Source of the DNA: a virus
Reading direction: 5' to 3' (one strand)
Length of the DNA: 64,000 nt
IMG/VR virus record: IMGVR_UViG_3300029448_008324
Coordinates: 1 to 64,000 of that record
Of this stretch, positions 1 through 64,000 are shown in pieces. The notes beneath the pieces were generated by a model. That model made no database searches and was not told the origin of the DNA. It was given only the letters and a program-made list of their open reading frames with translations. The translations under genes and the position numbers were made by a program. How positions within the stretch are numbered: the stretch's first letter is position 1; the number at the start of each line of letters is the position of its first letter.

Positions 1-112
1 CGTATACAATGTCATCTGATTCAAATGCAAATAATCGTTTGCTTAGAAATCCTAAAGTTTCTTGTCCTTGCCTTGTGGTGTGATAAGGAGAAGTTTTACT
101 ATACTGTGCCAT
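1..112 (-). CDS. Partial gene (N-terminus), probable baseplate wedge protein (gp53-like)
   Basis: ATG at 112 overlaps the upstream stop (TAATG). Reads MAQYSKTSPYHTTRQ...GFLSKRLFAFESDDIVY and runs off the window. Follows a baseplate-type gene. Confidence 0.5.
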   Translation of the reverse strand, partial: MAQYSKTSPYHTTRQGQETLGFLSKRLFAFESDDIVY

Positions 113-1035
113 TAAATGAATCCTTGTCCTCTTGTCAATTTACCTGATGCAAAGTCTTTGAGATTGAAATTGTTAGAAATCTTGTTGCGTGAGTATACAG
201 GCACTACTGTGATTGATATCAAAGAATCTGTTGGCACATAGTTTATGCCACCTGAACTTTCAACTGCCTGTAATGGATCTGATGCTAAGAAATCATCTGC
301 AAAGTTTCCATTCTGTGGTCCAACATTCCTTACATCAGCAAATCTATTTTGTCTAGGCACGTTATTTTGTGTGCTACCTGCAAGGTCATTGAGAGTGCTG
401 CCTGTGGACGCACCGACTCCAATATAATCAACCTGTTCTCTCAATTCCACAGTAAAGTTTGTAATGATGATGGGCACGTCTTTGTAAATCAAATCTCCAT
501 ATCCATTCAACCTACACACAGGAGGGGGGTTGCCTTGGTTGGCATCTCCTCCACCATAATACATCTTGGTCACTGTTCTTAAAAAGTGCAAAGATGCTAA
601 CCAATTTTGTCCATCTTTTTCATTGGCCACAGGAAAAGATCCTGCAATGGTCATTTGATCTACTTGGGAGTTTTGATATGCATAGTATGGATAATTGTTG
701 TGGACCACAGAACGTGCATCATAAGCCGCACTGTGAGACATATTAATAAAAGGTGTAACAGGAAATCTGATGCCTTTGTTTTTTTTAAAACTTGCAGGAA
801 ACACTGGTGATCCGGACATCAAATCAGCAAACACACTGTCTGACACAGTGACTTTGACTGCCCAATCCCCGGTGGCTGATGGCGCACCAACATTAGACTG
901 CAAACTGCTTTGTCTATTTGTGTTGAAAATTCCGCCAATAGGCAAACCTGCCTGCGATAGTCTGTTTGCTACAGATCCAACTGCTCCTGTTAAAAAATTG
1001 GATCCTTGATTCAAAAAGTTCGAAAACGATGCCAT
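112..1035 (-). CDS. Baseplate/tail-tube-initiator-like structural protein (gp48/gp54-like)
   Basis: FPVTP, HFLRTVTKMYYG, PPPVCRLNGYG and VPIIITNF motifs typical of tube-fold baseplate proteins. TAAATA late box 6 nt upstream. Confidence 0.55.
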   Translation of the reverse strand: MASFSNFLNQGSNFLTGAVGSVANRLSQAGLPIGGIFNTNRQSSLQSNVGAPSATGDWAVKVTVSDSVFADLMSGSPVFPASFKKNKGIRFPVTPFINMSHSAAYDARSVVHNNYPYYAYQNSQVDQMTIAGSFPVANEKDGQNWLASLHFLRTVTKMYYGGGDANQGNPPPVCRLNGYGDLIYKDVPIIITNFTVELREQVDYIGVGASTGSTLNDLAGSTQNNVPRQNRFADVRNVGPQNGNFADDFLASDPLQAVESSGGINYVPTDSLISITVVPVYSRNKISNNFNLKDFASGKLTRGQGFI

Positions 1036-1047
1036 TGCAAATATTTA

Positions 1048-1076
1048 TTGCATAAATTAACTGTATAGTTTATAAT
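1048..1076 (+). promoter_or_regulatory. Sigma70-type promoter for the late sigma gene
   Basis: TTGCAT-N17-TATAAT, with ATG 7 nt after the -10 box. Confidence 0.65.
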
Positions 1077-1083
1077 AATACAC

Positions 1084-1869
1084 ATGGCCGTAAATTATCT
1101 TAACAACAGAGACATGTTGGCTGAAATACACAAGTCAAAAGTCACATACTGCTCTTACCTCACAGATGAAGATCGTGATTATGATCTGATTTTGCCATCT
1201 GTAGACAAAATCAATATCCGCACAGTGGCTCAAGCAAAAAGAGAACGTGCCAAAAGACTCACTAGAAGCACAGGCGAAGTCATCAAACCGCAAAACTTTG
1301 ACAAGCAGGATGTGGTGTTTAGAATCATGACATTTGATCATATTCCAAATTCCAACAGGAAAGCAAAACCAAAGACCATTGCTGATTCCAAAGTCAAAGT
1401 GAACTTTCCGCCATATCAACATTGGAGATACACCACAGACGGTGAACTGATTTGTGTTGGAAAATCACATTGGCGTGACGGATTGTCCAATGGTGTATTT
1501 TGTCCAGATCATGGCAAAATGACCAACAAATTGGCCAAGATGTTTTTGTTGCTCACACAAAGATATGGCACTAGAGGCAACTGGCGTGGTTACACATACA
1601 ATGATGAAATGCAAGGACAAGCACTCATGCAGTTGAGCCAAATTGGTTTGCAGTTTGACGAATCAAAATCTGACAATCCATTTGCTTACTACACAGCGGC
1701 CATAACAAATTCATTCACAAGAATACTAAATGTTGAAAAGAAAAATCAATCACTGCGTGATGACATACTGCAAGAAAATGGCATGACTCCTTCGCACACT
1801 AGACAAATGGAGTGGGAAATACAACAACGCAAAGAACGTGAGATTGATGCTAAAAACAAAAAGTTTTAA
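1084..1869 (+). CDS. gp55: Late-transcription sigma factor (T4 gp55-like)
   Basis: NWRGYTYNDEM and FDESKSDNPFAYYT..ITNSF signature; lies upstream of gp47/gp46 as in T4-like phages. Confidence 0.85.
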   Translation: MAVNYLNNRDMLAEIHKSKVTYCSYLTDEDRDYDLILPSVDKINIRTVAQAKRERAKRLTRSTGEVIKPQNFDKQDVVFRIMTFDHIPNSNRKAKPKTIADSKVKVNFPPYQHWRYTTDGELICVGKSHWRDGLSNGVFCPDHGKMTNKLAKMFLLLTQRYGTRGNWRGYTYNDEMQGQALMQLSQIGLQFDESKSDNPFAYYTAAITNSFTRILNVEKKNQSLRDDILQENGMTPSHTRQMEWEIQQRKEREIDAKNKKF

Positions 1870-2509
1870 TTGACCGTGCAAATGCCTTGTGAGCGCCTCT
1901 GCCGAAATGACCTCCATAATCACCTAAATCACGTGCATGATTTTCAAATGAATGCAAATACATATTTTCTAAATTTATATTGTGCTTGTTCAACAATTCA
2001 CAGTCATAACTGTTTGTGATAAAATGATAGCACTCTGAGCCCTTCCAATCACACCATTGTTCAACAAAAAACACTTGCTGTAAAAAATGGGCCACATTCA
2101 TTTCGTCAGTGTTTTGCACCAACAAACGTGTGTGTTCGTCTCCAGAGCCTGTGATTCTTGAAATGCTTTCAACATCCTGATAGTTTCTCCTTATCATGTT
2201 GGGCCACACCATGATAACTTTTTGCGGCGGGACCACTTGTCCAAATGAATACAGCAGTCTCACACATTCTTCTGGTGATGCTCCAGGATGGCCAATATTG
2301 AATATTTTATGATCCACTTGTCTTTCCAATTGTTCGCAAAATGTTTGTCCATCATCTAGTGTCACACCAAATGTGTTTGACTCTCCAAACACCAAACAAA
2401 AATGATTCCAGTCTTGAAATTCATGAGTGCGATAACCATGTGCATTGCATTTGTATCCTTCAAGTGGTCCAAAACTTATGATCGAGTTTGAGTAAAATCC
2501 GTATTGCAT
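1850..2509 (-). CDS. SGNH/GDSL-fold-like hypothetical protein
   Basis: Block motifs FGESNTFG, NIGHPGAS and C-terminal D..GHFG..AH. Confidence 0.5.
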   Translation of the reverse strand: MQYGFYSNSIISFGPLEGYKCNAHGYRTHEFQDWNHFCLVFGESNTFGVTLDDGQTFCEQLERQVDHKIFNIGHPGASPEECVRLLYSFGQVVPPQKVIMVWPNMIRRNYQDVESISRITGSGDEHTRLLVQNTDEMNVAHFLQQVFFVEQWCDWKGSECYHFITNSYDCELLNKHNINLENMYLHSFENHARDLGDYGGHFGRGAHKAFARSIKTFCF

Positions 2510-2532
2510 TATTCAAATAATTATCATATAAT
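2504..2532 (+). promoter_or_regulatory. Sigma70-type promoter for gp47/gp46
   Basis: TTGCAT-N17-TATAAT, ATG 8 nt downstream. Confidence 0.6.
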
Positions 2533-2540
2533 AAAACTCA

Positions 2541-3551
2541 ATGCAAACTTTTAAACGTGCGGCTGTGTTTGCTGACATACACTTTGGCAACAAAGGCAAT
2601 TCACGCCAGTTCAATGAAGACTGTGATCGTTATGTGGACTGGTTCGTTGAACACGCCCAATCACAAAACTGTGACACTTGTATTTTCTTGGGTGATTGGC
2701 ATCATCAACGTGCCACACTAAACATTACCACACTGCAACATTCACTGCAAAACTTAGAAAAAATTGCAAATGCATTCGAAAACAATCATTTTATTGTTGG
2801 CAATCATGACTTATATTACAAAGATTCTCGTGCTGTAAATTCAATTGAATTTGCTAAACACATCAAAAATTTAAACCTAATTCTGGAACCATATTACACA
2901 GAGGATTGTGCGTTTATTCCGTGGTTGGTATCAGAGGAATGGAAGCAACTCAAAGACATGCCGGCAAAGCCGTACGTGTTCGGCCACTTTGAGTTGCCAC
3001 ACTTCCTTATGAATGCAATGGTGTCCATGCCTGACACAAATGAATTGAGCGGCAATGACTTGAATCATCATGGCTATGTGTTTTCAGGACACTTTCACAA
3101 AAGACAAATGAAAGGCAATATTCACTACATTGGCAACGCATTTCCACACAACTATTCAGATGCCAACGACTTTAGACGTGGTTATATGGTGCTGGAACAT
3201 GGTGGAGATCCTGTGTATCATGATTGGCCCAACATGCCTGTGTATCAAACACTTAAACTTAGTGAACTCCTACACAACGCATCCATACTTAAAAAACGTG
3301 CATATGTGAGAGTGGACATAGACACAGAGATTACATATGAAGAATCAAACTTTATAAAAGACACATTTATTGCACAACACACACTGCGTGAAATGACATT
3401 CATACAACAGCGTGACATCACACAGCATGACTCTACAGATTTAACACAAGCATTTGAGTCAATTGATGAAATTGTGCATTCACAACTAATGGCCGTTGAT
3501 TCTGAACACTATGACAGAAACTTGTTGCTAGAAATATACAAAAATTTATGA
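2541..3551 (+). CDS. gp47: Recombination nuclease, Mre11/SbcD-like (gp47)
   Basis: Metallophosphoesterase motifs ADIHFG, FLGDWHH, VGNHD, SGHFH. Confidence 0.92.
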   Translation: MQTFKRAAVFADIHFGNKGNSRQFNEDCDRYVDWFVEHAQSQNCDTCIFLGDWHHQRATLNITTLQHSLQNLEKIANAFENNHFIVGNHDLYYKDSRAVNSIEFAKHIKNLNLILEPYYTEDCAFIPWLVSEEWKQLKDMPAKPYVFGHFELPHFLMNAMVSMPDTNELSGNDLNHHGYVFSGHFHKRQMKGNIHYIGNAFPHNYSDANDFRRGYMVLEHGGDPVYHDWPNMPVYQTLKLSELLHNASILKKRAYVRVDIDTEITYEESNFIKDTFIAQHTLREMTFIQQRDITQHDSTDLTQAFESIDEIVHSQLMAVDSEHYDRNLLLEIYKNL

Positions 3552-5311
3552 TAAAATTTAAAACACTCACAGTAAAAAATTTTATGTCAGTGGGCAATGT
3601 CACACAAGCCATTAATTTTGAAGGACAAGATCTCACACTGGTGCTTGGGCAAAACATTGACTTAGGTGGGGATGATGCTGGATCAAGAAATGGAACTGGC
3701 AAAACAACCATACTCAATGCACTGTCATTTGCACTGTTCGGAGATGCATTAACCAACATCAAGCGAGACAATCTTGTCAACAAAACCAACGAACGTGGCA
3801 TGGTGGTGTCTTGTGAATTTGAGATCGATGGCAAAAACTACAAGATCGAAAGAGGCAGGAAGCCTGCCATTATAAAGTTTTATGTGGATGGCAAACAAGA
3901 TGAAGATGATGAAGCACAAGGCGACTCCAGAGAAACACAAAAAGACATTACAAAACTGCTGGGCATGAGTCACATCATGTTTCAAAACATTGTGGCACTG
4001 CACACATATGCTCCTCCGTTTTTTGGATTAAGAGCTGCTGAACAAAAAGACATCATTGAACAGCTGTTGGGCATCACTGTGCTGAGTGAAAAAGCAGAAG
4101 TGCTGAAAGAAGAATTAAAAGAAACCAAAGAGGTAATCAAAGAAGAAGAAATAAGACTAGATGAAATTGAACGCAACAATGAAAAAATACAGTCTTCAAT
4201 TGATGCACTAGAAACACGTCAGCGTGGTTGGAAGGCCCAACAAAAGACAGACATTGAAAAGTTGACGCTGTCATTGGAAGAACTAATGAAGGTAGACATC
4301 AAAGATGAAATTGCAAAACACAAAAAACTTGAAGCATACAGAGAAAACTTTGAAAAGAAACGCACATGGGAACGTGAACTTGCCACTGTGCAAACAGCAG
4401 TCAAACAATCAACCAAACAGTTGACTGAAATACTGGACTCCATTGACAAAACGCAAAACAAAACATGCCACACATGTGGTGGCCCAATGGAAGATGATCA
4501 GCATCAATCCATGGTTGATAAACTGCACAAAGATCGCAGTGACTTTGAAACATACATAGAAGACTTGGTATCACAGGAATCAGGTCTCACACAAAAGATA
4601 AAAAGTATTGGTGATCTAGAACAGCCGGAAACCTATTATGACACAGCACAGCAGGCTTATAAGCATGAAAACACTGTGGAATACTTGGGCGAACAACTAG
4701 GAACAAAAACAAAAGAACAAGATCCTTATCAAGAACAGATTGATGAATTAAAAACTTCTGCTGTGCAAGAACTGTCATATCACAAGATGAACAATCTACG
4801 CAAACTGCAAGATCATCAAGAGTTCCTATACAAACTGTTGACATCCAAAGATTCATTTGTGCGTAAACGTGTGATTGATCAAAACTTGACATATCTTAAT
4901 TCAAGGCTGGCTTTTTATTTGGACAAAACAGGACTGCCACATGAAGTAAAGTTTCAATCAGATCTCACTGTAGAAATCACTGAACTGGGGAGAGATCTTG
5001 ACTTTGATAATCTGTCCAGAGGTGAACGCAACAGACTGATCCTAAGTCTGTGTTGGGCATTCCGAGATGTGTGGGAAATGTTGTATCACAACATCAATAC
5101 CATGTTTATTGATGAACTTGTTGATTCAGGCATGGACACAGCAGGTGTTGAAAATGCCATTGGCATATTGAAACAGATTGCACGTGAACGTCACAAAAAC
5201 ATATATCTTATTTCACACAGAGATGAACTGCAGGGCAGAGTAAACAATGTATTGAAGGTAACCAAAGAAAATGGCTTTACTTCATATGCATTCACAGACA
5301 TGGTAGAATAA
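3548..5311 (+). CDS. gp46: Recombination ATPase, Rad50/SbcC-like (gp46)
   Basis: Walker A NGTGKTT, coiled coil with CHTC zinc hook, LSRGE signature, FIDE Walker B, ISH. Confidence 0.93.
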   Translation: MIKFKTLTVKNFMSVGNVTQAINFEGQDLTLVLGQNIDLGGDDAGSRNGTGKTTILNALSFALFGDALTNIKRDNLVNKTNERGMVVSCEFEIDGKNYKIERGRKPAIIKFYVDGKQDEDDEAQGDSRETQKDITKLLGMSHIMFQNIVALHTYAPPFFGLRAAEQKDIIEQLLGITVLSEKAEVLKEELKETKEVIKEEEIRLDEIERNNEKIQSSIDALETRQRGWKAQQKTDIEKLTLSLEELMKVDIKDEIAKHKKLEAYRENFEKKRTWERELATVQTAVKQSTKQLTEILDSIDKTQNKTCHTCGGPMEDDQHQSMVDKLHKDRSDFETYIEDLVSQESGLTQKIKSIGDLEQPETYYDTAQQAYKHENTVEYLGEQLGTKTKEQDPYQEQIDELKTSAVQELSYHKMNNLRKLQDHQEFLYKLLTSKDSFVRKRVIDQNLTYLNSRLAFYLDKTGLPHEVKFQSDLTVEITELGRDLDFDNLSRGERNRLILSLCWAFRDVWEMLYHNINTMFIDELVDSGMDTAGVENAIGILKQIARERHKNIYLISHRDELQGRVNNVLKVTKENGFTSYAFTDMVE

Positions 5312-5955
5312 TGAATATTAAAATTTATGAAAAGCTCAAACAAATATGGCCATGCTCTGACACACTGCTGTCAACAACATTTGGCATGGAAATACATCAA
5401 GCAGGCATGGAGATTGACGAACTTGCATATTATATTGATGATCGCATCCTGCACAAATACTTTTCTGAAATATGGCAACCAAAATTAAAAAAATTCAAGT
5501 TTAGTGGCTTGCGTTTGATAGAGGAAGTCAATGCACTCAATCCAAGAAGTGTTTTGGATGTTGGCTGTGGTTACAACGAGTTCAAAGGCAAAATTAAAAA
5601 TTTAATTGGTCTTGATCCTTATAATAGACATGCTGATTTACAAATTAAAATTGAGGATTACAGCACCACAGAAAAATTTGATGTGATACTGTGTTTAGGA
5701 TCAATAAATTTTGGATCACATGACAAGATTCTCAAAGAACTCACAGTGTGTAAAAACTTACTTGCAGATGGAGGCAAAATGTTTTTTAGAGTGAACCCTG
5801 GACTAGATCATGAACCACCAGAATCAAAATACATTAATTTTTATCCATGGAATGTGTATCAAATCACACAGATAGCCAAACAATTAGATCTTGCTATACT
5901 TGATCTAAGACATGATTTCAATGATCGCATTTATTTTGTTTACGCTAAACTTTAA
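5311..5955 (+). CDS. Class I SAM-dependent methyltransferase
   Basis: VLDVGCG motif I; FDVILCLGSINF. Confidence 0.8.
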   Translation: MNIKIYEKLKQIWPCSDTLLSTTFGMEIHQAGMEIDELAYYIDDRILHKYFSEIWQPKLKKFKFSGLRLIEEVNALNPRSVLDVGCGYNEFKGKIKNLIGLDPYNRHADLQIKIEDYSTTEKFDVILCLGSINFGSHDKILKELTVCKNLLADGGKMFFRVNPGLDHEPPESKYINFYPWNVYQITQIAKQLDLAILDLRHDFNDRIYFVYAKL

Positions 5956-6519
5956 TTACAAATAGACATATACTTTTATATCATTGGATGTGTAATCTTT
6001 GTATGAGTTTTTAGGAAAACTAATTTCCAGCAGTTCGCATAATTGTAGTGAATCAACAACATTTACAACCTTTGATTGATTATCTTTAATGAACTGCATA
6101 ATATCTTTGTTTTGTTTTTGAATGTGATTCCACATGTTGCCTAATGGTTTGAAATAATTATAACTTGGATATGTGATGTCAAACCCGCCTGCATCGTTCC
6201 ACCATTTGTAACATTCAACGTCATTTCTGTATACCATCACAATTGGATATTTTAAAGTTTTTAACAAGTCAAGTTGATGTGCAAATGTATGTGATTTTAT
6301 AATTCTTATTCCAGTACCCGAAAAAGGTTTGTTCCAATTTTCTTGTTTATTGTCAAATTCCATGCCAGGATCAAAATAAGCACCCACGTGCTTTACTGTT
6401 TGGTTAAAGTAAGAACGTCCACTGGTGCTATCAGATTGATCAATATCAGGAGACTTGTGTATGCTTTCAGCAACACCACTCCACTTTGATCCTGGGGCAC
6501 CAGTGAATAAAATATACAC
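5956..6519 (-). CDS. Hypothetical P-loop/sulfotransferase-fold-like protein
   Basis: N-terminal FTGAPGSKWS, IIKSH and MVYRN motifs; start overlaps the tctC stop. Confidence 0.45.
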   Translation of the reverse strand: MYILFTGAPGSKWSGVAESIHKSPDIDQSDSTSGRSYFNQTVKHVGAYFDPGMEFDNKQENWNKPFSGTGIRIIKSHTFAHQLDLLKTLKYPIVMVYRNDVECYKWWNDAGGFDITYPSYNYFKPLGNMWNHIQKQNKDIMQFIKDNQSKVVNVVDSLQLCELLEISFPKNSYKDYTSNDIKVYVYL

Positions 6520-7565
6520 TATTGTGTCAGTTCTTGTTTGTATACAGCATTAAAGCCAAGTTGATTTTTGCCAAAATCTACCAAAGTTTGCAATGCGCCA
6601 GGAGTAATGAATGACTTGAGTGTTTGCACAGCTGCATCTCCTTCATCACCTGTTCTCCATTCATACTTGCCTACTTTCTTTTCAATAGCGGCAATAGATT
6701 CTGGATCTTGGATCATTTTGTTTAGTGCATCAACAAGTTTGTCCTTGTTTGGATTTCCTGCATTTACCCAAAATGCTTTTTGCAGTGCATCTCTCCAACT
6801 TTTTACAAGTTTGTATGCATCATAAAAATCGCCGCTGGGTGCAACACCATGCATTGATTCATACAGTGCTTCAAATGTTGGCTCTGTAAAATTAGGATCA
6901 ACATCATGTGCACCTGTGTCCACATTCAATAGTCCATGATGAAACCATGTGTATGCATCGCCTTTTTCAATCATAGGCACAACATGTTTTTTGTAGGCTG
7001 CTGGATTTTCTCTGGTTGCATTAAGATCTCCTCTAATAAATGCCAGTCTTCTTTCAGATCCTTTCATGCCTTTGACCCAAACAATTTTTTCTTCAAATGT
7101 TTCAATTGGATCACCATCTGGGCCTGCAAGTAACATCACAATGGCCATCACTTCTGGAGTCATTCCAGAACCTGATGAAAATTGTATTGGCCCGTTTTCA
7201 GTGTCCGCTTTGTTTCTTGCACCCACAATGATGTTGAGATTCATGTGTCCAATAGATTCCCAATCAAAATAATTGTAGTCCACTGGTTCAGTGAGATACG
7301 ATATTCCATTGCCACCATGCGATACCAGTATAGTTTTGTCATTAAATCTTAATTCATTTTGGAATTCATTTGGACCTAGTTGATCTCTAGCACCCGGCTT
7401 GTATGTCAAATTAATTTTTTCGCCAAGATGTTTTTCCCATTCTTGCACAACTATTTGTGCCCATACAGATGTTCCGCCTGATGGTTTTTGTGGCACGATC
7501 AAATTGTAATCTGCCAAAGCAGTTGTTGTCATCAACAACAATGCCATTATTGTTTTCTTAAGCAT
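6519..7565 (-). CDS. tctC: Tripartite tricarboxylate transporter substrate-binding protein (TctC/Bug-like)
   Basis: Signal peptide; IVPQKPSGGT and KPGA motifs; adjacent to tctA. Confidence 0.75.
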   Translation of the reverse strand: MLKKTIMALLLMTTTALADYNLIVPQKPSGGTSVWAQIVVQEWEKHLGEKINLTYKPGARDQLGPNEFQNELRFNDKTILVSHGGNGISYLTEPVDYNYFDWESIGHMNLNIIVGARNKADTENGPIQFSSGSGMTPEVMAIVMLLAGPDGDPIETFEEKIVWVKGMKGSERRLAFIRGDLNATRENPAAYKKHVVPMIEKGDAYTWFHHGLLNVDTGAHDVDPNFTEPTFEALYESMHGVAPSGDFYDAYKLVKSWRDALQKAFWVNAGNPNKDKLVDALNKMIQDPESIAAIEKKVGKYEWRTGDEGDAAVQTLKSFITPGALQTLVDFGKNQLGFNAVYKQELTQ

Positions 7566-8994
7566 AGTTAAGTCTACTCCTTTTTTTAATTCCCCAATAC
7601 AGCAAAAACATCACACACATCATTATGACCAAAAAGATTGGTCTCGTGATGAGATCATTTACTGTGTGGAGAGTTGTTAATTGATAAGTGAGGCTATAAA
7701 TCCTATCACTCAACAAAAATCCTATCAGTAGTGCTGGCCTACTGACTTGATATTTTTTGCATGCCAATCCTAAAACTGAAAATGCAAACAAAACTGCAAG
7801 ATCTTCCCATCCCCCTGTGTATTGCAAGGTTGCCCACACAATCACAGCAAGCACAAAAGGAAAGTAATACACATAAGGAATGCGTGATACCCATCCTGCA
7901 AAATATGCCAGTCCATAACAAATGACAGCAGTGATCACAGTTCCTACAAGAAATGCAAATGACATGCTGTCAAATAATTTGTCATCATAAAATGTATCAG
8001 GCGATCCAAGATCAATGCCAAGATACAAAAACAATCCCATCAATATTGCGGCAAATGGAGCGCCTGGTATGCCAAACAACACAGTGGGAATAAACGAAGA
8101 TGCCTTCTGTGCATTGTTGGCGCCTTCTGCACCCACCACTCCACGCACATTACCTTCGCCAAACTTTTCTTTGGGATTAGCTGCTACTGTGGCTCCATAA
8201 GCCAACCAATCTGCCATGGCTCCTCCTAGTCCTGGCAATAATCCAATCACTGAACCAATGGCTCCGCCTCTAAGGCTGTCTTTCCAAAATTTTATAGTGT
8301 CTTTAATGCCTAGGATTAAGTCTTGCCAACTGCCATGATTAGTTTTGATGTTAGTGGTTTTATTCCTCTTGATCCAACCACTCCACAGTTCAGGTATAGC
8401 AAATAAACCTGCAACAAAAGGAAGGATCTGCACGCCATCTTCTAGATATCTCCAACCCATGGTAAATCTGGCCATAGCATTTGCATCTACCCCAACCAAT
8501 CCAACAACAACTCCTGTCACAATTGCAATTACACTTCGCACCCATTTATTAGTGGAAACAAATCCCACAGTAACAAATGCCAACAACACTAGTGCCCATA
8601 ATTCTGGAATACCCATATACATCACCACTTTAGTATACCATGGCAACAATAGGAATGTAAGTGATCCCCAAAACAATCCATTGCAGGTTGAGGATGTAAT
8701 TGCAGCTGATAGTGCCCGTGTGGCTTGTCCATTTTTGGCCATTGGAAATCCATCCACCATGGTTGCGGCCGCAGAGTTGGCTCCTGGTATGCCCAACAGC
8801 ACACCACTAAATGAATCACCGGTTGTAGATGAAGCCACCACTGCCACACAAAAAATCACACCAAGATAGGGGTCTCCTACAAAATAAGGCATGAATCCAA
8901 ACAGTGCGATAAGTCCAGTTGTTGCTCCTGCGGCGGGTATCAGGCCGATGATTAAGCCATACACAATACCTGCCAACAATATTGCAAGTTCCAT
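7558..8994 (-). CDS. tctA: Tripartite tricarboxylate transporter large permease TctA
   Basis: LLGIPG..SAAATMVDGFPMAK.G, GLLPGLGG and EGANNA...FIPTVLFGIPG motifs; highly hydrophobic. Confidence 0.9.
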   Translation of the reverse strand: MELAILLAGIVYGLIIGLIPAAGATTGLIALFGFMPYFVGDPYLGVIFCVAVVASSTTGDSFSGVLLGIPGANSAAATMVDGFPMAKNGQATRALSAAITSSTCNGLFWGSLTFLLLPWYTKVVMYMGIPELWALVLLAFVTVGFVSTNKWVRSVIAIVTGVVVGLVGVDANAMARFTMGWRYLEDGVQILPFVAGLFAIPELWSGWIKRNKTTNIKTNHGSWQDLILGIKDTIKFWKDSLRGGAIGSVIGLLPGLGGAMADWLAYGATVAANPKEKFGEGNVRGVVGAEGANNAQKASSFIPTVLFGIPGAPFAAILMGLFLYLGIDLGSPDTFYDDKLFDSMSFAFLVGTVITAVICYGLAYFAGWVSRIPYVYYFPFVLAVIVWATLQYTGGWEDLAVLFAFSVLGLACKKYQVSRPALLIGFLLSDRIYSLTYQLTTLHTVNDLITRPIFLVIMMCVMFLLYWGIKKRSRLNYA

Positions 8995-9000
8995 AATAAA

Positions 9001-9029
9001 ATTTTATACTATTTTGAAGTTTGTGTCTA
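9001..9029 (-). promoter_or_regulatory. Sigma70-type promoter for the tctA-tctC operon
   Basis: TAGACA-N17-TAAAAT on the minus strand, ATG 6 nt downstream. Confidence 0.5.
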
Positions 9030-9067
9030 TGAACTGTGCCAGAGGCACTGGGTTATGACTTGTGTAG

Positions 9068-9475
9068 TTAGCGTTTTTTAAACATATTGCCATGCACTCT
9101 GACACGAATGTGTCCGTTGTAGTAGGCATCGGATTCCAGCACTTTTCTAGCAAACTGTTCTCTGGCTTCTACGTAGGACAGTTCTGCTTTGTTTTTGCAG
9201 TAAAACAGTATTTCACGAGTAAATTTGTCACGACCCAACTGTTCAACATCTTCTGTGAGTGCATCTGACGATCCATAGTATTCGCGCCAGTCTGATTCCA
9301 CTTTGTATCTGCGTCTGTTTTTTCTGCCCTTGAGTGGAGGGCGGGACTTTTTGAACTCCACAAGTTTTTTGCCAATGTATTTCCTACCTGTTTGGTTGTT
9401 GGTGATTTCATACACAAATCCCACACATCCTTCAGGTATTTCATCAACAGTTTTGCCTTGGTATTGCCATGTCAT
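9068..9475 (-). CDS. GIY-YIG endonuclease
   Basis: GFVYEITN..TGRKYIGKK, YYGSS, FTREIL and YYNG motifs. Confidence 0.88.
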   Translation of the reverse strand: MTWQYQGKTVDEIPEGCVGFVYEITNNQTGRKYIGKKLVEFKKSRPPLKGRKNRRRYKVESDWREYYGSSDALTEDVEQLGRDKFTREILFYCKNKAELSYVEAREQFARKVLESDAYYNGHIRVRVHGNMFKKR

Positions 9476-9999
9476 TGTTAAGTATATACGCCATGCACCA
9501 AGCCTCTCCCAACATAGTTGATTCCATTGTCAATTGGATGGAAACATTTGTGGAAGTGCCACATCCATCATTTGGCAACATGCCTCCCTGTCCATATGCT
9601 CGTCAGTTTAGACTGCAGAACAAAGTAAAAATTGTTGAATGTCATCAAGCAATATGGGATGAATGCAAATCACAAATGCGTGAATGGACAGACGAGTGGG
9701 AAGCAGTTATACTTGCGTCAACATTCAGAGAAATTTCCACAGGACTTTTGTCAGAACGCATTCAAAAGATAAACAAACATTTCAAACACTATGATCTCGT
9801 GGCTTTGGAAGATCATCCTGATAGTGCTGAATTCATTGATGGTGTCAAAATGAATCACGGTGAACTTGTGCTTGTGGTTGTGCAAAGACTTGCAAGACTA
9901 AACCAATTCAGCAAAAATCTACAAGCAACCAAATACTATCATCGCTGGAGTGAAGAAAATCTTGATGATGTGGTGAGTTGGCGTTTCAGCGATTCTTAG
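9469..9999 (+). CDS. Hypothetical protein with PCPYA motif (DUF1415-like); true start possibly 9493
   Basis: W...FVE.P.....PPCPYA, EDHP and VQRL motifs. Confidence 0.5.
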   Translation: MSLLSIYAMHQASPNIVDSIVNWMETFVEVPHPSFGNMPPCPYARQFRLQNKVKIVECHQAIWDECKSQMREWTDEWEAVILASTFREISTGLLSERIQKINKHFKHYDLVALEDHPDSAEFIDGVKMNHGELVLVVVQRLARLNQFSKNLQATKYYHRWSEENLDDVVSWRFSDS

Positions 10000-10717
10000 G
10001 CTTGCTCAATCCACAGATGGATTGATAAACACTTTCTAAATCTTCTACATCCTCAACAAAACAGTCTGCACGGATGTGTTGCTCATACAGTGCAAGATCT
10101 TGGCTCCATTCACGGCCAGTCCACCATTCAAAAGCAGGAATTTTAGATTTGTATCGGCAAGACTCATCATAGGACGCCCCCAGATAAAACCAATTGTATC
10201 CTTTGGCATGTGCTGAGCGAATTTCATGGTCCATAGAAAATTTTCCCATGTGCAGTTGAGGATCTCGGTAGTCCCATGCATACTGCCAATTGTCAATGGA
10301 ATGTCCGTATTTGGTCCACACAGACCATGCTACCAATTTGTTATCATAATAGTAACAGTGGAATGTTTCCTTGTCTGATATGCCAAACTTGTTAAACATA
10401 AATGAATCATGGAATCCATTGTGCTGGATGAATTGATCATACACATCTTCTAGTAGGGTTTGATGTTTGATGGCAAACGATCCGGACCATTTTTCCACAG
10501 TCACTCCTTTGCGTTGTTTGAACTTAGGCGCTGTGTCGATGTATTTTTTGATGTTGATGCGAGATGACCTTACTTGTGACCAACGATCACCTATGTCAAT
10601 GTATCCTTGAGCCAGTGCTTGTTCTTGTTCTTCTGGTTCAACATCTGCAAACACCTTAACCCACTGCATGTCATACTTGTCTAATCTACCATATGGATGT
10701 TCAAACCAAATTTTCAT
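9986..10717 (-). CDS. Aminoacyl(Arg/Leu)-tRNA-protein transferase-like GNAT protein (ATE/Bpt-like)
   Basis: C-terminal WDY..P.L.MGKFS..HEI..A...G..WFYLG.SY...CRYK resembles the ATE_C domain. Own TTGACT-N17-TATAAT promoter at 10752-10724. Confidence 0.65.
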   Translation of the reverse strand: MKIWFEHPYGRLDKYDMQWVKVFADVEPEEQEQALAQGYIDIGDRWSQVRSSRINIKKYIDTAPKFKQRKGVTVEKWSGSFAIKHQTLLEDVYDQFIQHNGFHDSFMFNKFGISDKETFHCYYYDNKLVAWSVWTKYGHSIDNWQYAWDYRDPQLHMGKFSMDHEIRSAHAKGYNWFYLGASYDESCRYKSKIPAFEWWTGREWSQDLALYEQHIRADCFVEDVEDLESVYQSICGLSKPKNR

Positions 10718-10738
10718 TGCTTTATTATAACACCAACA

Positions 10739-11806
10739 CTATTTGTAGTCAATATAGGATTGACATTCACCTTCTCTGTATAGATCTTGCGTGACACAGT
10801 GAATTCCTCCATCAAAGAAAAATCTATGTCTCAAAGGACAAATAATGGGTACAATTTTGTGTTTTTTAAAAAAATCAAATACTTGTTTGTTGTAACTAGA
10901 TACCAACACAGTGTGTTCATTCAGCATCATACAATTGACATCAAACACAGTTTCTTCTACATACCCTAGCCAACTGTCTAACCATGAATTAACAAAGTCA
11001 AGCAATTCTTTGTTGTCTTCTTCTCCTGGTATCCAATATTTGCCGTAAGTTTTTTGTTTGGCTTGCATGAATTCAGGCAATTGGCCTATGTTACTGTCAT
11101 CCAAATAACACACTTCCCAGCCTGGAAATGTTTCTGTATATGTCATGATGTCATCTAATGATATGATAGCTCCTGGTTTCACAGTGTGGAAACACGAATC
11201 ATTATGGCCACCAATTTCAACCCAATGTATGTCAACTTCTGGCCACCATTTCTGTGCCCAGCGTTCGATGATGTTTCTTGAATTTGGATTGTATTCAACA
11301 AAATCATTCACTTCCCATTGATCGATATCAATAAACAAATCTTTGCCAACCAAAGTCCAACAAGGCGGATCTATAAATTTGATGTTATTTTTTATCAGCA
11401 AGTCATGCCACGGAGTGTTGCGTTGCAAAATATCTTCTGTGATAATTTCTGAAAAATAACCATCACTAGTTGCATGCTGATCAGAAAATATAAGATGTTG
11501 TCCTAACACAGAGAGTCGATTTCTTGGATATAACACTGGTTGAATGCCTTGAGCTTTTTGATCAGGATCAAGATACTTTGGGAATTTTTCTTTGTTGACT
11601 CTCACAACTTCAACACTCTGTTCACCACACACTTTGGCAATATTGTCTAGATCTTCTTGTGCTTCAATGACCAGTTGTTGTAATTTTTCTTTGATCTCAA
11701 TGTTTGCAACATGATCAAAATATTCAGGGGCAACACAATGACCAACCATTACTTTCTTGAGGTTATCCCATTTGGACCATACGTTGAAATCGTTTTGATT
11801 GGACAT
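10739..11806 (-). CDS. Amidinotransferase (glycine/inosamine amidinotransferase family)
   Basis: WDNLKKVMVG, PRN, GHND and VFDVN motifs; catalytic GGIHCVT. Confidence 0.85.
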   Translation of the reverse strand: MSNQNDFNVWSKWDNLKKVMVGHCVAPEYFDHVANIEIKEKLQQLVIEAQEDLDNIAKVCGEQSVEVVRVNKEKFPKYLDPDQKAQGIQPVLYPRNRLSVLGQHLIFSDQHATSDGYFSEIITEDILQRNTPWHDLLIKNNIKFIDPPCWTLVGKDLFIDIDQWEVNDFVEYNPNSRNIIERWAQKWWPEVDIHWVEIGGHNDSCFHTVKPGAIISLDDIMTYTETFPGWEVCYLDDSNIGQLPEFMQAKQKTYGKYWIPGEEDNKELLDFVNSWLDSWLGYVEETVFDVNCMMLNEHTVLVSSYNKQVFDFFKKHKIVPIICPLRHRFFFDGGIHCVTQDLYREGECQSYIDYK

Positions 11807-11817
11807 AATAATTAAGT

Positions 11818-12180
11818 GTGTATATATTTATAGACATGGACATTTACCATATTTTTGCTGATCACCATGACGGCACTGATGCATACACTTTTGTAAAAAA
11901 GATGAGTGTGTTTCTTGATGAGATGGTTGCACTTGGCAAAATGGAATCACATCGTATCATGAGAATGAAGTTGGGATTCCGATCAATGGATTTGCCAGAG
12001 TTTCACATCATGATGGAATTCAAAAACATGCAACAGTTGGATGATGCTATGACAGCTGTGATACGAAATGAAAAAAATATCGACGAATCCCATGTTACTT
12101 TTAATTCACTGGTCAACGTGGATACCATTCAACATTTCTTATACAGAGACTTTCCAGACCAGATCGACGACAGCAAATAA
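11818..12180 (+). CDS. Hypothetical protein (DUF6614-like ferredoxin-fold)
   Basis: RIMRMKLGFRSMDLPEFHIMMEF..MQQLD and LYRDFPD motifs. Confidence 0.5.
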   Translation: MYIFIDMDIYHIFADHHDGTDAYTFVKKMSVFLDEMVALGKMESHRIMRMKLGFRSMDLPEFHIMMEFKNMQQLDDAMTAVIRNEKNIDESHVTFNSLVNVDTIQHFLYRDFPDQIDDSK

Positions 12181-12199
12181 TCTACTGACATAAAATAGT

Positions 12200-12595
12200 G
12201 TGCTAGGCAATCAAGGCAAACTTCAAAAACATTTAAGGCTTTCATAGCATCTTTGGTAATAGAGAACTACTCCATGAAGAATGGCGGCGAATCTCTTGAT
12301 GCACAAGGCAAAATGATGTGGCACTGGCAAGAAAAAGATCCACCCACAGTCTGTTTGTAAATTATTCAATCAAGGTGCAAACAGATCGCGTTGTATAGAA
12401 TGAGCTAACGGGCACAGCACAACCCCCCGACGTTGAGTAGCGAGATTGGATGACTGCGATACAAACGTGATGTATCAAAGTGATAGTTCTGCTTAACAGC
12501 AGAATTATGACTGCTCATCAACGTGATGACGACAAACTTTACTTCGTAAAAGAAATGCTTGAGCGCGAGCGACAAGCGATTGACGAAGTCAATCA
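12200..12595 (+). ncRNA. Candidate structured non-coding RNA or cis element
   Basis: No credible ORF. At least 7 hand-identified stems, three of them with G-U pairs valid only on the + strand (see findings). Confidence 0.55.
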
Positions 12596-12596
12596 A

Positions 12597-12806
12597 TCAG
12601 CGATGTTGCTTGTGAAACTTTGTAATGAACTCTTGCAGTTCAACATCAGGACGCGAATCTTGACAGTGTGACTCTAAAAATGTACTCATCATTTCAGCAA
12701 CTGCTTTGGGTGAATGATTCATCAACATGGACTTGATTACCATGGTGCACTGTGAGTGTAGATCCTGTTTGTTGATCACAGCATGTTTTGATTTGACTAT
12801 TGCCAT
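12597..12806 (-). CDS. Hypothetical protein (69 aa)
   Basis: ORF with TAAGTA late-like box upstream. Confidence 0.5.
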   Translation of the reverse strand: MAIVKSKHAVINKQDLHSQCTMVIKSMLMNHSPKAVAEMMSTFLESHCQDSRPDVELQEFITKFHKQHR

Positions 12807-12854
12807 GCAGATTTACTTAATATAGTATAAGATTGTCATTAAACTGTGAGTTTA

Positions 12855-13289
12855 TTATGAGGTGGCGGCTCGTGCTCTAACACGTGGTTTGGCAGAATAT
12901 GGTTTTTTGCCTACACTTTTGGATCGTTTCTTTTGAGCATCAAAGATCTTTGCAAACACAGCTTTAATGTAACCAGCATCAGGTCTGCCACCCTTCACTG
13001 TTTTTGACACGTCTAACACACGATCAACGTATTTCTCCATGCTAGGATCTTCTTTGAATATGCCCTGTAACCAAGATTGCAGTGCTAAACCATATTTTTT
13101 TTTAGCGCCAGGATCTTTCTGCACAATCTTTGGCCATTCCTTATCCCATTGATCGACCATGGCATTAACAGCTGCCATTTTCTTGGTGGGAGGCACATCG
13201 AATATGTTCAACATAGCACTTGTGGCACCTGTCACAGCTGATGCAACAGCGGAACCTAAATCTTCATGAATGATATCTCTAATTCTCAT
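12855..13289 (-). CDS. Hypothetical late protein, possibly head-internal
   Basis: Perfect TATAAATA (13305-13298) 8 nt upstream; MRIRDIIHE N-terminus; basic C-tail. Confidence 0.6.
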   Translation of the reverse strand: MRIRDIIHEDLGSAVASAVTGATSAMLNIFDVPPTKKMAAVNAMVDQWDKEWPKIVQKDPGAKKKYGLALQSWLQGIFKEDPSMEKYVDRVLDVSKTVKGGRPDAGYIKAVFAKIFDAQKKRSKSVGKKPYSAKPRVRARAATS

Positions 13290-13300
13290 TGTGCTGATAT

Positions 13301-13537
13301 TTATAGCAATGGCATTTTGGTCTTCTTGACTGTTTCAATGTTTTGTTTGATCAAAGTGTGCAACATGCGTCGATCATCATTGCACAAATTATAGGCTTCT
13401 GTCAAACTAACACTGCCTCTCATATACCAACAGATGCTATGCAGATCATCTTTGATCTGCTTGTTTTCATTATCTAGTTCTTTGAAGTATGCTACGAGGT
13501 CAGGTTCCGAGAGCGAGAGGATTTTGGCACGAAAAAA
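13301..13537 (-). CDS. gp51-like baseplate-hub/tail-assembly domain, predicted C-terminal extension of the gp26-like protein via -1 frameshift
   Basis: 78 sense codons (FFRAKILSLSEPDLVAYFKELD...ICWYMRGSVSLTEAYNL...KMPLL) bounded by TAA 13540-13538 and TAA 13303-13301. No ATG/GTG/TTG until codon 39. Confidence 0.7.
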   Translation of the reverse strand, partial: FFRAKILSLSEPDLVAYFKELDNENKQIKDDLHSICWYMRGSVSLTEAYNLCNDDRRMLHTLIKQNIETVKKTKMPLL

Positions 13538-14376
13538 TTAGAGTTGTCCATGGAAATTTGTGTTTGATACGATTTTGGTGCACCTTTTTCTATCAACTCT
13601 GCAGGTGTTACAATGTCCACAGGAGGAATAGTGCCTTTGTTTTTTTCACGATCAATGTGATCGCGAATCTCATTAGCATATTTGGTTTCAATGTTATGAA
13701 CCCATTCTTTAATAAACACAGGATCAATCACTGCTTCATCTTGGTCTGGCATCTTGATGCTGACAATCATGTCTGTAATGGCTTTCACAGAAAGTTCGCC
13801 TATTTTAGCAAAAATCTTGTTAAACTCTTCCAGCTTCTGCTGTTCGGTCATTGTCGAATCCTGCACAGTTCTAATAAGCCTTTGTTCTTCATAGCTTTTT
13901 AGATTCTGTTGACTGATGCCACGATAGTTCATAGGTTTCAAATTGACCACCAATCCATTGCTTAACTGCATGACATCACCCCAAGGTTCATATGAAATTC
14001 TTTCCAACATGGTACTGAGATGCACCTGGACCGTGTTACTTTCTTGTGTGTTGGGCACCGCTGTGGTGACATCCATCATCTCACCATAGGTAGCAATTCT
14101 AATTCCTACTAACAGTGTGTCAGTGTCCATGGAAGGCACATGCCAAGGATCTTTGATAGCGGGTATGCATGACTTGAACACATCCACAGTGGCCTGTCCG
14201 TTCATGAGAGCATCTGGCGTGCGAATGGTCATTTCGTCTTTTGCAGTCATGGGCATGATGCCCACTTCGCCTTGATCATTAAGTTCAATGCAACCTGGTG
14301 GATACCAACGTCCCTGTGATGGCAAACGAACATATACTGCTGGTTGCCTAAAGTATGTAGATAGTGGGTTTGTCAT
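13492..14376 (-). CDS. Baseplate hub assembly protein / tail chaperone (T4 gp26-like)
   Basis: LPSQG, PMTAKDE, D.DTLLVGIRIATYGE motifs and ..NFF near the C-terminus. Confidence 0.75.
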   Translation of the reverse strand: MTNPLSTYFRQPAVYVRLPSQGRWYPPGCIELNDQGEVGIMPMTAKDEMTIRTPDALMNGQATVDVFKSCIPAIKDPWHVPSMDTDTLLVGIRIATYGEMMDVTTAVPNTQESNTVQVHLSTMLERISYEPWGDVMQLSNGLVVNLKPMNYRGISQQNLKSYEEQRLIRTVQDSTMTEQQKLEEFNKIFAKIGELSVKAITDMIVSIKMPDQDEAVIDPVFIKEWVHNIETKYANEIRDHIDREKNKGTIPPVDIVTPAELIEKGAPKSYQTQISMDNSNFFVPKSSRSRNLTS

Positions 14377-14380
14377 TCAA

Positions 14381-14407
14381 TAAATATTTAACGTAACAGT
14401 ATTTATA
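14381..14407. promoter_or_regulatory. Bidirectional late promoter region (gp26-like / tape measure)
   Basis: Palindromic TAAATATTTA at 14381-14390, plus minus-strand TATAAATA at 14407-14400. Confidence 0.6.
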
Positions 14408-14417
14408 GCAGTATAAA

Positions 14418-16526
14418 ATGGACATACAAGACCTAGAAACAGCACTTAAACAAGGTAATATTCCTGCCTGGGCCACAGAAGAAACCTTGGCAAAAGTGGC
14501 AAAGGCCCTCAATGTCAAAGGTGGTATAGGTGATTTATCCAAGACTATTGGCAAAACTGGAGACACCAGCCCCAAGACATTTATTGGCGGATTGAATGCT
14601 GCCAGTAGTAGCACTAGAAAACTTTCAAAATCAGCCGACATTGCCAACAAAGCATTTTCCAGCATTCAATCAGTGACATCTGGTGCCGCAGGCATCGTGG
14701 GTGCATTGGCTCAAAGCAAAGGATCATTTTCAGATCTTAACCCCATCATAGACACTGTAGCCGATGGCATGGGCGAGTTGGCAGGAGCAATCCCCATTGT
14801 GGGAGGATTTTTTAAAGCACTGATTGGTTTCTCAGCAGAAATTGCCAAACTCAACAATGTGGTCTTGGACGATCTTATCGACAACTTTATGGCATTGAGC
14901 AAATCAGGATTAGGCCTATCATTTGACCTACAAACTATTCAATTGCGAGCATTGGAGGCAGGTGTGGGGTTTGAGACACTCACCAGTGCTGTGCTGAACA
15001 ATTTTGCAGGCATGATTGCGTTTGGCGGAAGCGTGGAAAATGCCACCAAACGATTTGCTGCCAGTCTCGACTTTCTCACTAACCCCAACAACCCAGAAGG
15101 ATTTGCATATGCCATGCAGTCTTTAGGATACGGTTCAGAACAAGCGGCAGAGTTCCTAGGACAATTTATTGAGCAAAACAGAAATTCACTGCGCCTACAA
15201 GGCTTGTCAGACAAAGAAGTGGCTGGAGTTGCTTTTGAGTATGCAAAAAGTCTTCAGGTGCTGTCCGAACTCACTGGTGTGCAGGTGGATGAAATCAGAG
15301 CCAATCAGTTGGCTCAAGTCACTGACGGTGCTTTCCAGGCCAAACTGCAACAGATGAGAAATGCCAACATGGCAGAAGAAGCCGATGCCACGCAGAAGTT
15401 TGCAGGAACCATGAGGGGCCTGAGTCCAGTTGTCGAAAAAGGATTCAAAGATGTCACAGCAGGTTTAATGACTCAGCAAACTGCTCTGTTACTAAGAACA
15501 GTGCCGGGTTTAGAAGAAGCATTCTTAGCCAGAGATGCTGAAGCTGTGCGGAATTTGTTGGCTGGATTAGCCAAGGATGGCGATGCACTGGAAATTGGTA
15601 CACTTGGTCTATTGGATGCAAGCAATCCTCTATCTCAATTGATCAATGATCTATTGCCAGCTGCACAGCGATTGTTAGGCATTGTGACAGCAGGACCTAC
15701 ACAGGAGGAACTAGAAAATCAACAACAGATACAAATGGATCGAATGACACAAAGCAACATTAATTTTGAAAGTTTCAATGACAATTTGGTGTTTGCTGGC
15801 AAACAGTTGGATATAGCAGGAAAGTCTATTCAGGCAGCCGTTATTGAGAAACTGATACCTGCCATGGAGGCACAACTGGCATTAACCGCAGAAGCATTAA
15901 GCAAGCTGACATCATTTATTAAGGATCCTTCAAGTATCTTCGAAACGGGAGATGGCCTAGGATTTTTTGACTTTGATCTTAAACCAAACGACCCTAACAA
16001 CGAGCCTGTCAATCTTTTGGATTTACTTTTAAATAGGAACACTAAACCTAAATTTGGCGGAGGTTCTGCAGGACAAGGTTTATATGTTGTGGGCGAACGT
16101 GGTCCGGAACTGTTGGCTCTGGAACAAGGATCCATGGGCCATGTGTATAACAATGGTCAAATGAAATCTATGTTGGGCAAACGTGAAAACGGAGGTCCAG
16201 TGCAAGGCATGCCTAGTATGGCAATGTTAGATTATTTAACAAGTGAAGGTATTGAAGGATCACGCAAATATGATGATGGCTTTGAGATTGCATACACTAA
16301 CACTCTAAATATGCCAAAAATAGATGAAGCAACTATGAAGGAATTCATAAAATACCAGAACAGTAAAAAAAATCTCAAATTTTCAGATACTCCGCAAATG
16401 GAAGATATAATATCTGACGTAGAATTCAAAGGTAATGGAGGTGCAGTGGTTGGAGAGATCAGAAACCTCAACAAAATGCTGAAAAGTTATATGGGCAAAA
16501 TCACATCAGGATCCAGTTATTTTTAA
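14418..16526 (+). CDS. Probable tape measure protein
   Basis: Long Ala/Gly/Leu-rich helical protein with VVGERGPEL motif, typical of tape-measure C-termini; next to the gp26-like gene and portal. Confidence 0.7.
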   Translation: MDIQDLETALKQGNIPAWATEETLAKVAKALNVKGGIGDLSKTIGKTGDTSPKTFIGGLNAASSSTRKLSKSADIANKAFSSIQSVTSGAAGIVGALAQSKGSFSDLNPIIDTVADGMGELAGAIPIVGGFFKALIGFSAEIAKLNNVVLDDLIDNFMALSKSGLGLSFDLQTIQLRALEAGVGFETLTSAVLNNFAGMIAFGGSVENATKRFAASLDFLTNPNNPEGFAYAMQSLGYGSEQAAEFLGQFIEQNRNSLRLQGLSDKEVAGVAFEYAKSLQVLSELTGVQVDEIRANQLAQVTDGAFQAKLQQMRNANMAEEADATQKFAGTMRGLSPVVEKGFKDVTAGLMTQQTALLLRTVPGLEEAFLARDAEAVRNLLAGLAKDGDALEIGTLGLLDASNPLSQLINDLLPAAQRLLGIVTAGPTQEELENQQQIQMDRMTQSNINFESFNDNLVFAGKQLDIAGKSIQAAVIEKLIPAMEAQLALTAEALSKLTSFIKDPSSIFETGDGLGFFDFDLKPNDPNNEPVNLLDLLLNRNTKPKFGGGSAGQGLYVVGERGPELLALEQGSMGHVYNNGQMKSMLGKRENGGPVQGMPSMAMLDYLTSEGIEGSRKYDDGFEIAYTNTLNMPKIDEATMKEFIKYQNSKKNLKFSDTPQMEDIISDVEFKGNGGAVVGEIRNLNKMLKSYMGKITSGSSYF

Positions 16527-16528
16527 GG

Positions 16529-16557
16529 TTGCAATATTAAAAAAAGATACATATAAT
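16529..16557 (+). promoter_or_regulatory. Sigma70-type promoter upstream of portal
   Basis: TTGCAA-N17-TATAAT, ATG 8 nt downstream. Confidence 0.5.
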
Positions 16558-16565
16558 AATAAGTC

Positions 16566-18293
16566 ATGAGTTGGAAAAAATATTTTAATTTAGTAACACC
16601 CGATGGCACCATGTCCCCGGTGTCAGGTGCCAACACAGCATCCAATCCGATGAGTGCTGTGGGACGCAGAAACTACACATCCTATTTGCCAGAAGTCTAC
16701 ACAGGTCATCCCAACAGGATGGAGCGTTACTTTCAATATGATCAAATGGATCAAGATTCAGAAGTCAATGCCGCACTGGACATCATTGCTGAATTCTGCA
16801 CACAACCCAACAAGCAAACTGAAACTCCTTTTGACCTACGCTACAAAGACAAACCCACAGAATCAGAAGCACTCATCTTAAGAGATGCACTCAAACAGTT
16901 TTCCACCATCAACGAATGGAACCGCAGAGCATTCAGAATGTTCCGCAACACACTCAAGTATGGTGATTCATTTTTTATTCGTGATCCAGAAACACAAGAA
17001 CTAATTCATGTTGCCGCATCCAAATGTGACAAAGTGATTGTGAATGAATCACAAGGCAAGCGACCAGAACAGTATGTGTTCAGAGATCTAAACTTAAATT
17101 TAGAATCGCTCAGTGCATCACAGGTGGCAGCCAATGTGACATATTCATCACCAGGATCATCTGCTGTGGCCGATTCAAACTATGGCGGTGGTCAACGTGG
17201 CATGGGCGGCGGTGCTGGCTTTGGAGGATCATATGGACAACAAGGAGGCAGATTTGAAACCACAGTTAATCAATATGCCATTGATGCCAATCATGTGTGT
17301 CACATCAGTCTCAGTGAAGGACTTGATTCAAACTTTCCATTTGGCACATCCACATTAGAGACTGTGTTTAAAACTTTTAAACAAAAAGAATTACTAGAAG
17401 ATGCAATTATAATTTACAGAGTGCATCGTGCTCCTGAAAGAAGAGTGTTCTACATTGATGTAGGCAACATGCCCACACACATGGCCATGGGATTTGTGGA
17501 ACGTGTGAAAAATGAAATACACCAAAGACGTATTCCTTCCATATCAGGTGGATCCAATTCAATCGATGCCACATACAATCCACTGTCAATCAACGAAGAC
17601 TACTTCTTTCCACAGACAGCAGAAGGCAGAGGTTCAAAAGTTGAAACACTACCAGGTGGAACCAACCTTGGTGAGATTGATGATCTAAGATATTTCACAA
17701 ACAAATTGTATCGTGCATTGAGGATTCCAAGTTCTTACTTGCCCACTGGTCCAGATGATGGAGCCAATCCACAGTATTCAGACGGCAGAGTTGGCACAGC
17801 ATACATCCAAGAGTTGAGATTCAACAAATACTGTGAAAGACTGCAGGAAATTGTGGTGCCATCCATTGATGTTGAGTTTAAAGTGTTCTTAAAAAACAGA
17901 GGCATCAACATAGACACATCTCTGTTTGATTTAAAATTTAACACACCACAAAACTTTGCCGCATACAGACAGATTGAACTTGACAATCAGCGGGTGCAGG
18001 CATTCACACAGATTGAGCAAGTGCCATATCTATCAAAAAGATTTGCACTCAAGCGTTTCTTAGGCTTGTCAGAAGAAGAAATGGCACAGAATCAAAAGAT
18101 GTGGTCAGAAGAAAAAGGCGAAAGCAAAGACGATGCTGTGCAGGGTGCTGATCTTAGAAACGTTGGCGTCACTGGAGGAGGCATTGCAGCCGATCTTGAT
18201 GCTCAGACTGGAGAAGTAGAACCAGAAGGCGACATTGAAGCAGGTGAAGAAGGTGAAGGCATCGGCGGCGACGAGGGCGACGTTGAAGTGTGA
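16566..18293 (+). CDS. gp20: Portal protein (gp20)
   Basis: LEDAIIIYRVHRAPERRVFYIDVGNMP, EDYFFP, ETLPGG.NLGEIDD and LYRALRIPSS motifs. Confidence 0.95.
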   Translation: MSWKKYFNLVTPDGTMSPVSGANTASNPMSAVGRRNYTSYLPEVYTGHPNRMERYFQYDQMDQDSEVNAALDIIAEFCTQPNKQTETPFDLRYKDKPTESEALILRDALKQFSTINEWNRRAFRMFRNTLKYGDSFFIRDPETQELIHVAASKCDKVIVNESQGKRPEQYVFRDLNLNLESLSASQVAANVTYSSPGSSAVADSNYGGGQRGMGGGAGFGGSYGQQGGRFETTVNQYAIDANHVCHISLSEGLDSNFPFGTSTLETVFKTFKQKELLEDAIIIYRVHRAPERRVFYIDVGNMPTHMAMGFVERVKNEIHQRRIPSISGGSNSIDATYNPLSINEDYFFPQTAEGRGSKVETLPGGTNLGEIDDLRYFTNKLYRALRIPSSYLPTGPDDGANPQYSDGRVGTAYIQELRFNKYCERLQEIVVPSIDVEFKVFLKNRGINIDTSLFDLKFNTPQNFAAYRQIELDNQRVQAFTQIEQVPYLSKRFALKRFLGLSEEEMAQNQKMWSEEKGESKDDAVQGADLRNVGVTGGGIAADLDAQTGEVEPEGDIEAGEEGEGIGGDEGDVEV

Positions 18294-19237
18294 AGACGTG
18301 CTCAGTCTTTTGGAAGCACATAAACATTCGTGGAGACAACAGAATATTCCCATGTTGCCGTTTCAAAAAACCTGTTGCAACTTACACAGGTGATCTCGAT
18401 CACCTATTAACATCCAAAACATTCCAAGATCTCAGAAACACAGACGTCAGCACAATGCCAGAATGTGCCAAGTGCATGTATGAAGAAGACAACGGCATAA
18501 CCAGTTTTAGACAAAAATTCAATCAACAATTAGACACTGCCACAGTTGGATTAGAATACTTGGAAATTGGGTTTGACAACATTTGTAACCTTACCTGTGA
18601 TGGTTGTTACCCAGAATTCAGTTCAGCATGGAGTAAAAAATTAAATCCACACGCACACAAAAGCACACACTACACATCGATCAACGAAATCACAGCCATA
18701 CCTGACACAGTCAACAAGATCATGTTCCTTGGTGGCGAACCATTGATGACTTCACGCCATAAAAAAGTGCTGGAGATGATTGCTGATCCAAGCAAAGTCA
18801 AAATATCATACAACACCAATGCAACTTTCCTGCTTGATAATGATTTGATCAATATTCTAAAACAATTCAAGCATGTACACTTCATAGTGAGCATTGATGG
18901 ATACAAAGAACTCAATGAAAAGGTCAGAACAGGAACAAAATGGAGTGATGTTGAAGCATTTATCAAACAGATCCAAGAGAACGGATTTGAAATGAGTGTA
19001 AACAGTGTGATACACTTGAACAATTGGCAAGGAATGCCAGATCTTGAACGATTTGTGGAGACACTGGACCTCACAGCACCACACTACGGCACTGGACTAG
19101 CACCTTGGTACGTGAACATACTGACTTATCCTTTGCATCTTGATATCAGGAATGCAAAAAACAAACAAGAAATTGTTGATGTCATTGCAAAAACAGATAT
19201 CCCCAACAAAGAATATGTGCTCAATCACTTGTCCTAA
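18290..19237 (+). CDS. Radical SAM protein with N-terminal twitch/SPASM-like Cys cluster
   Basis: CNLTCDGC, FLGGEP and SIDG; N-terminal PCC...CAKC. Confidence 0.85.
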   Translation: MKTCSVFWKHINIRGDNRIFPCCRFKKPVATYTGDLDHLLTSKTFQDLRNTDVSTMPECAKCMYEEDNGITSFRQKFNQQLDTATVGLEYLEIGFDNICNLTCDGCYPEFSSAWSKKLNPHAHKSTHYTSINEITAIPDTVNKIMFLGGEPLMTSRHKKVLEMIADPSKVKISYNTNATFLLDNDLINILKQFKHVHFIVSIDGYKELNEKVRTGTKWSDVEAFIKQIQENGFEMSVNSVIHLNNWQGMPDLERFVETLDLTAPHYGTGLAPWYVNILTYPLHLDIRNAKNKQEIVDVIAKTDIPNKEYVLNHLS

Positions 19238-19264
19238 ACGATCAAAACAGGTTTAAATACACAC

Positions 19265-19501
19265 ATGCAATTGTTTGAATTTTTTGACTCGCTTGATGCA
19301 GACACCAGACACAGCATGGACCAAGACCAAACTGTGTATGACATGAACAATGACACCAGGAAGTCAAGACTCACACTTGAGATGATCAATCAACTGCGTA
19401 ATCAAATGCAACAGAGACGCGAAGAACAAAGACAAGATCGCGAACTGTATCAAAAAATGTATGGTGGATCAGTTGCAGACTCGGCCCAACCCACTCTATA
19501 A
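19265..19501 (+). CDS. Small head-module protein
   Basis: TAAATA 5 nt upstream; DTRKSRLTLEMINQLR...QKMYG. Confidence 0.65.
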   Translation: MQLFEFFDSLDADTRHSMDQDQTVYDMNNDTRKSRLTLEMINQLRNQMQQRREEQRQDRELYQKMYGGSVADSAQPTL

Positions 19502-19516
19502 TATATAACTTCATAC

Positions 19517-20401
19517 ATGGCAGGCAGACGTACACTCATGAGAATTGGAGCTTACAAAGCCTATCTTGCTGGACAAGACAAATTTAATTGTCTCAACAAA
19601 CAAAACATTGACATTAATGCTTATCTTGATGCAGGTATGAAGACAAATGCCAAAGAAAATCTTGCAAAATTAGAAACATCTAAACTAACCCCACAAACAC
19701 AGAATCGCAAAACCAATGTGGTCAAAGCACCACCTATACCCAAAAAAGACACAGACTACAAACCCAAAGGCGAAGTGTGCTTCATAATTGCCAATGGTGA
19801 GTCACGTAGAGGCTTTGATCTACACCAGTTGTCCAGCAAAGGCTATGTGATAGGCATGAATGTGTTGCCAGTGGTTGAAGATTTTTGGCCAGATGCTCTT
19901 GTGTCTGTGGATATTGCCACTGTGAAATGGATCTGTGAAAAAAATGTGCCTGACAAACTTGAAATGTGGTCATACCCTCGAGGCGGTGTAAAAGATCAAC
20001 GTGTGAATAGACTTGCCAAAGATTGGGGATGGTCATCTGGGCCAACAGCCACAAGACTAGCACTGGAATACAAAAAATATCAGACAATTTACATCTTGGG
20101 CATGGATTTTTTCGGCATCACAGAAAAGGGCGTAATTGATGAAAAGGATGGCAGAAAGATTAACAACATGTTCAAGGGCAAAGAGAGATATCGTAAGCCA
20201 GGTTCAGATAGAACCTATTTTGGCAACTGGCTCAATCAAATGATTACAAATACAAGCAGTCATCCTAATGTAAATTTTTATCATGTGATACGTGAAGGAC
20301 AGCGATCTCCCAATAAACTAGCACAAAAAACCAATTGGATCGACATTACATATAATATGTTTCAAGAGCATTTGAGTAAAATGCCTAAAAAGAGCTCTTA
20401 A
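19517..20401 (+). CDS. DUF115/Maf/sialyltransferase-fold-like protein
   Basis: CFIIANGESR, IGMN, PDALVSVD, WSSG.TA and IYILGMDF motifs. Confidence 0.55.
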   Translation: MAGRRTLMRIGAYKAYLAGQDKFNCLNKQNIDINAYLDAGMKTNAKENLAKLETSKLTPQTQNRKTNVVKAPPIPKKDTDYKPKGEVCFIIANGESRRGFDLHQLSSKGYVIGMNVLPVVEDFWPDALVSVDIATVKWICEKNVPDKLEMWSYPRGGVKDQRVNRLAKDWGWSSGPTATRLALEYKKYQTIYILGMDFFGITEKGVIDEKDGRKINNMFKGKERYRKPGSDRTYFGNWLNQMITNTSSHPNVNFYHVIREGQRSPNKLAQKTNWIDITYNMFQEHLSKMPKKSS

Positions 20402-20455
20402 AAGGGCTGTGTTTCCCAATTTTGTTAAATATCTGCCTTAAAGGAGGCAATTATC

Positions 20456-21355
20456 ATGTCTAAATTTGAAAAACTCCTTGACTTGCTGGTTAACGAGCAG
20501 AAGGACGAAGCTGAAAAGCTGTTCCACGAAATTGTTGTGGAAAAATCACGTTCTATCTACGAAGGTATCCTAGCAGACGAGGAAGCAGAAACAACTGAAG
20601 AATCAGCTGACAAAGATGACGCTGATGAAGTTGATGAAGCAATGCACAAAGATAAAATGAAGTCCAAAAAGGACAAAGAAAAAATGAAAGAAGAATCTGA
20701 TGAAGATGCAGAAGAAGAAGTTGAAGAAACTGAAGAGCCTGCAGAATCTACAGACGAAACAATTGAAGAAATCGGTGGCGACGCAACTGATGATCTAATT
20801 TCAGACATCGAAGCAGAAGCACAAGGCATGGACATGGACATGGACGATGAAGAAGGCATGGATCATGACGGTGATTTTGATGATGATGGCGATCAAGATG
20901 GCGAGACAGAAGAAATGTTTGAACCATTAGAAAAAGAACTTGACCAATTAAAGGCTGAGTTTGCAAAGATGATGGACTCAGATGATGACAAGCCAGAAGA
21001 ATCATTAGAAGTTGAAGAGTCAAAAGACGCTGATTCAATTGTCAAAGAATATGCAGAAATGGTCAAAACAGGCCACGGTGCAGAAAAAATGGGCAAAGAA
21101 GCAGGTGCAGATCAAAAGAAATCACCTGTAGCCGGCAAAAACAAGCCAATGAACGATGCTAGAGCACACTCAATGGGTGGCGGCGCAGAAGAAAAAGGCG
21201 GCGTAGGCAAAGCATTAGCAGGCGATACTGCAAAGCCTATGGGCAAGACATATAAAAACGCAGGTGGTTCAAAATCACAAAAGTTAGATATGGCTCCTAA
21301 GGCAATGGAAAAAGAAGGTTCAGTAGACGGTAAGTCTCCTGTGGCTTCTAAATAA
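20456..21355 (+). CDS. Acidic prohead core protein
   Basis: Very Asp/Glu-rich; directly upstream of protease, scaffold and MCP; TAAATA at 20426 and SD AAGGAGG. Confidence 0.65.
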   Translation: MSKFEKLLDLLVNEQKDEAEKLFHEIVVEKSRSIYEGILADEEAETTEESADKDDADEVDEAMHKDKMKSKKDKEKMKEESDEDAEEEVEETEEPAESTDETIEEIGGDATDDLISDIEAEAQGMDMDMDDEEGMDHDGDFDDDGDQDGETEEMFEPLEKELDQLKAEFAKMMDSDDDKPEESLEVEESKDADSIVKEYAEMVKTGHGAEKMGKEAGADQKKSPVAGKNKPMNDARAHSMGGGAEEKGGVGKALAGDTAKPMGKTYKNAGGSKSQKLDMAPKAMEKEGSVDGKSPVASK

Positions 21356-21366
21356 GGAAATAGGAT

Positions 21367-21993
21367 ATGCAAGTACTATCAGAACACTTAACATTTGATC
21401 AAGCAAAGGTTGTTGTTGAGTCTTCCAACGAAGGTAAGGATCTGTACATGAAAGGTATTTGTATTCAAGGTAATGTAAAGAACGCAAACCAGAGAGTGTA
21501 TCCTACTTTCGAAATCAACAAAGCAGTGCAAAAAATATCCGACACTATCTCCGGGGGCCAATCAGTTCTCGGAGAAGTTGATCATCCAGAAGATCTCAAA
21601 ATTAATTTGGATAGAGTATCACACATGTTAACAAACATGTATATGGAAGGCAACAACGGATATGGAAAATTAAAAATTTTACCTACTCCAATGGGTAAAC
21701 TTGTAGAAACAATGCTACAATCAGGCGTAAAACTAGGCGTATCATCAAGGGGATCAGGCAACGTAGACGAAGGAACAGGTAATGTGTCAGATTTTGACAT
21801 TATTACCGTAGATGTAGTGGCTCAACCATCAGCTCCAAATGCTTATCCAACTCCAATTTATGAAAGTCTTCTTAACATGAAGCATGGACATAAAGTTTTG
21901 GAAGTGGCAAAAGCAGTAAAAGAAGATGCAAGAGCACAACGACATCTAAAAGATGGAGTGATCCGATTAATTCAGGATCTGAAAATAGGCTAA
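21367..21993 (+). CDS. gp21: Prohead protease (gp21)
   Basis: NANQRVYP, LGEVDHP, GVSSRGSG and DVVAQPSAP motifs. Confidence 0.93.
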   Translation: MQVLSEHLTFDQAKVVVESSNEGKDLYMKGICIQGNVKNANQRVYPTFEINKAVQKISDTISGGQSVLGEVDHPEDLKINLDRVSHMLTNMYMEGNNGYGKLKILPTPMGKLVETMLQSGVKLGVSSRGSGNVDEGTGNVSDFDIITVDVVAQPSAPNAYPTPIYESLLNMKHGHKVLEVAKAVKEDARAQRHLKDGVIRLIQDLKIG

Positions 21994-22005
21994 AGGAGAC
22001 TAAAC

Positions 22006-23073
22006 ATGCTAGACATTATCAAACAACTCCTTGACAAAGACCTGGTAACAGAAGATACCCGTGCGGAAATACAAGAAGCATGGGATTCTAAAATATCAGA
22101 AGTCAAAGAAGAAGCAAAGACAGAAGTTAGGGAAGAGTTTGCCAAGCGTTATGAACATGATAAGTCTGTAATGGTAGAAGCAATGGACCGATTAGTTAAT
22201 GAATCTCTCAAAAAAGAGGTTTCTGAATTCGTAGAAGACAGAAAACAACTAGCGGCTCAAAGAGTGATGTACAAAAAGGGCGTTAAACCACACATGGAAA
22301 TGCTACAGAAGTTCATCACAAAGCAACTTGCCAACGAGATGGCCGAGTTACAAGCAGACAGAAAGCAGATGGCAGAACAAGTGGCAACACTTGAGTCATT
22401 TGTGACTTCATCTCTTGCAAAAGAACTCAATGAGTTCGAATCTGACAAGAGATCTGTAGTAGAAACTCGTGTGAAACTTGTGAAGGAAGCAAAAGAAAAA
22501 TTTGCTGAGATCAGAAGTGCATTCATCAAGAAGGCAAGCAAAATTGTTGAATCAGTGGTTAGTGAGAATATCACAAAAGAGATGACTCAATTCAAAGAGG
22601 ACATCAAAACTGCAAGAGAAAACAATTTTGGCAGAAAGATATTTGAAGCATATTCTTCAGAGTATCTAACTTCATACCTTAACGAGACTTCAGAAGTTCG
22701 CAAGATGCAGAAGCAACTCGCAGAAGCCCAAACACAAATCGATGAAAAATCAAAACTTTATGAGTCAACAAAGATCGAAAAAAATAAGATCGAGTCAAGA
22801 CATCGTAGAGATAAGATTTTAAACGAAATGTTACAGCCTCTGTCAGGCGACAAAAAAGAAGTTATGTCAAATCTGTTAGAAACAGTGCAGACTGACAATT
22901 TAAAAACAGCTTTCAACAAGTATCTTCCACACGTAATGAAAGATGCTAGAAAGTCAACGATTATATCTGAATCAAAAACAGAAAAAACAGGCGACAAACC
23001 AAAGGCACACACACAGGCAAAACAAACAGACGAAGATGTAATAAACATCCGCAAATTAGCAGGTATTAATTAA
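22006..23073 (+). CDS. gp22: Prohead scaffold protein (gp22-like)
   Basis: Coiled-coil protein between protease and MCP. Confidence 0.8.
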   Translation: MLDIIKQLLDKDLVTEDTRAEIQEAWDSKISEVKEEAKTEVREEFAKRYEHDKSVMVEAMDRLVNESLKKEVSEFVEDRKQLAAQRVMYKKGVKPHMEMLQKFITKQLANEMAELQADRKQMAEQVATLESFVTSSLAKELNEFESDKRSVVETRVKLVKEAKEKFAEIRSAFIKKASKIVESVVSENITKEMTQFKEDIKTARENNFGRKIFEAYSSEYLTSYLNETSEVRKMQKQLAEAQTQIDEKSKLYESTKIEKNKIESRHRRDKILNEMLQPLSGDKKEVMSNLLETVQTDNLKTAFNKYLPHVMKDARKSTIISESKTEKTGDKPKAHTQAKQTDEDVINIRKLAGIN

Positions 23074-23090
23074 GAGAGGAAAATACAAAA

Positions 23091-24266
23091 ATGACATCCC
23101 AATTGCTAGAAAGTAAATGGCAAGAAACTAAAGGCGCTTTAATGGAAGGCGTTGAAGGTACTAAAGCCAAATCACTGGATGTGGTCCTTGAGAACACACG
23201 CAAATACCTGTCAGAGCAAGCAACATCAGGCGCAACATCAGCCGGTAATGTAGCAACTCTGAACAGAGTTATTTTGCCTGTAATCAGAAGGGTCATGCCA
23301 ACTGTGATCGCCAACGAATTAGTTGGTGTTCAACCTATGACAGGTCCAGTTGGACAAATCCATACACTAAGAGTTAGATATGCTGACGCAACAACAGGCG
23401 GTGCAACAAACATCGCAGCTGGTGACGAAGCTCTATCTCCATTTAAAATCGCATCATCTTATTCAGGTAACGACAGTGATCCTGCAAAAGGTAGTGCAAC
23501 AGCAACACTTGAAGGAGCTGCAGGTAAGAAATTAAACGTGCAGATCTTAAAGCAGGTGGTTGAAGCCAAATCAAGAAAGCTATCAGCAAGATGGACTTTT
23601 GAAGCGGCTCAAGATGCACAAGCACAGCAAGGCATCGACATCGAAGCAGAAATCATGGCCGCATTGGCACAAGAGATTACTGCTGAGATCGATCAAGAGA
23701 TCTTAACATCATTAAGAAGCCTAGCTGGTTCAGCTGCAGCTGCATTTGATCAGTCTGCTGTTTCAGGAACAGCAACATTCGTAGGTGACGAGCACGCCGC
23801 ATTAGCAGTGCTTATCAACCAGCAAGCAAACTTGATCGCACAGCGAACAAGAAGAGGTGCAGGTAACTACGCAGTTGTATCATCAGAAGCATTAACAATA
23901 CTTCAATCAGCAACAACTTCAGCGTTCGCAAGATCAACTGAGGGTGTATTTGAAGCACCAACAAACACAAAGTTTGTAGGTACTTTAAACAACTCAATGA
24001 GAGTATATGTTGATGGTTATGCATCAACAGGAACAGACGTGCTTGTAGGTTACAAAGGTTCATCAGAAGCAGATGCACCAGCATTCTACTGCCCATACAT
24101 TCCGTTAATGTCATCAGGTGTGGTCCTTGATCCGTCTACATTCGAGCCAGTAGTAAGCTTTTTAACAAGATATGGTTATGTTGAGTTATCAAACACAGCA
24201 TCATCACTTGGTAATGCAGCTGACTATCTTGCTAGAATTAGCATTTCAAACGTATCATTCAAGTAA
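23091..24266 (+). CDS. gp23: Major capsid protein (gp23)
   Basis: VGVQPMTGPVG, SRKLSARWTFEAAQD, FYCPYIPL and TRYG motifs. Confidence 0.96.
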   Translation: MTSQLLESKWQETKGALMEGVEGTKAKSLDVVLENTRKYLSEQATSGATSAGNVATLNRVILPVIRRVMPTVIANELVGVQPMTGPVGQIHTLRVRYADATTGGATNIAAGDEALSPFKIASSYSGNDSDPAKGSATATLEGAAGKKLNVQILKQVVEAKSRKLSARWTFEAAQDAQAQQGIDIEAEIMAALAQEITAEIDQEILTSLRSLAGSAAAAFDQSAVSGTATFVGDEHAALAVLINQQANLIAQRTRRGAGNYAVVSSEALTILQSATTSAFARSTEGVFEAPTNTKFVGTLNNSMRVYVDGYASTGTDVLVGYKGSSEADAPAFYCPYIPLMSSGVVLDPSTFEPVVSFLTRYGYVELSNTASSLGNAADYLARISISNVSFK

Positions 24267-24276
24267 TATACAAATC

Positions 24277-24307
24277 AAAAGGGGGGATTTTATGTCCCCC
24301 TTTTTTT
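24277..24307 (+). terminator. Rho-independent terminator after MCP
   Basis: AAAAGGGGGGA-loop-TCCCCC followed by a T7 run. Confidence 0.85.
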
Positions 24308-24327
24308 ATGACCGATAAATATCACAC

Positions 24328-24693
24328 ATGGCAAAGATAATTAGAGACTCACAAAAGATCGAAATACAAGATTCGTTTGGAGCAAACACAGCCGGCACGT
24401 TTGGCACATTTAGTTCCTCGGATACCACTCCTTCTGTATTGGGAGGCAATCTGTGGAAAACACACGCATCAGGACAAACACTTACTACATTCGACGACGG
24501 CGTTGTAGGACAAATAATCACAGTAATTTCAACTGCCGCAGTTGTGTTTGATGTAACAAGCACAACACTTAAAGGTGGCTCAACCAATATTACCACAGCA
24601 TCAGGAGATGTAACCAATTGGGTGTATGATGGCACCAACTGGTATCTAATTAACTTTATGGATGTATCAGCTAACTTGAGTGGCGGACACTAA
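24328..24693 (+). CDS. Small beta-rich late protein (possible decoration or fibre domain)
   Basis: Thr/Gly-rich, WVYDGTNWY; TAAATA 6 nt upstream. Confidence 0.55.
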   Translation: MAKIIRDSQKIEIQDSFGANTAGTFGTFSSSDTTPSVLGGNLWKTHASGQTLTTFDDGVVGQIITVISTAAVVFDVTSTTLKGGSTNITTASGDVTNWVYDGTNWYLINFMDVSANLSGGH

Positions 24694-24746
24694 ACTCCAA
24701 ACCTAAAATTTTTAGTCTTACACAACCAAATAAATATCATTACTAA

Positions 24747-27700
24747 ATGACAAAACAAAGAATTTTTGTAGGATCGGGAATCAATACAGGCGACGGCGAT
24801 ACACTTCGCGAAGCCATGATCAAATCAAACAATAACTTTGATGAACTGTATGATTTGATTGGTCAAGACTCCTCAGGCAAGTCTATTGATATTTCAGGCA
24901 ACATCATTTCATCTACTTTTACAAACACAGACATAATCATTGAACCAAACGGCACAGGCGACATTGTGATGAGTGGCGACCTAGTGGCCAACATTATTAA
25001 GTCAGATGACTCCACTGGCATTGTGATTGATGACAATCTCATCCTCACTGGCATAATCAAAGCAGACAGTTCTTCAGTGGTCAGAATCGGAGAAGACGTT
25101 GATGTCGACGGCACTGTGACTGCACAAGCATTTGCAGGTGATGGATCTGGTTTGACTGGCATCACAGCTGAAGGCACTGGTGTAGCTGTTCAAGACAATG
25201 GAGCTTCATCGGGCACAGCTGCAACAATAAATTTTGCTGATGGACTCAGTGTTGACTTCAGTGGCGGCACTGCCACAGTAACATTTGGCGGAGCAGGTGA
25301 TTCGACTGAAACATACACCAACGTGTTGCGATCAAATGATTCTACTGAGGTGCAAGTTGCAGACAATCTTGTGCCACAAACAGACAACGCATTCAGTTTA
25401 GGCACTGCTGATAAAAGATGGTCAGGACTATATGTTGCAGGCTCATCCATTCACATTGGCAATATTATTTTACAAGATAGTGGATCAGGAACTTTACAAA
25501 TTGTTAACGCAGATGATTCAAGTCTAGCTTCATTGCAAAGTCAAAGCAACACATTAAATGTTGTAGGTGATGACTCCACTGATATGGAAATTGCTATTGG
25601 CATTGATAGATTTTATGTGCAGGGTGGCACAAACATCACAACATCCACCAACAGCAGTTTAGAACTTAACATATCAGTTGATGATGCTCCTACGTTCAGT
25701 GGCGTTGTGACAGCCGGTGGGTTAACAATAGGGTCCGCAGTCATCAATGAATCTGACCTAGAGCAAATTGATGATCTCACAGCAGGCACTGTGGCAGCTT
25801 CCAAAGCTGTGGTTGTTGATGCCAACAGAGATATTGCTACACTGCGAAACATTACATCAGACGGCACTGTTCAATTTGGTTCACTAAGCGACGGCACTAT
25901 CACTGCCACTGCATTTGCAGATGAAGATGATATGTCTTCCAATTCAGCCACACTTATTCCTACACAACAATCAGTTAAAGCATATGTTGATACTCAAATT
26001 AGTGCCAACAACACACTTGTTTTAGGCGATGATGCTTCATCAGAAATCAGTATGGTGCTCAGTGATACACTAAATGTCAAAGGCGGTAATTCAATCACAT
26101 CATCAGTGACAGGGGATGGCTTAACATTTGCATTGGACGATAAAATTACAGTTGATGAAATATCAGCAAAAGATTCAAGTGCTGTGTCAATTCAGTCAGC
26201 ATTACAATTAGATTCAACATTATCAGTGGTAGGCGGTGCCAACTTTGAAGGCACACTGACTGTGAACACAATTAACTCTGCAGATTCAACAGCAGTGACG
26301 ATCAATGATGCTTTACAAGTCAACGGAAACTTTGGATTTAATGAAGGAGTTGTAGTATCAACCATAGTTGATGAAGATGACATGTCATCCAACTCAGACA
26401 CAGCACTGGCCACACAACAGTCAATCAAAGCATATGTAGACAGTGAAATTAGTTCAGGCACAACGCTGACAATTGGTGCAGACGATTCGACCAACATGCA
26501 ATTGGCAATCAGTGTGGATTCATTCTTCATACAAGGCGGCACCAATGTAACCACATCAACAGACAGCGGCAGCCAACTTACTATATCTGTAGATGATGCT
26601 CCAACGTTCAGTGGTGTTGTTACAGCAGCTGGATTTACCATTGGATCAGCTGTGATTAACGAAGCAGAACTTGAAGCAATTGATGTCACTGCTGGCACAG
26701 TGTCAGCATCCAAAGCACTGGTGGTTGATGCCAACAGAGACATTGCCACACTTAGAAATTTAACATCAGACGGCACGATTCAGTTTGGTTCATTGTCGGA
26801 TGGCACCATCACTGCCACTGCATTTGTAGATGAAGATAACATGATATCAAATTCAGCCACACTGATTCCAACACAACAATCAGTGAAAGCATATGTTGAT
26901 TCTGTAGTAGGTATACAGACTACAGGCATACAAGTTGCTGATTCATCAAGCACAGTGATCGATGTTTTCGATGGAGATTTATTAAATGTGCTTGGCACAG
27001 GAGGCATAACTGCGTCAGTAGTGGATGGCGGCAATACATTAACAATTGCCATGGATGCTTCTCCATCATTCACAAATGTTCAGATTGATGGCGACTTAAC
27101 TGTGTCTGGTACAACCACGTCAGTCAACACAACCAACTTAGAAATTAGCGATGCACTATTAGAACTTAACAAAAACAATTCAGGCGGTGCTGATAAAGAT
27201 GCAGGACTTGTAATACAAAGAGGATCTGCTGGCAACAATGCAGCCTTGTATTGGAACGAAGGCGATGACAAATTCAAAGCAGTGCTGACCACTTCAGAGG
27301 CCACAGCCACATCAGTCACAGATTCGTCCAAAGCCACTATAATAGCAAATTTTGAAGGCGACACTGCAACCATAACAACTATTTCTACCAACCAAATATC
27401 ATCTGGAGATTCAAGTGCGGTACAAGTTAATGATGGACTTAATGTGTCAGGCACACTTTCAGCAAACATCATTGATGCAAACACAATTTCTTCAAGTGAT
27501 TCCACAGCACTAACAATCAATGACGGAGTAATTGTTGTTGGCAACTTTAGTTTCGATGGCGGTGCATCTGTTAGCACAATCCTTGATGAAGATGCAATGT
27601 CATCCAACTCAGACACTGCACTGGCCACACAACAATCAATCAAAGCATACGTGGACTCAGTAGCAGGCGGCACAATACAACTTGGCGATGATGCATCCAA

Positions 27701-28532
27701 TGCCGGTGCAGTGGACATAAACGCCAACGAAGAATTAATGTTCCATAACGGTGATTCTATTACACCAGTGGTTAGTGCAAATGGCATAACATTCAACTTA
27801 AATGAAGCAATCACAGTTGACCAAATTGACGCAGGCGATTCAAGTGTAATAACAATTAATTCAGCAACAAAATTAAATTCAACATTCTCGTTCAACGGTG
27901 ATGGCACAGTAGCAGTTTCTTCTGTAAAAGATGAAGACGATCTAACATCAAATTCAGCCACTGCTCTTGCTACCCAGCAATCCATAAAAGCTTATGTAGA
28001 CAGTCAAGCAGGAGGCACACTTTCACTTGGCGATGATGCATCAAACTCTGGCAATGTTGATGTCAATGGAGGCCAAGATTTAGAGTTTCAAGCAGGCAAC
28101 TCAATTACACCTACTGTAGCAGGCAACGGAGTAACCTTTGCACTGAATGATGACATCTCGGTTAACCAAATAGGTGCTAAGGATTCTACGAGTATTTCTA
28201 TTACATCACCATTACAAGTGGCATCAAATGTGCAAGTAACTGGTGTAGTGACACAACGTACTGCACCAACTGAAAGAACTCATCTTGTAACCAAAGGTTT
28301 TTTCGACGACAATGCAGGGCTAGGGGGATTTACTAATTCAACAATATCTGATTTTCCTATTACGCAAGATTCATCAGCAACTGATTTCCATGAAGGTTCT
28401 GATGCAGTAGGAAGTGTAGCCGCCATAGATGCATTTGGTGTTGCAATTAGTACCTTATTCGACTGTATGGAACCAGTAGGACGCTTACAGGCAACTGACT
28501 TAGGAGAGAGTGAGACTCATGTCGGAGCTTAA
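24747..28532 (+). CDS. Long repeat-rich tail fibre/virion protein
   Basis: N-terminal G.G.NTGDGDTLR.A..K.N.NF.ELY anchor; five DEDxMxSNSxTxxxTQQSxKAYVD-type repeats. Confidence 0.8.
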   Translation: MTKQRIFVGSGINTGDGDTLREAMIKSNNNFDELYDLIGQDSSGKSIDISGNIISSTFTNTDIIIEPNGTGDIVMSGDLVANIIKSDDSTGIVIDDNLILTGIIKADSSSVVRIGEDVDVDGTVTAQAFAGDGSGLTGITAEGTGVAVQDNGASSGTAATINFADGLSVDFSGGTATVTFGGAGDSTETYTNVLRSNDSTEVQVADNLVPQTDNAFSLGTADKRWSGLYVAGSSIHIGNIILQDSGSGTLQIVNADDSSLASLQSQSNTLNVVGDDSTDMEIAIGIDRFYVQGGTNITTSTNSSLELNISVDDAPTFSGVVTAGGLTIGSAVINESDLEQIDDLTAGTVAASKAVVVDANRDIATLRNITSDGTVQFGSLSDGTITATAFADEDDMSSNSATLIPTQQSVKAYVDTQISANNTLVLGDDASSEISMVLSDTLNVKGGNSITSSVTGDGLTFALDDKITVDEISAKDSSAVSIQSALQLDSTLSVVGGANFEGTLTVNTINSADSTAVTINDALQVNGNFGFNEGVVVSTIVDEDDMSSNSDTALATQQSIKAYVDSEISSGTTLTIGADDSTNMQLAISVDSFFIQGGTNVTTSTDSGSQLTISVDDAPTFSGVVTAAGFTIGSAVINEAELEAIDVTAGTVSASKALVVDANRDIATLRNLTSDGTIQFGSLSDGTITATAFVDEDNMISNSATLIPTQQSVKAYVDSVVGIQTTGIQVADSSSTVIDVFDGDLLNVLGTGGITASVVDGGNTLTIAMDASPSFTNVQIDGDLTVSGTTTSVNTTNLEISDALLELNKNNSGGADKDAGLVIQRGSAGNNAALYWNEGDDKFKAVLTTSEATATSVTDSSKATIIANFEGDTATITTISTNQISSGDSSAVQVNDGLNVSGTLSANIIDANTISSSDSTALTINDGVIVVGNFSFDGGASVSTILDEDAMSSNSDTALATQQSIKAYVDSVAGGTIQLGDDASNAGAVDINANEELMFHNGDSITPVVSANGITFNLNEAITVDQIDAGDSSVITINSATKLNSTFSFNGDGTVAVSSVKDEDDLTSNSATALATQQSIKAYVDSQAGGTLSLGDDASNSGNVDVNGGQDLEFQAGNSITPTVAGNGVTFALNDDISVNQIGAKDSTSISITSPLQVASNVQVTGVVTQRTAPTERTHLVTKGFFDDNAGLGGFTNSTISDFPITQDSSATDFHEGSDAVGSVAAIDAFGVAISTLFDCMEPVGRLQATDLGESETHVGA

Positions 28533-28564
28533 TAAATATAATATAGGAGCGAAATAAATATACG

Positions 28565-31354
28565 ATGCCAACAACAGTCCAATTTAGAAGAGGAACAACT
28601 GCTCAAAACAATGCTTTTACTGGTTCAAACGGTGAGATATCTGTTGATACAGATGACGGCAGACTTGTTGTTCACGACGCCAGCACAGCAGGTGGAACAA
28701 GACAAGCACTTGCAAGTGAAACCATATTCAGAGTAATAGCAGACGATTCCACAGGAATATATCTACAAGGTGGCACTGATGAACTTAGAATATCAGGCGG
28801 CAATGGTATATCCACATCAACAGACTCCGGTGGTTCATTAACAGTTTCATTAGATTCAACAGATTCAGCAACATTTAACGGTGGTGTCATTATTGACAAC
28901 ATCACCATAGACGGCACAGAAATTGACCTGTCATCAGGCGACCTAACAGTTGACGTGGCAGGCGACATCATACTTGATGCCGGTGGTGACGAAATCATTT
29001 TCAAAGACGGTAGCGCCAATATTGGTCATGTGTCCCTAGACAGTGACAATTTAACAATTAAATCATTAGTGTCAGACAAAGATATTATATTTCAAGGTAA
29101 TGATGATGGAGCAGGCATAACTGCATTGACATTAGATATGTCAGCGGCAGGAGCTGCGGCATTCAATTCAACAGTGACAGCAACAGGATTCATTATTGGT
29201 TCAGCAGACATCAATGAAACTGACTTAGAAAAGATTGATGGCATCACAAACGGAGCCGGTGCGGCAAACAAAGCGTTGGTGCTTGATAGCTCTGCAAACG
29301 TGGCATCAGGTTTAGCTGCCTTGACAGCATCAGGTGTTGTTACAGCGGCAGGATTTACTATTGGATCAGCAGTGATTAATGAAGCTGATTTAGAAAAAAT
29401 TGACGGGATCACCGATGGCGCTGGAGCTGCCAATAAAGCAGTGGTGTTAGATGGAGATGCTGATGTGGCATCTGGACTTAGAAACCTAACAGCAAGTGGA
29501 ACATTAACATCAGCGGCTGTGGTTACAGAAACTATTTCATCTGCAGATTCAACTAGTGTATTTTTTAATGATGGTATTACATTATCAGGACCAATCAAAT
29601 CAGATGCTTCTGCGACAATCAACATTGATGATGCACTTGATGTTGAAGGTGCAATTACATCAGGAGGTGTTGTAACTGCCACAGGATTTACAATCGGTTC
29701 AGCAGTGATAAATGAAACTGATTTAGAAAAACTTGATGGCATCACAAATGGAGCAGGAGCTGCCAACAAAGCATTAGTGCTTGATGGCTCAGCCGATGTT
29801 GCATCAGGCCTAGCTGCCTTGACAGCATCAGGAGTCATTACTGCCGCTGGATTTACCATTGGCTCTGCGGCAATCAATGAAGCAGAATTAGAAACTATAG
29901 ACGGTGTAACAGCAGGCACGGTGGCAGCCTCCAAGGCAGTGGTAGTTGATTCAGACAAAGATATTGCTTCATTTAGAAACCTTACTGCCACAGGCACAAT
30001 CACCACAGCAGACATAGCTGCAACAGGTAACATTCAAATTGACGGCAATTTGACAGTGTCAGGCACAACCGTTTCCGTCAACACAACAAATTTAGAAATT
30101 CAAGATGCACTGTTAGAACTAAGCAAAAACAATTCAGGTGGTGCAGATGTTGATGCTGGTATTTTCATTCAAAGAGGATCAGCTGGCAACAATGCGGTGT
30201 TCTATTGGAACGAAGGCGATGACAAGTTCAAAGCAGTGCTTTCAAACTCAGTAGCCACAGCCACAGCAGTCACAGACTCGTCAACCGCAACCATAGTGGC
30301 AACCTTCGAGGGAGACTTGACAGGCACTACTGTGACATGTAATGAGATAGTTTCAAGTGATTCATCTTTTGTTAACATTAATGACGGATTAAATGTAGAC
30401 GGCAACATTCAAACAACATCAGGCGACATCACAGCAGGCGGATCATTCATAATTGGCTCAGCTGATATGAATGAAACTGATCTAGAAAAACTTGATGGAA
30501 TCACCAACGGAACTGCGGCAGCTAATAAAGCAGTTGTGTTAGATGGTTCTAAAAATATTGGCACATTAGGTGCAGTGACTGCCACATCAATTGTATTAGG
30601 AAGTGCAGACATCAATGAAGCTGACCTAGAACAAATTGACGGATTAACAGCAGGCACAGTTACAGCTTCAAAAGCAGTGGTAGTCGATTCAGACAAAGAT
30701 GCCGGCGACTTTAGAAACGTAACACTTTCTGGCACTTTACATTGCACAACACTTGATGTGAGAGAAATCGAATCAACAGACAGTTCAGTCATCACTGTTA
30801 ACGAAGGCCTAGAAGTATTAGGCACACTGCAAGTAAATGAAATTGTTGCCAGTGATTCTTCCGAAGTTGTGATCAATAACTTGAGAACACAGGTGATCAC
30901 AGCAAACGATTCAACAGAAATATTGGTTAATGATGCGATGCGTGTGTCAGGACTTATTACAGGAACTGCAACACAGGCACAATACGCTGACTTAGCTGAG
31001 ATATTTCCAACAGACGATCTAGGCCTTGAGCCTGGCGATGTGGTCAAGTTTAGCGGTGAAAACAAAATTGCCAAAAGTGATCAAGAAGCACAGACATCAG
31101 TGGCAGGCGTTGTATCCACTGAACCAGGCTTCCTACTAAATGAAGGCGGCACTGGCGTAAAACTTGCTATGACAGGGCGTGTGCCATGTAAGATTCAAGG
31201 CATAATCGAAGCTGGAGATTTATTAGTGTCAGCAGGCAATGGCAGAGCAAAAGCACAATCAAATCCTGCTGTAGGCACTGTGATTGGTAAAGCAATTGAA
31301 TCACACAACAGCACAGATGATGGTGTAATCAACATTATGATTACATTGATGTAA
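28565..31354 (+). CDS. Tail fibre protein with Mtd-N-like N-terminus and YADLAE-type C-terminal domain
   Basis: MPTTVQFRRGTTAQNNAFTG..GEISVDT; repeated IGSAxINExxLExxDG units; C-terminal YADLAE...GRVPCK...IGKA. Confidence 0.8.
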   Translation: MPTTVQFRRGTTAQNNAFTGSNGEISVDTDDGRLVVHDASTAGGTRQALASETIFRVIADDSTGIYLQGGTDELRISGGNGISTSTDSGGSLTVSLDSTDSATFNGGVIIDNITIDGTEIDLSSGDLTVDVAGDIILDAGGDEIIFKDGSANIGHVSLDSDNLTIKSLVSDKDIIFQGNDDGAGITALTLDMSAAGAAAFNSTVTATGFIIGSADINETDLEKIDGITNGAGAANKALVLDSSANVASGLAALTASGVVTAAGFTIGSAVINEADLEKIDGITDGAGAANKAVVLDGDADVASGLRNLTASGTLTSAAVVTETISSADSTSVFFNDGITLSGPIKSDASATINIDDALDVEGAITSGGVVTATGFTIGSAVINETDLEKLDGITNGAGAANKALVLDGSADVASGLAALTASGVITAAGFTIGSAAINEAELETIDGVTAGTVAASKAVVVDSDKDIASFRNLTATGTITTADIAATGNIQIDGNLTVSGTTVSVNTTNLEIQDALLELSKNNSGGADVDAGIFIQRGSAGNNAVFYWNEGDDKFKAVLSNSVATATAVTDSSTATIVATFEGDLTGTTVTCNEIVSSDSSFVNINDGLNVDGNIQTTSGDITAGGSFIIGSADMNETDLEKLDGITNGTAAANKAVVLDGSKNIGTLGAVTATSIVLGSADINEADLEQIDGLTAGTVTASKAVVVDSDKDAGDFRNVTLSGTLHCTTLDVREIESTDSSVITVNEGLEVLGTLQVNEIVASDSSEVVINNLRTQVITANDSTEILVNDAMRVSGLITGTATQAQYADLAEIFPTDDLGLEPGDVVKFSGENKIAKSDQEAQTSVAGVVSTEPGFLLNEGGTGVKLAMTGRVPCKIQGIIEAGDLLVSAGNGRAKAQSNPAVGTVIGKAIESHNSTDDGVINIMITLM

Positions 31355-31777
31355 TCATACAATTAAATCTAAAATAGTTTGAAGTTTTGTTTTTATTGTT
31401 TTATTCTGTAGAGTTTTTCTCACTCCATCATGCAAAGGCATTGGCCAAGAATTAATTGACACCCAAGCATAACCTGAGTGTTCAGCATTTAATCTGGGCA
31501 AAAATTCCTGTTCTACTACACACACAAACGTATGAAACTTGAAGCGTGTGTCTTTGCTCACAAAAAGTTCTAAAGGTATTGTTTTTTGTATGGTTGGCTG
31601 AAATCCAATTTCTTCGACAATCTCTCTTTGCAATCCTTGCCATGGAGTTTCTGTTGCTACTGACTTGCCACCCACCATGCCCCAAGTGCCTTTTTGTTTG
31701 GCAGAACGATTGAGGAATAAAAATCGCTTGGTTGACTTGGCATAGAACAAACAGCCGCTGGCAGTGATTTGACTCAT
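31355..31777 (-). CDS. Nudix hydrolase
   Basis: GG.....ETP..GL.REI.EEIG Nudix box; EH..YAW. Confidence 0.88.
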   Translation of the reverse strand: MSQITASGCLFYAKSTKRFLFLNRSAKQKGTWGMVGGKSVATETPWQGLQREIVEEIGFQPTIQKTIPLELFVSKDTRFKFHTFVCVVEQEFLPRLNAEHSGYAWVSINSWPMPLHDGVRKTLQNKTIKTKLQTILDLIV

Positions 31778-31795
31778 TGTATATTATTTTATACT

Positions 31796-33310
31796 CTAAA
31801 ATTTAATAGACCAAGTGCCTGGCGCATAAAAACCTTCGTATGATTTCACCCAAAATCCTTGATCAGGTAACCACTTGAATTGAATACCAGTGGTTTCATT
31901 TGTGACATATTGTGTTTCTAGATAGGATGATGAATCAGAAAACAAAGTGTTTTCGTCTGCATCAAATCGTCTCACCCAATTGCCTGATGCATCTTTTTCA
32001 ATGATGTCATTGGCTGAAGCAATTGTGGTGCCCCAGGCTTCTGCATAGTTGGGCACAGTGTCTGCTGACGGATTGCCATCATCGTCTGATGCTCTGGTAT
32101 CAGTTTCAGATGCAGTCTTGCCATCTGTGTTTTTCTTATTGCCAATATCTTCTGTGATGAGATATCTAGTGCCAACAGGCGCTCCATCTGGATTAAATGT
32201 GAGTGGATTAATCACAGCATCAACAGAGTTCAAGGTGTTGGTTGGAATTGAATCTTGATCAACATCCAGCAGTAGACTGAATTGATCCTGCGGATCAATA
32301 CTCACGGTGCCTGTGACATTTACAATTATGTCATCACCATTTACATCAGTGGTAGACTGTTGCAACTTGATGGTTGATAATCCATTTGTGATTGATTTGC
32401 TGTACAATGCCTCAAATCTGTGCCAATTGATTTTGTTACCAAACTGACTTTGTGATTGGAACACACGGTTTTCTCTGTTGTTAGCGTGTGTGGAATTACC
32501 CGCACGTTGTTCACCCAACAACGATATCCTATTGCCTAACACCAGTACCGCATAGTTGCCAGGCGTTACAGTTTGACGTGACAGCAAGTCAGTGCCTAGT
32601 ATGCCGTCCACATCAACTTTGCCCGCATCTTCATCATATATGCTCATGACAATTTTTTCAATGACACCAAGTTTTTTAAGTTTAGCAGGCGGTGAAATAA
32701 AGATTGGTGTTCTGAATGTGAGAGTGGCGACATCAATATCGTCAGCTACTCCTTGTGGAATTGCTCGTGATGTAAAGTTTACATTTGTGAGTTCAACAAA
32801 TGACAGTGAAGTCCAATCAAGATAGTTGTCTGTGGTTTGTAGTTCCAGTGCTGGATTGAACAGCACAAGGATTTGCTCTAGCATCTGTAATTTTTGATCT
32901 GTGTTGGTGCTGAAAATGTCTGCGTTAAACGTCAACTCAAAAGGTGTAGGCATGATTCTTTCAATGGTGTGTGATTGACCTGGTGCACCTGTATAAGCAT
33001 TTGCCGTTGGATCAAACTCTCTTTCACGTATGTGCTTTTTGTCTACGTGATAAGGATTGTACATCCTGTCTCTGTCATAACTCAAGTTGGTTATGTAGCA
33101 TGATATTTGAGGCGCAGTGATCAATGTGTTTTCTGATCCTTTCTTGAGAATTTGTGCCACCTGTCTTGACATGTCTCCATACTTGACTGGCACTTGCAGT
33201 GTTTCTGATTCGCCTTTGGAATTTTTACCTGTGATGTAAGAAAAGTTTGACATCATACGAATAAACTGTAGAATGTATCTTCTTATTTGGGCGTCATAAA
33301 AATGTTCCAT
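31796..33310 (-). CDS. gp15: Tail completion/sheath stabilizer protein (gp15-like)
   Basis: FYDAQIRRY, VPVKYG, P.PFEL and QMLEQILVLFNP motifs. Confidence 0.75.
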   Translation of the reverse strand: MEHFYDAQIRRYILQFIRMMSNFSYITGKNSKGESETLQVPVKYGDMSRQVAQILKKGSENTLITAPQISCYITNLSYDRDRMYNPYHVDKKHIREREFDPTANAYTGAPGQSHTIERIMPTPFELTFNADIFSTNTDQKLQMLEQILVLFNPALELQTTDNYLDWTSLSFVELTNVNFTSRAIPQGVADDIDVATLTFRTPIFISPPAKLKKLGVIEKIVMSIYDEDAGKVDVDGILGTDLLSRQTVTPGNYAVLVLGNRISLLGEQRAGNSTHANNRENRVFQSQSQFGNKINWHRFEALYSKSITNGLSTIKLQQSTTDVNGDDIIVNVTGTVSIDPQDQFSLLLDVDQDSIPTNTLNSVDAVINPLTFNPDGAPVGTRYLITEDIGNKKNTDGKTASETDTRASDDDGNPSADTVPNYAEAWGTTIASANDIIEKDASGNWVRRFDADENTLFSDSSSYLETQYVTNETTGIQFKWLPDQGFWVKSYEGFYAPGTWSIKF

Positions 33311-33311
33311 T

Positions 33312-34460
33312 CTAATTATCCGCCTTTGGTTTTAGTAGTTTGCTGAGGGAAACTCTTTCAGGTGTGGTGGACGAACCATCTGCTAATGTGGTCTGGGTTG
33401 TGTTGTTGATAAAGCCACTTTTTTGTGTTTCTTTTGTATCTGTGTTTGTCATTGTTTGTCTTACATCATCTTCTATTTTCACAAATCTTCTGCCATCAAA
33501 TCTGAATAACCTGTTTGGCGAATAGTCTGTTCTCAACACAAACATTCCTTCCACAGGATTACGTGGAAATTTGGTTGACGCTGTGAAAGTTTCACCATTG
33601 GCTGGTATGCCATCTCCTGTGAGATATCCTTCGATATAACCATTGGTTTGTGGATTAGCAAAAATTTTATCTACACTTAGGTGACCAGTGTCTGTGTTCA
33701 CATCTGAGTCAACAGTGACCAATGCCACACGTCCATCTTCTTCGGTTGGCATCACATATAATTGTTTGGTATTGTAACCAGACTTTGGTGCATCTTGTTC
33801 TGCTTGATCAACAATTGCTTCGTTGATTTCTAAATCTTTATCTCTAGTCTTTTGATGTGTGTTTTCATCTTTGTCGCCCAGTATGTCTCTAAACTCTTGT
33901 GCATCTGTGATGCCTTTCACTCTCACTCTGTATAAATGTGGCCACCAAGTTTTGGAAAATCCTTCAGCCGCTCTTACCACATCATCCACCACATAGTAGC
34001 GTTTAAGCGTTTCGGTGTCATTGGTATCCAAAGAATAATCATCTACAAGATGAGGTAATTCAATGACATCACCTGCCATAATTTTTCTACCCAGTGCTTC
34101 AACAATATCACGTATGTGAAAAGTCATAAACAGTTGATCATTTTGTAGAAACAATCCGAACTGCGATAAGTCAAAGTCTATGTCTGACACATTGTAGATC
34201 ACACGAGCGTGATAAACATCTGGATCATATTTGCGATCTCTGTTTTCTAGGAACAAAAGATCTTGTATGGCCAACTCATCTTGTGTGTCACCTGTGCGTT
34301 GTGGTTGTGTGATGTCATTTGTGTCGCCTTGTTGATTAGGTGAAACATATTTGTGTATGTAGGCGTCTGTACCGCCCACTTGAAACATCTCGCCCACGTT
34401 GCGATCGATGAAATTAAAATCATTTCCCTTTTCAGGTTTGAATAATGAGAGTCTTGGCAT
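33312..34460 (-). CDS. gp14: Neck protein (gp14-like)
   Basis: DLLFLENRDRKY, LSQFGLF and GDVIELPHL motifs; adjacent to gp13 and gp15. Confidence 0.7.
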   Translation of the reverse strand: MPRLSLFKPEKGNDFNFIDRNVGEMFQVGGTDAYIHKYVSPNQQGDTNDITQPQRTGDTQDELAIQDLLFLENRDRKYDPDVYHARVIYNVSDIDFDLSQFGLFLQNDQLFMTFHIRDIVEALGRKIMAGDVIELPHLVDDYSLDTNDTETLKRYYVVDDVVRAAEGFSKTWWPHLYRVRVKGITDAQEFRDILGDKDENTHQKTRDKDLEINEAIVDQAEQDAPKSGYNTKQLYVMPTEEDGRVALVTVDSDVNTDTGHLSVDKIFANPQTNGYIEGYLTGDGIPANGETFTASTKFPRNPVEGMFVLRTDYSPNRLFRFDGRRFVKIEDDVRQTMTNTDTKETQKSGFINNTTQTTLADGSSTTPERVSLSKLLKPKADN

Positions 34461-34489
34461 TTTACATATTTATGGTGTTAAATACACAC

Positions 34490-35275
34490 ATGCCAGACAC
34501 AGGACTATCTTCTACTACAAATGCTCAAATCAACACCGCCAAACAGGAAATCTTTGATTATGTAAGACTACGACTAGGTGACGGCATGATTGAAGTTGAA
34601 CTTGATCCTGCACACTACGAAATGGCATTCACCACTGCTGTGGACAAGTTCAGACAAAGATCATCCAATTCAGTAGAAGAATCATATGGATTTTTAGAAC
34701 TGCAAAAAGACCAAACTTCATACACTCTGCCAGCAGAAGTGATCAATGTAACCAGAATTTACAGAAGAACTGTGGGAGGTGCTTCATCATCAGAAGGTGG
34801 CACTGCATTTGATCCATTCGAATTGGCCTATACCAACGTGTATCTACTACAGACAGGCAGAATAGGCGGATTGGCCACATATGATATGTTTGCTGGATAT
34901 CAAGAGTTGGTTGCTCGTATGTTTGGAGGATTCATCAACTTCAAGTTTGATCAACCCACCAGACGTTTACAAATATTTAGAAGGCAGAGATCAAAAGAAG
35001 TTGTGCTAATTGAACAGTACAATTATCGTCCTGACTTTATATTACTGAGTGACATCTATGCAAAACCGTGGATTAGAGAATACACATTAGCAATTAGCAA
35101 ATTTACTTTGGGCGAAGCAAGATCAAAATTTCAAACCATTGCAGGTCCACAAGGTGGCACCGGCCTCAATGGTGATGCTCTTAAGAATGAAGGCCTCAAT
35201 GAAATGCAGAAGTTGGAACAAGAAATTGGCAACTATGCAGAAGGCGGCACACCTTTATCTTTTACTATCGGTTAG
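34490..35275 (+). CDS. gp13: Neck protein (gp13-like)
   Basis: LRLG...IEVELD, WIREYTLA..K..LGEARSKF and GG..LNG motifs. Start moved to ATG 34490, 5 nt after TAAATA. Confidence 0.8.
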   Translation: MPDTGLSSTTNAQINTAKQEIFDYVRLRLGDGMIEVELDPAHYEMAFTTAVDKFRQRSSNSVEESYGFLELQKDQTSYTLPAEVINVTRIYRRTVGGASSSEGGTAFDPFELAYTNVYLLQTGRIGGLATYDMFAGYQELVARMFGGFINFKFDQPTRRLQIFRRQRSKEVVLIEQYNYRPDFILLSDIYAKPWIREYTLAISKFTLGEARSKFQTIAGPQGGTGLNGDALKNEGLNEMQKLEQEIGNYAEGGTPLSFTIG

Positions 35276-35278
35276 ATT

Positions 35279-35902
35279 ATGAAAGACATTTTTTTTACCT
35301 GGCAAGGTGGGGAAGGTGGAGATTTTATATTGTCTTGCCTAAATTATTTTGTTACAAAGCAATTGCCAATATTTGATTCTAATACTAGGTGTGAACAACC
35401 ACCTGATATTTTGCACGATGATTGGAAATTTTATAAAAGTCACAAACTATGGCTGGACCACAATTTTGCAAATAGCAGATTGCCCAATGTAGTATTGATA
35501 ACAAACCCTAATCAGCAATACTTTTACAAAAAGAAGATAGTCAAAATGTTTCAGTTTTATGATAATTTTATGACCGGAATATCGGCTCTCGATAAAAAAG
35601 TTTCAAAGTTTTTAAAAGATAAAAATTTTAAACAAGTCTATTTTTATTCATACCAATCATTTCTTGCATCACATCAAACATATATTGAAAAAACCATGCA
35701 CACAATCAAAGATTTACATTATACTGAAATCGAAACAGAAATGAAAACCTTTGAAGACGTTAAAAACACAATTGAGCATATTTTATCATTCCTAAACTTA
35801 GATTATACAATTGACGAAAACTTAACACAAAACATAGAAACATTTTTATACAGGCAACAGAGTTTGATTCCAAGTGAGCATTGGCCACATCTGTCTTATT
35901 GA
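35279..35902 (+). CDS. Hypothetical AT-rich protein (possible sulfotransferase-like fold)
   Basis: N-terminal W.GG.GGDF motif; inserted between gp13 and the dNMP kinase. Confidence 0.45.
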   Translation: MKDIFFTWQGGEGGDFILSCLNYFVTKQLPIFDSNTRCEQPPDILHDDWKFYKSHKLWLDHNFANSRLPNVVLITNPNQQYFYKKKIVKMFQFYDNFMTGISALDKKVSKFLKDKNFKQVYFYSYQSFLASHQTYIEKTMHTIKDLHYTEIETEMKTFEDVKNTIEHILSFLNLDYTIDENLTQNIETFLYRQQSLIPSEHWPHLSY

Positions 35903-35927
35903 CTTTAGATCAGATTATCTGTATAAT
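35899..35927 (+). promoter_or_regulatory. Sigma70-type promoter for dNMP kinase
   Basis: TTGACT-N17-TATAAT, ATG 7 nt downstream. Confidence 0.7.
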
Positions 35928-35934
35928 TGTTTAA

Positions 35935-36531
35935 ATGATCATAGGCATATGTGGACTTATAGGCTCTGGCAAAGGCACAGTGGCTGACTATCTCATAGAT
36001 CAACACTCATTCCAAAAGATATCGTTTGCTGACAAACTTAAAGATGCTGTGGCAGAATTGTTTGATTGGCCTAGACCGATGCTGGAAGGCGTTACTCCAC
36101 AATCACGTGGTTGGCGTGAACGTCCAGATGTGTTTTGGAGCAATGAACTTGGACGTGAAATAACTCCTAGGTATGTGCTACAGGTTTTTGGTACAGAGTG
36201 TATGCGACAGGGATTTTATGATGGCATATGGGTGAGTCTTGTGAAGAAAAAAATACAAGATAATCCAACAATTAATTGGGTGATTCCCGACACAAGATTT
36301 CCAAATGAAGTTGATATGATTAAAACGATCGGAGGCTCGGTGTGGTGTGTCCAACGTGGTGATAATCCACAATGGTTCAACGAATACAAAAATAATAACG
36401 TAGAACCAAAAGATATACATCCATCAGAATGGGCATGGGCACATTCTAACTTTGATCATACCATAGTAAATGACAGCACAGTGGATGATCTACGCAGTGC
36501 GATTGCTGATAAAATTAATAGTCCGCGGTAA
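35935..36531 (+). CDS. Deoxynucleoside monophosphate kinase (T4 gp1-like)
   Basis: IIGICGLIGSGKGT, SFADKLKD, LQVFGTE and DTRFPNE motifs. Confidence 0.9.
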   Translation: MIIGICGLIGSGKGTVADYLIDQHSFQKISFADKLKDAVAELFDWPRPMLEGVTPQSRGWRERPDVFWSNELGREITPRYVLQVFGTECMRQGFYDGIWVSLVKKKIQDNPTINWVIPDTRFPNEVDMIKTIGGSVWCVQRGDNPQWFNEYKNNNVEPKDIHPSEWAWAHSNFDHTIVNDSTVDDLRSAIADKINSPR

Positions 36532-36880
36532 GATCGCCTTGGCGCCAGCCAGACTTTTTGGCATGCATTAACCTGTTACAGTTTGCACACACAGTTTTAA
36601 GATTTGATTGATTGTTGTTGTTCATGTTGGCATCAATGTAATACACATCCAATTGATAAGGATGCAATGCAGTGAAGCCACACATCTCACATGATTTCTT
36701 TTTGTTGTAACCTGCTCGTTGCCATGCTGGTGTTGTAATGGTCGAAGTGTTCGACTTTCTAATACACGAATCACATTTTTTTCTATAATAAACTTTATTG
36801 CCACGTCTGTAATTGTAGGCAGCTGGCTTGCTGTTGCATTCTTGACACAGGGGCCGCTTGTTTCCGTTTCCATTATACAC
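36515..36880 (-). CDS. Zn-finger HNH-like protein
   Basis: RPLCQEC...CDSC...CEMC...NLKTVCANC. GTG start proposed 5 nt after TAAATA; the longer ORF-track extension is antisense to the sheath gene. Confidence 0.7.
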   Translation of the reverse strand: MYNGNGNKRPLCQECNSKPAAYNYRRGNKVYYRKKCDSCIRKSNTSTITTPAWQRAGYNKKKSCEMCGFTALHPYQLDVYYIDANMNNNNQSNLKTVCANCNRLMHAKKSGWRQGDLTADY

Positions 36881-36975
36881 GCATATATTTATGTATACCT
36901 TTTTGGTGCTCTTTAAAATGATTGTAATAATCAGCCCACAAGTGGTAAATATTTCTAACAAGGAGTAACGAACAA

Positions 36976-39900
36976 ATGGCACTAATATCACCAGGAGTAG
37001 AGGTAACCGTAGTAGACGAATCATTTTACGTCCCCGGTATACCTGGAGCAGTCCCACTAGTAGTGGTTGCAACCGAACAAGACAAAACATCAGGAACTGG
37101 CACAGGCACAGCCTCCGGCACCCTGAGCACAAATTCAAATTCAATATTTTTAATTTCGTCACAAAGAGAATTAACACAAACATTTGGTAATCCAAGTTTT
37201 GTGACTGACGCATCAGGCACACCAATTCAGGGATCTGAATTGAATGAATACGGTCTCCAAGCTGCTTACTCCTTCTTGGGCATCGCGAACAGAGCCTTTG
37301 TGATCAGAGCCAATGTAGACACAGCAGAATTATCCGGATCAGCAGGCGCACCTGGTGGTAGACCTAATGACGGATTTTACTGGTGGGATCTTGCTTCATC
37401 ATCTTTTGGAATTAAAGAGTGGAGTGAAGGCACACAATCATTCACAGTGAAAACACCAATCTTCATTACATCAACTGACGATGTGACAGGCAATGCGCCA
37501 AAGGCAACCAAAGGATCAATTGGTGATTATGCTGTGGTGGCAACAAACCCTTTCAATAGATTATACTACAAAACACGTTCAAACACATGGGTGCAGGTTG
37601 GATCAGCTTCATCTGCAACAAAAGATGCTTCATGGTCATCATCACACCCAACAATCAAAGGCACAGCAACTAATCCAACCCTACAAGATGGATCCATTAC
37701 AATTAACGGCAATGATGTTGCAAGCCTTGGCCAAACTGTGACAGATGCGGCGGCAGCTATCAATGCAGCTGGCATCGCAGGCGTGGCAGCCGCGGCAGTG
37801 GACGGAAAACTTGAAATTTATGGTATAGCACAAGCATCAGGTGATGACTCATCCACAGCTGCTGTTGTATCCTCAATCATTATTGCTTCATTAGATGACT
37901 CAACAGTAAACGAACTCACTGCTTTAGGAATCACAGCAGGAAGATACAATGTGCCAAAACTATTCATTGGACAGCACACACAAGACCATGGTTTTAGAAC
38001 AGCTGACACACTATCAAGACCATCAGGATCAGTGTTTATTCAAACAACTTCACCAAACGGTGGTGCAGATATTTCATTAAAAAAATATTCTGACACAGCA
38101 GGACAATTTGAAAGCGTTGATGCTCCAGTTTTTATCACACAAGAACAAGCATTACAACAACTTGACAAATCCGGCGGTGGAAAAAACTTAACCACTAACG
38201 ATGTGTTTGTACAAGTTAACATTGGCGAATCAGAATGGGACGATTCAACACAAGATTCAGGCGAAATCGTAGACTATGTTGCATTCCAAAGAGCAGTTGG
38301 TGTTGGTTCAACCACACAAATTGTTTCAAACAAAATTGCAACCAAGTCAGCTGCTGTAGACAACGGTGACACAATAAGAATGGCAGAAACCATTTTAGAT
38401 CCAGATACAACAGCTAACACAGCTGCAAATAAGTTAAACACCAAAACAGTAACAATTGGTGGCGACGATGCAGATGATTTTGTGGCTGCTATATCAGCTG
38501 CAGGCTTCCAACATATATCTGCAGAATATAATGCAACAACAAAAAGAATCACTGTATCACACGCACTTGGTGGCAACATCTACTTCACAGACACCAGCGG
38601 AACTGCGATGAGTGACTTAGGATTCAATGCAACATTTGCCAACGCATACGGTGGCAACTCTGATCTTACAGCAGAGAAAATTGCAAACCTATACGTTGCA
38701 CCAGCAGGCGACAAAGATGACTTTTCAACATCCGATGATCAAACAGAAGCTAATAGAACTTTTGCTTTCTTGGCATCAAACTGGACACCAGTTGAGAACA
38801 CTCCGGATTCAGGCACAACATACACAGCAATACAAAGTGTAAACGAGCCATCCAAAGATCCAGCAGACAACCAATTATGGTATCACACAACTGTTGACGA
38901 AGTTGATATACTAATACACAACGGAACAACATGGACTGGATATCAGAATGTTTCATCAGACGCTAGAGGATTTAATTTATCATCAACAGATCCAAAAGGT
39001 CCTATCATTTCAGCAAGTGAGCCAACAACACAATCAGATGGCACAGCACTTGTTGATGGAGACATTTGGGTAAGCACAGCAGATCTTGAAGAGTATCCAA
39101 ATTTATACAGATATGATTCATCACAACCAGATGGACAAAATTTTGTTCAAATTGACAACACTGACCAAACATCACAAGATGGTATATTGTTTGCTGATTT
39201 CCGTTTCCATTCAGATGGAACAAAAGATGTTATCAACGAGGAAACATTAATCACAGACTTGTTAACTTCAACATATCTTGACATAGACAAGCCAGATCCA
39301 GCACTGTATCCAAAAGGTATGCTTGGATTTAACTTAAGAAGATCAGGTTATGCTGTGAAGAAGTTTAGAAAAAATTACTTCACAAGAACAAACTTTGCAT
39401 CAACAACTGTGTATGCAACACTGCCAACTGAAAAGGATGCTTGGGTAAATGCATCTGGCTTAAAAACAGATGGTTCACCTTTCATGGGAAGAAAAGCACA
39501 GAGAAACGTTATTGTTGAAGCAATGAAATCAACTGTGGAATCAAGCACAGCACTAAGAGAAGAGCAGAGAGAGTTCAACTTACTTGCATGTCCTGGTTAT
39601 CCAGAACTGATCACAAACTTAGAAACATTGAACGCAGACAGAAAAGAAACTGCATTTGTTATTGGTGATACTCCATTTAGATTAGAACCAAACTCAACAG
39701 CAGTCACAAACTATGCTAACAACACAGCAGGAGCTGCCGACAATGGCGAAGATGGATTGCTTACAACCAACGGATTCACAGGTGTCTATTATCCATCAGG
39801 ATTTACAACAGACCTAGCAGGCGAATCAGTTGTTGTTCCAGCATCACACATGATGTTAAGAACAATTGCATTTAATGACCAAGTGGCATTTCCATGGTTT

Positions 39901-40431
39901 GCACCAGCAGGTGTAAGACGTGGTGCTATAGACAATGCTTCATCAGTTGGTTTTGTCAACTCAGAAGGTGAGTTCGAAACCACAGCAGTAGCAGAAGGTC
40001 TTAGAGATGCATTATACTCAGTAAACATCAACCCAATTTCATTTGTTACAGGTGCAGGATTAGTTGCATTTGGACAAAAGACAAGACAACTTACTGCTTC
40101 TGCACTAGACAGAATCAATGTTGCAAGACTTGTTGCGTTTACTAGATTACAATTAGATAAAATAGCAAGACCGTTTATCTTTGAGCCAAACGATGCACTT
40201 ACAAGAAATGAAATAAGACAAGCAATTGAATCATTCTTGTTAGAACTTACAGCTCAAAGAGCACTGTTTGACTTTGCTGTTGTTTGTGATGAAACCAACA
40301 ACACAGCGGCAAGAATAGACAGAAGCGAACTGTATGTTGATGTGGCAATTGAGCCAGTCAAAGCAGTTGAGTTTATCTTTATTCCAATCAGATTAAAGAA
40401 CACCGGAGAAATAGCAGCTTCAGGCCTTTAA
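36976..40431 (+). CDS. gp18: Tail sheath protein (gp18) with large insertion domains
   Basis: SPGVEVTVVDES, PWFAPAGVRRG, INPI, DRINVARL, FEPND and EPVKAVEFIFIP motifs. Confidence 0.93.
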   Translation: MALISPGVEVTVVDESFYVPGIPGAVPLVVVATEQDKTSGTGTGTASGTLSTNSNSIFLISSQRELTQTFGNPSFVTDASGTPIQGSELNEYGLQAAYSFLGIANRAFVIRANVDTAELSGSAGAPGGRPNDGFYWWDLASSSFGIKEWSEGTQSFTVKTPIFITSTDDVTGNAPKATKGSIGDYAVVATNPFNRLYYKTRSNTWVQVGSASSATKDASWSSSHPTIKGTATNPTLQDGSITINGNDVASLGQTVTDAAAAINAAGIAGVAAAAVDGKLEIYGIAQASGDDSSTAAVVSSIIIASLDDSTVNELTALGITAGRYNVPKLFIGQHTQDHGFRTADTLSRPSGSVFIQTTSPNGGADISLKKYSDTAGQFESVDAPVFITQEQALQQLDKSGGGKNLTTNDVFVQVNIGESEWDDSTQDSGEIVDYVAFQRAVGVGSTTQIVSNKIATKSAAVDNGDTIRMAETILDPDTTANTAANKLNTKTVTIGGDDADDFVAAISAAGFQHISAEYNATTKRITVSHALGGNIYFTDTSGTAMSDLGFNATFANAYGGNSDLTAEKIANLYVAPAGDKDDFSTSDDQTEANRTFAFLASNWTPVENTPDSGTTYTAIQSVNEPSKDPADNQLWYHTTVDEVDILIHNGTTWTGYQNVSSDARGFNLSSTDPKGPIISASEPTTQSDGTALVDGDIWVSTADLEEYPNLYRYDSSQPDGQNFVQIDNTDQTSQDGILFADFRFHSDGTKDVINEETLITDLLTSTYLDIDKPDPALYPKGMLGFNLRRSGYAVKKFRKNYFTRTNFASTTVYATLPTEKDAWVNASGLKTDGSPFMGRKAQRNVIVEAMKSTVESSTALREEQREFNLLACPGYPELITNLETLNADRKETAFVIGDTPFRLEPNSTAVTNYANNTAGAADNGEDGLLTTNGFTGVYYPSGFTTDLAGESVVVPASHMMLRTIAFNDQVAFPWFAPAGVRRGAIDNASSVGFVNSEGEFETTAVAEGLRDALYSVNINPISFVTGAGLVAFGQKTRQLTASALDRINVARLVAFTRLQLDKIARPFIFEPNDALTRNEIRQAIESFLLELTAQRALFDFAVVCDETNNTAARIDRSELYVDVAIEPVKAVEFIFIPIRLKNTGEIAASGL

Positions 40432-40491
40432 AGGTACAAGTTGAAAAAAGGAGAAACAAGTAGTAAATAACATTACTAGGAGAAAAATAAA

Positions 40492-41118
40492 ATGGCAGTA
40501 TCAACACTATCAAAATTTACAGTACCACTAGCAAGTGATCAATCATCAGCCTCACAAGGCTTATTGATGCCTAAATTACAGTATAGATTTAGAATCATAC
40601 TTGAGAACTTTGGTATATCAACTCCTAGATCAGAACTCACCAAACAAGTTGTTGACGTGACTCGTCCAAACTTAACATTTGATCAAATCACATTAGATGC
40701 TTACAACTCAAGAGTGTATATGGCAGGAAAACACACATGGGATCCTATCACACTTAATGTAAGAGACGATGTTAACAACGAAGTTACAAAACTAACAGGT
40801 GAGCAACTACAAAAACAATTTGACTTTTTTGAACAATCATCTGCCGCATCAGGACAAGACTACAAATTTACAGGTAGAATTGAAATGCTTGATGGTGGTA
40901 ATGGTGCTAACACTCCTACTGTGTTGGAAACCTATGAACTATATGGTTGTTATCTTGACAACGTGCAGTATGGCACACTTGCTTATGCAACATCAGAGCC
41001 TGTTCAGATTACAATGTCTATTAGATATGACAATGCAATCCAAACACCTAGAGGCACAGGCATAGGCACAGCAGTTGCAAGAACAATTTCAACAGCAGCT
41101 ACAGGCGGCGGTATCTAA
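40492..41118 (+). CDS. gp19: Tail tube protein (gp19-like)
   Basis: Follows the sheath; YRFR, AGKHTWDPI...DD and IRYDNA motifs. Confidence 0.85.
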   Translation: MAVSTLSKFTVPLASDQSSASQGLLMPKLQYRFRIILENFGISTPRSELTKQVVDVTRPNLTFDQITLDAYNSRVYMAGKHTWDPITLNVRDDVNNEVTKLTGEQLQKQFDFFEQSSAASGQDYKFTGRIEMLDGGNGANTPTVLETYELYGCYLDNVQYGTLAYATSEPVQITMSIRYDNAIQTPRGTGIGTAVARTISTAATGGGI

Positions 41119-41129
41119 TCAACTAACTG

Positions 41130-41594
41130 ATGCTTTTTAAGTTTGGCAACAACCAAACTCTTGTTTCACAAATTAATGAAATATTTTTGTCTCTTAAAAA
41201 ACAGAGAGGCGGTGTAAGTTCTGCCAAACCAAGACTTAAACTTGAATCAAGAGACTGTTTTGTATACACTGTGCATGACACACACATACACAATCAAATT
41301 AACGCTCTGCTAGGATGTGAACAATCATCCATACACGTGATGGAATATGGTGTAAATCAACACTTTCAATCATGGCACCAAGACAATTCTGGAAAAACAA
41401 ATGATCACAGAAAAGTATCAATGTCTTTGCTACTCAACAACAATTTTCAAGGTGGAGAACTTGAATTCGAAACACAATCTGCCAATCTAATAAATGTTGG
41501 CGACTATGTTATATTCGACAGTATGATGCGACACAGAGTGACCAAAGTTACCCAAGGCACTAGAAAGACTCTTGTGTGTTGGGGACACGCATAA
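41130..41594 (+). CDS. 2OG-Fe(II) oxygenase
   Basis: WHQD, RKVSMSLLLN, FQGGELEF and HRVTKVTQGTRKTLVCW motifs. Confidence 0.88.
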   Translation: MLFKFGNNQTLVSQINEIFLSLKKQRGGVSSAKPRLKLESRDCFVYTVHDTHIHNQINALLGCEQSSIHVMEYGVNQHFQSWHQDNSGKTNDHRKVSMSLLLNNNFQGGELEFETQSANLINVGDYVIFDSMMRHRVTKVTQGTRKTLVCWGHA

Positions 41595-41617
41595 TTTTAT
41601 CACCATAAATATTACAA

Positions 41618-43006
41618 ATGGTCTGGCGTAATAACTTTTTAAAACAATTGATTGGCGGAGACACCATGAAAGATTATCAGCATGCCGCCAGATTGTATAC
41701 AGACCAAACATTTAGACTAGCACCAAAAAATAGGTTTTTATATCATGTAGTATTTGATATCAATCCATTGGCAGTAGGCAAATCAATCAATCAAACAGAA
41801 CAACTTGAACTTGGCATGATTGTAAAACGCTGTGACTTGCCTTCATACAATTTCAATGTCGAACAAAAAAACAAATACAACTTCAAAACTTATGTGCAAA
41901 CAGGCATACAATATCAGCCAGTGTCTATTGTGTTGCATGATGACATGGGCGATGTTGCAACGGCATTTTGGAAGTCATATTATCAACATTATATTGTAGA
42001 CACTAATCAATCTGAAAGAGCATACAAAGCTGGTTACAATGATACTGGCGGAATGAAAAGATTTGGTCTTGACACAGGCAACAAAGAAAAGTTTTTTACT
42101 TCTATTTCTATTTTCCAATTAAGCAGAGGACTGTTTACAGAATATAAAATGATGAATCCAATTGTTAACGATTGGGCAAACGGATCAATGGACCAGGGAG
42201 ATGGTGCAGGAGTAAACGAACATGCATTTTCTATCTCCTATTCAGGCGTGTTGATGCGTAATGGTGAGATAGGTGTTGATCCGGCAGGCTTTGCACAGTT
42301 TCATTATGATAAAACTCCATCTCCAAATTCAACAGGAGGGGATAGTGTATTTGGTGTGCTTGGCGGTATAACAAAAACAGCAAGTCTGTTAGGATCAGGC
42401 AACATATTCGGAGCTGGCTTGTCAGCACTTAACACATATGAAAAAATAAAATCAGGTAGAGCAACAAGGGGACTTAACGAGGAAATCATAGGCATAGCCA
42501 AAGACGCCATAAAAGCAGGCACAAACAACATTGGCGCTACCTCTAAGCCTGGTGTATCTTTTCCAAAAAATTTAAAACAAAAAAGAGCAAACGACAAACA
42601 GACTGTCAAAGCAGTGGGCCAAACCATTGTGTCTGATGAAAACATATTGCTGAATTCAACACAAGCAAAAATTTATCTCGAAAATAATTTTGATGCAAAA
42701 CAAAAATTTGCAAAATTTACAAGTTTTAGAATTGATTCGAACTTAGACGTAAATGATGTAGACACTGAATGGAGTCAGTTGACTGAATCCGAACAAAATT
42801 CATATCTAAATAATGCTGGCAATATAATAGGAGTGCTTATCAACAGTGAGCAACTGAAGTATCAAGTGAATAGAAATGAATATCAAAAATTTGTAGAAGC
42901 TCCGCTTGCTGAACAAACAGTGGCCACAGTGAATCTTAACAATTCCGGTTCTGACAAAGGACTTTCAGCAAATACCTTGACAGGAGCAAAAGGTTACACA
43001 TACTAA
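41618..43006 (+). CDS. Tail-tube-fold baseplate protein (gp19/gp54 paralogue)
   Basis: DLPSYNF, YQPVSIVLHDD and FWKSYY motifs; TAAATA 6 nt upstream. Confidence 0.6.
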   Translation: MVWRNNFLKQLIGGDTMKDYQHAARLYTDQTFRLAPKNRFLYHVVFDINPLAVGKSINQTEQLELGMIVKRCDLPSYNFNVEQKNKYNFKTYVQTGIQYQPVSIVLHDDMGDVATAFWKSYYQHYIVDTNQSERAYKAGYNDTGGMKRFGLDTGNKEKFFTSISIFQLSRGLFTEYKMMNPIVNDWANGSMDQGDGAGVNEHAFSISYSGVLMRNGEIGVDPAGFAQFHYDKTPSPNSTGGDSVFGVLGGITKTASLLGSGNIFGAGLSALNTYEKIKSGRATRGLNEEIIGIAKDAIKAGTNNIGATSKPGVSFPKNLKQKRANDKQTVKAVGQTIVSDENILLNSTQAKIYLENNFDAKQKFAKFTSFRIDSNLDVNDVDTEWSQLTESEQNSYLNNAGNIIGVLINSEQLKYQVNRNEYQKFVEAPLAEQTVATVNLNNSGSDKGLSANTLTGAKGYTY

Positions 43007-43434
43007 TGGCTGAATACAGTGCAAACAACAGCAATGGGCAACTTGGTAATAGTTCTTCAGCAACCAGGACCCCTGTCAGCAATTTAGGTGTTGGAAGTTC
43101 TAACACTGAATCATTGGTCCAGTTTTTAAGCGGAATAGAAAGAGATCGCACAGAACTTAATGGAGCACAATATGATGCTGTGCAGGCATTTTTTAGTAAT
43201 AGAGGTTACGCCGTTGAGTCCAGTAAGTCAATTGCTTATGTGTTAATGAAACAAGCCAAAGTTGATGGAGCCAATGTTTTTGATGTTATAGACACATTGC
43301 AAGGATCAACTGATCTTGAACTTTCGCAACTGGTAGCAGAAATATTGAATGCCTACAGATATAAAACTTCAGTGTTAGGGTTTAAAAATGATAGAACCAC
43401 ACAGAGTCATGTCACAAGAAACATAAAGGCATAA
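43006..43434 (+). CDS. Hypothetical virion-module protein
   Basis: Translationally coupled ORF; ILNAYR.KTSVLG. Confidence 0.55.
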   Translation: MAEYSANNSNGQLGNSSSATRTPVSNLGVGSSNTESLVQFLSGIERDRTELNGAQYDAVQAFFSNRGYAVESSKSIAYVLMKQAKVDGANVFDVIDTLQGSTDLELSQLVAEILNAYRYKTSVLGFKNDRTTQSHVTRNIKA

Positions 43435-43857
43435 ATGAACCGTTGGTCCCAAGGATTGTTCCAACCAAAAAATACAAACAAATATGTTGGTAAAAAAACA
43501 CCAAAATATAGATCTTCTTGGGAGTTTGCATTTATGCGATTCTGCGACAACAATCCAGGAGTCATGCAATGGGCATCTGAATCAATACAAATTCCATACC
43601 GTAATCCTTTGAATGGTAAAAACACGATATATGTGCCTGATTTTTTTGTTGTGTATCAAGACAAGACAGGCAAAAGACAAGGTGAATTGATTGAAGTTAA
43701 ACCAAATAATCAAGCCAAACTAGAAAGTGTAGGCAAAAATAAACAAAATCAAGCCGCATACATTGTGAATCGAGCCAAATGGGAAGCTGCCAACAAATGG
43801 GCCAAAGGAAAAGGTATTCGGTTTAGGGTGATCACTGAGAGCGATATCTTTAAATAA
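43435..43857 (+). CDS. gp4: Head completion nuclease (gp4, TnsA-like)
   Basis: YRSSWE..FM..CD, WASE, YVPDF, IEVKP, N.AKW.AA and FRVITE motifs. Confidence 0.88.
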   Translation: MNRWSQGLFQPKNTNKYVGKKTPKYRSSWEFAFMRFCDNNPGVMQWASESIQIPYRNPLNGKNTIYVPDFFVVYQDKTGKRQGELIEVKPNNQAKLESVGKNKQNQAAYIVNRAKWEAANKWAKGKGIRFRVITESDIFK

Positions 43858-43861
43858 GATT

Positions 43862-44023
43862 ATGCCAGTGGAATACATACAACTTACACGCTTGCAAAAA
43901 CTAGAAATATTAGAAGCACAAGAAGTCACAAATGATAGAAGACAGGCTCGCAAGAAGAAACATGTAGCCAAACGCAAAGGGAGATTCGATTGCAGGACTG
44001 GGAGACCAGGCAAATCAAAATGA
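43862..44023 (+). CDS. Small basic protein (53 aa), not in the ORF track
   Basis: MPVEYIQLTRLQKLEIL...RQARKKKHVAKRKGRFDCRTGRPGKSK; TAAATA 5 nt upstream; ATGA overlap with the next gene. Confidence 0.55.
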   Translation: MPVEYIQLTRLQKLEILEAQEVTNDRRQARKKKHVAKRKGRFDCRTGRPGKSK

Positions 44024-44517
44024 CCAAAAAATTAGAAGATCTTTTCAACTTAGATGCAACTGAAGACACTGTAGAATCAATGAAAGATAAGATTGAACTT
44101 GAACAAGACTCAAAGGATGATAAACAAGCCAACGAAATGATACAACAAAAACTTGGACTAGACAAGATCGACGCAGCTTTACCACAAGTGGATGGACTGC
44201 AAGATGACAAAGAAATTGATTCATATGCAGAAGAATCCTTCAAAGCGTATCAAGATCTCATGGACTTAGGCATGAACATAGAGCCTAGATTAGCGGGTAG
44301 AATAATGGAGGTAGCATCTTCTATGATGGGCAATGCTATAAATGCCAAAAATTTAAAGGTTGATAAAAAACTTAAAATGATTGAATTACAACTTAAAAAA
44401 ATGAAACTGGATCAAAATTCAGGAGATGACGAAGCAGTCACCGGCACAGGCACTGTGGTTGCAGATCGCAATGAACTTATAAAACAGATACTTGCATCTA
44501 AGAACAAAACTAAATAA
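44020..44517 (+). CDS. Probable terminase small subunit
   Basis: MTKKLEDLFNL start; helical, DLMDLGMN and DRNEL; upstream of terL. Confidence 0.5.
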   Translation: MTKKLEDLFNLDATEDTVESMKDKIELEQDSKDDKQANEMIQQKLGLDKIDAALPQVDGLQDDKEIDSYAEESFKAYQDLMDLGMNIEPRLAGRIMEVASSMMGNAINAKNLKVDKKLKMIELQLKKMKLDQNSGDDEAVTGTGTVVADRNELIKQILASKNKTK

Positions 44518-44523
44518 TACACT

Positions 44524-45141
44524 ATGAAAACATTCAAAGAATATCTTGCAGAAGCAGTTAAAACTTACATGGCCCGCATCAAAGTTGCTGGCGAATTACC
44601 AGAAAATTTTGAAACAAATCTTAAAAATTACATGACAAAATACGAAACAGTTGAATTTAAAAAGGTTGCTTCAACACCAGTGCAAGAACATCCACATGAA
44701 TTTACAAGACTCAAGAATGTTGAAGTCAGCATATTTGACGTTGAAACAGAATACCCTGTTGGCTATCAGCAGTTAGAATCAGTGTTGCAAGACGCATTTG
44801 GCATTGCTGGCGATCATATTAGAGTGAAACATCCAACAGATCCAACAGAAATTAAGCCTGAAGAAAAAGAGTATGAGCCTAAACTGACAGACGCTGAATA
44901 CAAAGATGACACTGCGGCTGACAAGCCATTGTATGGTGACGAATACAACATGTCCATGTTTAAGGAACTTATGGCTGATCGCAAAACTCCTGATACGGAG
45001 TTTGACAATGAGGCAAACAAAGGCACTGGCGACATAATACAACCAAAAGAAGAATCTCCAAAAGATACATTTCACAAAGGCTTTGAACTGAAACAGTCAG
45101 ATGGTTATTCAGGTTCTTCACTTACCAACCACTCCAAATAA
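44524..45141 (+). CDS. Hypothetical protein with T4-like capsid-targeting N-terminus
   Basis: MKTFKEYLAE resembles the T4 internal-protein capsid targeting sequence. Confidence 0.6.
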   Translation: MKTFKEYLAEAVKTYMARIKVAGELPENFETNLKNYMTKYETVEFKKVASTPVQEHPHEFTRLKNVEVSIFDVETEYPVGYQQLESVLQDAFGIAGDHIRVKHPTDPTEIKPEEKEYEPKLTDAEYKDDTAADKPLYGDEYNMSMFKELMADRKTPDTEFDNEANKGTGDIIQPKEESPKDTFHKGFELKQSDGYSGSSLTNHSK

Positions 45142-45159
45142 TAATCCGTAAATACAAGT

Positions 45160-46740
45160 ATGGGACAGAGTCTTCAAGGTAATCTTACCAAAAAAGCACA
45201 CGCAAAAATAAAATTTACTGAACAGCAGATTCTTGAACTTAATAAATGCATGGATCCAAAAACAGGTCCTCTATACTTTTGCAAAAATTATTGTATGATT
45301 CAACATCCAACTAAAGGCTCGATGAAGTTTGAAATGTACAAATATCAAGAAGGATTAGTTGCAACATATCACGACAACAGGTTTGCAATTGCAATGTTAC
45401 CAAGACAAACAGGCAAAACAACTTGTGCCGCGGCATATCTTGTGTGGTATGCAATGTTTGTGCCTGATTCACAAATACTAATTGCCGCACATAAATTTAC
45501 AGGCGCACAAGATATTATGAATAGAGTGCGTTATACATATGAAGCACTGCCTGATTTTCTAAGAGCAGGTGCATATTCTTACAATAGAAACACACTTGAA
45601 TTCGACAACGGTTCAAGAATAAAAGCAACCACAACAACAGAAAACACAGGTAGAGGTATGTCTCTTTCTGTAATTTACTGTGATGAGTTTGCGTTTGTGC
45701 AACCGCCTAGCAAGGCATCTGAGTTTTGGACTTCATTGGCTCCAACACTGGCCACAGGTGGTAAGTGTATCATCACATCAACGCCCAACTCAGACGAAGA
45801 TCAGTTTGCACTGATATGGAAAGAAGCTAACAAACGCATGGACGATTATGGCAACGAATTGGCTGTGGGCAAAAACGGATTTGCTCCATTCAGAGCATCA
45901 TGGAGTGAACATCCTGAACGCACAGAAAAATGGGCACGTGAAGAAAGAGCAAGAATAGGAGAAGAAAGATTTAGACGTGAGCATGACTGCGAATTTTTGA
46001 TATATGACGAAACATTGATCAAAGCAACTAAATTGGCAGACTTACAAGGCGTCGAACCAATGGAAAGACACGGCCATGTGCGGTGGTATAAAAAGATTCA
46101 AAAAAGCAAAGCATACATTGTGTCACTAGATCCATCCATGGGCACAGGTGGCGACTATGGTGCCATTCAGGTGTATGAATTACCCACTATGACTCAGGTT
46201 GCTGAATGGCAACACAATTCAACACCTATACAAGGACAAGTCAGGATCTTGAAAACAATCATTGACAAAATTAGCGAAGACTTAAAAGCTGATGGCATTG
46301 TGCAACCTGAAATATATTATTCAATTGAAAACAACTCTATAGGAGAAGCAGGATTAGTTGCTATATCTGACATTGGTGAAGAAAACATTCCCGGACAGAT
46401 GTTGTCAGAAACCATTAAGAAAGGACATGTGCGTAGATTTAGAAAAGGTTACAACACCACACACAACTCCAAAATGAGTGCTTGTGCCAAACTTAAACAG
46501 ATGGTTGAAAACGATTCTATGGTAATACAATCCAAGAATCTTGTGTCAGAACTTAAAAATTTTGTGGCATCTGGCAATTCCTTCAAAGCAAAACCCGGTG
46601 AGCATGACGATCTTGTGATGTCCACCATACTTGCTGTGCGTATGGCGTCAACAATATCATCTTGGGACCAAAAATTGTTCGAAAGACTGCGTGATTCTGA
46701 GGAAGAACTGATCATGCCCATGCCTATTGTGATGTCATAA
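45160..46740 (+). CDS. gp17: Terminase large subunit (gp17)
   Basis: PRQTGKTT, YCDEFAFV, ITSTPN, DPSMGTGGD and HDDLVM motifs. Confidence 0.95.
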   Translation: MGQSLQGNLTKKAHAKIKFTEQQILELNKCMDPKTGPLYFCKNYCMIQHPTKGSMKFEMYKYQEGLVATYHDNRFAIAMLPRQTGKTTCAAAYLVWYAMFVPDSQILIAAHKFTGAQDIMNRVRYTYEALPDFLRAGAYSYNRNTLEFDNGSRIKATTTTENTGRGMSLSVIYCDEFAFVQPPSKASEFWTSLAPTLATGGKCIITSTPNSDEDQFALIWKEANKRMDDYGNELAVGKNGFAPFRASWSEHPERTEKWAREERARIGEERFRREHDCEFLIYDETLIKATKLADLQGVEPMERHGHVRWYKKIQKSKAYIVSLDPSMGTGGDYGAIQVYELPTMTQVAEWQHNSTPIQGQVRILKTIIDKISEDLKADGIVQPEIYYSIENNSIGEAGLVAISDIGEENIPGQMLSETIKKGHVRRFRKGYNTTHNSKMSACAKLKQMVENDSMVIQSKNLVSELKNFVASGNSFKAKPGEHDDLVMSTILAVRMASTISSWDQKLFERLRDSEEELIMPMPIVMS

Positions 46741-46748
46741 ATACTGTA

Positions 46749-48350
46749 ATGGACCTCAATCTAGTTTCCCAAGATCTATTTGATGAATTAAAATCACGAT
46801 ACAGTCACCTTACAATTGGTGATGAAGAAGCAATGACCACAACAGATCCACAAGTGGCACGTTTTTTCAAGTTTGATTGGAACAATAACGCTGTCAGCAT
46901 ATCAATTGACGAAGAAAATTTGCGTTTGGTATACAACAAAGATCTTGCAAATGAACTAGATGAAGAAGGACAACAGTCATGGTATGATTTTGCACGCACT
47001 ATGCGTGAATTTGCTGTGACCCATAATTTAGGATTCAAGCCACAAGACATTGAAAAAGTTGATTTAGAACAAGGAGACTTTGAATTCTTATCTCAAGTAA
47101 ATACAGTGAAGGAAAGCACAATGCACGGCACATCAAAATCATCTTACAACAAACTAGACAAAACCAAAATGATCATTCGTCACAGCAAAGCAGTAGACGA
47201 AAGCATTCCTGGAGCAAGATCAAGAAACATTGATTGCATATTCATTGAAAATGCACAAGGTGAGCGTTTCCGTTTTCCTTTCAACTATCTACATGGTGCA
47301 AGAGCCATGCAGATGCACGTGGCCAAAGGCGGCAATCCATATGATGGCATTGGTGAATCCATTGTAGAACAAGTGGCCAACATTGCTTTATTGAGAAAAT
47401 TCACATCATATGCCAACAAGATGAACATGGTCGACGAAAACACAGAACCATATCTCACAGGCGCTAATCAAAAAATTAAAGACACCAAAAAACTTTTAAC
47501 AAGATTACAAAACAACAACACTTATGAATCAGCCACTGAGGAACTTGAAAGTGGCAACAAACTGCACGAAGATGATGTGCAACCATTGGTAAAGTTGTTC
47601 ACCAAAGAAGTGTTTGATGAGGATTTGATCGAAGCATTCAAATTGTTGCCTGTTGTTGAATTTGATGACGAAGACAGCAAAGACAGAAAAGATATTATGA
47701 CGCAGGCATCAACAGCATCAAGATATGCTGAGTATGTTGACAACTGGGTGTCAGATCCAAAATCAACATTGATTCTTAAAAAAGATGATTCCTATGATGC
47801 ACTGCAAAACAATTTAAGATCACAACAAAAAGAGACTGATCTAAAATTAATGACCATACTGAGAGACATTGCTACAAGATTTATATCAGCAGATCCACAG
47901 GATGATTCTATTGTAAACTTTGCTTCAGACATGGAGTCACAGATTTCACAAGCAGGCGAATTGTTTGCCAAGCCAGATCCTGAAACAAAGAGATTGAAAG
48001 GCACTGCTATTAAATTGGCCAACAAGTATCTACAAGATATGAAACGTATTAAACAAGACGATGCCTACAAAGATGAAGTGAGAAAATCACCAGAGGACAT
48101 CAAAGCATTTAAAAACATCAAAGGCCAGGATGTAGCAAAAGGCAAACTTGCCAAACAATACAAAAGAAAATACAAAGATGAGTCCGAACAGTTCGAAGCA
48201 TGGGCAATAGCACAAACTGAAATGTTGGAGAGCACCCTAGATGAAGAAGACATTAAGCAGTCTGAATATCAAGATGCTTTTGCAAAACCACAGAAAAGTG
48301 CTGACACCAATAACATAATCAACCTCCATAGAAAATTAGCAGACATATAA
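46749..48350 (+). CDS. Hypothetical late protein
   Basis: RSRNIDCIFIENAQGERF...L.GARAM.MHV..GG.PYD; TAAATA 5 nt upstream. Confidence 0.6.
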   Translation: MDLNLVSQDLFDELKSRYSHLTIGDEEAMTTTDPQVARFFKFDWNNNAVSISIDEENLRLVYNKDLANELDEEGQQSWYDFARTMREFAVTHNLGFKPQDIEKVDLEQGDFEFLSQVNTVKESTMHGTSKSSYNKLDKTKMIIRHSKAVDESIPGARSRNIDCIFIENAQGERFRFPFNYLHGARAMQMHVAKGGNPYDGIGESIVEQVANIALLRKFTSYANKMNMVDENTEPYLTGANQKIKDTKKLLTRLQNNNTYESATEELESGNKLHEDDVQPLVKLFTKEVFDEDLIEAFKLLPVVEFDDEDSKDRKDIMTQASTASRYAEYVDNWVSDPKSTLILKKDDSYDALQNNLRSQQKETDLKLMTILRDIATRFISADPQDDSIVNFASDMESQISQAGELFAKPDPETKRLKGTAIKLANKYLQDMKRIKQDDAYKDEVRKSPEDIKAFKNIKGQDVAKGKLAKQYKRKYKDESEQFEAWAIAQTEMLESTLDEEDIKQSEYQDAFAKPQKSADTNNIINLHRKLADI

Positions 48351-48949
48351 TGAATTTAAATGAATTTTTCCACACACTTGATTTACAAGTTAACGAAGAG
48401 ATTCCATCAAGTGGAACATACATACACACACCGCAGAACTTGATTCTGAAACCAGATGGCGACAGCATATATGACGATGACAAAAATAATCCATCAGAGG
48501 TCAATGTATCAAAAATTGAAATTGGATTAGACAACGACGGCCCAGATAACATTTATCATTTTATGGGTGTGTATCATGATGCAGGCACTTGGGAACTTTA
48601 CACAGACAACGGTATTACAAGACAGTTAGCAGAATATTTTGGTGTTAGAGATGGCGACATTGACTGGTCAGAACAGGGCGAGCAACAAGAAGATATGATG
48701 CATTTTGACATAGCATCTGATCAAATTGCTGGACAACTAATCACATCAATGAACAAAAAGTTCACAGCTGAAAGTGGCATCATGTACAGGGCAGGAGTGA
48801 AAAAATACGGCAAAGAAGGCATGAGGAAAATACAAAGTGCCGCGGGCAAAGGTGCAAGTGCAGAAGAAATTGGTGCTATCAAAGATAAGCACAATAAGAA
48901 AAAAGTAAAAGAACTGGATGATCTATTAAGATTATCAGGCATAAAATAA
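48350..48949 (+). CDS. Hypothetical protein
   Basis: Coupled ORF; basic C-terminal KKYGKEGM domain and LLRLSGIK tail. Confidence 0.55.
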   Translation: MNLNEFFHTLDLQVNEEIPSSGTYIHTPQNLILKPDGDSIYDDDKNNPSEVNVSKIEIGLDNDGPDNIYHFMGVYHDAGTWELYTDNGITRQLAEYFGVRDGDIDWSEQGEQQEDMMHFDIASDQIAGQLITSMNKKFTAESGIMYRAGVKKYGKEGMRKIQSAAGKGASAEEIGAIKDKHNKKKVKELDDLLRLSGIK

Positions 48950-48952
48950 TTC

Positions 48953-48981
48953 TTGACAGAATAAACAAGTTTGTGTATTAT
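48953..48981 (+). promoter_or_regulatory. Sigma70-type promoter for SSB
   Basis: TTGACA-N17-TATTAT; SD AAGGAGG downstream. Confidence 0.75.
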
Positions 48982-49028
48982 ACAAACTACAGTGATACAC
49001 ACTAGGCAAACAAAAGGAGGCTTACATT

Positions 49029-50018
49029 ATGGCAACACTGGCTGATATAAGAGCCAAACTCCAGGCTCAAAGTTCTAAACCACAAGGTGAAGGACAAATT
49101 GGAGACAACGCAATATATCCACATTGGAATATTCCCGAAAACACAGAAGCAGTACTTAGGTTCTTACCAGACAAGGATCCAAACAATACTTTTTTCTGGA
49201 CTGAAAGAGCAATGATTAAACTGCCTTTCAATTCAATCAAAGGAGATGCAACATCAGGTCCTGTAATGGTGCAAATACCATGCATGGAAATGTATGGTGA
49301 TGCATGTCCGATACTTGCAGAAGTAAGACAATGGTTCAAAGACAAATCATTAGAAGACTTAGGCAGGAAATATTGGAAGAAGCGTTCTTACATCTTCCAA
49401 GGATTTGTATCTACATCTCCACTACAAGAAGATGCACCAGAAAATCCAATTAGAAGATTTATCATTGGTCCACAGATCTTTAACATTATAAAGTCTGCAT
49501 TAATGGATCCTGAGATGGAAGATCTTCCAACAGACTACACCAGAGGTGTTGACTTTAGAATCAACAAAACTACAAAAGGTGGTTATGCTGACTATTCAAC
49601 ATCAAAATGGTCAAGAAAAACTTCTCCATTGACTGAAGAACAAAACAAATCCATTGAAACACATGGTTTACACAATCTTGGTGACTTCCTTCCTAAGAAG
49701 CCAGGCGAAGTGGAAATTAAAGTGATGGAAGAAATGTTCCGAGCATCAGTGGATGGTGAGCCCTATGACGCAGAAAAGTATTCACAGTACTTTAGGCCTG
49801 CAGGACTTAAAGCGCCTGTCACAGGCAGTGGCACAGTGGCACAGCCACAGCCACAAGCAGTAAAAGTAGAAACTGCACAACCAACTGTGACTGCGACACC
49901 CGAGCCTGCTCCGGCTCCACAACCAGAACAACCTTTAGAACAACCTGCCGCAACAAACGGTAGTAATTCCAAAGCAGAAGATATTCTGGCAATGATCAGA
50001 GCAAGACAACAAAAATAA
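49029..50018 (+). CDS. gp32: Single-stranded DNA-binding protein (gp32-like)
   Basis: LRFLPD, CPIL, KYWKKRSY and GGYADYSTSKW motifs; directly upstream of UvsX. Confidence 0.85.
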   Translation: MATLADIRAKLQAQSSKPQGEGQIGDNAIYPHWNIPENTEAVLRFLPDKDPNNTFFWTERAMIKLPFNSIKGDATSGPVMVQIPCMEMYGDACPILAEVRQWFKDKSLEDLGRKYWKKRSYIFQGFVSTSPLQEDAPENPIRRFIIGPQIFNIIKSALMDPEMEDLPTDYTRGVDFRINKTTKGGYADYSTSKWSRKTSPLTEEQNKSIETHGLHNLGDFLPKKPGEVEIKVMEEMFRASVDGEPYDAEKYSQYFRPAGLKAPVTGSGTVAQPQPQAVKVETAQPTVTATPEPAPAPQPEQPLEQPAATNGSNSKAEDILAMIRARQQK

Positions 50019-50023
50019 AGCAT

Positions 50024-50045
50024 ATGGGGGTAGCAATACCCCCAT
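50024..50045 (+). terminator. Hairpin/terminator after SSB
   Basis: Perfect stem ATGGGGGTA-GCAA-TACCCCCAT with a GNRA loop; weak U-tract. Confidence 0.65.
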
Positions 50046-50073
50046 TGACACAAAGTTGTTTAGAACATATAAT
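50045..50073 (+). promoter_or_regulatory. Consensus sigma70 promoter for uvsX
   Basis: TTGACA-N17-TATAAT. Confidence 0.85.
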
Positions 50074-50090
50074 ACAGGAGAGGAACAAAC

Positions 50091-51203
50091 ATGGTCAAAC
50101 CATTTGATGTAACAAAATTTAGAAAGTCAATTACAAAGTCAATTGACGGATTAGGCATAGGATTCAATGATCCTACAGATTGGATTTCAACAGGAAATCA
50201 TGCACTTAACTATCTAATTTCTGGTGATTTTTATAAAGGAATTCCACTTGGCAAAGTGACTGTGTTTGCAGGCGAATCAGGATCTGGCAAATCATACATT
50301 TGCTCAGGCAATATTATTAGAGAAGCACAAAAACAAGACATATTTGTAATACTTGTTGATTCCGAAAATGCACTTGATGAAGCATGGCTCAAAGCAGTTG
50401 GCGTAGACACAGCAGAAGACAAACTGCTAAGATTGGGCATGAGCATGATAGATGATGTTGCAAAGACTATATCCAACTTTGTAAAAGAATATAAGACAGA
50501 TTATGGTGACAAAGAACCTGAAGACAGACCAAAAGTATTATTTGTGCTTGATTCATTAGGCATGATGATGACTCCTACTGATGTTGACCAGTTTAACAAA
50601 GGTGACATGAAAGGTGACTTAGGTAGAAAACCCAAAGCCTTAACAGCACTTGTAAGAAATTGTGTAAACATGTTTGGTTCTTTGAATGTAGGCATGGTAG
50701 CAACCAATCATACATATGCATCACAAGACATGTTTGATCCAGATGATAAGATATCCGGCGGACAAGGATTTGTTTATGCATCTTCAATTGTGGTTGCAAT
50801 GAAAAAACTTAAATTAAAAGAAGATGAAGCAGGCAATAAAATTACAGATGTAAGAGGAATCAGAGCCGCCTGTAAAGTAATGAAAACAAGATTTGCAAAA
50901 CCGTTCGAAGGAGTGCAACTTAAGATTCCATATGAAACAGGAATGGATCCTTATTCCGGATTATTAGACCTTTTTGAAAAGAAAGGCCTAATTCAACAGC
51001 AAGGTAACCGTTTGAAATACATAACAGCAACTGGAAAAGAGTTGCTTGACTATAGAAAAGCATGGGGCAAGGACAATCTTGAAATTGTCATGCAAGAGGT
51101 AAGTAATCAGGTTACATTAGATGAACATGCAACACCAGAAATAAACTTAAATGAAGAAGAAGCAACACAAAAAATAGACAATGGAGACACAGATGCTAAT
51201 TGA
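50091..51203 (+). CDS. uvsX: RecA-like recombinase UvsX
   Basis: AGESGSGKS, DSENA, LDSLG, TNHTY and SGGQG motifs. Confidence 0.92.
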   Translation: MVKPFDVTKFRKSITKSIDGLGIGFNDPTDWISTGNHALNYLISGDFYKGIPLGKVTVFAGESGSGKSYICSGNIIREAQKQDIFVILVDSENALDEAWLKAVGVDTAEDKLLRLGMSMIDDVAKTISNFVKEYKTDYGDKEPEDRPKVLFVLDSLGMMMTPTDVDQFNKGDMKGDLGRKPKALTALVRNCVNMFGSLNVGMVATNHTYASQDMFDPDDKISGGQGFVYASSIVVAMKKLKLKEDEAGNKITDVRGIRAACKVMKTRFAKPFEGVQLKIPYETGMDPYSGLLDLFEKKGLIQQQGNRLKYITATGKELLDYRKAWGKDNLEIVMQEVSNQVTLDEHATPEINLNEEEATQKIDNGDTDAN

Positions 51204-51402
51204 TGTTTGGGGTTTGATGAAATCATACGTGTCTGCAAAGGACAAATCGATTGTTGCAGAAAAATTTGTTGACATTGCCATGGACAATGGTGTGCAAGAC
51301 GAAGAACTTAAAGAACTAATTGGACATGACGACGAACTAGATGAAGCAATCCGTTACAATCTAGACATAGAAGAAGACGAAGAAGACTATGAGGACGCAT
51401 GA
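51181..51402 (+). CDS. Small acidic hypothetical protein
   Basis: Overlapping ORF between uvsX and uvsY. Confidence 0.6.
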   Translation: METQMLIDVWGLMKSYVSAKDKSIVAEKFVDIAMDNGVQDEELKELIGHDDELDEAIRYNLDIEEDEEDYEDA

Positions 51403-51854
51403 ATTGGTTCTCAATAGTTACACAAGATGTCACTAAAATTGCAGATGCAATTGCATACTACGAAAAAGAACTTAATTCAGCATCCATAGAAGTTAAACTA
51501 CACGGAAATCTTGAAAAACAATCAGCATCTATGCCTGGTGTTGTAGAAGCACGTTTTAGACAACTGCAAGAAATCGAAGGCATACTCAAACACCTTGAAA
51601 TACAAGCACGTAGACTCAAAACAAAACACTACAAAAAATATCTAGAAAACTATCAAAGAGCACTAACATCTCGCGATGCAGAAAAGTATGCAGAAGGTGA
51701 AGATGAAGTGTGTGACTATGAAGCCATTGTGAATGAATGGGCACTGCTCCGCAACAAGTGGCTGGGTGTGATCAAAGCACTGGATCAAAAACAATGGCAC
51801 ATCACCAACATAGTAAAACTTAGAGTTGCTGGCATGGAAGATGCCAATCTCTAG
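51399..51854 (+). CDS. uvsY: Recombination mediator UvsY-like
   Basis: Helical; YLENYQRALTSRDAEKY and NIVKLRVAG motifs; next to uvsX. Confidence 0.75.
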   Translation: MNWFSIVTQDVTKIADAIAYYEKELNSASIEVKLHGNLEKQSASMPGVVEARFRQLQEIEGILKHLEIQARRLKTKHYKKYLENYQRALTSRDAEKYAEGEDEVCDYEAIVNEWALLRNKWLGVIKALDQKQWHITNIVKLRVAGMEDANL

Positions 51855-53857
51855 GCAATAAGTTTTTGTTTTAATTCTTGTTGTAGACTTTCATCTTTTA
51901 ATTCTTCCCATATCACACTTGGAATAAATTGAACCTTTTTAAGTCCTAGAGTCAAATTATACACATCTTCTTTGGGCCATTTGAACTGCCAAATGCTTTT
52001 GTAATACTTTTCATCTTGATTAAAAGCAACATCGTCAAAATTGTAACTGATAATTTTGTTCATTCTTTGTTTGTGGCCAGTATCAAAATTCATAATTTTG
52101 GCTCTTTGCCATCTAAACAAATCTTTGATGTTAGGATCTTTTTGGACATTAATAAGACTGTGGAAGATGTTGCTAAAGATTGTCATAAAATCGTCTGGAC
52201 TTGCATGAAATCTGTATTGACTTACTCTCCTTGGATTGATAGGATATGTGCCTGTGTTGTCATAGCGTTGATACAATTTGTTTTTACCTGTCAGCCAATG
52301 CACATACAACTCAAGATCTAATCTAAAACTGTCAGGTAAGTTTTTCCAATTGGATGGATGGAATTGACGTGTGTAAGCTTTGATGAATTCGTGACTGCTG
52401 ACGCCATGATGATTTTCAAGATAATTTATTGGAGTCCTCATCCAACCCAAAAAGCCATATGTGTGACACATCATAGTCCAGTGATACCAAGATGCAGCTA
52501 ATTCTTCAGTGGTCAATGTTTCTGTTTCTATCATATGGTTGAATGTGATTTGTGCTGAGTCACCTGGTTGATCCAATAATGATCTTGAATAATGCCTTTC
52601 TGATCTGATGTAATTTTTGTTGCTTTTGAATTGATATGTGTTGCCAGGACTGGTCAGCACTGTGTTTGGAAATATCAGATACCAAAAAGGTAAAAAATGA
52701 GACAGTAAATCGTTTTTTTGAAGTTCATGCAAACTGTCTGTGAGTGTGTTATATGATTGACCAGGCATACCAAGGATGATTTCAATTTGCCCTGTTTTGT
52801 GTTCATCATTTTTTGTGAATGCTTGGAATGCTTTGATTTTTTCATATTCTTTATTGAATGGACGACCGTTCATCTTTACAATTTCAGGATTAGGATCTTG
52901 CAGAGTAATTTTGCCATAATTTCCAGCTTCGTCGTCATCATATATGCCACTGTCTTCCATCTTTTGCATCAAGTATGTGGTGAATTCAACTTGATTTTTT
53001 GCCAATGGTGGTTTTCTAAATGACAACTTGCCTTGTGCATTTTCAATGACATAATCTAGTATGTCTTCATATTCTGGCACTATCCCAAAATTTGCATCAG
53101 CAAATTCATACACACAATTGTTGTATTCTGCTAGTAGATCAATTTCTTTGTAGAGTTTTGTGATGTCACGTTTGTGAATTTTAGTCCACAAACTTGTGCC
53201 CTGTTCACAAAAACTACAACTGTAAGGACAGCCTTGTATGTACATGGTCAGAAAGACAACTTTGTTGTAGTCTTTGGTGTATTGATCCAACAGCGTTCTA
53301 ACTTCATCATTGAAATTGGTGACATAGTCAAGCACCAAAGGATCTTCACTGCGTGGCACGGGACTGTTACGCACACAACTATGACCGTTCCAATGATTAA
53401 CACCTGCCACCTTTGTGATGTTGCCGCCCACTAAATGGGTGTCTACAATAAGCCTAAATGTTTCAGCAGCTGGGCCTGGGACAACAGCATCAATGTAATG
53501 GTGTTCACGCATCCAAGCTTCTCTTGTGTCAGCGTTAGGGCCTCCTGCCACAATGATGCATTTGGGAAAATTTTGTTTGATCCATTCAGCATTTTCTAAC
53601 AACACAGATTCGTTCCACAGATATAAACTGAACCCAACTATGTCAGGTGGTGTGTTGAATAATTGCTGTTGTAGTGCAGGATTGTCCTTGATAGGAGTTG
53701 GATCATCGCTGAAACTCCAATCTTTAATTTTTGCGAAATTGCCAGGACTACGTTGAAAGTAATAATCTTTCAACCAAAAATAAATCAATGGAAAGCGTTT
53801 TTCAGCACCTTTTGTAGTGATGTCAGTGTGATAAATGGTGTTGATAAAGATGTTCAT
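51851..53857 (-). CDS. Cobalamin-binding radical SAM protein
   Basis: B12-binding-like DIVGFSLYLWN..VAGGP; GCPYSCSFC; DANFG; ILGMPGQ. Confidence 0.85.
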   Translation of the reverse strand: MNIFINTIYHTDITTKGAEKRFPLIYFWLKDYYFQRSPGNFAKIKDWSFSDDPTPIKDNPALQQQLFNTPPDIVGFSLYLWNESVLLENAEWIKQNFPKCIIVAGGPNADTREAWMREHHYIDAVVPGPAAETFRLIVDTHLVGGNITKVAGVNHWNGHSCVRNSPVPRSEDPLVLDYVTNFNDEVRTLLDQYTKDYNKVVFLTMYIQGCPYSCSFCEQGTSLWTKIHKRDITKLYKEIDLLAEYNNCVYEFADANFGIVPEYEDILDYVIENAQGKLSFRKPPLAKNQVEFTTYLMQKMEDSGIYDDDEAGNYGKITLQDPNPEIVKMNGRPFNKEYEKIKAFQAFTKNDEHKTGQIEIILGMPGQSYNTLTDSLHELQKNDLLSHFLPFWYLIFPNTVLTSPGNTYQFKSNKNYIRSERHYSRSLLDQPGDSAQITFNHMIETETLTTEELAASWYHWTMMCHTYGFLGWMRTPINYLENHHGVSSHEFIKAYTRQFHPSNWKNLPDSFRLDLELYVHWLTGKNKLYQRYDNTGTYPINPRRVSQYRFHASPDDFMTIFSNIFHSLINVQKDPNIKDLFRWQRAKIMNFDTGHKQRMNKIISYNFDDVAFNQDEKYYKSIWQFKWPKEDVYNLTLGLKKVQFIPSVIWEELKDESLQQELKQKLIA

Positions 53858-53994
53858 TTGCTTTTTAAATATTTATAGGACGTCTAATACGCATTTAAAG
53901 TTTCTGTAACTTTTCTGCACATCTCCTGTAGCCTATTAACACTGTATTTTATGATTTTAATTGTATAAATTAATATTGAAAACAAGGAAACAAA

Positions 53995-54108
53995 ATGAAA
54001 AAGATTTTTAAACTCATACTATCAATAACAACACTAACAATGTTAGGCCAAAAGAAAAACGTTAAAGAGGCATACACATATGTGTCAACTAACGGAGACA
54101 AATGGTAA
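53995..54108 (+). CDS. Micro-ORF (37 aa)
   Basis: SD AAGGA; MKKIFKLILSITTLTMLG...NGDKW. Confidence 0.5.
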   Translation: MKKIFKLILSITTLTMLGQKKNVKEAYTYVSTNGDKW

Positions 54109-54112
54109 ACAC

Positions 54113-54304
54113 ATGCACAAATTATTTGAAAACACAACAAAGAATATTAATAAATTCACTAATTTTGTTAGCCGTATGTTTAGTGATGGCGACAAAAATC
54201 TCATTAAGTTTTGCAGAATTGAATACGGAAATGATTGGCAGTGGGCGTACCTTAGGTATAAAAAGCAAGGACAATTCCCTAATACCCTTAGAAAAGTGGC
54301 CTAG
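54113..54304 (+). CDS. Small hypothetical protein
   Basis: GGAG upstream; MHKLFE...FCRIEYGNDWQWAY. Confidence 0.6.
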   Translation: MHKLFENTTKNINKFTNFVSRMFSDGDKNLIKFCRIEYGNDWQWAYLRYKKQGQFPNTLRKVA

Positions 54305-54474
54305 TGCCTGAACCACAAATTTGGTTCTTTATTATTACGGCACTGATGCTGGTGATCGGTGCAATCATAATGATGATAAAGATTACACCAACACCAGAAG
54401 AAGACGAACGACGCTGGAATTGGATGCTTGGAAAAGGTCCAGATCCATATAGAAAGGAAAAGAAATATGAGTAG
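54304..54474 (+). CDS. Small single-TM protein (56 aa)
   Basis: GTG overlaps the previous stop; WFFIITALMLVIGAIIMMI hydrophobic segment. Confidence 0.5.
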   Translation: MPEPQIWFFIITALMLVIGAIIMMIKITPTPEEDERRWNWMLGKGPDPYRKEKKYE

Positions 54475-54601
54475 AATTACAGTTAACATATTAAAAGACA
54501 GCACAAATACCGATAGTTACAAGTATTCAAATTTGAATCTTTTGAGAATTGTAATGGCCGGCAACAACAAAGCAAAAAACATCAGCAGGAGATACAAATA
54601 A
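54467..54601 (+). CDS. Micro-ORF (44 aa)
   Basis: SD AAGGA; MSRITVNILKD...SRRYK. Confidence 0.45.
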   Translation: MSRITVNILKDSTNTDSYKYSNLNLLRIVMAGNNKAKNISRRYK

Positions 54602-54605
54602 AAAA

Positions 54606-54746
54606 ATGCAATATCTTAAAAACTTACTGAACGCACTTAGACCACAATCCAAACAAGAATGGATTGAAGAATACCTATCAAAGTCTGTGGATAGATATGA
54701 TCTTGAAGCACGACAACTTGAACTGACCAGAAAAGGCATTTACTAG
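54606..54746 (+). CDS. Small protein (DUF3563-like)
   Basis: SD AGGAG; EEYLSKSVDRYDLEARQLEL. Confidence 0.55.
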   Translation: MQYLKNLLNALRPQSKQEWIEEYLSKSVDRYDLEARQLELTRKGIY

Positions 54747-54747
54747 T

Positions 54748-54927
54748 ATGATCAATCATAGACTAGAAGAATGGGCAACGAAGTTTAGAGCGTCCAAACT
54801 CTATCTTCGTGCTCTAAGCCGCAAAAAACAAGAAAAAAAACCCCATTACACCACACATCAACATGCACATACTATAAACAAAAAAGTTTTAGAAGCATCG
54901 AGATTCACCCAATATACTTCATTTTAG
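54748..54927 (+). CDS. Micro-ORF (59 aa, basic)
   Basis: Tiles exactly between neighbours, with 1 nt and 0 nt gaps. Confidence 0.45.
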   Translation: MINHRLEEWATKFRASKLYLRALSRKKQEKKPHYTTHQHAHTINKKVLEASRFTQYTSF

Positions 54928-55125
54928 ATGCCTACCACAACAGGAGATTACATCATGTTGTTTTTCATGATCTTAGCTGCCCTGATGGTAATTGTAGGCG
55001 TGATATTAATGGCAGTCAACAATCAATACAATAAAAAATATTCAAACCAACTTATGCAAGCAAGAGTTATGTTTCAAGGAATAGCACTTGCAGTGTTATT
55101 TGTGGTGGTTTGGTTATCCACATAA
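54928..55125 (+). CDS. HIG1-domain twin-transmembrane-helix protein
   Basis: Two TM helices flanking KYSNQLMQARVMFQG. Confidence 0.75.
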   Translation: MPTTTGDYIMLFFMILAALMVIVGVILMAVNNQYNKKYSNQLMQARVMFQGIALAVLFVVVWLST

Positions 55126-55139
55126 TTCTAATCATTTCA

Positions 55140-55168
55140 TTGCAATAAGCGGACAGATTTGCTAAAAT
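55140..55168 (+). promoter_or_regulatory. Sigma70-type promoter for the NCS2 permease
   Basis: TTGCAA-N17-TAAAAT; SD GAGGAG. Confidence 0.55.
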
Positions 55169-55200
55169 ATTGTATCCAATAATTAGAGGAGATAACAAAT

Positions 55201-56496
55201 ATGTTAGAAAAACTGTTTGGCCTATCAAAGGCCGGCACTTCTGTGAAAACGGAAATCATGGCTGGTGTGGCCACATTCTTAACAATGGCATACATCACTG
55301 TGGTTAACCCGGCTATACTTTCAACAGAAGGTACCGGCATGGCATTTGGAGCTGTGTTTACAGCAACAATCATTGCCGCTGTGATAGGTACATTAATCAT
55401 GGGACTGTGGGCCAAGTGGCCTGTGGCTCTCGCACCCGGCATGGGACTCAATGCATTTTTTACATTTGGTGTAATTTTTGGCATGGGGTACACATACAGT
55501 CAGGCGTTGGCAGCTGTGTTTGTGGCAGGACTTGTGTTCTTGTTACTTTCAGTGACGCCAGCAAGACGTTATATTATTAATTCAATTCCGCGTTCAATGA
55601 AACTTGGCATTGGTGCAGGAATTGGTTTGTTCCTTGCAATCATCGGCTTTAAGAATGCCGGCATTGTAGTAGACAATCCAGCCACCCTTGTAGGTTTAGG
55701 TGATATTTCATCATGGCCTGTATTGTTGGCAGGTCTTGGATTTGCAATAATGGCAATCCTTGACAAACGCAAAATACCTGGTGCAATCATCATTGGTATC
55801 CTAGCAACAAGTATTATTGCTTGGGTGTTTGGTGTTGCAGATATATCTGGAGTGGTAGGAGCAATCCCGTCACCAACACATGCTTTCTCACTTGACTTTT
55901 CATTGTTAGCAACAGCAGGCTTCATAGGCACTGCATTTGCATTCTTGTTTGTTGACTTTTTTGACACAGCAGGGACATTAACTTCTGTGGCAAATCTCAC
56001 AGGCAAAGTTAATAAAAAAACAGGAGAAGTTGAAGGCATAGACAAGGCATTACTGGCTGATTCAACTGCGACAACTGTTGGTGCATTGATGGGAACATCA
56101 AACACAACATCATATATTGAATCAGGTGCAGGTATTAAAGAAGGCGGAAAAACAGGACTGACTGCGGTAACAGTGGCAGTGCTGTTCTTAGCATGTCTTA
56201 TTTTTGCTCCATTGGCACAAAGCATACCTGCTTTTGCTACTGGTCCTGCTTTGGTGTTTATTGCCACATACTTCCTTAGAAATCTCAAAGATATCGACTG
56301 GGAAGATGTATCAGAATATGCTCCGGCGGTGTTGGCGGCAATCATCATGCCATTAACATTTTCCATTGCATATGGTATTGCACTTGGTTTTATTGCTTAT
56401 GTGTTGATCAAAGCACTGAGTGGTAGAACATCAGATCTAAACGGTGGCTCATTGGCCATTGCGGCGGTAAGTGTTTTATACTTTGTAGCGGTATAA
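55201..56496 (+). CDS. NCS2 family purine permease (AzgA/PbuG-like)
   Basis: TFLTMAYI.VNP.IL, APGMGLNAFF, DFFDTAGT, TSYIES.AG and PLTFSIA.G motifs. Confidence 0.93.
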   Translation: MLEKLFGLSKAGTSVKTEIMAGVATFLTMAYITVVNPAILSTEGTGMAFGAVFTATIIAAVIGTLIMGLWAKWPVALAPGMGLNAFFTFGVIFGMGYTYSQALAAVFVAGLVFLLLSVTPARRYIINSIPRSMKLGIGAGIGLFLAIIGFKNAGIVVDNPATLVGLGDISSWPVLLAGLGFAIMAILDKRKIPGAIIIGILATSIIAWVFGVADISGVVGAIPSPTHAFSLDFSLLATAGFIGTAFAFLFVDFFDTAGTLTSVANLTGKVNKKTGEVEGIDKALLADSTATTVGALMGTSNTTSYIESGAGIKEGGKTGLTAVTVAVLFLACLIFAPLAQSIPAFATGPALVFIATYFLRNLKDIDWEDVSEYAPAVLAAIIMPLTFSIAYGIALGFIAYVLIKALSGRTSDLNGGSLAIAAVSVLYFVAV

Positions 56497-56508
56497 TTTT
56501 ACTTTGAT

Positions 56509-56528
56509 GGGGGTGTGTTTGCACCCCC
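56509..56528 (+). terminator. Hairpin after the permease
   Basis: GGGGGTGT-GTTT-GCACCCCC; short U-tract. Confidence 0.55.
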
Positions 56529-56541
56529 TTAAATACCCTTT

Positions 56542-57444
56542 ATGCTCAATCCTACATCATGGCACATAGAACCAACATCAAGATGCACACTTGAATGTCC
56601 TGGTTGCGATCGAACATGGTATAGGAACACATTTGGCAAACAGATCATCCAAGATATTGATGTTGCGGCATTAACCAATTTTTTCTCTGTGAATAACTTT
56701 TTAGGTTCACAAATTAGATTGTGTGGCAACAACGGGGATCCCATCTATCATCCAAAATTTATCAGTTTGCTTGAGTCACTCAAATCACAAAATCACAGTG
56801 TGAGAATACACACAAACGCCTCAGCAAAAACTGATCGATTTTGGCAACAAGTTTGTGATTGTTTAGACCACAAAGATCAAATTGTTTTTGCAATTGATGG
56901 ACTTCAAGATACCAATCACTTGTATAGAAAAAATTCAAACTGGCAACAAATCATGATGGCAGTCAACACTGTGGTGGGATGTGGCATTAACACAGAATGG
57001 CAATTTATTGTGTTCAAACAAAATCAACATCAAATCCAACAAGCACAAACATTATCTAAACAGTTGGGTATCAACAATTTTAGAGTGCATAAATCTCATC
57101 GATGGATTGACGACAGTCTTGATCAATATATGCCTGACAAAGAATACGTTGAAGAAATATATTTTGATCATCAGGAGATAGTTGATGGTGTTGTGTCCAA
57201 AGGCACCATGGAACCCATGTGTGGTATGAATAGAGAAACATTCATTGATTCTAATGGTAATATTTTTCCATGCTGTTGGACAGCAACATATCGATTTCAA
57301 TACAAACATGCCTTTGGAAAACAGCCAATCAACATTGCAATGGGCAAATACCAACTGCCTGAGGCACACTCAGATTATATTGAAAGCACTAAAACGTGGC
57401 AAACAGCACAATTAGTATGTAGGTTGCATTGTGCAAAAAATTAA
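56542..57444 (+). CDS. Radical SAM protein with C-terminal SPASM/twitch
   Basis: CTLECPGC, GNNGDP, FAIDG, FPCC and CRLHC motifs. Confidence 0.85.
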   Translation: MLNPTSWHIEPTSRCTLECPGCDRTWYRNTFGKQIIQDIDVAALTNFFSVNNFLGSQIRLCGNNGDPIYHPKFISLLESLKSQNHSVRIHTNASAKTDRFWQQVCDCLDHKDQIVFAIDGLQDTNHLYRKNSNWQQIMMAVNTVVGCGINTEWQFIVFKQNQHQIQQAQTLSKQLGINNFRVHKSHRWIDDSLDQYMPDKEYVEEIYFDHQEIVDGVVSKGTMEPMCGMNRETFIDSNGNIFPCCWTATYRFQYKHAFGKQPINIAMGKYQLPEAHSDYIESTKTWQTAQLVCRLHCAKN

Positions 57445-57533
57445 TATATATTATCAATAATGAATACTAATACTAAAGATACAAAAGAAAAACCAATAAT
57501 TATTATTGAAGATGATGGTTATTGTGACTAAAT

Positions 57534-57609
<76 letters not shown>

Positions 57610-57611
57610 TT

Positions 57612-57687
57612 GGGGGATTAGCTCAGTTGGGAGAGCGCCTCGTTTGCAACGAGGAGGTCGCAGGTTCGACCCCTGTATCCTCCACCA
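57612..57687 (+). tRNA. tRNA-Ala(UGC)
   Basis: 76 nt, G3-U70 identity pair, anticodon TGC, CCA. Confidence 0.95.
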
Positions 57688-57699
57688 AAAGGAGATAAA

Positions 57700-57909
57700 A
57701 TGGAAAAAACTATAATTAATGCCTTAAAAAAACATGCTGAAGGTCAAATTGCCAAGCACAGAGTCAACGTAGAAATCTACATGCAAAATGCTGTTGGTGT
57801 AGGAGAACACACTGACATATTAGAAAGCATAGAGAAGGAACTTAATTCAATAGGTAAGTATGAAGAACAAATTGAGGTTTTGAAAAAACACTTTTCTAAT
57901 GAAGATTAA
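57700..57909 (+). CDS. Small hypothetical protein
   Basis: SD AAGGAG; NAVGVGEHTDILESIEKEL. Confidence 0.7.
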   Translation: MEKTIINALKKHAEGQIAKHRVNVEIYMQNAVGVGEHTDILESIEKELNSIGKYEEQIEVLKKHFSNED

Positions 57910-58213
57910 AGTCATAGACAGAAGTGGCAACGGTTCTGAAATCCCCGCTGAAGTTGGAATGTCTATCGAATCTGCAATCACACAGGCAGGCGTAGAAGAC
58001 AGTTTCGGCATATGCGGGGGTGCTTGTGCTTGTGCATCTTGTCAAGTGTATGTTGCCAAAGAAGACTATGACAAATTGACAGCACCAGATGAAGGAGAAA
58101 CTGCTGTGTTGGAAGACATGGCATATGAACTGCAACCAACATCAAGACTCAGTTGTCAAATGGAAGTGACTCCAAATATGGAAGGCATGACTTTTACCAT
58201 TGCTCCATATTAA
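57899..58213 (+). CDS. fdx: 2Fe-2S ferredoxin (ISC/adrenodoxin type)
   Basis: CGGACACASC...SRLSCQ. Confidence 0.92.
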   Translation: MKIKVIDRSGNGSEIPAEVGMSIESAITQAGVEDSFGICGGACACASCQVYVAKEDYDKLTAPDEGETAVLEDMAYELQPTSRLSCQMEVTPNMEGMTFTIAPY

Positions 58214-58215
58214 GC

Positions 58216-59331
58216 ATGTTTTTTTCTTTATCACAAAAACAAGAGCATAATTTTCCTTTTCATTATGAATTGCCTAACGGTCTTGTGCTGAGCACAGATG
58301 ACGGCTGGCGTGTATTCAACATCAAAAATTTTAAAATAATATTCAAAGGCTATGCCAACAATTTACCTTGTCATAAACTAGTAGAGCAATTGCTGGATAA
58401 TACCCAACCGCATGCAAAAGGTAATTTTTGTGCATTTATTTCAGACTCCAACAGCACAAGATTGTTGCATGACACAGACAGAAGTTTTCCATTATGGGTC
58501 AATCAAAATACAATAACAAATCTACAACATTTAGATGAACAGATATGGGCCGACTGTGTGTTGACTGTAGACAACCATTTTAAAATTACAAAAGATCATT
58601 ATAATTGTTATGCCAAAAATACTAACAACTTTTCAGATGACAAAATAGTGGATCAAATACATCATACTATTCTTGAAACATACGAACAGTTTTTAACACA
58701 CAATACTAAACCATTAAAAATATTTTTAACTGGCGGGTTGGACACCATAACCAGTTGGGCATATCTTGATCACTTTACAAAAAACTATGAGATTGTTGAT
58801 TATGAATATATGAAGTATACAGATTTTTATAAAAAAAATTCAACATTAGTAAGAAAACATTGGGGCTATCTACAAATACATCTGTGGGATCAAGATTGTG
58901 TGTTAGTGTCTGGCGCTAATGGCGATGAAAATTTTTTAAGAGGCCCTTACACACTCGCAATGATGTTGAAAAAACATGGCATCGAATTTAAAGACATATT
59001 ACAAAAAGATGACTATCATTACACTTACTTGATCAAAAAAGATATCAGCAACAATGTAAACGATTGGTATGCACAGACTAATGATGTAGTAGATTGGATT
59101 TTAAATAGGAATATTAATGATCATCAACATTGGCATCTTGATAATACTATTACATTCACTCCATTCAAAGACATCAGTATACTTGCGTCCGTTTTAACCT
59201 TGGGCAAGGATATGTTAATCAAACAAGCTAGACGTGGTGAAGTTAATAGGCAACTGATTACAAAATTAGATGCCAACAAATTGGTGAAAATTAGTAAACA
59301 AAAGAACTATAATCCTATGGAGCATGTATGA
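58216..59331 (+). CDS. Asparagine-synthetase-like (PP-loop) protein
   Basis: GNFCAF..D, FLTGGLDT (SGGLDS-like) and G.NGDE motifs; start at MFFSLS. Confidence 0.6.
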   Translation: MFFSLSQKQEHNFPFHYELPNGLVLSTDDGWRVFNIKNFKIIFKGYANNLPCHKLVEQLLDNTQPHAKGNFCAFISDSNSTRLLHDTDRSFPLWVNQNTITNLQHLDEQIWADCVLTVDNHFKITKDHYNCYAKNTNNFSDDKIVDQIHHTILETYEQFLTHNTKPLKIFLTGGLDTITSWAYLDHFTKNYEIVDYEYMKYTDFYKKNSTLVRKHWGYLQIHLWDQDCVLVSGANGDENFLRGPYTLAMMLKKHGIEFKDILQKDDYHYTYLIKKDISNNVNDWYAQTNDVVDWILNRNINDHQHWHLDNTITFTPFKDISILASVLTLGKDMLIKQARRGEVNRQLITKLDANKLVKISKQKNYNPMEHV

Positions 59332-60443
59332 AGTGTAAATTTTTAGAACATGGTGTTGTGCTCCAATATGAAAAATCAGTTAAGCCTTGTTGTGTATGGA
59401 AGACCGATGATTGGCATCATCCTATAGCAAACACTGACTTAACCAAATGGTTTGATTTGCCACAACTAGAGCAAGCAAGAAATAAACTAGCACAAGGCAT
59501 TTGGCCAAAAAATTGTTCTAAATGCGAACGACAAGAATCATCAGGCAGAGGCGACAGCATGAGGTTAAATGGTAAAAGTGCATATGGTGATTATAGCAAT
59601 GATGAAATTACACTAGAAATAAGACCAGGTAATACTTGTAATTTTTCCTGTCAAAGTTGTTGGCCTGAAGCAAGTAGTCGTGTGGCAAGTCATCATCGAC
59701 AAGCATTTGGGATTGGAAATGTTGTTAGTGAACGTTATACTGATTACAGCATTTTAGACTCTGTTGCTCATCGCATCCGAGACATTGTGGTGTTGGGCGG
59801 TGAACCGTTTTATGACAAAAGTTGTTTGAAGTTTTTTGAATGGCTACAAGAAAAAAATTTAGACGCAGGTTTACTAGTTTTTACAAATGCAAGTATGATC
59901 GACTTTGACTTTGTCGAATCATATCAAGGAAAACTGACCATGCATGTAAGTTTGGATGCATTTGGGCGAGTGGCTGAATACGTCAGACAAGGCACAGAAT
60001 GGGACACTGTAAAAAGAAATTATGACAGATTAATGGACACACCCAACGTGGATGTTAGGGTAAACATCACAGCAAGTGTTTACAACTATCCTTTTATATC
60101 AGAACTTGTTGAATGGCTGGCACAGGATTGGCCTGGCATTGTAACTTTTGGCACAGCGTTCCAGCCATATCTACAAGAATCTGTTGTGCCCAAACACCTT
60201 GTAGAAAAAATTGCCCAAGACCTTGAACGCACAACAAAAATCATATGGCAATCAAAGATTCCAGAGCATCAACAACACAATGCATCAAATGCCTTGCAAG
60301 ACATTGCCAACAAACTGCTGACCAAAGAGTTTGATGCCACACTGCATGACCAATTTGTCAATCATTGCACAAAGTTGGATGAGGTTAAGAATTTGTATGG
60401 TGAAGATTATGATGAATATTTTGCACGGGTAAAAATAAAATGA
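59328..60443 (+). CDS. Radical SAM protein with N-terminal twitch-like Cys cluster
   Basis: PCC...CSKC, CNFSCQSC, LGGEPF and SLDA motifs. Confidence 0.85.
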   Translation: MKCKFLEHGVVLQYEKSVKPCCVWKTDDWHHPIANTDLTKWFDLPQLEQARNKLAQGIWPKNCSKCERQESSGRGDSMRLNGKSAYGDYSNDEITLEIRPGNTCNFSCQSCWPEASSRVASHHRQAFGIGNVVSERYTDYSILDSVAHRIRDIVVLGGEPFYDKSCLKFFEWLQEKNLDAGLLVFTNASMIDFDFVESYQGKLTMHVSLDAFGRVAEYVRQGTEWDTVKRNYDRLMDTPNVDVRVNITASVYNYPFISELVEWLAQDWPGIVTFGTAFQPYLQESVVPKHLVEKIAQDLERTTKIIWQSKIPEHQQHNASNALQDIANKLLTKEFDATLHDQFVNHCTKLDEVKNLYGEDYDEYFARVKIK

Positions 60444-60718
60444 ACGCAATAGCAAAATTTTGGAAGGAGTCTTACACTTCTAATCCATTGGCATTTTACA
60501 TCGAGGCAGTATCAGCTGTGTCTGTGATCATTGGATCAGCAATCCTAACATACACAGTGTTAGACCCAAGACCTGATATATTTGTGCCTTTTTACTTTGT
60601 GGGCAGTTCAACAGGACTATGGGGTGCTGTGCTTAGAAAAACAGCATGGATTGTTGTATTGACTGCTTGGTTTACAACTATGAACACAATTGCACTGTAT
60701 CAATTGTTTTTAACTTAG
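60440..60718 (+). CDS. Small membrane protein (about 3 TM)
   Basis: Hydrophobic 92-aa ORF whose stop abuts tRNA-Ser. Confidence 0.6.
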   Translation: MNAIAKFWKESYTSNPLAFYIEAVSAVSVIIGSAILTYTVLDPRPDIFVPFYFVGSSTGLWGAVLRKTAWIVVLTAWFTTMNTIALYQLFLT

Positions 60719-60807
60719 GAGGGATGGCAGAGTGGTTGATTGCACTGGTCTTGAAAACCAGCATAGGCGCAAGTCTATCGAGAGTTCGAATCTCTCTCCC
60801 TCCGCCA
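60718..60807 (+). tRNA. tRNA-Ser(UGA)
   Basis: 90 nt, long variable arm, loop CT-TGA-AA, G73 discriminator, CCA. Confidence 0.95.
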
Positions 60808-60808
60808 C

Positions 60809-61072
60809 ATGACCAGTCAGACTCCGCATACTGAAAAAGATTTTGATAGTCAATACAAATGGAAAATTTACATACCCACAACCAAAGGTTGGCCACAAGG
60901 CATGAGTAAAGCATTCAAGATTAAATCACAGTATGATGCATGGCTGTCAGAAAACAACATCAAAGGCATATCATTTTACAATATGCTATACTTGACACGT
61001 GACCAAGATGTTGTATACTTTAAGTTGAGTTGGCCTGGCGAACAAGAATACAATGTGGTGCAACTGAGATAG
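60809..61072 (+). CDS. Hypothetical protein (87 aa)
   Basis: ORF between tRNA-Ser and the tRNA fragment; DVVYFKLSW. Confidence 0.5.
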   Translation: MTSQTPHTEKDFDSQYKWKIYIPTTKGWPQGMSKAFKIKSQYDAWLSENNIKGISFYNMLYLTRDQDVVYFKLSWPGEQEYNVVQLR

Positions 61073-61083
61073 TGTCTACTTTT

Positions 61084-61111
61084 ACGGGTTCGATTCCCGT
61101 AGGGGATGCCA
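61084..61111 (+). pseudogene. Isolated 3' tRNA fragment (Glu-like T-arm, acceptor 3' strand and CCA)
   Basis: ACGGG-TTCGATT-CCCGT-AGGGGAT-G-CCA; no complementary 5' acceptor strand upstream. Confidence 0.7.
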
Positions 61112-61132
61112 AATTTAATTTTAAATATCTTT

Positions 61133-61663
61133 GTGAAAATCCATACTGTTACTGATATATCGCAACTGGCAGATCACAACATTCATGTGTTTGATCCGTT
61201 GTTGTTCAAAGATTCAAGAGGACAAATAACTGTGAGAGCTGAAGACACCATTTCTAAAGATTTTCCTTACAGCAATTACTTTTCTTACAAATTATCCACT
61301 TCAGAAGCTGGTGTAGCAAGGGGCTTACATTGGCAACGCACAACCACTCCAATCATCAAATACATAGATCTACGCAAAGGCAGTCTTTACACAGTGCTTG
61401 TTGATACACGTACTGAAGAAGGAATAATTTTCAAATGGACCTCAGATATTGGCAAAATAATTAAAGTGTCTGAACATCATGCACATGGATTTTACTGCAC
61501 ACAAGATACAGAATTCAGTTATATCTGCAAGGGCAAATACGATCCTCAAGAAGAAACAACATTCAATGTATTTCCATCTATTTGCAGACAAATAAAATTG
61601 CCCGAACCATTGCTTTCACACAAAGATGCTGGTTATCCAGAAATTGAAGTTCAACTAAGATAG
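61133..61663 (+). CDS. rmlC: dTDP-4-dehydrorhamnose 3,5-epimerase-like cupin
   Basis: FKDSRG, RGLHWQ, VLVDTR, HAHGF and LSHKD motifs; GTG start 5 nt after TAAATA. Confidence 0.75.
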   Translation: MKIHTVTDISQLADHNIHVFDPLLFKDSRGQITVRAEDTISKDFPYSNYFSYKLSTSEAGVARGLHWQRTTTPIIKYIDLRKGSLYTVLVDTRTEEGIIFKWTSDIGKIIKVSEHHAHGFYCTQDTEFSYICKGKYDPQEETTFNVFPSICRQIKLPEPLLSHKDAGYPEIEVQLR

Positions 61664-62656
61664 ATACTTGCCGCAATAATGCACGCACTTAGGCATTGGT
61701 TTGTGTTTGAGACTTTGAGGCAGTGTATCAACATAGAACTGGCTATTAAATATTTCCTCCACATTGTGATAGTTCAAATTGATTGATCTTGCACCTCCTT
61801 TTTTCAACAAATGAAAAAGATTTTTAGTGTTAAAAGTGTTGTTCCACCAATCTTGACTAAGCATACAGCAAGGAATAATGTTGCCATCATAGTCCATGTA
61901 TACTTCATTGTTTTCATGTTTTGGACACGTGATAGGAAGTTTTAATTTTTTTCCTTTGTCAGATATGTCCTGTGATAAATTTGTGTGATCGCTTTCAAGT
62001 TTTTCACCTGCTTGTTCCAACACCACAGTGGATGGTTTCAAATCAAACTTGTAGACACCTTTGTTATAAACCGGCCAAGAACTGCCATGATACCAACTGC
62101 GATCACTTTGCACAGGCCAAAACTTTTCAAACCCCATCTGTTGCGACAGTGTTCTAACTTGATCAAGTTGATGCTGATTATGTTCAAACACAATAAATTT
62201 CCATGTGGCCCGTCCACCTGCAGAAATGAATGCTTGGGCATTTGCCATTATCTTATCGAAATTCGTGTTTTGTCTATACATGTGATTTGTGTCTTTTAAT
62301 CCGTCTACACTGAAAACCATAGAGAAATTTTTAAGGCCTGCAAGTGATTCAAAAAATTTAGGATTCCTTACACTTGCATTGGTAAAAAAAGTTACATTTT
62401 CTACCCATTCAAATGATCGTGCAATTTCCAATGCATCTGGATGATTGAGCACGTCACCTGTGTCACCTTCAAATATCACTTCTTTGAGATTGGGCATTGT
62501 GTCTTGGTTAATTTTTTTCATCACATCCAATGACAAATGTTTGGGTCTGACAATCACATTATTTTTTTCATCAAAACGATTGCATTGAGGACAACGAGCA
62601 TTGCAAAAACTGGTCACTTCGATTGTAATAATTTCGATTGTTTTAGCATCATACAT
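61655..62656 (-). CDS. Radical SAM protein with C-terminal SPASM/twitch (paralogue of 56542)
   Basis: CNARCPQC, FSVDGLKDTNHMYR, WKFIVF.HN.HQ, IPCC and CVHYC motifs. Confidence 0.85.
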   Translation of the reverse strand: MYDAKTIEIITIEVTSFCNARCPQCNRFDEKNNVIVRPKHLSLDVMKKINQDTMPNLKEVIFEGDTGDVLNHPDALEIARSFEWVENVTFFTNASVRNPKFFESLAGLKNFSMVFSVDGLKDTNHMYRQNTNFDKIMANAQAFISAGGRATWKFIVFEHNQHQLDQVRTLSQQMGFEKFWPVQSDRSWYHGSSWPVYNKGVYKFDLKPSTVVLEQAGEKLESDHTNLSQDISDKGKKLKLPITCPKHENNEVYMDYDGNIIPCCMLSQDWWNNTFNTKNLFHLLKKGGARSINLNYHNVEEIFNSQFYVDTLPQSLKHKPMPKCVHYCGKYLS

Positions 62657-62672
62657 GTATTATAATTATAAA

Positions 62673-62747
62673 GCGGCGGTGCTGGAATGGTTAGACAGGC
62701 ACAACTTAATTGTGATTTTGTGAGTTCGAGTCTCACCCACCGTACCA
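62673..62747 (+). pseudogene. Degenerate tRNA-Leu(UAA)-like RNA
   Basis: Leu-type D arm TGCTGGAATGGTTAGACAGG, intact T arm and ACCA, but 5-nt anticodon loop CTTAA and no long variable arm. Confidence 0.65.
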
Positions 62748-62795
62748 TTAATCCTAGTTGGGGGGTGTACTAGGCGCCCCCTGATAATTAGAAAG

Positions 62796-63359
62796 ATGAC
62801 AGAACAAAAATATATTCTCACAGACATCGACGGAGTTTGCTTAGATTGGCAAAAACAATTTGAAAAATTTTTAGAATTTTACTACCCTGACAAAGATCCA
62901 ACATCAGATCCAACAGCAAGACATGTCACATTAGAAAAAGAAATGGAAGAGTTTATAGTATCTGCTTGGCAAGGTTGGTGTGAACCATTGAGAGATGCTG
63001 TTGACATACTGACAAAATTTAAAAAACAAGGCTATCAGGTGCATGGATGCACAGCAATGGGATTCGATCCATATGCAATTTCACTGAGAAAAATAAATCT
63101 TGAAAGACATTTCCCCAACGTGTTTGACAAATTAGACACCACGTTGGGAGGCCCAGGCCCACAGAAAGAAGCCTGGCTAGAACAGTATCGAGGCAAAGAC
63201 TGTGTATGGGTTGAAGACAAATGGGAAAATGCACTGAGTGGTGCCAACATGGGCATTAAAACTTTTTTGATGAAACAACACTACAACGCACACAACAATG
63301 ATGACAGAATAACCAAGGTTGACAATTGGCAACAGATATATTATTATATTAACAAATGA
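62796..63359 (+). CDS. HAD-family 5'-nucleotidase-like protein
   Basis: LTDIDGVCLDW, WVEDK..N and HYN motifs. Confidence 0.8.
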   Translation: MTEQKYILTDIDGVCLDWQKQFEKFLEFYYPDKDPTSDPTARHVTLEKEMEEFIVSAWQGWCEPLRDAVDILTKFKKQGYQVHGCTAMGFDPYAISLRKINLERHFPNVFDKLDTTLGGPGPQKEAWLEQYRGKDCVWVEDKWENALSGANMGIKTFLMKQHYNAHNNDDRITKVDNWQQIYYYINK

Positions 63360-64000
63360 CGCAAATGAAAGTATTCGTTGGCTGGGATTCAAGAGAGGAC
63401 ATTGCCTTTCAAGTGGCCAAACATTCAATACAAAAACACAATCCCGATGTTGAAGTATATCCACTAAAATTACCAACACTGCAAGAACTTGGAATATACA
63501 CAAGAGGTGTTGATGCCAAAGCATCTACTGAATTTACATTCTCTAGATTTTTTGTGCCCATGCTGACTGGATACAAAGGTTGGGCATTGTTCATTGACTG
63601 TGACTTTCTTTGCAGAGCAGACATAAAAGAATTATTCAATCAAGCCAATGACAACTATGCAGTAATGGTTGCAAAGCATGATTATACTCCTAAAGAAGGA
63701 ACCAAAATGGATGGCAAACAACAATTACAATATCCAAGAAAAAATTGGTCATCTTGCATGTTGTGGAACTGTGAACATCCTGCAAACAAACTGCTTGATG
63801 CAAATTCCATGAACACTAATGATGGACTATGGCATCATAGATTTGTTTGGTTGGCTGATCATGAGATAGGCGAAATATCACATGAATGGAACTGGCTTAC
63901 TGATTGGTACACTGCCCCTGAAGACGGTGAACCAAAAATGCTTCACTACACAGAAGGTGGTCCATGGTTTGAACATCTACAGGATGTGCCATATGCACAG
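63356..64000 (+). CDS. Glycosyltransferase (GT8/GT-A-like), truncated by the window edge
   Basis: KVFVGWDSRE, STEFTFSRF, FIDCDFL (DxD), YPRKNWSS and HYTEGGPWF motifs; missed by the ORF track because no stop lies in the window. Confidence 0.85.
   Translation, partial: MTQMKVFVGWDSREDIAFQVAKHSIQKHNPDVEVYPLKLPTLQELGIYTRGVDAKASTEFTFSRFFVPMLTGYKGWALFIDCDFLCRADIKELFNQANDNYAVMVAKHDYTPKEGTKMDGKQQLQYPRKNWSSCMLWNCEHPANKLLDANSMNTNDGLWHHRFVWLADHEIGEISHEWNWLTDWYTAPEDGEPKMLHYTEGGPWFEHLQDVPYAQ

What the first reader, a model, noticed from the sequence alone, without database searches (positions are those of the whole stretch)
9469..12180. Amidinotransferase plus aminoacyl-tRNA-transferase-like cluster with two unknown flanking genes
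Seen: an amidinotransferase with catalytic H/C motifs directly upstream of an ATE/Bpt-like GNAT, flanked by PCPYA-motif and DUF6614-like genes. Established: amidinotransferases use arginine as donor, and ATE/Bpt enzymes transfer Arg or Leu from charged tRNA to N-termini (N-degron pathway). Inference: either phage-directed tagging of host proteins for proteolysis, or a tRNA-dependent pathway making a guanidino/aminoacyl modification of a glycan, base or peptide.
Basis: inference. Interest (0 to 1): 0.7.

Follow-up and report, generated by a model that had tools for sequence, protein, structure and literature searches.

The report
Phage haem-enzyme, tRNA-transferase, amidinotransferase cassette
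An uncultured marine T4-like phage carries four neighbouring genes (a probable cysteine-ligated haem oxygenase, a relative of the enzymes that take amino acids off charged tRNA, an arginine-type amidinotransferase and a small unknown protein) that stay together in hundreds of other uncultured phages; they look like an undescribed pathway for an arginine- or guanidine-type compound, not a protein-degradation tag.

Summary

- **AMT355 (10739-11806, minus strand):** a GATM/HsvA-type amidinotransferase. The catalytic His, Asp and Cys are conserved.
- **ATE243 (9986-10717, minus strand):** passes Pfam ATE_C. Its model matches ATE1 over the whole length. It lacks the Cys-rich ATE_N domain.
- **DUF6614 gene (likely 11836-12180, plus strand):** a clear DUF6614 member.
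- **"PCPYA" protein (likely 9493-9999, plus strand):** a new reading. It is a small relative of the thiolate-haem "sandwich" enzymes. Its N-terminus aligns with the haem-binding motif of cytochrome P422 (DUF6875), Cys on Cys. Its model's best structural match is AglA, a YqcI/YcgG guanidine N-hydroxylase.

Co-occurrence is strong. 79 of 80 PCPYA loci have the ATE gene adjacent, and 66 of 80 DUF6614 loci sit beside at least one other module gene. I counted 35 gene orders. The module splits into two pairs: PCPYA+ATE and AMT+DUF6614.

The closest precedent is argolaphos AglC (Arg-tRNA-dependent ligase) plus AglA. The most likely function is tailoring an arginine-derived or guanidino compound. The N-degron reading is less likely. 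The product and substrate are unknown.

This scan found the same module earlier on other phage DNA. This window holds a variant with the long, two-domain ATE and divergent gene orientations.

The parts
9493..9999 (+). PCPYA protein (168 aa from the likely start; the ORF opens at 9469). Candidate small cysteine-ligated haem oxygenase of the P422 (DUF6875) / YqcI-YcgG / DUF1415 kind.
9986..10717 (-). ATE243, an ATE/Bpt-like aminoacyl-transferase homologue in its long, two-domain form. It has no Cys-rich ATE_N.
10739..11806 (-). AMT355, an amidinotransferase of the GATM / HsvA / SxtG kind.
   Evidence: PDB sequence matches with the catalytic His, Asp and Cys aligned. H201, D203 and C337 are kept in at least 16 of 17 phage paralogues. 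The environmental family is large and unnamed: 2978 clusters, essentially without Pfam domains.
11836..12180 (+). DUF6614 protein (114 aa from the likely start; the ORF opens at 11818). Function unknown. It is the usual partner of the amidinotransferase.
   Evidence: PF20319 E 1.9e-23. Homologues start at MDIYHIF. It lies next to AMT alone in 17 of 80 loci, and next to at least one module gene in 66 of 80. A PDB profile search found no relative.
10724..10752 (-). Sigma-70-like promoter match just upstream of ATE243 (TTGACT, 17 nt, TATAAT, with TG; 11 of 12).
   Evidence: Consensus scan. This is a pattern match only; the region has 22 such matches against 13.3 expected.
57899..58213 (+). 2Fe-2S ferredoxin encoded by the same phage. 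It is a possible electron donor for the haem enzyme. This link is inference only.
   Evidence: The Cys pattern was found by script. Pfam Fer2 27.7 bits, cut-off 21. P422 and AglA both need ferredoxin plus a reductase in vitro (bioRxiv 10.64898/2025.12.11.692455; PMC12866846).

Best explanation
The four genes form a mobile enzyme cassette made of two pairs.

Pair 1 is a small cysteine-ligated haem oxygenase (PCPYA) with an ATE-type transferase. Pair 2 is an arginine-dependent amidinotransferase with DUF6614.

The most likely function is to build or tailor an arginine-derived or guanidino compound in the infected cell:
1. The amidinotransferase moves an amidino group from L-arginine onto a primary amine, creating a guanidino group.
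2. The ATE-like enzyme forms an amide (or ester) bond, using an aminoacyl-tRNA as the activated amino-acid donor.
3. The haem protein, fed by ferredoxin, hydroxylates the substrate, probably on nitrogen.

This resembles AglC followed by AglA in argolaphos biosynthesis.

Shown here: the family assignments, the conserved catalytic residues, the folds, and the obligate gene linkage. Inferred: haem binding, tRNA dependence, the order of steps, and the substrate. Unknown: the product and the role of DUF6614.
For: Linkage:
- 79 of 80 PCPYA loci have the ATE gene directly adjacent. The one exception is cut by a contig end. 43 of 80 also have AMT, 42 of 80 DUF6614, and 20 of 80 all four.
- Seeded on DUF6614: 37 of 80 loci have all four genes, and 17 of 80 have AMT+DUF6614 only.
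- 205 distinct stretches show 35 orientation-aware gene orders in several unrelated flanking contexts. The linkage is therefore selected, not just inherited synteny.

PCPYA as a thiolate-haem enzyme relative. Published data show DUF6875/P422 uses the Cys of RxGxVCP as the axial ligand (bioRxiv 10.64898/2025.12.11.692455), and AglA uses Cys44 (PMC12866846).

ATE-like identity.

Amidinotransferase identity.

Precedent:
- AMPn-Arg, the substrate of AglA, is made by AglC with arginine, ATP, ArgRS and total tRNA (PMC12866846, methods).
- The cluster table lists a pfam13480 GNAT two genes from the YqcI/YcgG gene (PMC8976061). The AglA and AglC accession numbers are also two apart, so equating AglC with that GNAT is my inference.
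- PF13480 also hits ATE243.

L009 has AMT-AMT-PCPYA without ATE, which links guanidino formation to the haem enzyme. The phage encodes a 2Fe-2S ferredoxin.
Against: - No biochemistry exists for any of the four phage families.
- P422 enzymes act on tryptophan, so a guanidine substrate is not implied by that relative.
- Most module copies carry a short ATE of about 140 aa: one GNAT lobe only. The known aminoacyl-tRNA transferases that matched ATE243 (ATE1, MprF, FemX) aligned over two-lobed or larger chains, so tRNA dependence is uncertain.
- AMT and DUF6614 are each missing from about half of the PCPYA+ATE loci, so an amidino step is not obligatory.
- 57 of 84 ATE-seeded loci have no PCPYA.
- No tRNA-Arg or aminoacyl-tRNA synthetase is in the 108-kb record.
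Confidence: 0.5

Rival explanations
1. The cassette modifies a macromolecule (a virion protein, a surface or phage-linked glycan, DNA or tRNA), not a free metabolite. For example, it might amidinate an amino sugar or a lysine and then aminoacylate or hydroxylate it.
For: In many T4-like contigs, and in this window, the module sits next to the baseplate hub and tape-measure genes. A 30%-identical amidinotransferase of cyanophage S-SCSM2R was detected in the virion proteome (PMC12801897). The second AMT paralogue of this phage lies beside an NAD-dependent sugar epimerase/dehydratase and a KDO-8-P synthase-type gene. L003 has a DegT-type sugar aminotransferase fragment between two AMT paralogues. 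ATE1 and Bpt act on proteins.
Against: The characterised relatives of the haem protein (AglA, P422) and the solved amidinotransferases that matched (GATM, HsvA, SxtG, StrB1) all act on small molecules. The module also occurs in contexts unrelated to tail genes. No glycosyltransferase or DNA-modification gene travels with it.
Confidence: 0.17
2. N-degron tagging. The ATE-like enzyme adds Arg or Leu from tRNA to N-termini of host or phage proteins, to send them to ClpS/ClpAP. The haem protein might create or sense the acceptor, as N-terminal Cys oxidation precedes arginylation in eukaryotes (that comparison is from my own knowledge).
Against: ATE_N and its cysteines are absent: there is no Cys in the first 119 residues and no ATE_N hit in 55 members. 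The NCBIfam Bpt/arginyltransferase models score 12-20 bits against cut-offs of 170-267. This reading does not explain the amidinotransferase(s) or DUF6614. The obligate partner belongs to small-molecule oxygenase families. Most copies are single-lobe mini forms.
Confidence: 0.12
3. Hydroxamate-style chemistry without tRNA. The haem enzyme N-hydroxylates an amine or guanidine, and the GNAT N- or O-acylates it from an acyl-CoA. This would resemble the pairing of N-hydroxylases with GNAT acyltransferases in siderophore pathways (from my own knowledge) and would give a metal-binding or reactive compound.
Against: The lobe hits ATE_C but no CoA-type GNAT family in Pfam. The family motif after strand 4 (P-x-L-x-x-G) looks to me like the ATE/Bpt type (comparison from my own knowledge), and the Q/R-x-x-G-x-G/A CoA pyrophosphate signature is not seen.
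Confidence: 0.12
4. The genes are functionally unrelated passengers of a hypervariable island, kept together only by shared descent or by the neighbouring SegE homing endonuclease.
For: The region between gp46/47 and the hub genes is a mosaic of accessory genes. A SegE GIY-YIG gene is adjacent in 23 of the first 90 loci.
Against: 79 of 80 PCPYA loci keep ATE adjacent, even at about 30% protein identity. There are 35 gene orders and several unrelated flanks, including contigs without SegE.
Confidence: 0.03

Closest known systems
Argolaphos pair AglC + AglA of Streptomyces monomycini (PMC12866846; PMC8976061)
   Same: A transferase that needs ArgRS and tRNA works next to a thiolate-haem 'sandwich' hydroxylase, on an arginine substrate. 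The cluster's pfam13480 GNAT is most likely AglC (my inference from gene spacing), and PF13480 also hits ATE243. AglA is the best structural match of the PCPYA model.
   Different: The phage haem protein is 168 aa against 243 for the AglA chain, and it does not hit Pfam YqcI_YcgG. The phage transferase is closer to ATE_C than to AglC's family. There are no phosphonate genes. The phage adds amidinotransferase(s) and DUF6614. The setting is a lytic phage genome, not a Streptomyces cluster.
Eukaryotic ATE1 and bacterial Bpt (Pfam ATE_N + ATE_C)
   Same: ATE_C scores above the cut-off. The two-lobe fold matches over the whole length for the 243-aa form.
   Different: There is no ATE_N and no N-terminal cysteines. 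The NCBIfam equivalog scores are far below their cut-offs. Most relatives in the module are one-lobe mini forms.
Cytochrome P422 (formerly DUF6875), thiolate-haem tryptophan hydroxylases (bioRxiv 10.64898/2025.12.11.692455)
   Same: The N-terminal helix plus haem-binding loop align, with Cys on Cys: W..F....PHP..G....CP. Both are described or modelled as a helix / four-strand-sheet sandwich.
   Different: The phage protein is shorter than the 180-300 aa P422 range. I could not recognise the published substrate-binding motifs SBR1-3 with confidence; only a loosely similar M-x-x-G-x-L is present. Its gene partners differ: P422 genes sit with tryptophan-metabolism genes.
Amidinotransferases GATM, StrB1, SxtG and HsvA (PDB 1jdw, 1bwd, 6u1r, 5wpi)
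   Same: The catalytic His, Asp and Cys are conserved, and the C-terminal blade is similar. From my own knowledge, in phevamine biosynthesis HsvA amidinates a polyamine that is then joined to amino acids. That logic parallels AMT plus an amino-acid transferase.
   Different: Identity is low outside the C-terminal 80 residues, and there is no Pfam hit. The acceptor is unknown. There are up to three paralogues per phage contig, and the usual partner is DUF6614.

Membership tests
ATE1 / Bpt aminoacyl-tRNA-protein transferases | ATE_C domain (PF04377) above the gathering score | tested here: met
   31.7 bits against a cut-off of 25. 42 of 55 family members hit it.
ATE1 / Bpt aminoacyl-tRNA-protein transferases | ATE_N domain with conserved cysteines | tested here: not met
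   No ATE_N hit in ATE243 or in any of 55 relatives. The first Cys of ATE243 is at about residue 120.
ATE1 / Bpt aminoacyl-tRNA-protein transferases | Two-lobe GNAT-like fold superposable on ATE1 | tested here: met
ATE1 / Bpt aminoacyl-tRNA-protein transferases | NCBIfam arginyltransferase/Bpt equivalog score | tested here: not met
   12-20 bits against cut-offs of 170-267.
ATE1 / Bpt aminoacyl-tRNA-protein transferases | Uses aminoacyl-tRNA as donor and a protein N-terminus as acceptor | not testable with these tools
   Needs an enzyme assay.
Cytochrome P422 (DUF6875, PF21780) | Pfam gathering score | tested here: not met
   17.2-17.3 bits against a cut-off of 24.5. 23 of 25 relatives hit weakly, the best at E 6e-5.
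Cytochrome P422 (DUF6875, PF21780) | Haem-binding region with the axial Cys (RxGxVCP) | tested here: met
   hhalign probability 89.9%, E 1.7e-6. The invariant Cys33 aligns with the motif Cys, and C-P is conserved. The Arg of the motif is not conserved, and the loop is one residue shorter.
Cytochrome P422 (DUF6875, PF21780) | Substrate-binding motifs SBR1-3 for tryptophan | tested here: inconclusive
   The profile alignment stops after 56 columns. By eye, only an M-x-x-G-x-L resembling MxGxF is present.
YqcI/YcgG haem guanidine N-hydroxylases (PF08892) | Pfam or profile similarity | tested here: not met
   No PF08892 hit. hhalign against one cyanobacterial member gives probability 0.4%.
YqcI/YcgG haem guanidine N-hydroxylases (PF08892) | Sandwich fold with an N-terminal axial Cys | tested here: inconclusive
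Thiolate-haem proteins in general | Binds haem b through Cys | not testable with these tools
   Needs spectroscopy of purified protein and a C33S mutant.
Amidinotransferases (GATM / StrB1 / HsvA) | Catalytic Cys-His-Asp residues | tested here: met
   The alignments to GATM place H201 on His303, D203 on Asp305 and C337 on the catalytic Cys. These residues are kept in at least 16 of 17 phage paralogues.
Amidinotransferases (GATM / StrB1 / HsvA) | Significant sequence similarity to characterised members | tested here: met
   HsvA E 7e-11, GATM E about 1e-6, SxtG E 2e-5. The similarity lies mainly in the C-terminal 80 residues.
DUF6614 (PF20319) | Pfam gathering score | tested here: met
   83.1 bits against a cut-off of 25.

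The most novel reading that the evidence does not exclude
Phages of marine and freshwater bacteria encode their own natural-product-like pathway that takes an amino acid from charged tRNA. A previously unrecognised mini thiolate-haem oxygenase N-hydroxylates a guanidino or amino group. An ATE-type enzyme then aminoacylates it, possibly on the new N-OH. From my own knowledge, that is how valanimycin-type pathways set up N-N bond formation. The result would be a reactive or metal-binding arginine-derived compound made during infection. This would be the first tRNA-dependent small-molecule pathway known from viruses, and a new class of minimal haem monooxygenase.
Probability: 0.25. Interest if true: 0.85.

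Novelty: new variant of a known kind. Interest (0 to 1): 0.7.

Why it matters
Three of the four families (PCPYA, the ATE-like family and DUF6614) each occur in more than 470 viral contig stretches, yet none has a studied member. No cultured phage in the 50,697-record collection has the ATE-like gene.

If the reading holds, it would:
- add a minimal (168 aa) thiolate-haem oxygenase to the newly found P422 and YqcI families;
- show that ATE-type enzymes have a large viral branch unrelated to protein degradation;
- reveal a widespread way in which phages redirect arginine and charged tRNA in infected aquatic bacteria.

The cassette is small enough (four genes, 2.7 kb) to be tested directly by expression and metabolomics.

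Tried and rejected
I used viral and genome contig scans instead.
- **Foldseek against the PDB** found nothing for the PCPYA model: best E 2e-3, scattered methyltransferase pieces. Only the exhaustive VIA search found AglA.
- **PDB sequence profile searches** found nothing for PCPYA or DUF6614.
- **hhalign of PCPYA against one YqcI protein** gave no signal. Only 1 of 201 cyanobacterial genomes had a YqcI gene, so I could not build a profile.
- **The one chromosomal homologue** (Oscillatoria PCC 10802, L089) stands alone beside panB and TPS-domain genes, which is uninformative.
- **Druad1**, a 44-aa anti-Druantia protein said to be DUF6614-like (bioRxiv 10.1101/2024.04.14.589459), is too short, and its authors found no homologues. 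I do not use it as evidence.
- **Creatine-type pathway:** I tested whether the nearby methyltransferase (5311-5955) could be a guanidinoacetate methyltransferase. It gives only a sub-threshold generic Methyltransf_23 hit.
- **No tRNA-Arg** is present in the 108-kb record.
- **ESM Atlas** held no structure for either protein and only repeated DUF1415/DUF6875 and DUF6614.
- **Both structure-prediction jobs** went to PCPYA and ATE243, so AMT355 and DUF6614 were not modelled.
Full report
**Setting.** The window is the first 64 kb of a 108,411-base virus record. The record is a marine T4-like myophage fragment. It carries gp46/47-type recombination genes, a gp26-type baseplate hub at 13492-14376, and a SegE GIY-YIG homing endonuclease at 9068-9475. 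It also has TctA and a TctC-like gene and three tRNAs. The finding lies in the accessory-gene island between gp46 and the hub genes. No record in the phage collection resembles the region at DNA level.

**The observation.** All four ORFs are present.
- AMT355 (10739-11806, minus strand) has no Pfam hit. It matches the solved amidinotransferases HsvA (E 7e-11), GATM (about 1e-6) and SxtG (2e-5). Its GGH-N-D aligns on GATM His303/Asp305, and the Cys of GGIHCVT aligns on the catalytic Cys. In an alignment of 17 phage paralogues, H201, D203 and C337 are among only 13 positions kept in at least 16 sequences.
- ATE243 (9986-10717, minus strand) starts 21 bp after the AMT stop. It passes Pfam ATE_C (31.7 bits, cut-off 25) and Acetyltransf_6 (28.1 bits, cut-off 22).
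- The 3' flanking gene is a clear DUF6614 member (E 1.9e-23).
- The 5' flanking gene has the PPCPYAR motif.

Homologues indicate later start codons for both flanking genes: 9493 and 11836. The four genes are not co-directional. PCPYA and ATE converge and overlap by 14 bp. AMT and DUF6614 diverge.

**The ATE-like protein.**
- A profile search of 1.84 billion representatives found about 270 relatives, mostly 220-265 aa and aligned end to end. ATE_C is the only Pfam family they hit consistently (42 of 55). None hits ATE_N.
- A 55-sequence alignment gave a confident model, pLDDT 94.2.
- Foldseek's best matches are ATE1 of K. lactis, human and yeast (E 2e-8). The MprF aminoacyl-phosphatidylglycerol synthase domain, FemX and the acetyltransferase VipF follow.
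- It is not a canonical ATE1/Bpt either. The N-terminal 119 residues hold no cysteine, and the NCBIfam Bpt equivalogs score 12-20 bits against cut-offs of 170-267.

**The PCPYA protein.**
- It has 57 database clusters of homologues, none named. Invariant residues are C33, R37, D107-H108-P109, E113, Q131, W152 and R164.
- The model is confident, pLDDT 92.5. Foldseek found nothing.
- Independently, 23 of 25 family members weakly hit Pfam DUF6875. A 2025 preprint shows DUF6875 is a thiolate-haem family, "cytochrome P422". It has a helix/four-strand sandwich fold and an axial Cys in RxGxVCP, and it hydroxylates tryptophan with ferredoxin and a reductase (bioRxiv 10.64898/2025.12.11.692455).
- I fetched 11 cyanobacterial DUF6875 genes and ran hhalign. 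The result was probability 89.9%, E 1.7e-6 over 56 columns, with Cys33 aligned on the motif Cys and a shared W..F....PHP..G....CP pattern.
- The C-terminal two thirds do not align by sequence, and one YqcI sequence gave no signal.
- I therefore read this protein as a small, divergent member of the thiolate-haem sandwich superfamily. Haem binding is inferred, not shown.
- The phage encodes a 2Fe-2S ferredoxin at 57899-58213.

**Co-occurrence.**

| Seed for the scan | Loci | Result |
|---|---|---|
| ATE family | 84 with ATE | 27 have PCPYA adjacent, including ATE copies only 32% identical to the window's; 57 have ATE without PCPYA |
| PCPYA | 80 | 79 have ATE adjacent (the exception is cut by a contig end); 43 also AMT; 42 DUF6614; 20 all four |
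| DUF6614 | 80 | 37 all four; 17 AMT+DUF6614 only; 9 ATE+PCPYA+DUF6614; 2 ATE+DUF6614; 1 AMT+PCPYA+DUF6614; 14 alone |

- After removing identical stretches, 205 module stretches show 35 orientation-aware gene orders. They lie in several unrelated flanking contexts. The window's order occurs in only two other distinct stretches.
- The data split the cassette into two pairs, PCPYA+ATE and AMT+DUF6614, which are often joined.
- L009 has AMT-AMT-PCPYA without ATE.
- Most module copies carry a short ATE of about 140 aa that equals the C-terminal lobe and still hits only ATE_C. I counted 89 short and 32 long forms. The window has the long form.

**Mechanism.**
- The best precedent is argolaphos biosynthesis. 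AMPn-Arg is prepared with AglC, arginine, ATP, ArgRS and total tRNA, and is then N-hydroxylated by AglA with ferredoxin and a reductase (PMC12866846).
- The cluster table lists a YqcI/YcgG gene and, two genes away, a pfam13480 GNAT proposed to use aminoacyl-tRNA (PMC8976061). The AglA and AglC accession numbers are also two apart, so I infer that AglC is that GNAT. PF13480 also hits ATE243.
- A tRNA-dependent transferase working beside a thiolate-haem hydroxylase on arginine is therefore an established two-step logic.
- Adding enzymes that make guanidino groups from arginine fits the same chemistry.
- I propose: amidino transfer from arginine to an amine; amide (or ester) formation from an aminoacyl-tRNA; and haem-dependent hydroxylation. 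The order of steps and the substrate are unknown, and DUF6614 is an unexplained partner of the amidinotransferase.
- Weak points:
  - the P422 relatives act on tryptophan;
  - the short one-lobe ATE forms leave tRNA use uncertain;
  - AMT and DUF6614 are optional;
  - the record has no tRNA-Arg.

**Rivals.**
- A macromolecular target is the strongest rival. The module often abuts hub and tape-measure genes. A distant AMT homologue was found in the virions of cyanophage S-SCSM2R (PMC12801897). This phage's second AMT paralogue (record 88123-89241) sits next to sugar-nucleotide genes. L003 has a DegT fragment between AMT paralogues.
- N-degron tagging explains one gene of the four and lacks ATE_N.
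- An acyl-CoA, hydroxamate-type reading remains possible for the short forms.
- Chance clustering is nearly excluded.

**Novelty.**
- I found no paper on these phage families. No cultured phage has the ATE gene. Only three phage records have a weak PCPYA match.
- This scan had already met the same module on other phage DNA and reached the same AglC/AglA comparison. I derived it independently before reading those notes.
- New here:
  - the formal Cys-on-Cys profile link to P422;
  - the two-pair structure of the cassette;
  - the long ATE form whose whole fold matches ATE1;
  - this window's divergent gene arrangement.

Noticed in passing
window 5311-8994: The phage encodes TctA (PF01970, E 1e-92), a TctC-like binding protein, a 187-aa protein whose N-terminus reads like a P-loop (GAPGSKWS, by eye), and a weak SAM-methyltransferase hit, all just beyond SegE. 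The TctA/TctC pair recurs next to the module in L004, L005 and L013, and a TctC-like gene lies in L009, but not in most module contexts.
   Followed up: partly
window 9068-9475 (-): A SegE-type GIY-YIG homing endonuclease abuts the PCPYA gene. The same family is present in 23 of the first 90 loci, often right beside the module. It may help the cassette spread between T4-like phages.
   Followed up: partly
G000 record 88123-89241 (-), = L264:6121-7182: A second, divergent amidinotransferase paralogue lies outside the window (HMM E 3e-48). It sits beside a 174-aa unknown gene, an NAD-dependent sugar epimerase/dehydratase and a KDO-8-P synthase-type gene. This hints at an amino-sugar acceptor.
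   Followed up: partly
L003 (three AMT paralogues: 872-1840, 2387-3472, 6734-7756; DegT fragment 1837-2457): One related contig has three amidinotransferase paralogues around the ATE/PCPYA/DUF6614 genes, and a DegT/DnrJ-type aminotransferase fragment between two of them.
   Followed up: no
L035:5630-6004, and the same position in L055 and L086: In three contigs an AdoMet-decarboxylase-family gene (PF02675, E 7e-11) lies directly upstream of ATE and PCPYA on the same strand. Together these would be a decarboxylase, a transferase and an oxygenase in a row.
   Followed up: no
L022-L048 and others (e.g. L023:5369-6004): In 24 ATE loci that lack PCPYA, the adjacent gene is a 211-aa protein of phrog_3704, labelled 'ferredoxin' in PHROGs. 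It has no Pfam or PDB match. Other ATE-only loci have a 176-aa or a 70-aa conserved neighbour.
   Followed up: partly
window 57899-58213 (+): A 2Fe-2S ferredoxin (Fer2, 27.7 bits) whose Cys spacing looks adrenodoxin/putidaredoxin-like to me. It could serve either that gene or the haem protein.
   Followed up: partly
window 12597-12806 (-): A 69-aa ORF in the gap after DUF6614 is conserved in 10 related loci (family 23). It has no Pfam hit.
   Followed up: no
L088 (Bacteroidetes MAG contig, 6.3 kb) and L090 (proteobacterial MAG contig, 1.7 kb): Two of the three 'genome' hits for PCPYA are short MAG contigs with phage-like content. L088 has PCPYA-ATE-AMT, and L090 has a hub gene plus PCPYA. They are probably phage DNA binned into MAGs.
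   Followed up: no

What the first reader, a model, noticed from the sequence alone, without database searches (positions are those of the whole stretch)
12200..12535. Unannotated multi-stem structured RNA candidate
Seen, in an ORF-free gap of an otherwise densely packed genome: stems TGTGG(12317)/CCACA(12344) around a GAAAAAG loop; TCTGTTTGTA(12350)/TGCAAACAGA(12376); CGGG/CCCG (~12409-12429); CGTTGAGTAG(12431) pairing with CTGCTCA-TCAACG(12511-12523); and, enclosed by it, GATACA/TGTATC (12458-12476) and ATAGTTCTGCT-TAAC-AGCAGAATTAT (12483-12508). Three stems carry a non-Watson-Crick pair that is G-U on the + strand and would be A-C on the - strand, which points to selection on a + strand RNA. 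I see no tRNA, tmRNA, RNase P or group I hallmarks. Inference: a novel phage ncRNA such as a ribozyme, scaffold or replication-primer RNA.
Basis: partly seen in the sequence, partly recalled or inferred. Interest (0 to 1): 0.8.

Follow-up and report, generated by a model that had tools for sequence, protein, structure and literature searches.

The report
Twin-box structured RNA of aquatic phages
The gene-free gap holds a real gene for a knotted non-coding RNA of about 390 bases that is in no RNA catalogue and is common in uncultured ocean and lake giant phages. Its unfolded parts repeat the short motif found in front of the phage's DNA-replication genes, so it may act as a decoy for whatever controls them.

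Summary
Window 12181-12596 lies between two converging genes and encodes no conserved protein.

**What it is**
- It is one member of an RNA family that I collected from 72 distinct full-length viral and metagenome sequences.
- On 37 diverged members, ten helices and two pseudoknots are kept by compensatory changes: 85% of cells paired against 30-40% for slid controls, and 0 of 500 shuffles reach the observed covariation.
- Wobble pairs place the RNA on the + strand.

- Four of six are confirmed.
- One is specific to the window's clade.
- The long enclosing stem is not supported.

**Known families**
- No Rfam family matches.
- None of five cultured jumbo phages has a copy.

**Two unusual features**
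- A "twin box": the same 6-7 nt word appears twice, identical within each RNA but different between clades, with no internal complement.
- Two to six single-stranded AGGC boxes per RNA.

The AGGC box is also repeated in the leaders of the phage's gp32 (SSB) gene and its DnaE-like polymerase gene, across more than 50 relatives of each. This points to a decoy or sponge role, which is inferred and not shown.

This scan has met the same family before on other DNA, noted as "twin-box RNA". Function remains untested.

The parts
11836..12180 (+). Upstream flanking gene, DUF6614 protein (not part of the RNA)
   Evidence: Pfam PF20319, E 1.6e-23
12189..12197 (+). Promoter-like A/T box (CATAAAATA type). 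It resembles the ATAAATA-type box found just upstream of many genes of this phage.
   Evidence: The scan lists a -35/-10 pair ending at 12196. Matching boxes stand at the same place in other members, and 15 of 79 have a full TTGAC-N17/18-TAnnnT. ATAAATA-like words are enriched upstream of start codons.
12203..12596 (+). The RNA gene (ends approximate; conserved structured core 12243-12530)
   Evidence: Family alignments, covariation, strand
12205..12239 (+). Single-stranded 5' leader with three AGGC boxes (12205, 12214, 12236)
   Evidence: 241 AGGC in the single-stranded segments of 72 members against 18.6 +/- 4.5 in shuffles
12247..12302 (+). Domain 1: stacked helices 12247-51/12298-302, 12261-65/12292-96 and 12272-75/12281-84, around an invariant internal loop
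   Evidence: 98-100% of cells paired, with compensatory changes. The invariance of the loop is partly by construction, because it was the search pattern.
12306..12309 (+). Fourth AGGC box, in the linker after domain 1
12317..12348 (+). Hairpin H4 with an A-rich loop (12317-21/12344-48 and 12325-27/12340-42)
   Evidence: 92-94% paired, compensatory changes
12349..12386 (+). Hairpin H5. Its loop bases 12367-71 form pseudoknot PK1.
   Evidence: 10 of 11 pairs change on both sides
12444..12448 (+). 3' strand of PK1, pairing with 12367-71
   Evidence: 100% paired; all 5 pairs covary
12390..12429 (+). Compact H-type pseudoknot: H6 12390-94/12419-23 interleaved with H7 12409-12/12426-29, with nearly invariant loops
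   Evidence: 98-100% paired, compensatory changes
12437..12457 (+). Helix H10 (12437-40/12454-57), enclosing the PK1 3' strand
   Evidence: 93% paired. The alternative partner 12511-14 fits equally well.
12450..12472 (+). Twin box copy a (variable 6-mer at 12466-71), in the loop of the clade-specific hairpin 12458-76
12483..12508 (+). Hairpin H8
   Evidence: Inner 8 bp nearly always paired, compensatory changes
12507..12529 (+). Twin box copy b (variable 6-mer at 12522-27)
   Evidence: In 36 of 37 members the same 6-mer stands at both boxes. Seven different words occur across clades. No internal complement, even with G-U allowed.
12557..12594 (+). Two terminal hairpins: one with a GNRA loop (12557-77), then 12578-94. 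Likely a terminator region shared with the converging gene.
   Evidence: Equivalent hairpins in other clades, there followed by a U run. No canonical terminator was called in the window. Conserved also in more distant loci.
12597..12806 (-). Converging flanking gene, conserved 69-aa protein of unknown function (not part of the RNA)
   Evidence: tblastn hits at 36-39% identity in distant loci; no Pfam match
48985..49028 (+). Leader of the gp32 (SSB) gene, with AGGC boxes at 49004 and 49018: a putative shared operator
   Evidence: gp32 identified by Pfam PF08804; sequence. 154 AGGC in the 90 nt upstream of 53 distinct homologues against 5.7 +/- 2.2.

Best explanation
Window ~12203-12596 (+) is a stand-alone gene for a non-coding RNA of about 390 nt. 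It belongs to an uncatalogued family of uncultured marine and freshwater T4-related jumbo phages.

Shown:
- The RNA folds into a three-helix 5' domain, several hairpins, a loop-to-strand pseudoknot and a compact H-type pseudoknot.
- It leaves single-stranded a 5' leader and a linker that carry AGGC boxes (four here).
- It also leaves single-stranded two copies of a clade-variable 'twin box'.

Inferred:
- The same AGGC box is repeated, right up to the start codon, in the leaders of the phage's gp32 (SSB) and DnaE-like polymerase mRNAs.
- The RNA therefore most likely works in trans as a decoy. In the manner of CsrB, it would compete with those leaders for an AGGC-box-binding translational regulator. 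That regulator could be a phage protein, possibly gp32 itself, or a host factor.
- This would tune the synthesis of replication proteins.
- The folded core and the twin boxes would give stability and bind a further, still unknown, partner.
For: That it is a real structured RNA gene:
- The gap is more conserved than its flanking genes, and indels break every frame in 85-91% identical relatives.
- 72 distinct full-length members were collected.
- Covariation: 85.1% of cells paired against 30-40% for slid controls; 438 double-change cells against 138 +/- 11; 0 of 500 shuffles reach the observed value.
- G-U exceeds A-C by 113 to 20.
- A core model built without the retrieval pattern finds 34 pattern-positive viral loci (all main-clade ones tested; 2 of 5 short-clade) and none of the chance hits.
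- There is one copy in the phage fragment.
- A promoter-like box stands at a fixed distance.

That it may be a decoy:
- AGGC is enriched 13-fold in the RNA's unpaired segments.
- The leader of the DnaE-like gene has 4 boxes in 94 nt. This is conserved in 58 distinct relatives: 149 AGGC against 10.6 +/- 2.9.
- gp32 leaders in 53 distinct relatives hold 154 AGGC against 5.7 +/- 2.2.
- Most other gene leaders in the window lack repeated boxes.
Against: - No binding factor has been identified. No RegA homologue is present in the 108-kb fragment, which is about 29% of the genome.
- The AGG part of the box could simply be a weak Shine-Dalgarno element.
- A simple sponge would not need about 70 near-invariant core positions, two pseudoknots or the twin boxes, so the decoy idea explains only part of the molecule.
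- The box is 4-5 nt long, so sharing it does not prove a shared partner.
Confidence: 0.4

Rival explanations
1. It is a large 'ornate' RNA whose job lies in its fold. It would be either a ribozyme or a self-assembling RNA-only particle like ROOL or GOLLD, and PK1 could even form between molecules. On this reading the AGGC boxes are incidental.
For: About 390 nt, two pseudoknots, and many near-invariant junction and loop bases across clades whose flanking proteins are only 25-45% identical. Phage-borne and of unknown function, like GOLLD and ROOL.
Against: No similarity to any Rfam ribozyme or large RNA at E <= 10. No self-complementary loops were found. The 13-fold AGGC enrichment and its match to mRNA leaders would be left unexplained.
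Confidence: 0.2
2. It is a guide- or template-like RNA. The two twin boxes would pair with two copies of an outside nucleic-acid sequence (phage or host RNA or DNA), or would serve as repeated template ends.
For: The two boxes are identical within each RNA, differ between clades (seven words), and have no internal complement. That pattern is expected if both pair with the same external sequence.
Against: The complement is not enriched in the 108-kb fragment: 0 copies of the 9-mer and 1 of the 8-mer, close to expectation. No nuclease, recombinase or reverse transcriptase is consistently adjacent. The spacing between the boxes varies and is not a multiple of three.
Confidence: 0.2
3. It is a cis-acting element: a riboswitch-like leader, a 3' UTR of the DUF6614 gene, or merely a long bidirectional terminator.
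For: In one freshwater clade an ATE-like transferase gene follows on the same strand about 45 nt after the last hairpin. The terminal hairpins abut the stop codon of the converging 69-aa gene.
Against: In the window and most clades no same-strand gene follows. The upstream neighbour varies (DUF6614, p355, ATE-like). A promoter-like box is kept in front of the RNA itself. Terminators do not need 390 nt with pseudoknots.
Confidence: 0.07
4. It is not an RNA feature at all. Alternatives are small protein genes, a DNA-level site (origin, packaging site), or chance hairpins.
For: The single-sequence fold energy is no better than shuffles. ORFs of 35-63 codons exist in the gap.
Against: Frames are broken by 1-nt indels in close relatives, and the start codon of the 54-codon ORF is not conserved. 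Compensatory changes and the G-U bias fit RNA on one strand.
Confidence: 0.03

Closest known systems
'Twin-box / twin-word structured RNA' of aquatic T4-like and jumbo phages
   Same: It appears to be the same family. Family members L072 and L055 share short words with those findings. The notes also describe a length of about 390-440 nt, two pseudoknots and a duplicated variable word.
   Different: The window's own sequence matched no earlier window, so this is a further clade. I did not reproduce two of their claims, a likeness to Polynucleobacter-1 and a member in E. coli phage 121Q.
CsrB/RsmZ-type protein-sequestering RNAs (E. coli, Pseudomonas)
   Same: There are several copies of a short motif in one RNA. 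The same motif overlaps the ribosome-binding region of target mRNA leaders.
   Different: The motif is AGGC in unpaired stretches, not GGA in hairpin loops. There are only 2-6 copies. The RNA also has a large invariant pseudoknotted core. No CsrA-like partner is known, and there is no sequence homology (Rfam).
GOLLD (RF01998) and ROOL (RF03087), large ornate RNAs of phages and prophages
   Same: It is a large, intricately folded, phage-borne RNA with its own promoter and unknown function.
   Different: There is no sequence or structure match at E <= 10. It is shorter (about 390 nt against about 580-800 nt). It is not beside tRNA genes. Multimer formation was not tested.
Translational operator of T4 gene 32 mRNA (gp32 autoregulation; established T4 biology)
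   Same: The RNA's unpaired 5' part resembles the leader of this phage's own gene 32: an 11-of-12 match around the first box.
   Different: The RNA is a separate gene about 37 kb away from gene 32. The T4 operator relies on a pseudoknot plus an unstructured A/U-rich tract, not on AGGC boxes.
Candidate structured RNAs predicted from IMG/VR (Fremin et al. 2023, PMC10690425)
   Same: They come from the same data source, and that pipeline could have picked up sub-motifs of this RNA.
   Different: Those candidates are 29-151 nt long. None is described as a 390-nt double-pseudoknot RNA. The supplements are not held, so overlap could not be checked.

Membership tests
Any Rfam 15 family (tRNA, tmRNA, RNase P, group I/II introns, ribozymes, riboswitches, GOLLD, ROOL, HEARO, pRNA and the rest) | A covariance-model score at or near the family's gathering threshold | tested here: not met
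   There is no hit in the gap at gathering thresholds. At E <= 10 the only hits are noise: Methylobacterium-1 at 17.8 bits against a 40-bit threshold. Nine other members give nothing relevant at E <= 5, and L072 gives nothing at E <= 10.
Polynucleobacter-1 RNA motif (RF01718) | A match to the RF01718 model | tested here: not met
   There is no RF01718 hit at E <= 10 in the window or in a freshwater member. The paper lists the motif only as Burkholderiales, fresh water/estuary.
Twin-box structured RNA (this scan's working name) | An RNA of about 390-440 nt with the same short variable word twice and pseudoknots, in aquatic T4-related phages | tested here: met
   Twin box, pseudoknots, and sequence look-ups with family members that hit those notes.
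CsrB-like sequestering RNA | Multiple copies of the regulator's binding motif in the RNA | tested here: met
   2-6 AGGC boxes per RNA, a 13-fold enrichment.
CsrB-like sequestering RNA | The same motif at the translation start regions of target mRNAs | tested here: met
   Leaders of the DnaE-like and gp32 genes.
CsrB-like sequestering RNA | A protein that binds the motif and is titrated by the RNA | not testable with these tools
   No candidate was identified. RegA (PF01818) is absent from the 108-kb fragment.
GOLLD/ROOL-type self-assembling RNAs | Homo-oligomer formation through intermolecular loop contacts | not testable with these tools
   PK1 could be intra- or intermolecular. Covariation cannot tell the two apart.
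Riboswitch or cis-regulatory leader | A constant position upstream of a same-strand regulated gene | tested here: not met
   The downstream gene converges on the RNA in the window and in most clades.

The most novel reading that the evidence does not exclude
These phages run their own Csr-like post-transcriptional circuit. An AGGC-box-binding regulator gates translation of the replication proteins (SSB and the DnaE-like polymerase). This RNA is the titrating arm of the circuit. Its clade-specific twin boxes dock two copies of a second, co-evolving partner, so that the RNA integrates two signals.
Probability: 0.25. Interest if true: 0.85.

Novelty: new variant of a known kind. Interest (0 to 1): 0.72.

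Why it matters
Large, intricately folded RNAs that are missing from catalogues are rare, and past examples have led to new biology.
- This one is widespread in uncultured ocean and lake jumbo phages.
- It has an unusual signature: two short words that always change together.
- It now has a concrete, testable link to the control regions of the phage's replication genes.

If the decoy idea holds, it would be a phage-encoded counterpart of the bacterial Csr/Rsm sequestration systems. It would also show how giant phages time the making of their replication machinery.

Tried and rejected
**Searches that found nothing**
- blastn of the gap and its surroundings against 50,697 phage records: no match, even at E <= 1. 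One further query used wrong coordinates and is void.
- Core model R1 and 5'-domain model R2 against the cultured jumbo phages Phosso, PA5oct, CBB, 121Q and RaK2: only noise (E 0.28-0.58, at different places, one inside a CDS).
- The 120 pattern hits returned from bacterial and archaeal genomes: none has the flanking family features. They are chance matches in GC-rich DNA.
- Literature searches by topic and by conserved sequence words: nothing describing this RNA.
- Internal complement of the twin box, with G-U allowed: none. Its complement in the 108-kb phage fragment is not enriched.

**Readings considered and dropped**
- A coding reading of the - strand frame 12806-12405 through an in-frame TGA: dropped, because frames break in close relatives.
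- RNase P, group I and HDV-like readings of the H6/H7 pseudoknot: the topology does not fit and there is no Rfam support.
- A dedicated link to the ATE-like transferase, DUF6614 or the 69-aa gene: their order and presence vary between clades.

**Not available**

Full report
**Setting.** The window is the first 64 kb of a 108-kb IMG/VR viral contig that CheckV rates about 29% complete.
- It has T4-type portal and baseplate genes.
- Its portal protein is about 50% identical to those of cultured jumbo phages such as Phosso, PA5oct and CBB.
- The gap 12181-12596 lies between a DUF6614 gene (+, 11836-12180) and a converging 69-codon gene (-, 12806-12597).
- The 69-codon gene is real, because it is conserved at 36-39% identity in distant loci.

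- The quoted stems are present.
- The fold energy of the single sequence is unremarkable on both strands: z about -1.
- Three close relatives (85-91% identical) carry the whole gap. It is better conserved than the flanking proteins.
- One-base indels break every reading frame on both strands, including the 54-codon + strand ORF and the - strand frame that reads through a TGA.
- The gap is therefore non-coding and under nucleotide-level selection.

**The family.**
- Two invariant strands of an internal loop served as a search pattern. In viral contigs it returned 60 loci. About 45 of them share the flanking helices and downstream core. The rest are chance hits in GC-rich coding DNA.
- Altogether 72 distinct full-length sequences were collected.
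- A covariance model of the core (R1, 12386-12523) does not contain the search pattern. It recovered 34 pattern-positive viral loci — all main-clade ones tested, but only two of five short-clade loci at E <= 0.01 — and none of the chance loci.
- A shorter sub-clade lacks the middle hairpins. It keeps the 5' domain, the twin boxes with the hairpin between them, and the terminal hairpins.

**Structure.** On 37 sequences that differ by more than 4% (alignment A3), the proposed structure was counted pair by pair.

| Measure | Observed | Control |
|---|---|---|
| Cells forming a standard pair | 85.1% | 30-40% when partners are slid by 1-3 columns |
| Cells with a change on both sides | 438 | 138 +/- 11 in shuffles; 0 of 500 reach the observed value |

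Well-supported elements, in window coordinates:
- H1 12247-51/12298-302
- H2 12261-65/12292-96
- H3 12272-75/12281-84
- H4 12317-21/12344-48, plus 12325-27/12340-42
- H5 12349-59/12376-86
- PK1 12367-71/12444-48 (100% paired; all five pairs covary)
- H6 12390-94/12419-23, interleaved with H7 12409-12/12426-29, forming an H-type pseudoknot
- H10 12437-40/12454-57
- H8 12486-93/12498-505

Weaker or unsupported elements:
- The 3' region aligns poorly, so its hairpins are less certain.
- In relatives, the segment 12430-38 forms a small tetraloop-capped hairpin instead (read by eye).

G-U pairs outnumber A-C pairs 113 to 20, so the RNA is read from the + strand.

**Transcription unit.**
- An A/T-rich box stands at a fixed distance before the first AGGC box in all clades.
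- 15 of 79 distinct upstream regions have a textbook -35/-10 pair. The window and its clade have a CATAAAATA-type box.
- That box resembles the ATAAATA-like words enriched directly upstream of many genes of this phage.
- Two hairpins close the unit. In other clades the last one is followed by a U run.
- In the window they abut the stop codon of the converging gene, and no canonical terminator is called. The 3' end is therefore uncertain, between about 12530 and 12596.
- The RNA gene always converges on a T4-baseplate-like gene 0.6-2.2 kb away. Its other neighbours (ATE-like transferase, p176, DUF6614, p355, the 69-aa gene) vary in order, strand and presence.

**Twin box.**
- Segments 12450-72 and 12507-29 are direct repeats.
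- In 36 of 37 members the same 6-mer stands at both places, about 52-60 nt apart.
- The word differs between clades; seven versions occur.
- No member has an internal complement, even when G-U pairs are allowed.
- The complement is not enriched in the phage fragment.
- The simplest reading is that both copies meet the same outside partner. That partner is unknown.

**AGGC boxes.**
- The unpaired leader and linker hold 2-6 AGGC boxes per RNA (four here). That is 241 in 72 sequences against 18.6 +/- 4.5 in shuffles.
I tested this.
- The window's gp32 gene (49029-50018) has two boxes in its leader.
- Homologous leaders in 53 distinct contigs hold 154 AGGC in 90 nt, against 5.7 +/- 2.2.
- Outside the window, the leader of a DnaE-like polymerase gene has four boxes in 94 nt.
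- In 58 distinct relatives there are 149 AGGC in 110 nt, against 10.6 +/- 2.9. The last box lies 1-8 nt before the AUG.
- Other gene leaders in the fragment rarely have more than one box.
- This shared motif is the basis for the decoy hypothesis. The binding factor is unknown, and no RegA homologue is present in the fragment.

**Comparison with what is known.**
- No Rfam 15 family matches the window or ten other members, even at permissive thresholds. This includes Polynucleobacter-1, GOLLD, ROOL, RNase P and tmRNA.
- Models R1 and R2 find nothing credible in five cultured jumbo phages, including 121Q.
- The one large survey of IMG/VR structured RNAs reports only motifs of 29-151 nt. Its supplements are not held.

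**Earlier notes of this scan.** The same family has been reported several times on other DNA as a "twin-box" RNA.
- I agree with those notes on the main reading.
- I could not reproduce the 121Q or Polynucleobacter-1 links.
- I extended the gp32 lead to a second replication gene.

**Limits.**
- Members were retrieved with a pattern from domain 1, so the invariance of that loop is partly by construction.
- The alignments are from MAFFT and were not fitted to the structure.
- Related sequences inflate shuffle-based statistics. The slid controls are not affected by this.
- Expression could not be examined.
- Only about a third of the phage genome is available.

Noticed in passing
window 62673-62744 (+): A fourth tRNA-like gene scores 42 bits against Rfam tRNA (E 6e-8) when the stretch is searched alone. 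Both ARAGORN and the whole-window gathering scan missed it. Its anticodon arm looks irregular, with a short loop.
   Followed up: partly
G000 101947-103732 (-), locus L325:448-2233: A DnaE-like DNA polymerase III alpha gene (Pfam DNA_pol3_alpha and finger domains) lacks an obvious PHP N-terminus in this ORF. Its leader is built almost entirely of AGGC boxes. A 73-codon ORF lies just upstream.
   Followed up: partly
window 9469-10717: A p176 gene and a converging ATE_C/GNAT-like (aminoacyl-tRNA transferase-like) gene travel with the RNA in many contigs, but their order and strand vary. In one freshwater clade the ATE-like gene starts about 45 nt after the RNA's last hairpin, on the same strand.
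   Followed up: partly
Freshwater members, e.g. L073 and L040, about 100-60 nt upstream of the conserved GAACTACT loop of domain 1: An inverted repeat (ATAATAT..ATATTAT) overlaps the promoter-like box, and a conserved TATTTAAACTCAAGAA word lies about 45 nt further upstream. This may be an operator.
   Followed up: no
gp32 leaders of related contigs, e.g. L424 and L430 (about 90-45 nt before the start codon): A conserved 10-bp hairpin precedes the unstructured AGGC-box tract. The layout recalls the structured nucleation element plus single-stranded tract of the T4 gene 32 operator.
   Followed up: no
G000 68802-69447 (locus L326): My simple gene caller left a 646-nt 'intergenic' stretch here. 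It looks like part of a GDP-mannose-dehydratase-like gene whose frame is interrupted.
   Followed up: no

Follow-up and report, generated by a model that had tools for sequence, protein, structure and literature searches.

Comparative evidence for a programmed -1 ribosomal frameshift in the gp26/gp51-family baseplate-hub gene of a Rak2-related giant myophage

The hub gene and its predicted frameshift site

In this work, we have obtained comparative evidence, very strong in our judgement though drawn from sequences alone, that the single gp26/gp51-family hub gene of a Rak2-related giant myophage contains a programmed -1 ribosomal frameshift. We put the probability of this reading at roughly 0.88. 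In the proposed mechanism, most ribosomes would keep to the zero frame, the product being a short form of 294 aa. A fraction would slip back by one base, with the two tRNA-Phe on TTT TTC re-pairing on T TTT TT, and would then read 76 further codons in the -1 frame, giving a long form of 358 aa, whose C-terminus carries 78 additional residues as a helical domain. Both forms would be needed, presumably at a set ratio, for the central hub and the tape-measure part of the contractile tail. Lineages without the slip site, as well as T4 with its gp26 and gp51, would supply the two forms from separate paralogous genes.

The window, that is, the whole stretch of 64,000 nt analysed here, comes from a 108-kb IMG/VR record, for which the CheckV completeness of 29% indicates a giant phage. 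It carries a T4-type myophage structural module with portal, prohead protease, major head protein, sheath, tube, fibres, and terminase. The gene under study and a motif in front of it are located as follows.

13492..14376, minus strand: gp26/gp51-family baseplate-hub assembly protein, short form, the zero-frame ORF of 294 aa (PF12322, phrog_150)
14400..14407, minus strand: TATAAATA, a T4-type late-promoter-like motif, 23 nt upstream of the start codon of the 294-aa gene

The 294-aa product matches Pfam PF12322 (T4_baseplate) above the curated cut-off (35.8 bits, cut-off 24.5, E 8.7e-9), and matches phrog_150 'baseplate hub' with an E value of 3.9e-15. A six-frame search of the 108-kb record gave a single match to PF12322, namely this gene. 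Among isolates, the protein is matched only by Rak2-like and related giant phages, at 25–31% identity, and a blastn search with the locus returned no match to isolate phages. The position of the TATAAATA motif fits, as expected, a T4-type late gene. Three of its four matches in the window sit just upstream of minus-strand gene starts in the region, and the count itself is not significant (4 found vs 2.2 expected).

Near its end, the gene has the arrangement that had been proposed from a sequence-only reading of the same DNA:

13531..13537, minus strand: slippery heptamer T TTT TTC in the X_XXY_YYZ register, read from the sequence, with the zero-frame codons AAT TTT TTC
13301..13537, minus strand: -1 frame extension of 78 codons plus TAA, the C-terminal helical domain present only in the long form (358 aa)

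We have confirmed the heptamer and its register in the minus-strand sequence, where the zero frame reads AAT TTT TTC GTG. The other elements of that reading are also correct in full. In the -1 frame, a TAA (13540-13538, minus strand) lies directly before the heptamer, and from the heptamer the frame stays open for 78 codons until the TAA at 13303-13301. The first ATG, GTG, or TTG in this frame is codon 39 (ATG at 13423), and the zero frame stops 12 codons past the heptamer, at TAG 13494-13492. The predicted products are thus 294 aa in the zero frame and 358 aa after a -1 slip, with ...SNFFRAK at the junction; the two products are inferred and have not been detected experimentally. The claim that a -1 frameshift gives products of 294 and about 358 aa is nevertheless strongly supported by the conservation of the site, the switch of coding frame, the lack of a conserved start, and the distribution of one-gene and two-gene genomes, which are described below.

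Conservation of the slip site in relatives

We have compared the DNA of 80 viral-contig loci and 80 metagenome loci, whose proteins are 39–92% identical to that of the window. Wherever the end of the gene could be located, the exact TTTTTTC is present in the same register, i.e., in 76/76 viral-contig and 77/77 metagenome loci. The sequence-only reading had asked whether homologous loci keep the heptamer, and after pooling, all 144 distinct environmental loci do keep T TTT TTC, where a frequency of only 6.5% is predicted. This expectation was derived from the Phe codon usage of the same genes (TTT 998, TTC 533) and from the wobble base before their Phe codons. At the other FF dipeptides in these genes, TTTTTC is used in only 2 of 29 cases. 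The T before TTT TTC is kept even when the codon that supplies it is GAT, AGT, or ACT, and in an alignment of 71 loci the heptamer and the next G have an entropy of 0, synonymous positions included. Our comparison therefore shows both the site and its conservation beyond the level of the amino acids.

The site is not confined to environmental sequences. All 14 isolate or megaphage genomes that we examined (13 isolates and a 595-kb uncultured megaphage) carry T TTT TTC or T TTT TTT. The slip site was found in RaK2, PBECO4, GAP32, CBB, BF, XbC2, PA5oct, Atu_ph07, Phosso, Vibrio phage 2.275.O, and SCTP-2, and the T TTT TTT variant in RAS14 and RsoM2USA, the latter with nine T in succession. At the protein level, the best 120 of 440 homologues are all 281–300 aa long and end in ...NFF plus 1–12 residues, and no protein of about 358 aa occurs among these 120.

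The invariance of the heptamer bears on the possibility that there are simply two separate genes, in which translation of the 78-codon ORF relies on coupled termination-reinitiation or on a non-canonical start, and the heptamer merely reflects a conserved Phe-Phe. Small downstream ORFs have indeed been called by annotators in several isolates, and Atu_ph07, Phosso, and 9 of 71 environmental loci have an ATGA overlap, which could allow coupled initiation. A by-product of Phe-Phe, however, should not have its wobble positions invariant where 6.5% is expected. The further evidence given below, on starts and on paralogues, points in the same direction, and we regard the two-gene explanation as very improbable.

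The -1 frame as coding sequence

The complete -1 ORFs are of exactly 78 codons in 76/76 viral-contig and 71/71 metagenome loci, the exception being one locus (L144) where the ORF stops at codon 42. An alignment of the 70 distinct viral-contig extensions has 78 columns and no gap, with invariant FFR, W, MRG, and N and with conserved KK positions. The column entropy of the DNA tells the same frame apart from the others. Upstream of the heptamer, the variability follows the zero frame (1.46 at the third position vs 0.76 and 0.61), and downstream it follows the -1 frame (1.53 vs 1.04 and 0.62). That is, the codon periodicity changes frame exactly at the heptamer. The coding potential that had been suspected for the -1 frame is thus borne out in homologous loci by their third-position variability, and the comparison indicates that purifying selection still acts on this frame.

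No start codon is conserved in the -1 ORF. The first possible start is spread over codons 4–39 in the 71 loci, and only nine of these have an ATG at codon 4; the ATGA mentioned above is formed where an ATG overlaps the zero-frame stop. The absence of a start, first noticed in the window, therefore holds for the relatives in the sense that no independent start is conserved among them. For two separate genes this pattern is difficult. The window has no ATG, GTG, or TTG before codon 39, the starts of its relatives are scattered, and the -1 frame is conserved in amino acids from the heptamer onwards, FFR being invariant among the aligned environmental sequences. Homologues with a conserved downstream start and no slippery site, which according to the sequence-only reading would have refuted the frameshift, are not what we observe, since the starts are scattered and the heptamer is present in all 144 distinct loci. 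Taken together, the entropy switch, the gapless alignment, and the scattered starts make an independently initiated downstream gene very unlikely.

The same three observations rule out sequencing error. It could be argued that an indel in the T run, introduced by sequencing or assembly, or the decay of the gene into a pseudogene, has split a continuous 358-aa gene; homopolymer runs are error-prone, and in-frame long forms do occur in some relatives. But over 200 independent sequences, from metagenomes, viromes, and isolates, have the identical frame break, which excludes the other refuting case of the earlier reading (an indel error that fuses the frames), and a frame that is still under purifying selection is not that of a pseudogene. 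In addition, the in-frame long forms have no heptamer and are always accompanied by a second, short gene. We consider this explanation effectively refuted.

One gene or two

The in-frame long forms are informative in their own right. A profile search with the extension returned 456 proteins, for the most part short ORFs called in the -1 frame. About 20 of the 456 are proteins of 319–351 aa, in which the PF12322 N-domain is followed by the extension in frame at the C-terminus, and their junction corresponds to the predicted slip product minus one F. In another set of 80 loci, the slip site occurs in 74 and an in-frame long form without the heptamer in 6. These six represent five distinct loci (L178, L179, L182, L183, and L184), and all five have an adjoining short paralogue that consists of the N-domain only and has lost both the FF motif and the heptamer. 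The in-frame two-gene relatives thus share with the slip-site genes the N-domain and the extension domain (hmmsearch with the extension, E 1e-23 to 1e-29), and differ from them in the in-frame extension, the one-F junction, the missing heptamer, and the extra short paralogue without FF.

The number of PF12322 copies follows this division. A single copy is found in RaK2, Atu_ph07, PA5oct, CBB, and four 95–100% complete IMG/VR genomes of the slip-site type, and two copies are found in T4 and in a genome with an in-frame long form. In the maximum-likelihood tree, the two-gene lineages are nested inside the slip-site clade, with T4 gp26 and gp51 forming a separate clade. As the tree has only a midpoint root and several long branches, the direction of change is tentative.

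This complementarity, which our comparison of genomes shows, is our best reason to believe that the phages require the two forms and obtain them from a single gene by way of the slip site. It also weighs against two separate genes in the slip-site genomes. The in-frame fusions show that both parts make up one polypeptide, and short paralogues that need no slip lose FF, which suggests that FF is invariant elsewhere due to the slip site rather than to protein function.

Elements downstream of the slip site

We have further looked for elements that could stimulate the frameshift. In the relatives, the 55 nt 3' of the heptamer are more stably folded than their shuffled counterparts (mean z -2.0); z is below -2 in 36/71 loci, a level reached in the same genes' control regions by only 1/71 and 3/71. 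Of the 48 contexts with a stable fold, 24 have a spacer of 5 nt, the commonest length, and the fold of Atu_ph07 reaches a z of -7.6. Moreover, the zero-frame stop lies one codon past the site in 104 of 129 distinct contexts. RNAalifold gave no consensus structure on the ungapped alignment; the hairpins of the individual sequences are real and are not positionally alignable.

The window itself is different. No stimulatory hairpin was found there, the downstream 70 nt being less structured than shuffles (z +1.5), and in the 55-nt fold test its fold downstream of the heptamer is the weakest among the loci tested. Most relatives have a hairpin and an adjacent stop, and both are missing from the window and its closest relatives (z +1.4 to +1.5). 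No Rfam family matches. Two other elements of unclear meaning are present in this region:

13478..13530, minus strand: block just 3' of the slip site, conserved at the nucleotide level in the window's subclade, its first 36 nt read in two frames
13441..13460, minus strand: 8-bp hairpin about 77 nt 3' of the heptamer, role unknown

In five sequences of the window's own subclade (79–92% protein identity), the two 30-nt bins after the heptamer have 1 and 4 variable columns, and the bins upstream have 8–16 each. The near-invariance of these 60 nt could be explained by double coding or by an unrecognised element. As for the 8-bp hairpin, both of its 8-nt arms are unchanged in four close relatives, where the sole change lies two bases 5' of the stem; it is too distant for a canonical stimulator. 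Since the stimulatory hairpin and the adjacent stop are absent, the efficiency in the window may be low. Frameshifting in lambda G/T also works without a defined structure. Overall, the mechanism is well supported for the family, and the efficiency at the window's own site, for which we have inference only, is undetermined.

The downstream folds are also relevant to whether the slippage is ribosomal, which is itself an inference. RNA polymerase might instead add one U within the T run, so that in some mRNAs the long form would be a continuous reading frame. The site is a homopolymer, extended to nine T in RsoM2USA, and since the product is the same by either route, sequence alone cannot distinguish them. 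T runs known to slip transcriptionally in bacteria are of about 8–9 (reviewed in PMC5009743), however, and the six T here are shorter. The environmental loci show no variation in the C at position 7 or in the next G, and the hairpin that many relatives have 5 nt downstream makes up the classic layout of ribosomal tandem slippage. We therefore assign only a small probability to transcriptional slippage and retain ribosomal frameshifting as the preferred mechanism.

Structure models of the two parts

The N-domain and the extension were modelled with AF2 separately, not as a fused 358-aa chain. The model of the 294-aa short form, which represents the N-domain, has a pLDDT of 86. The extension is predicted with a pLDDT of 92 to be all-helical, as a four-helix element with one long helix. 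For neither part did searches among solved structures (PDB sequence, Foldseek, and VIA-align) give an informative match, and the only BFVD matches of the extension are to small phage ORFs that have not been characterised.

Relation to T4 gp26 and gp51

Both T4 proteins belong to the same Pfam family as the N-domain of the window gene, gp26 matching PF12322 with an E value of 9e-64 and gp51 with 4e-52 over residues 1–201. T4 gp26 (208 aa) ends in ...EFFELL, a few residues past FF, just as the short form does. T4 gp51 (249 aa) has about 48 extra C-terminal residues, a tail about 30 residues shorter than the extension in the window. The differences lie in the gene arrangement. T4 has two genes, and gene 51 is divergent from gene 26 instead of lying downstream of it. 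In gene 26 the two Phe codons are TTC TTT, which gives no slippery site, and there is no -1 ORF, as gene 25 starts at the stop of gene 26. Gene 26 also has an additional product, 26', from an internal start. T4 gp26 gave nothing significant by BLASTP against either the window protein or the extension.

The two parts of the window gene had been labelled gp26-like and gp51-like in the sequence-only reading. We at first dropped the second label, as gene 51 is divergent and as the extension, compared with a single gp51 sequence, matched an irrelevant region. The label was restored because gp51 is a PF12322 paralogue and because a family-level hhalign comparison spans the junction. In that comparison, a profile of the isolates' long forms matches a 92-member gp51 family with a probability of 92.7% (E 4e-7), colinear through the junction to the C-terminus; with a long-form profile built from all loci, the probability is 18.8%. 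The gp51 homologues carry Pfam PF28602. The extension alone matches gp51 positions 222–255 only weakly (score 22; shuffles 12.4 +/- 2.1, none of 150 reaching it; P 0.006). Hence the labels hold in the sense of the N-domain common to both T4 proteins and of the colinear long form. On these alignments, homology of the extension to the gp51 tail is likely but not secure.

The function in hub assembly is likewise inferred, because it comes from the literature on T4 gp26 and gp51. These are listed as hub assembly chaperones, with gp51 absent from the particle, and are themselves poorly understood (PMC3004832). A chaperone role of the two predicted forms thus remains an inference.

The neighbouring gene and the comparison with lambda G/GT

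On the other side of the promoter-like motif lies a further gene:

14418..16526, plus strand: 702-aa protein, divergently transcribed, probable tail tape measure (T4 gp29 analogue), supported by weak leads only

Its atlas features score 0.94 to tape-measure clusters, and a C-terminal GE.GPE-type motif matches PHROG tape-measure families with E values of 0.014 and 0.36. The gene at the equivalent position in RaK2 is annotated as tape-measure-like, and the equivalent protein is a virion protein in PA5oct and CBB; in the PA5oct record, this neighbour has an ESI-MS/MS note and the hub gene does not. The 702-aa protein has no Pfam or NCBIfam match, and PF25671 was not found in the record. BLASTP comparisons with T4 gp29, lambda gpH, and the RaK2 neighbour were negative, and a homologue search gave only 6 matches. 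We conclude that the protein is a probable tail tape measure of divergent sequence. Of the earlier statement that the frameshift lies next to the tape measure gene, the adjoining position of the 702-aa gene therefore stands, but its identity is only probable, resting on weak signals, and it is transcribed divergently.

The arrangement resembles lambda gpG/gpGT and P2 gpE/gpE+E' in several respects. In all of them, a late tail-morphogenesis gene has an X_XXY_YYZ site near its 3' end, a short product and a C-terminally extended product have a common N-terminal part, and the frame break is conserved despite low sequence similarity. The slip site of P2, T TTT TTG, is very similar to that described here. 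As in the gpG/gpGT-type setting, the window gene adjoins a probable tape measure gene. In contrast to the lambda-type order, it is divergent from the putative tape measure gene, being neither immediately upstream of it nor co-oriented with it, and its short form of 294 aa is about double the 140 aa of lambda gpG.

Searches for similarity to these chaperones have given nothing informative. The window protein showed no match to G/GT-type chaperones in Pfam, PHROG, NCBIfam, or PDB sequences. Foldseek against the pdb and viral libraries, together with VIA-align, gave only generic helical matches and no similarity to a G/GT-type chaperone fold; a 'tape measure chaperone' appears at rank 11 in BFVD, with a probability of 0.35. 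The idea that the gp26/gp51-like pair is the equivalent of G/GT thus holds for the functional logic, i.e., a short and an extended form made by a -1 shift and apparently both required, but is supported by no similarity of sequence or fold that we could find. The comparison with lambda is an analogy of logic, not a statement of homology or family membership.

Implications for tail assembly in giant phages

Long-tailed phages are considered to possess frameshifted tail assembly chaperones almost throughout, and the exception named is T4; G-T frameshifting has been described as conserved among these phages 'except T4' (PMC5009743). We have found no published report of a frameshift in the gp26/gp51 family in the literature, and the word frameshift is absent from the genome papers on Rak2-like phages that our search listed. 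None of the records inspected has a joined CDS annotation. Each of the isolate records examined either leaves the extension without annotation or gives it, wrongly, as a small hypothetical ORF with an internal start.

If the frameshift is real, the logic of two products from one gene is displayed by a different protein family, the one to which T4 gp26 and gp51 belong. The arrangement predicted here is present in well over 200 genomes, including those of RaK2, 121Q/PBECO4, GAP32, CBB, PA5oct, and Atu_ph07. That T4 has its pair as two separate genes may explain why it was thought to have no frameshifted tail chaperone. A further step, which we offer only tentatively and rate at somewhat less than even odds, is that the gp26/gp51 family is the functional counterpart, in T4-type contractile tails, of the frameshifted G/GT, with one gene and a -1 shift as the ancestral state, which Rak2-like and other giant phages would have retained and from which T4 and a few others came to have two genes by duplication. 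If this were true, the textbook exception of T4 would go, and gp51, the 'hub assembly catalyst', would be the long form of the chaperone.

The annotation of a core structural gene in giant phages would be corrected by these results, and the roles of gp26 and gp51 would become directly testable in culturable phages. The one-gene and two-gene states, finally, would provide a natural series for the gain or resolution of recoding sites.

Variant slip sites and extension lengths

In two of the phage isolates that we have compared, the slip site takes a variant form, namely GTT TTT TTT TCC with a run of nine Ts in Ralstonia phage RsoM2USA, and AGT TTT TTT ATC in Stenotrophomonas phage RAS14, and in each it is followed by a -1 extension of 82–84 codons. 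At the nine-T run of RsoM2USA, transcriptional slippage could also be possible. Only one locus, on metagenome contig Ga0181409_1007552, has an extension ORF that ends early, at codon 42; either decay of this copy or an error in sequencing may account for this.

Surroundings of the extension ORF

The following features are found within the extension ORF, at its end or downstream of it:
13441-13460, within the extension ORF, about 77 nt 3' of the slip site: perfect 8-bp hairpin
13298-13305, minus strand: second copy of the T4-type late-promoter-like motif, TATAAATA, overlapping the extension ORF stop codon, with the ATG of the next gene 8 nt further on
12855-13289, minus strand: gene after the extension ORF, 144-aa product
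11825-11832: third TATAAATA, upstream of a 355-aa gene

The hairpin was flagged by the sequence scan as terminator-like on the plus strand, and its two stem arms are unchanged in each of the four close relatives. The 144-aa protein is without a match in Pfam, PHROG and NCBIfam.

On the other side lies a divergently oriented gene:
14418-16526, plus strand: 702-aa protein, rich in Ala and Gly

This protein has no Pfam family, and its C-terminal motif (VVGERGPELL) gives a weak match to PHROG tape-measure families. The protein appears to represent a divergent tape measure, as yet unclassified, from the giant T4-related phages.

We have also observed that unusual cargo adjoins the structural genes at 7558-10717:
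7558-8994: TctA-family transporter
9068-9475: GIY-YIG segE-like endonuclease
9986-10717: ATE_C/GNAT-like protein

Two products by other routes

In five IMG/VR contigs (L178, L179, L182, L183 and L184), there is no slip site but an adjacent pair of paralogues, one short and one an in-frame long form, in which the extension is fused without a frameshift. The short paralogues of these contigs have lost the Phe-Phe encoded at the slip site, which is invariant elsewhere. For T4 gene 26, the annotation includes 26' (T4 115802-116089), an internal-start product comprising the C-terminal 95 aa; therefore, a second product of the PF12322 family is made in T4 via a different route.
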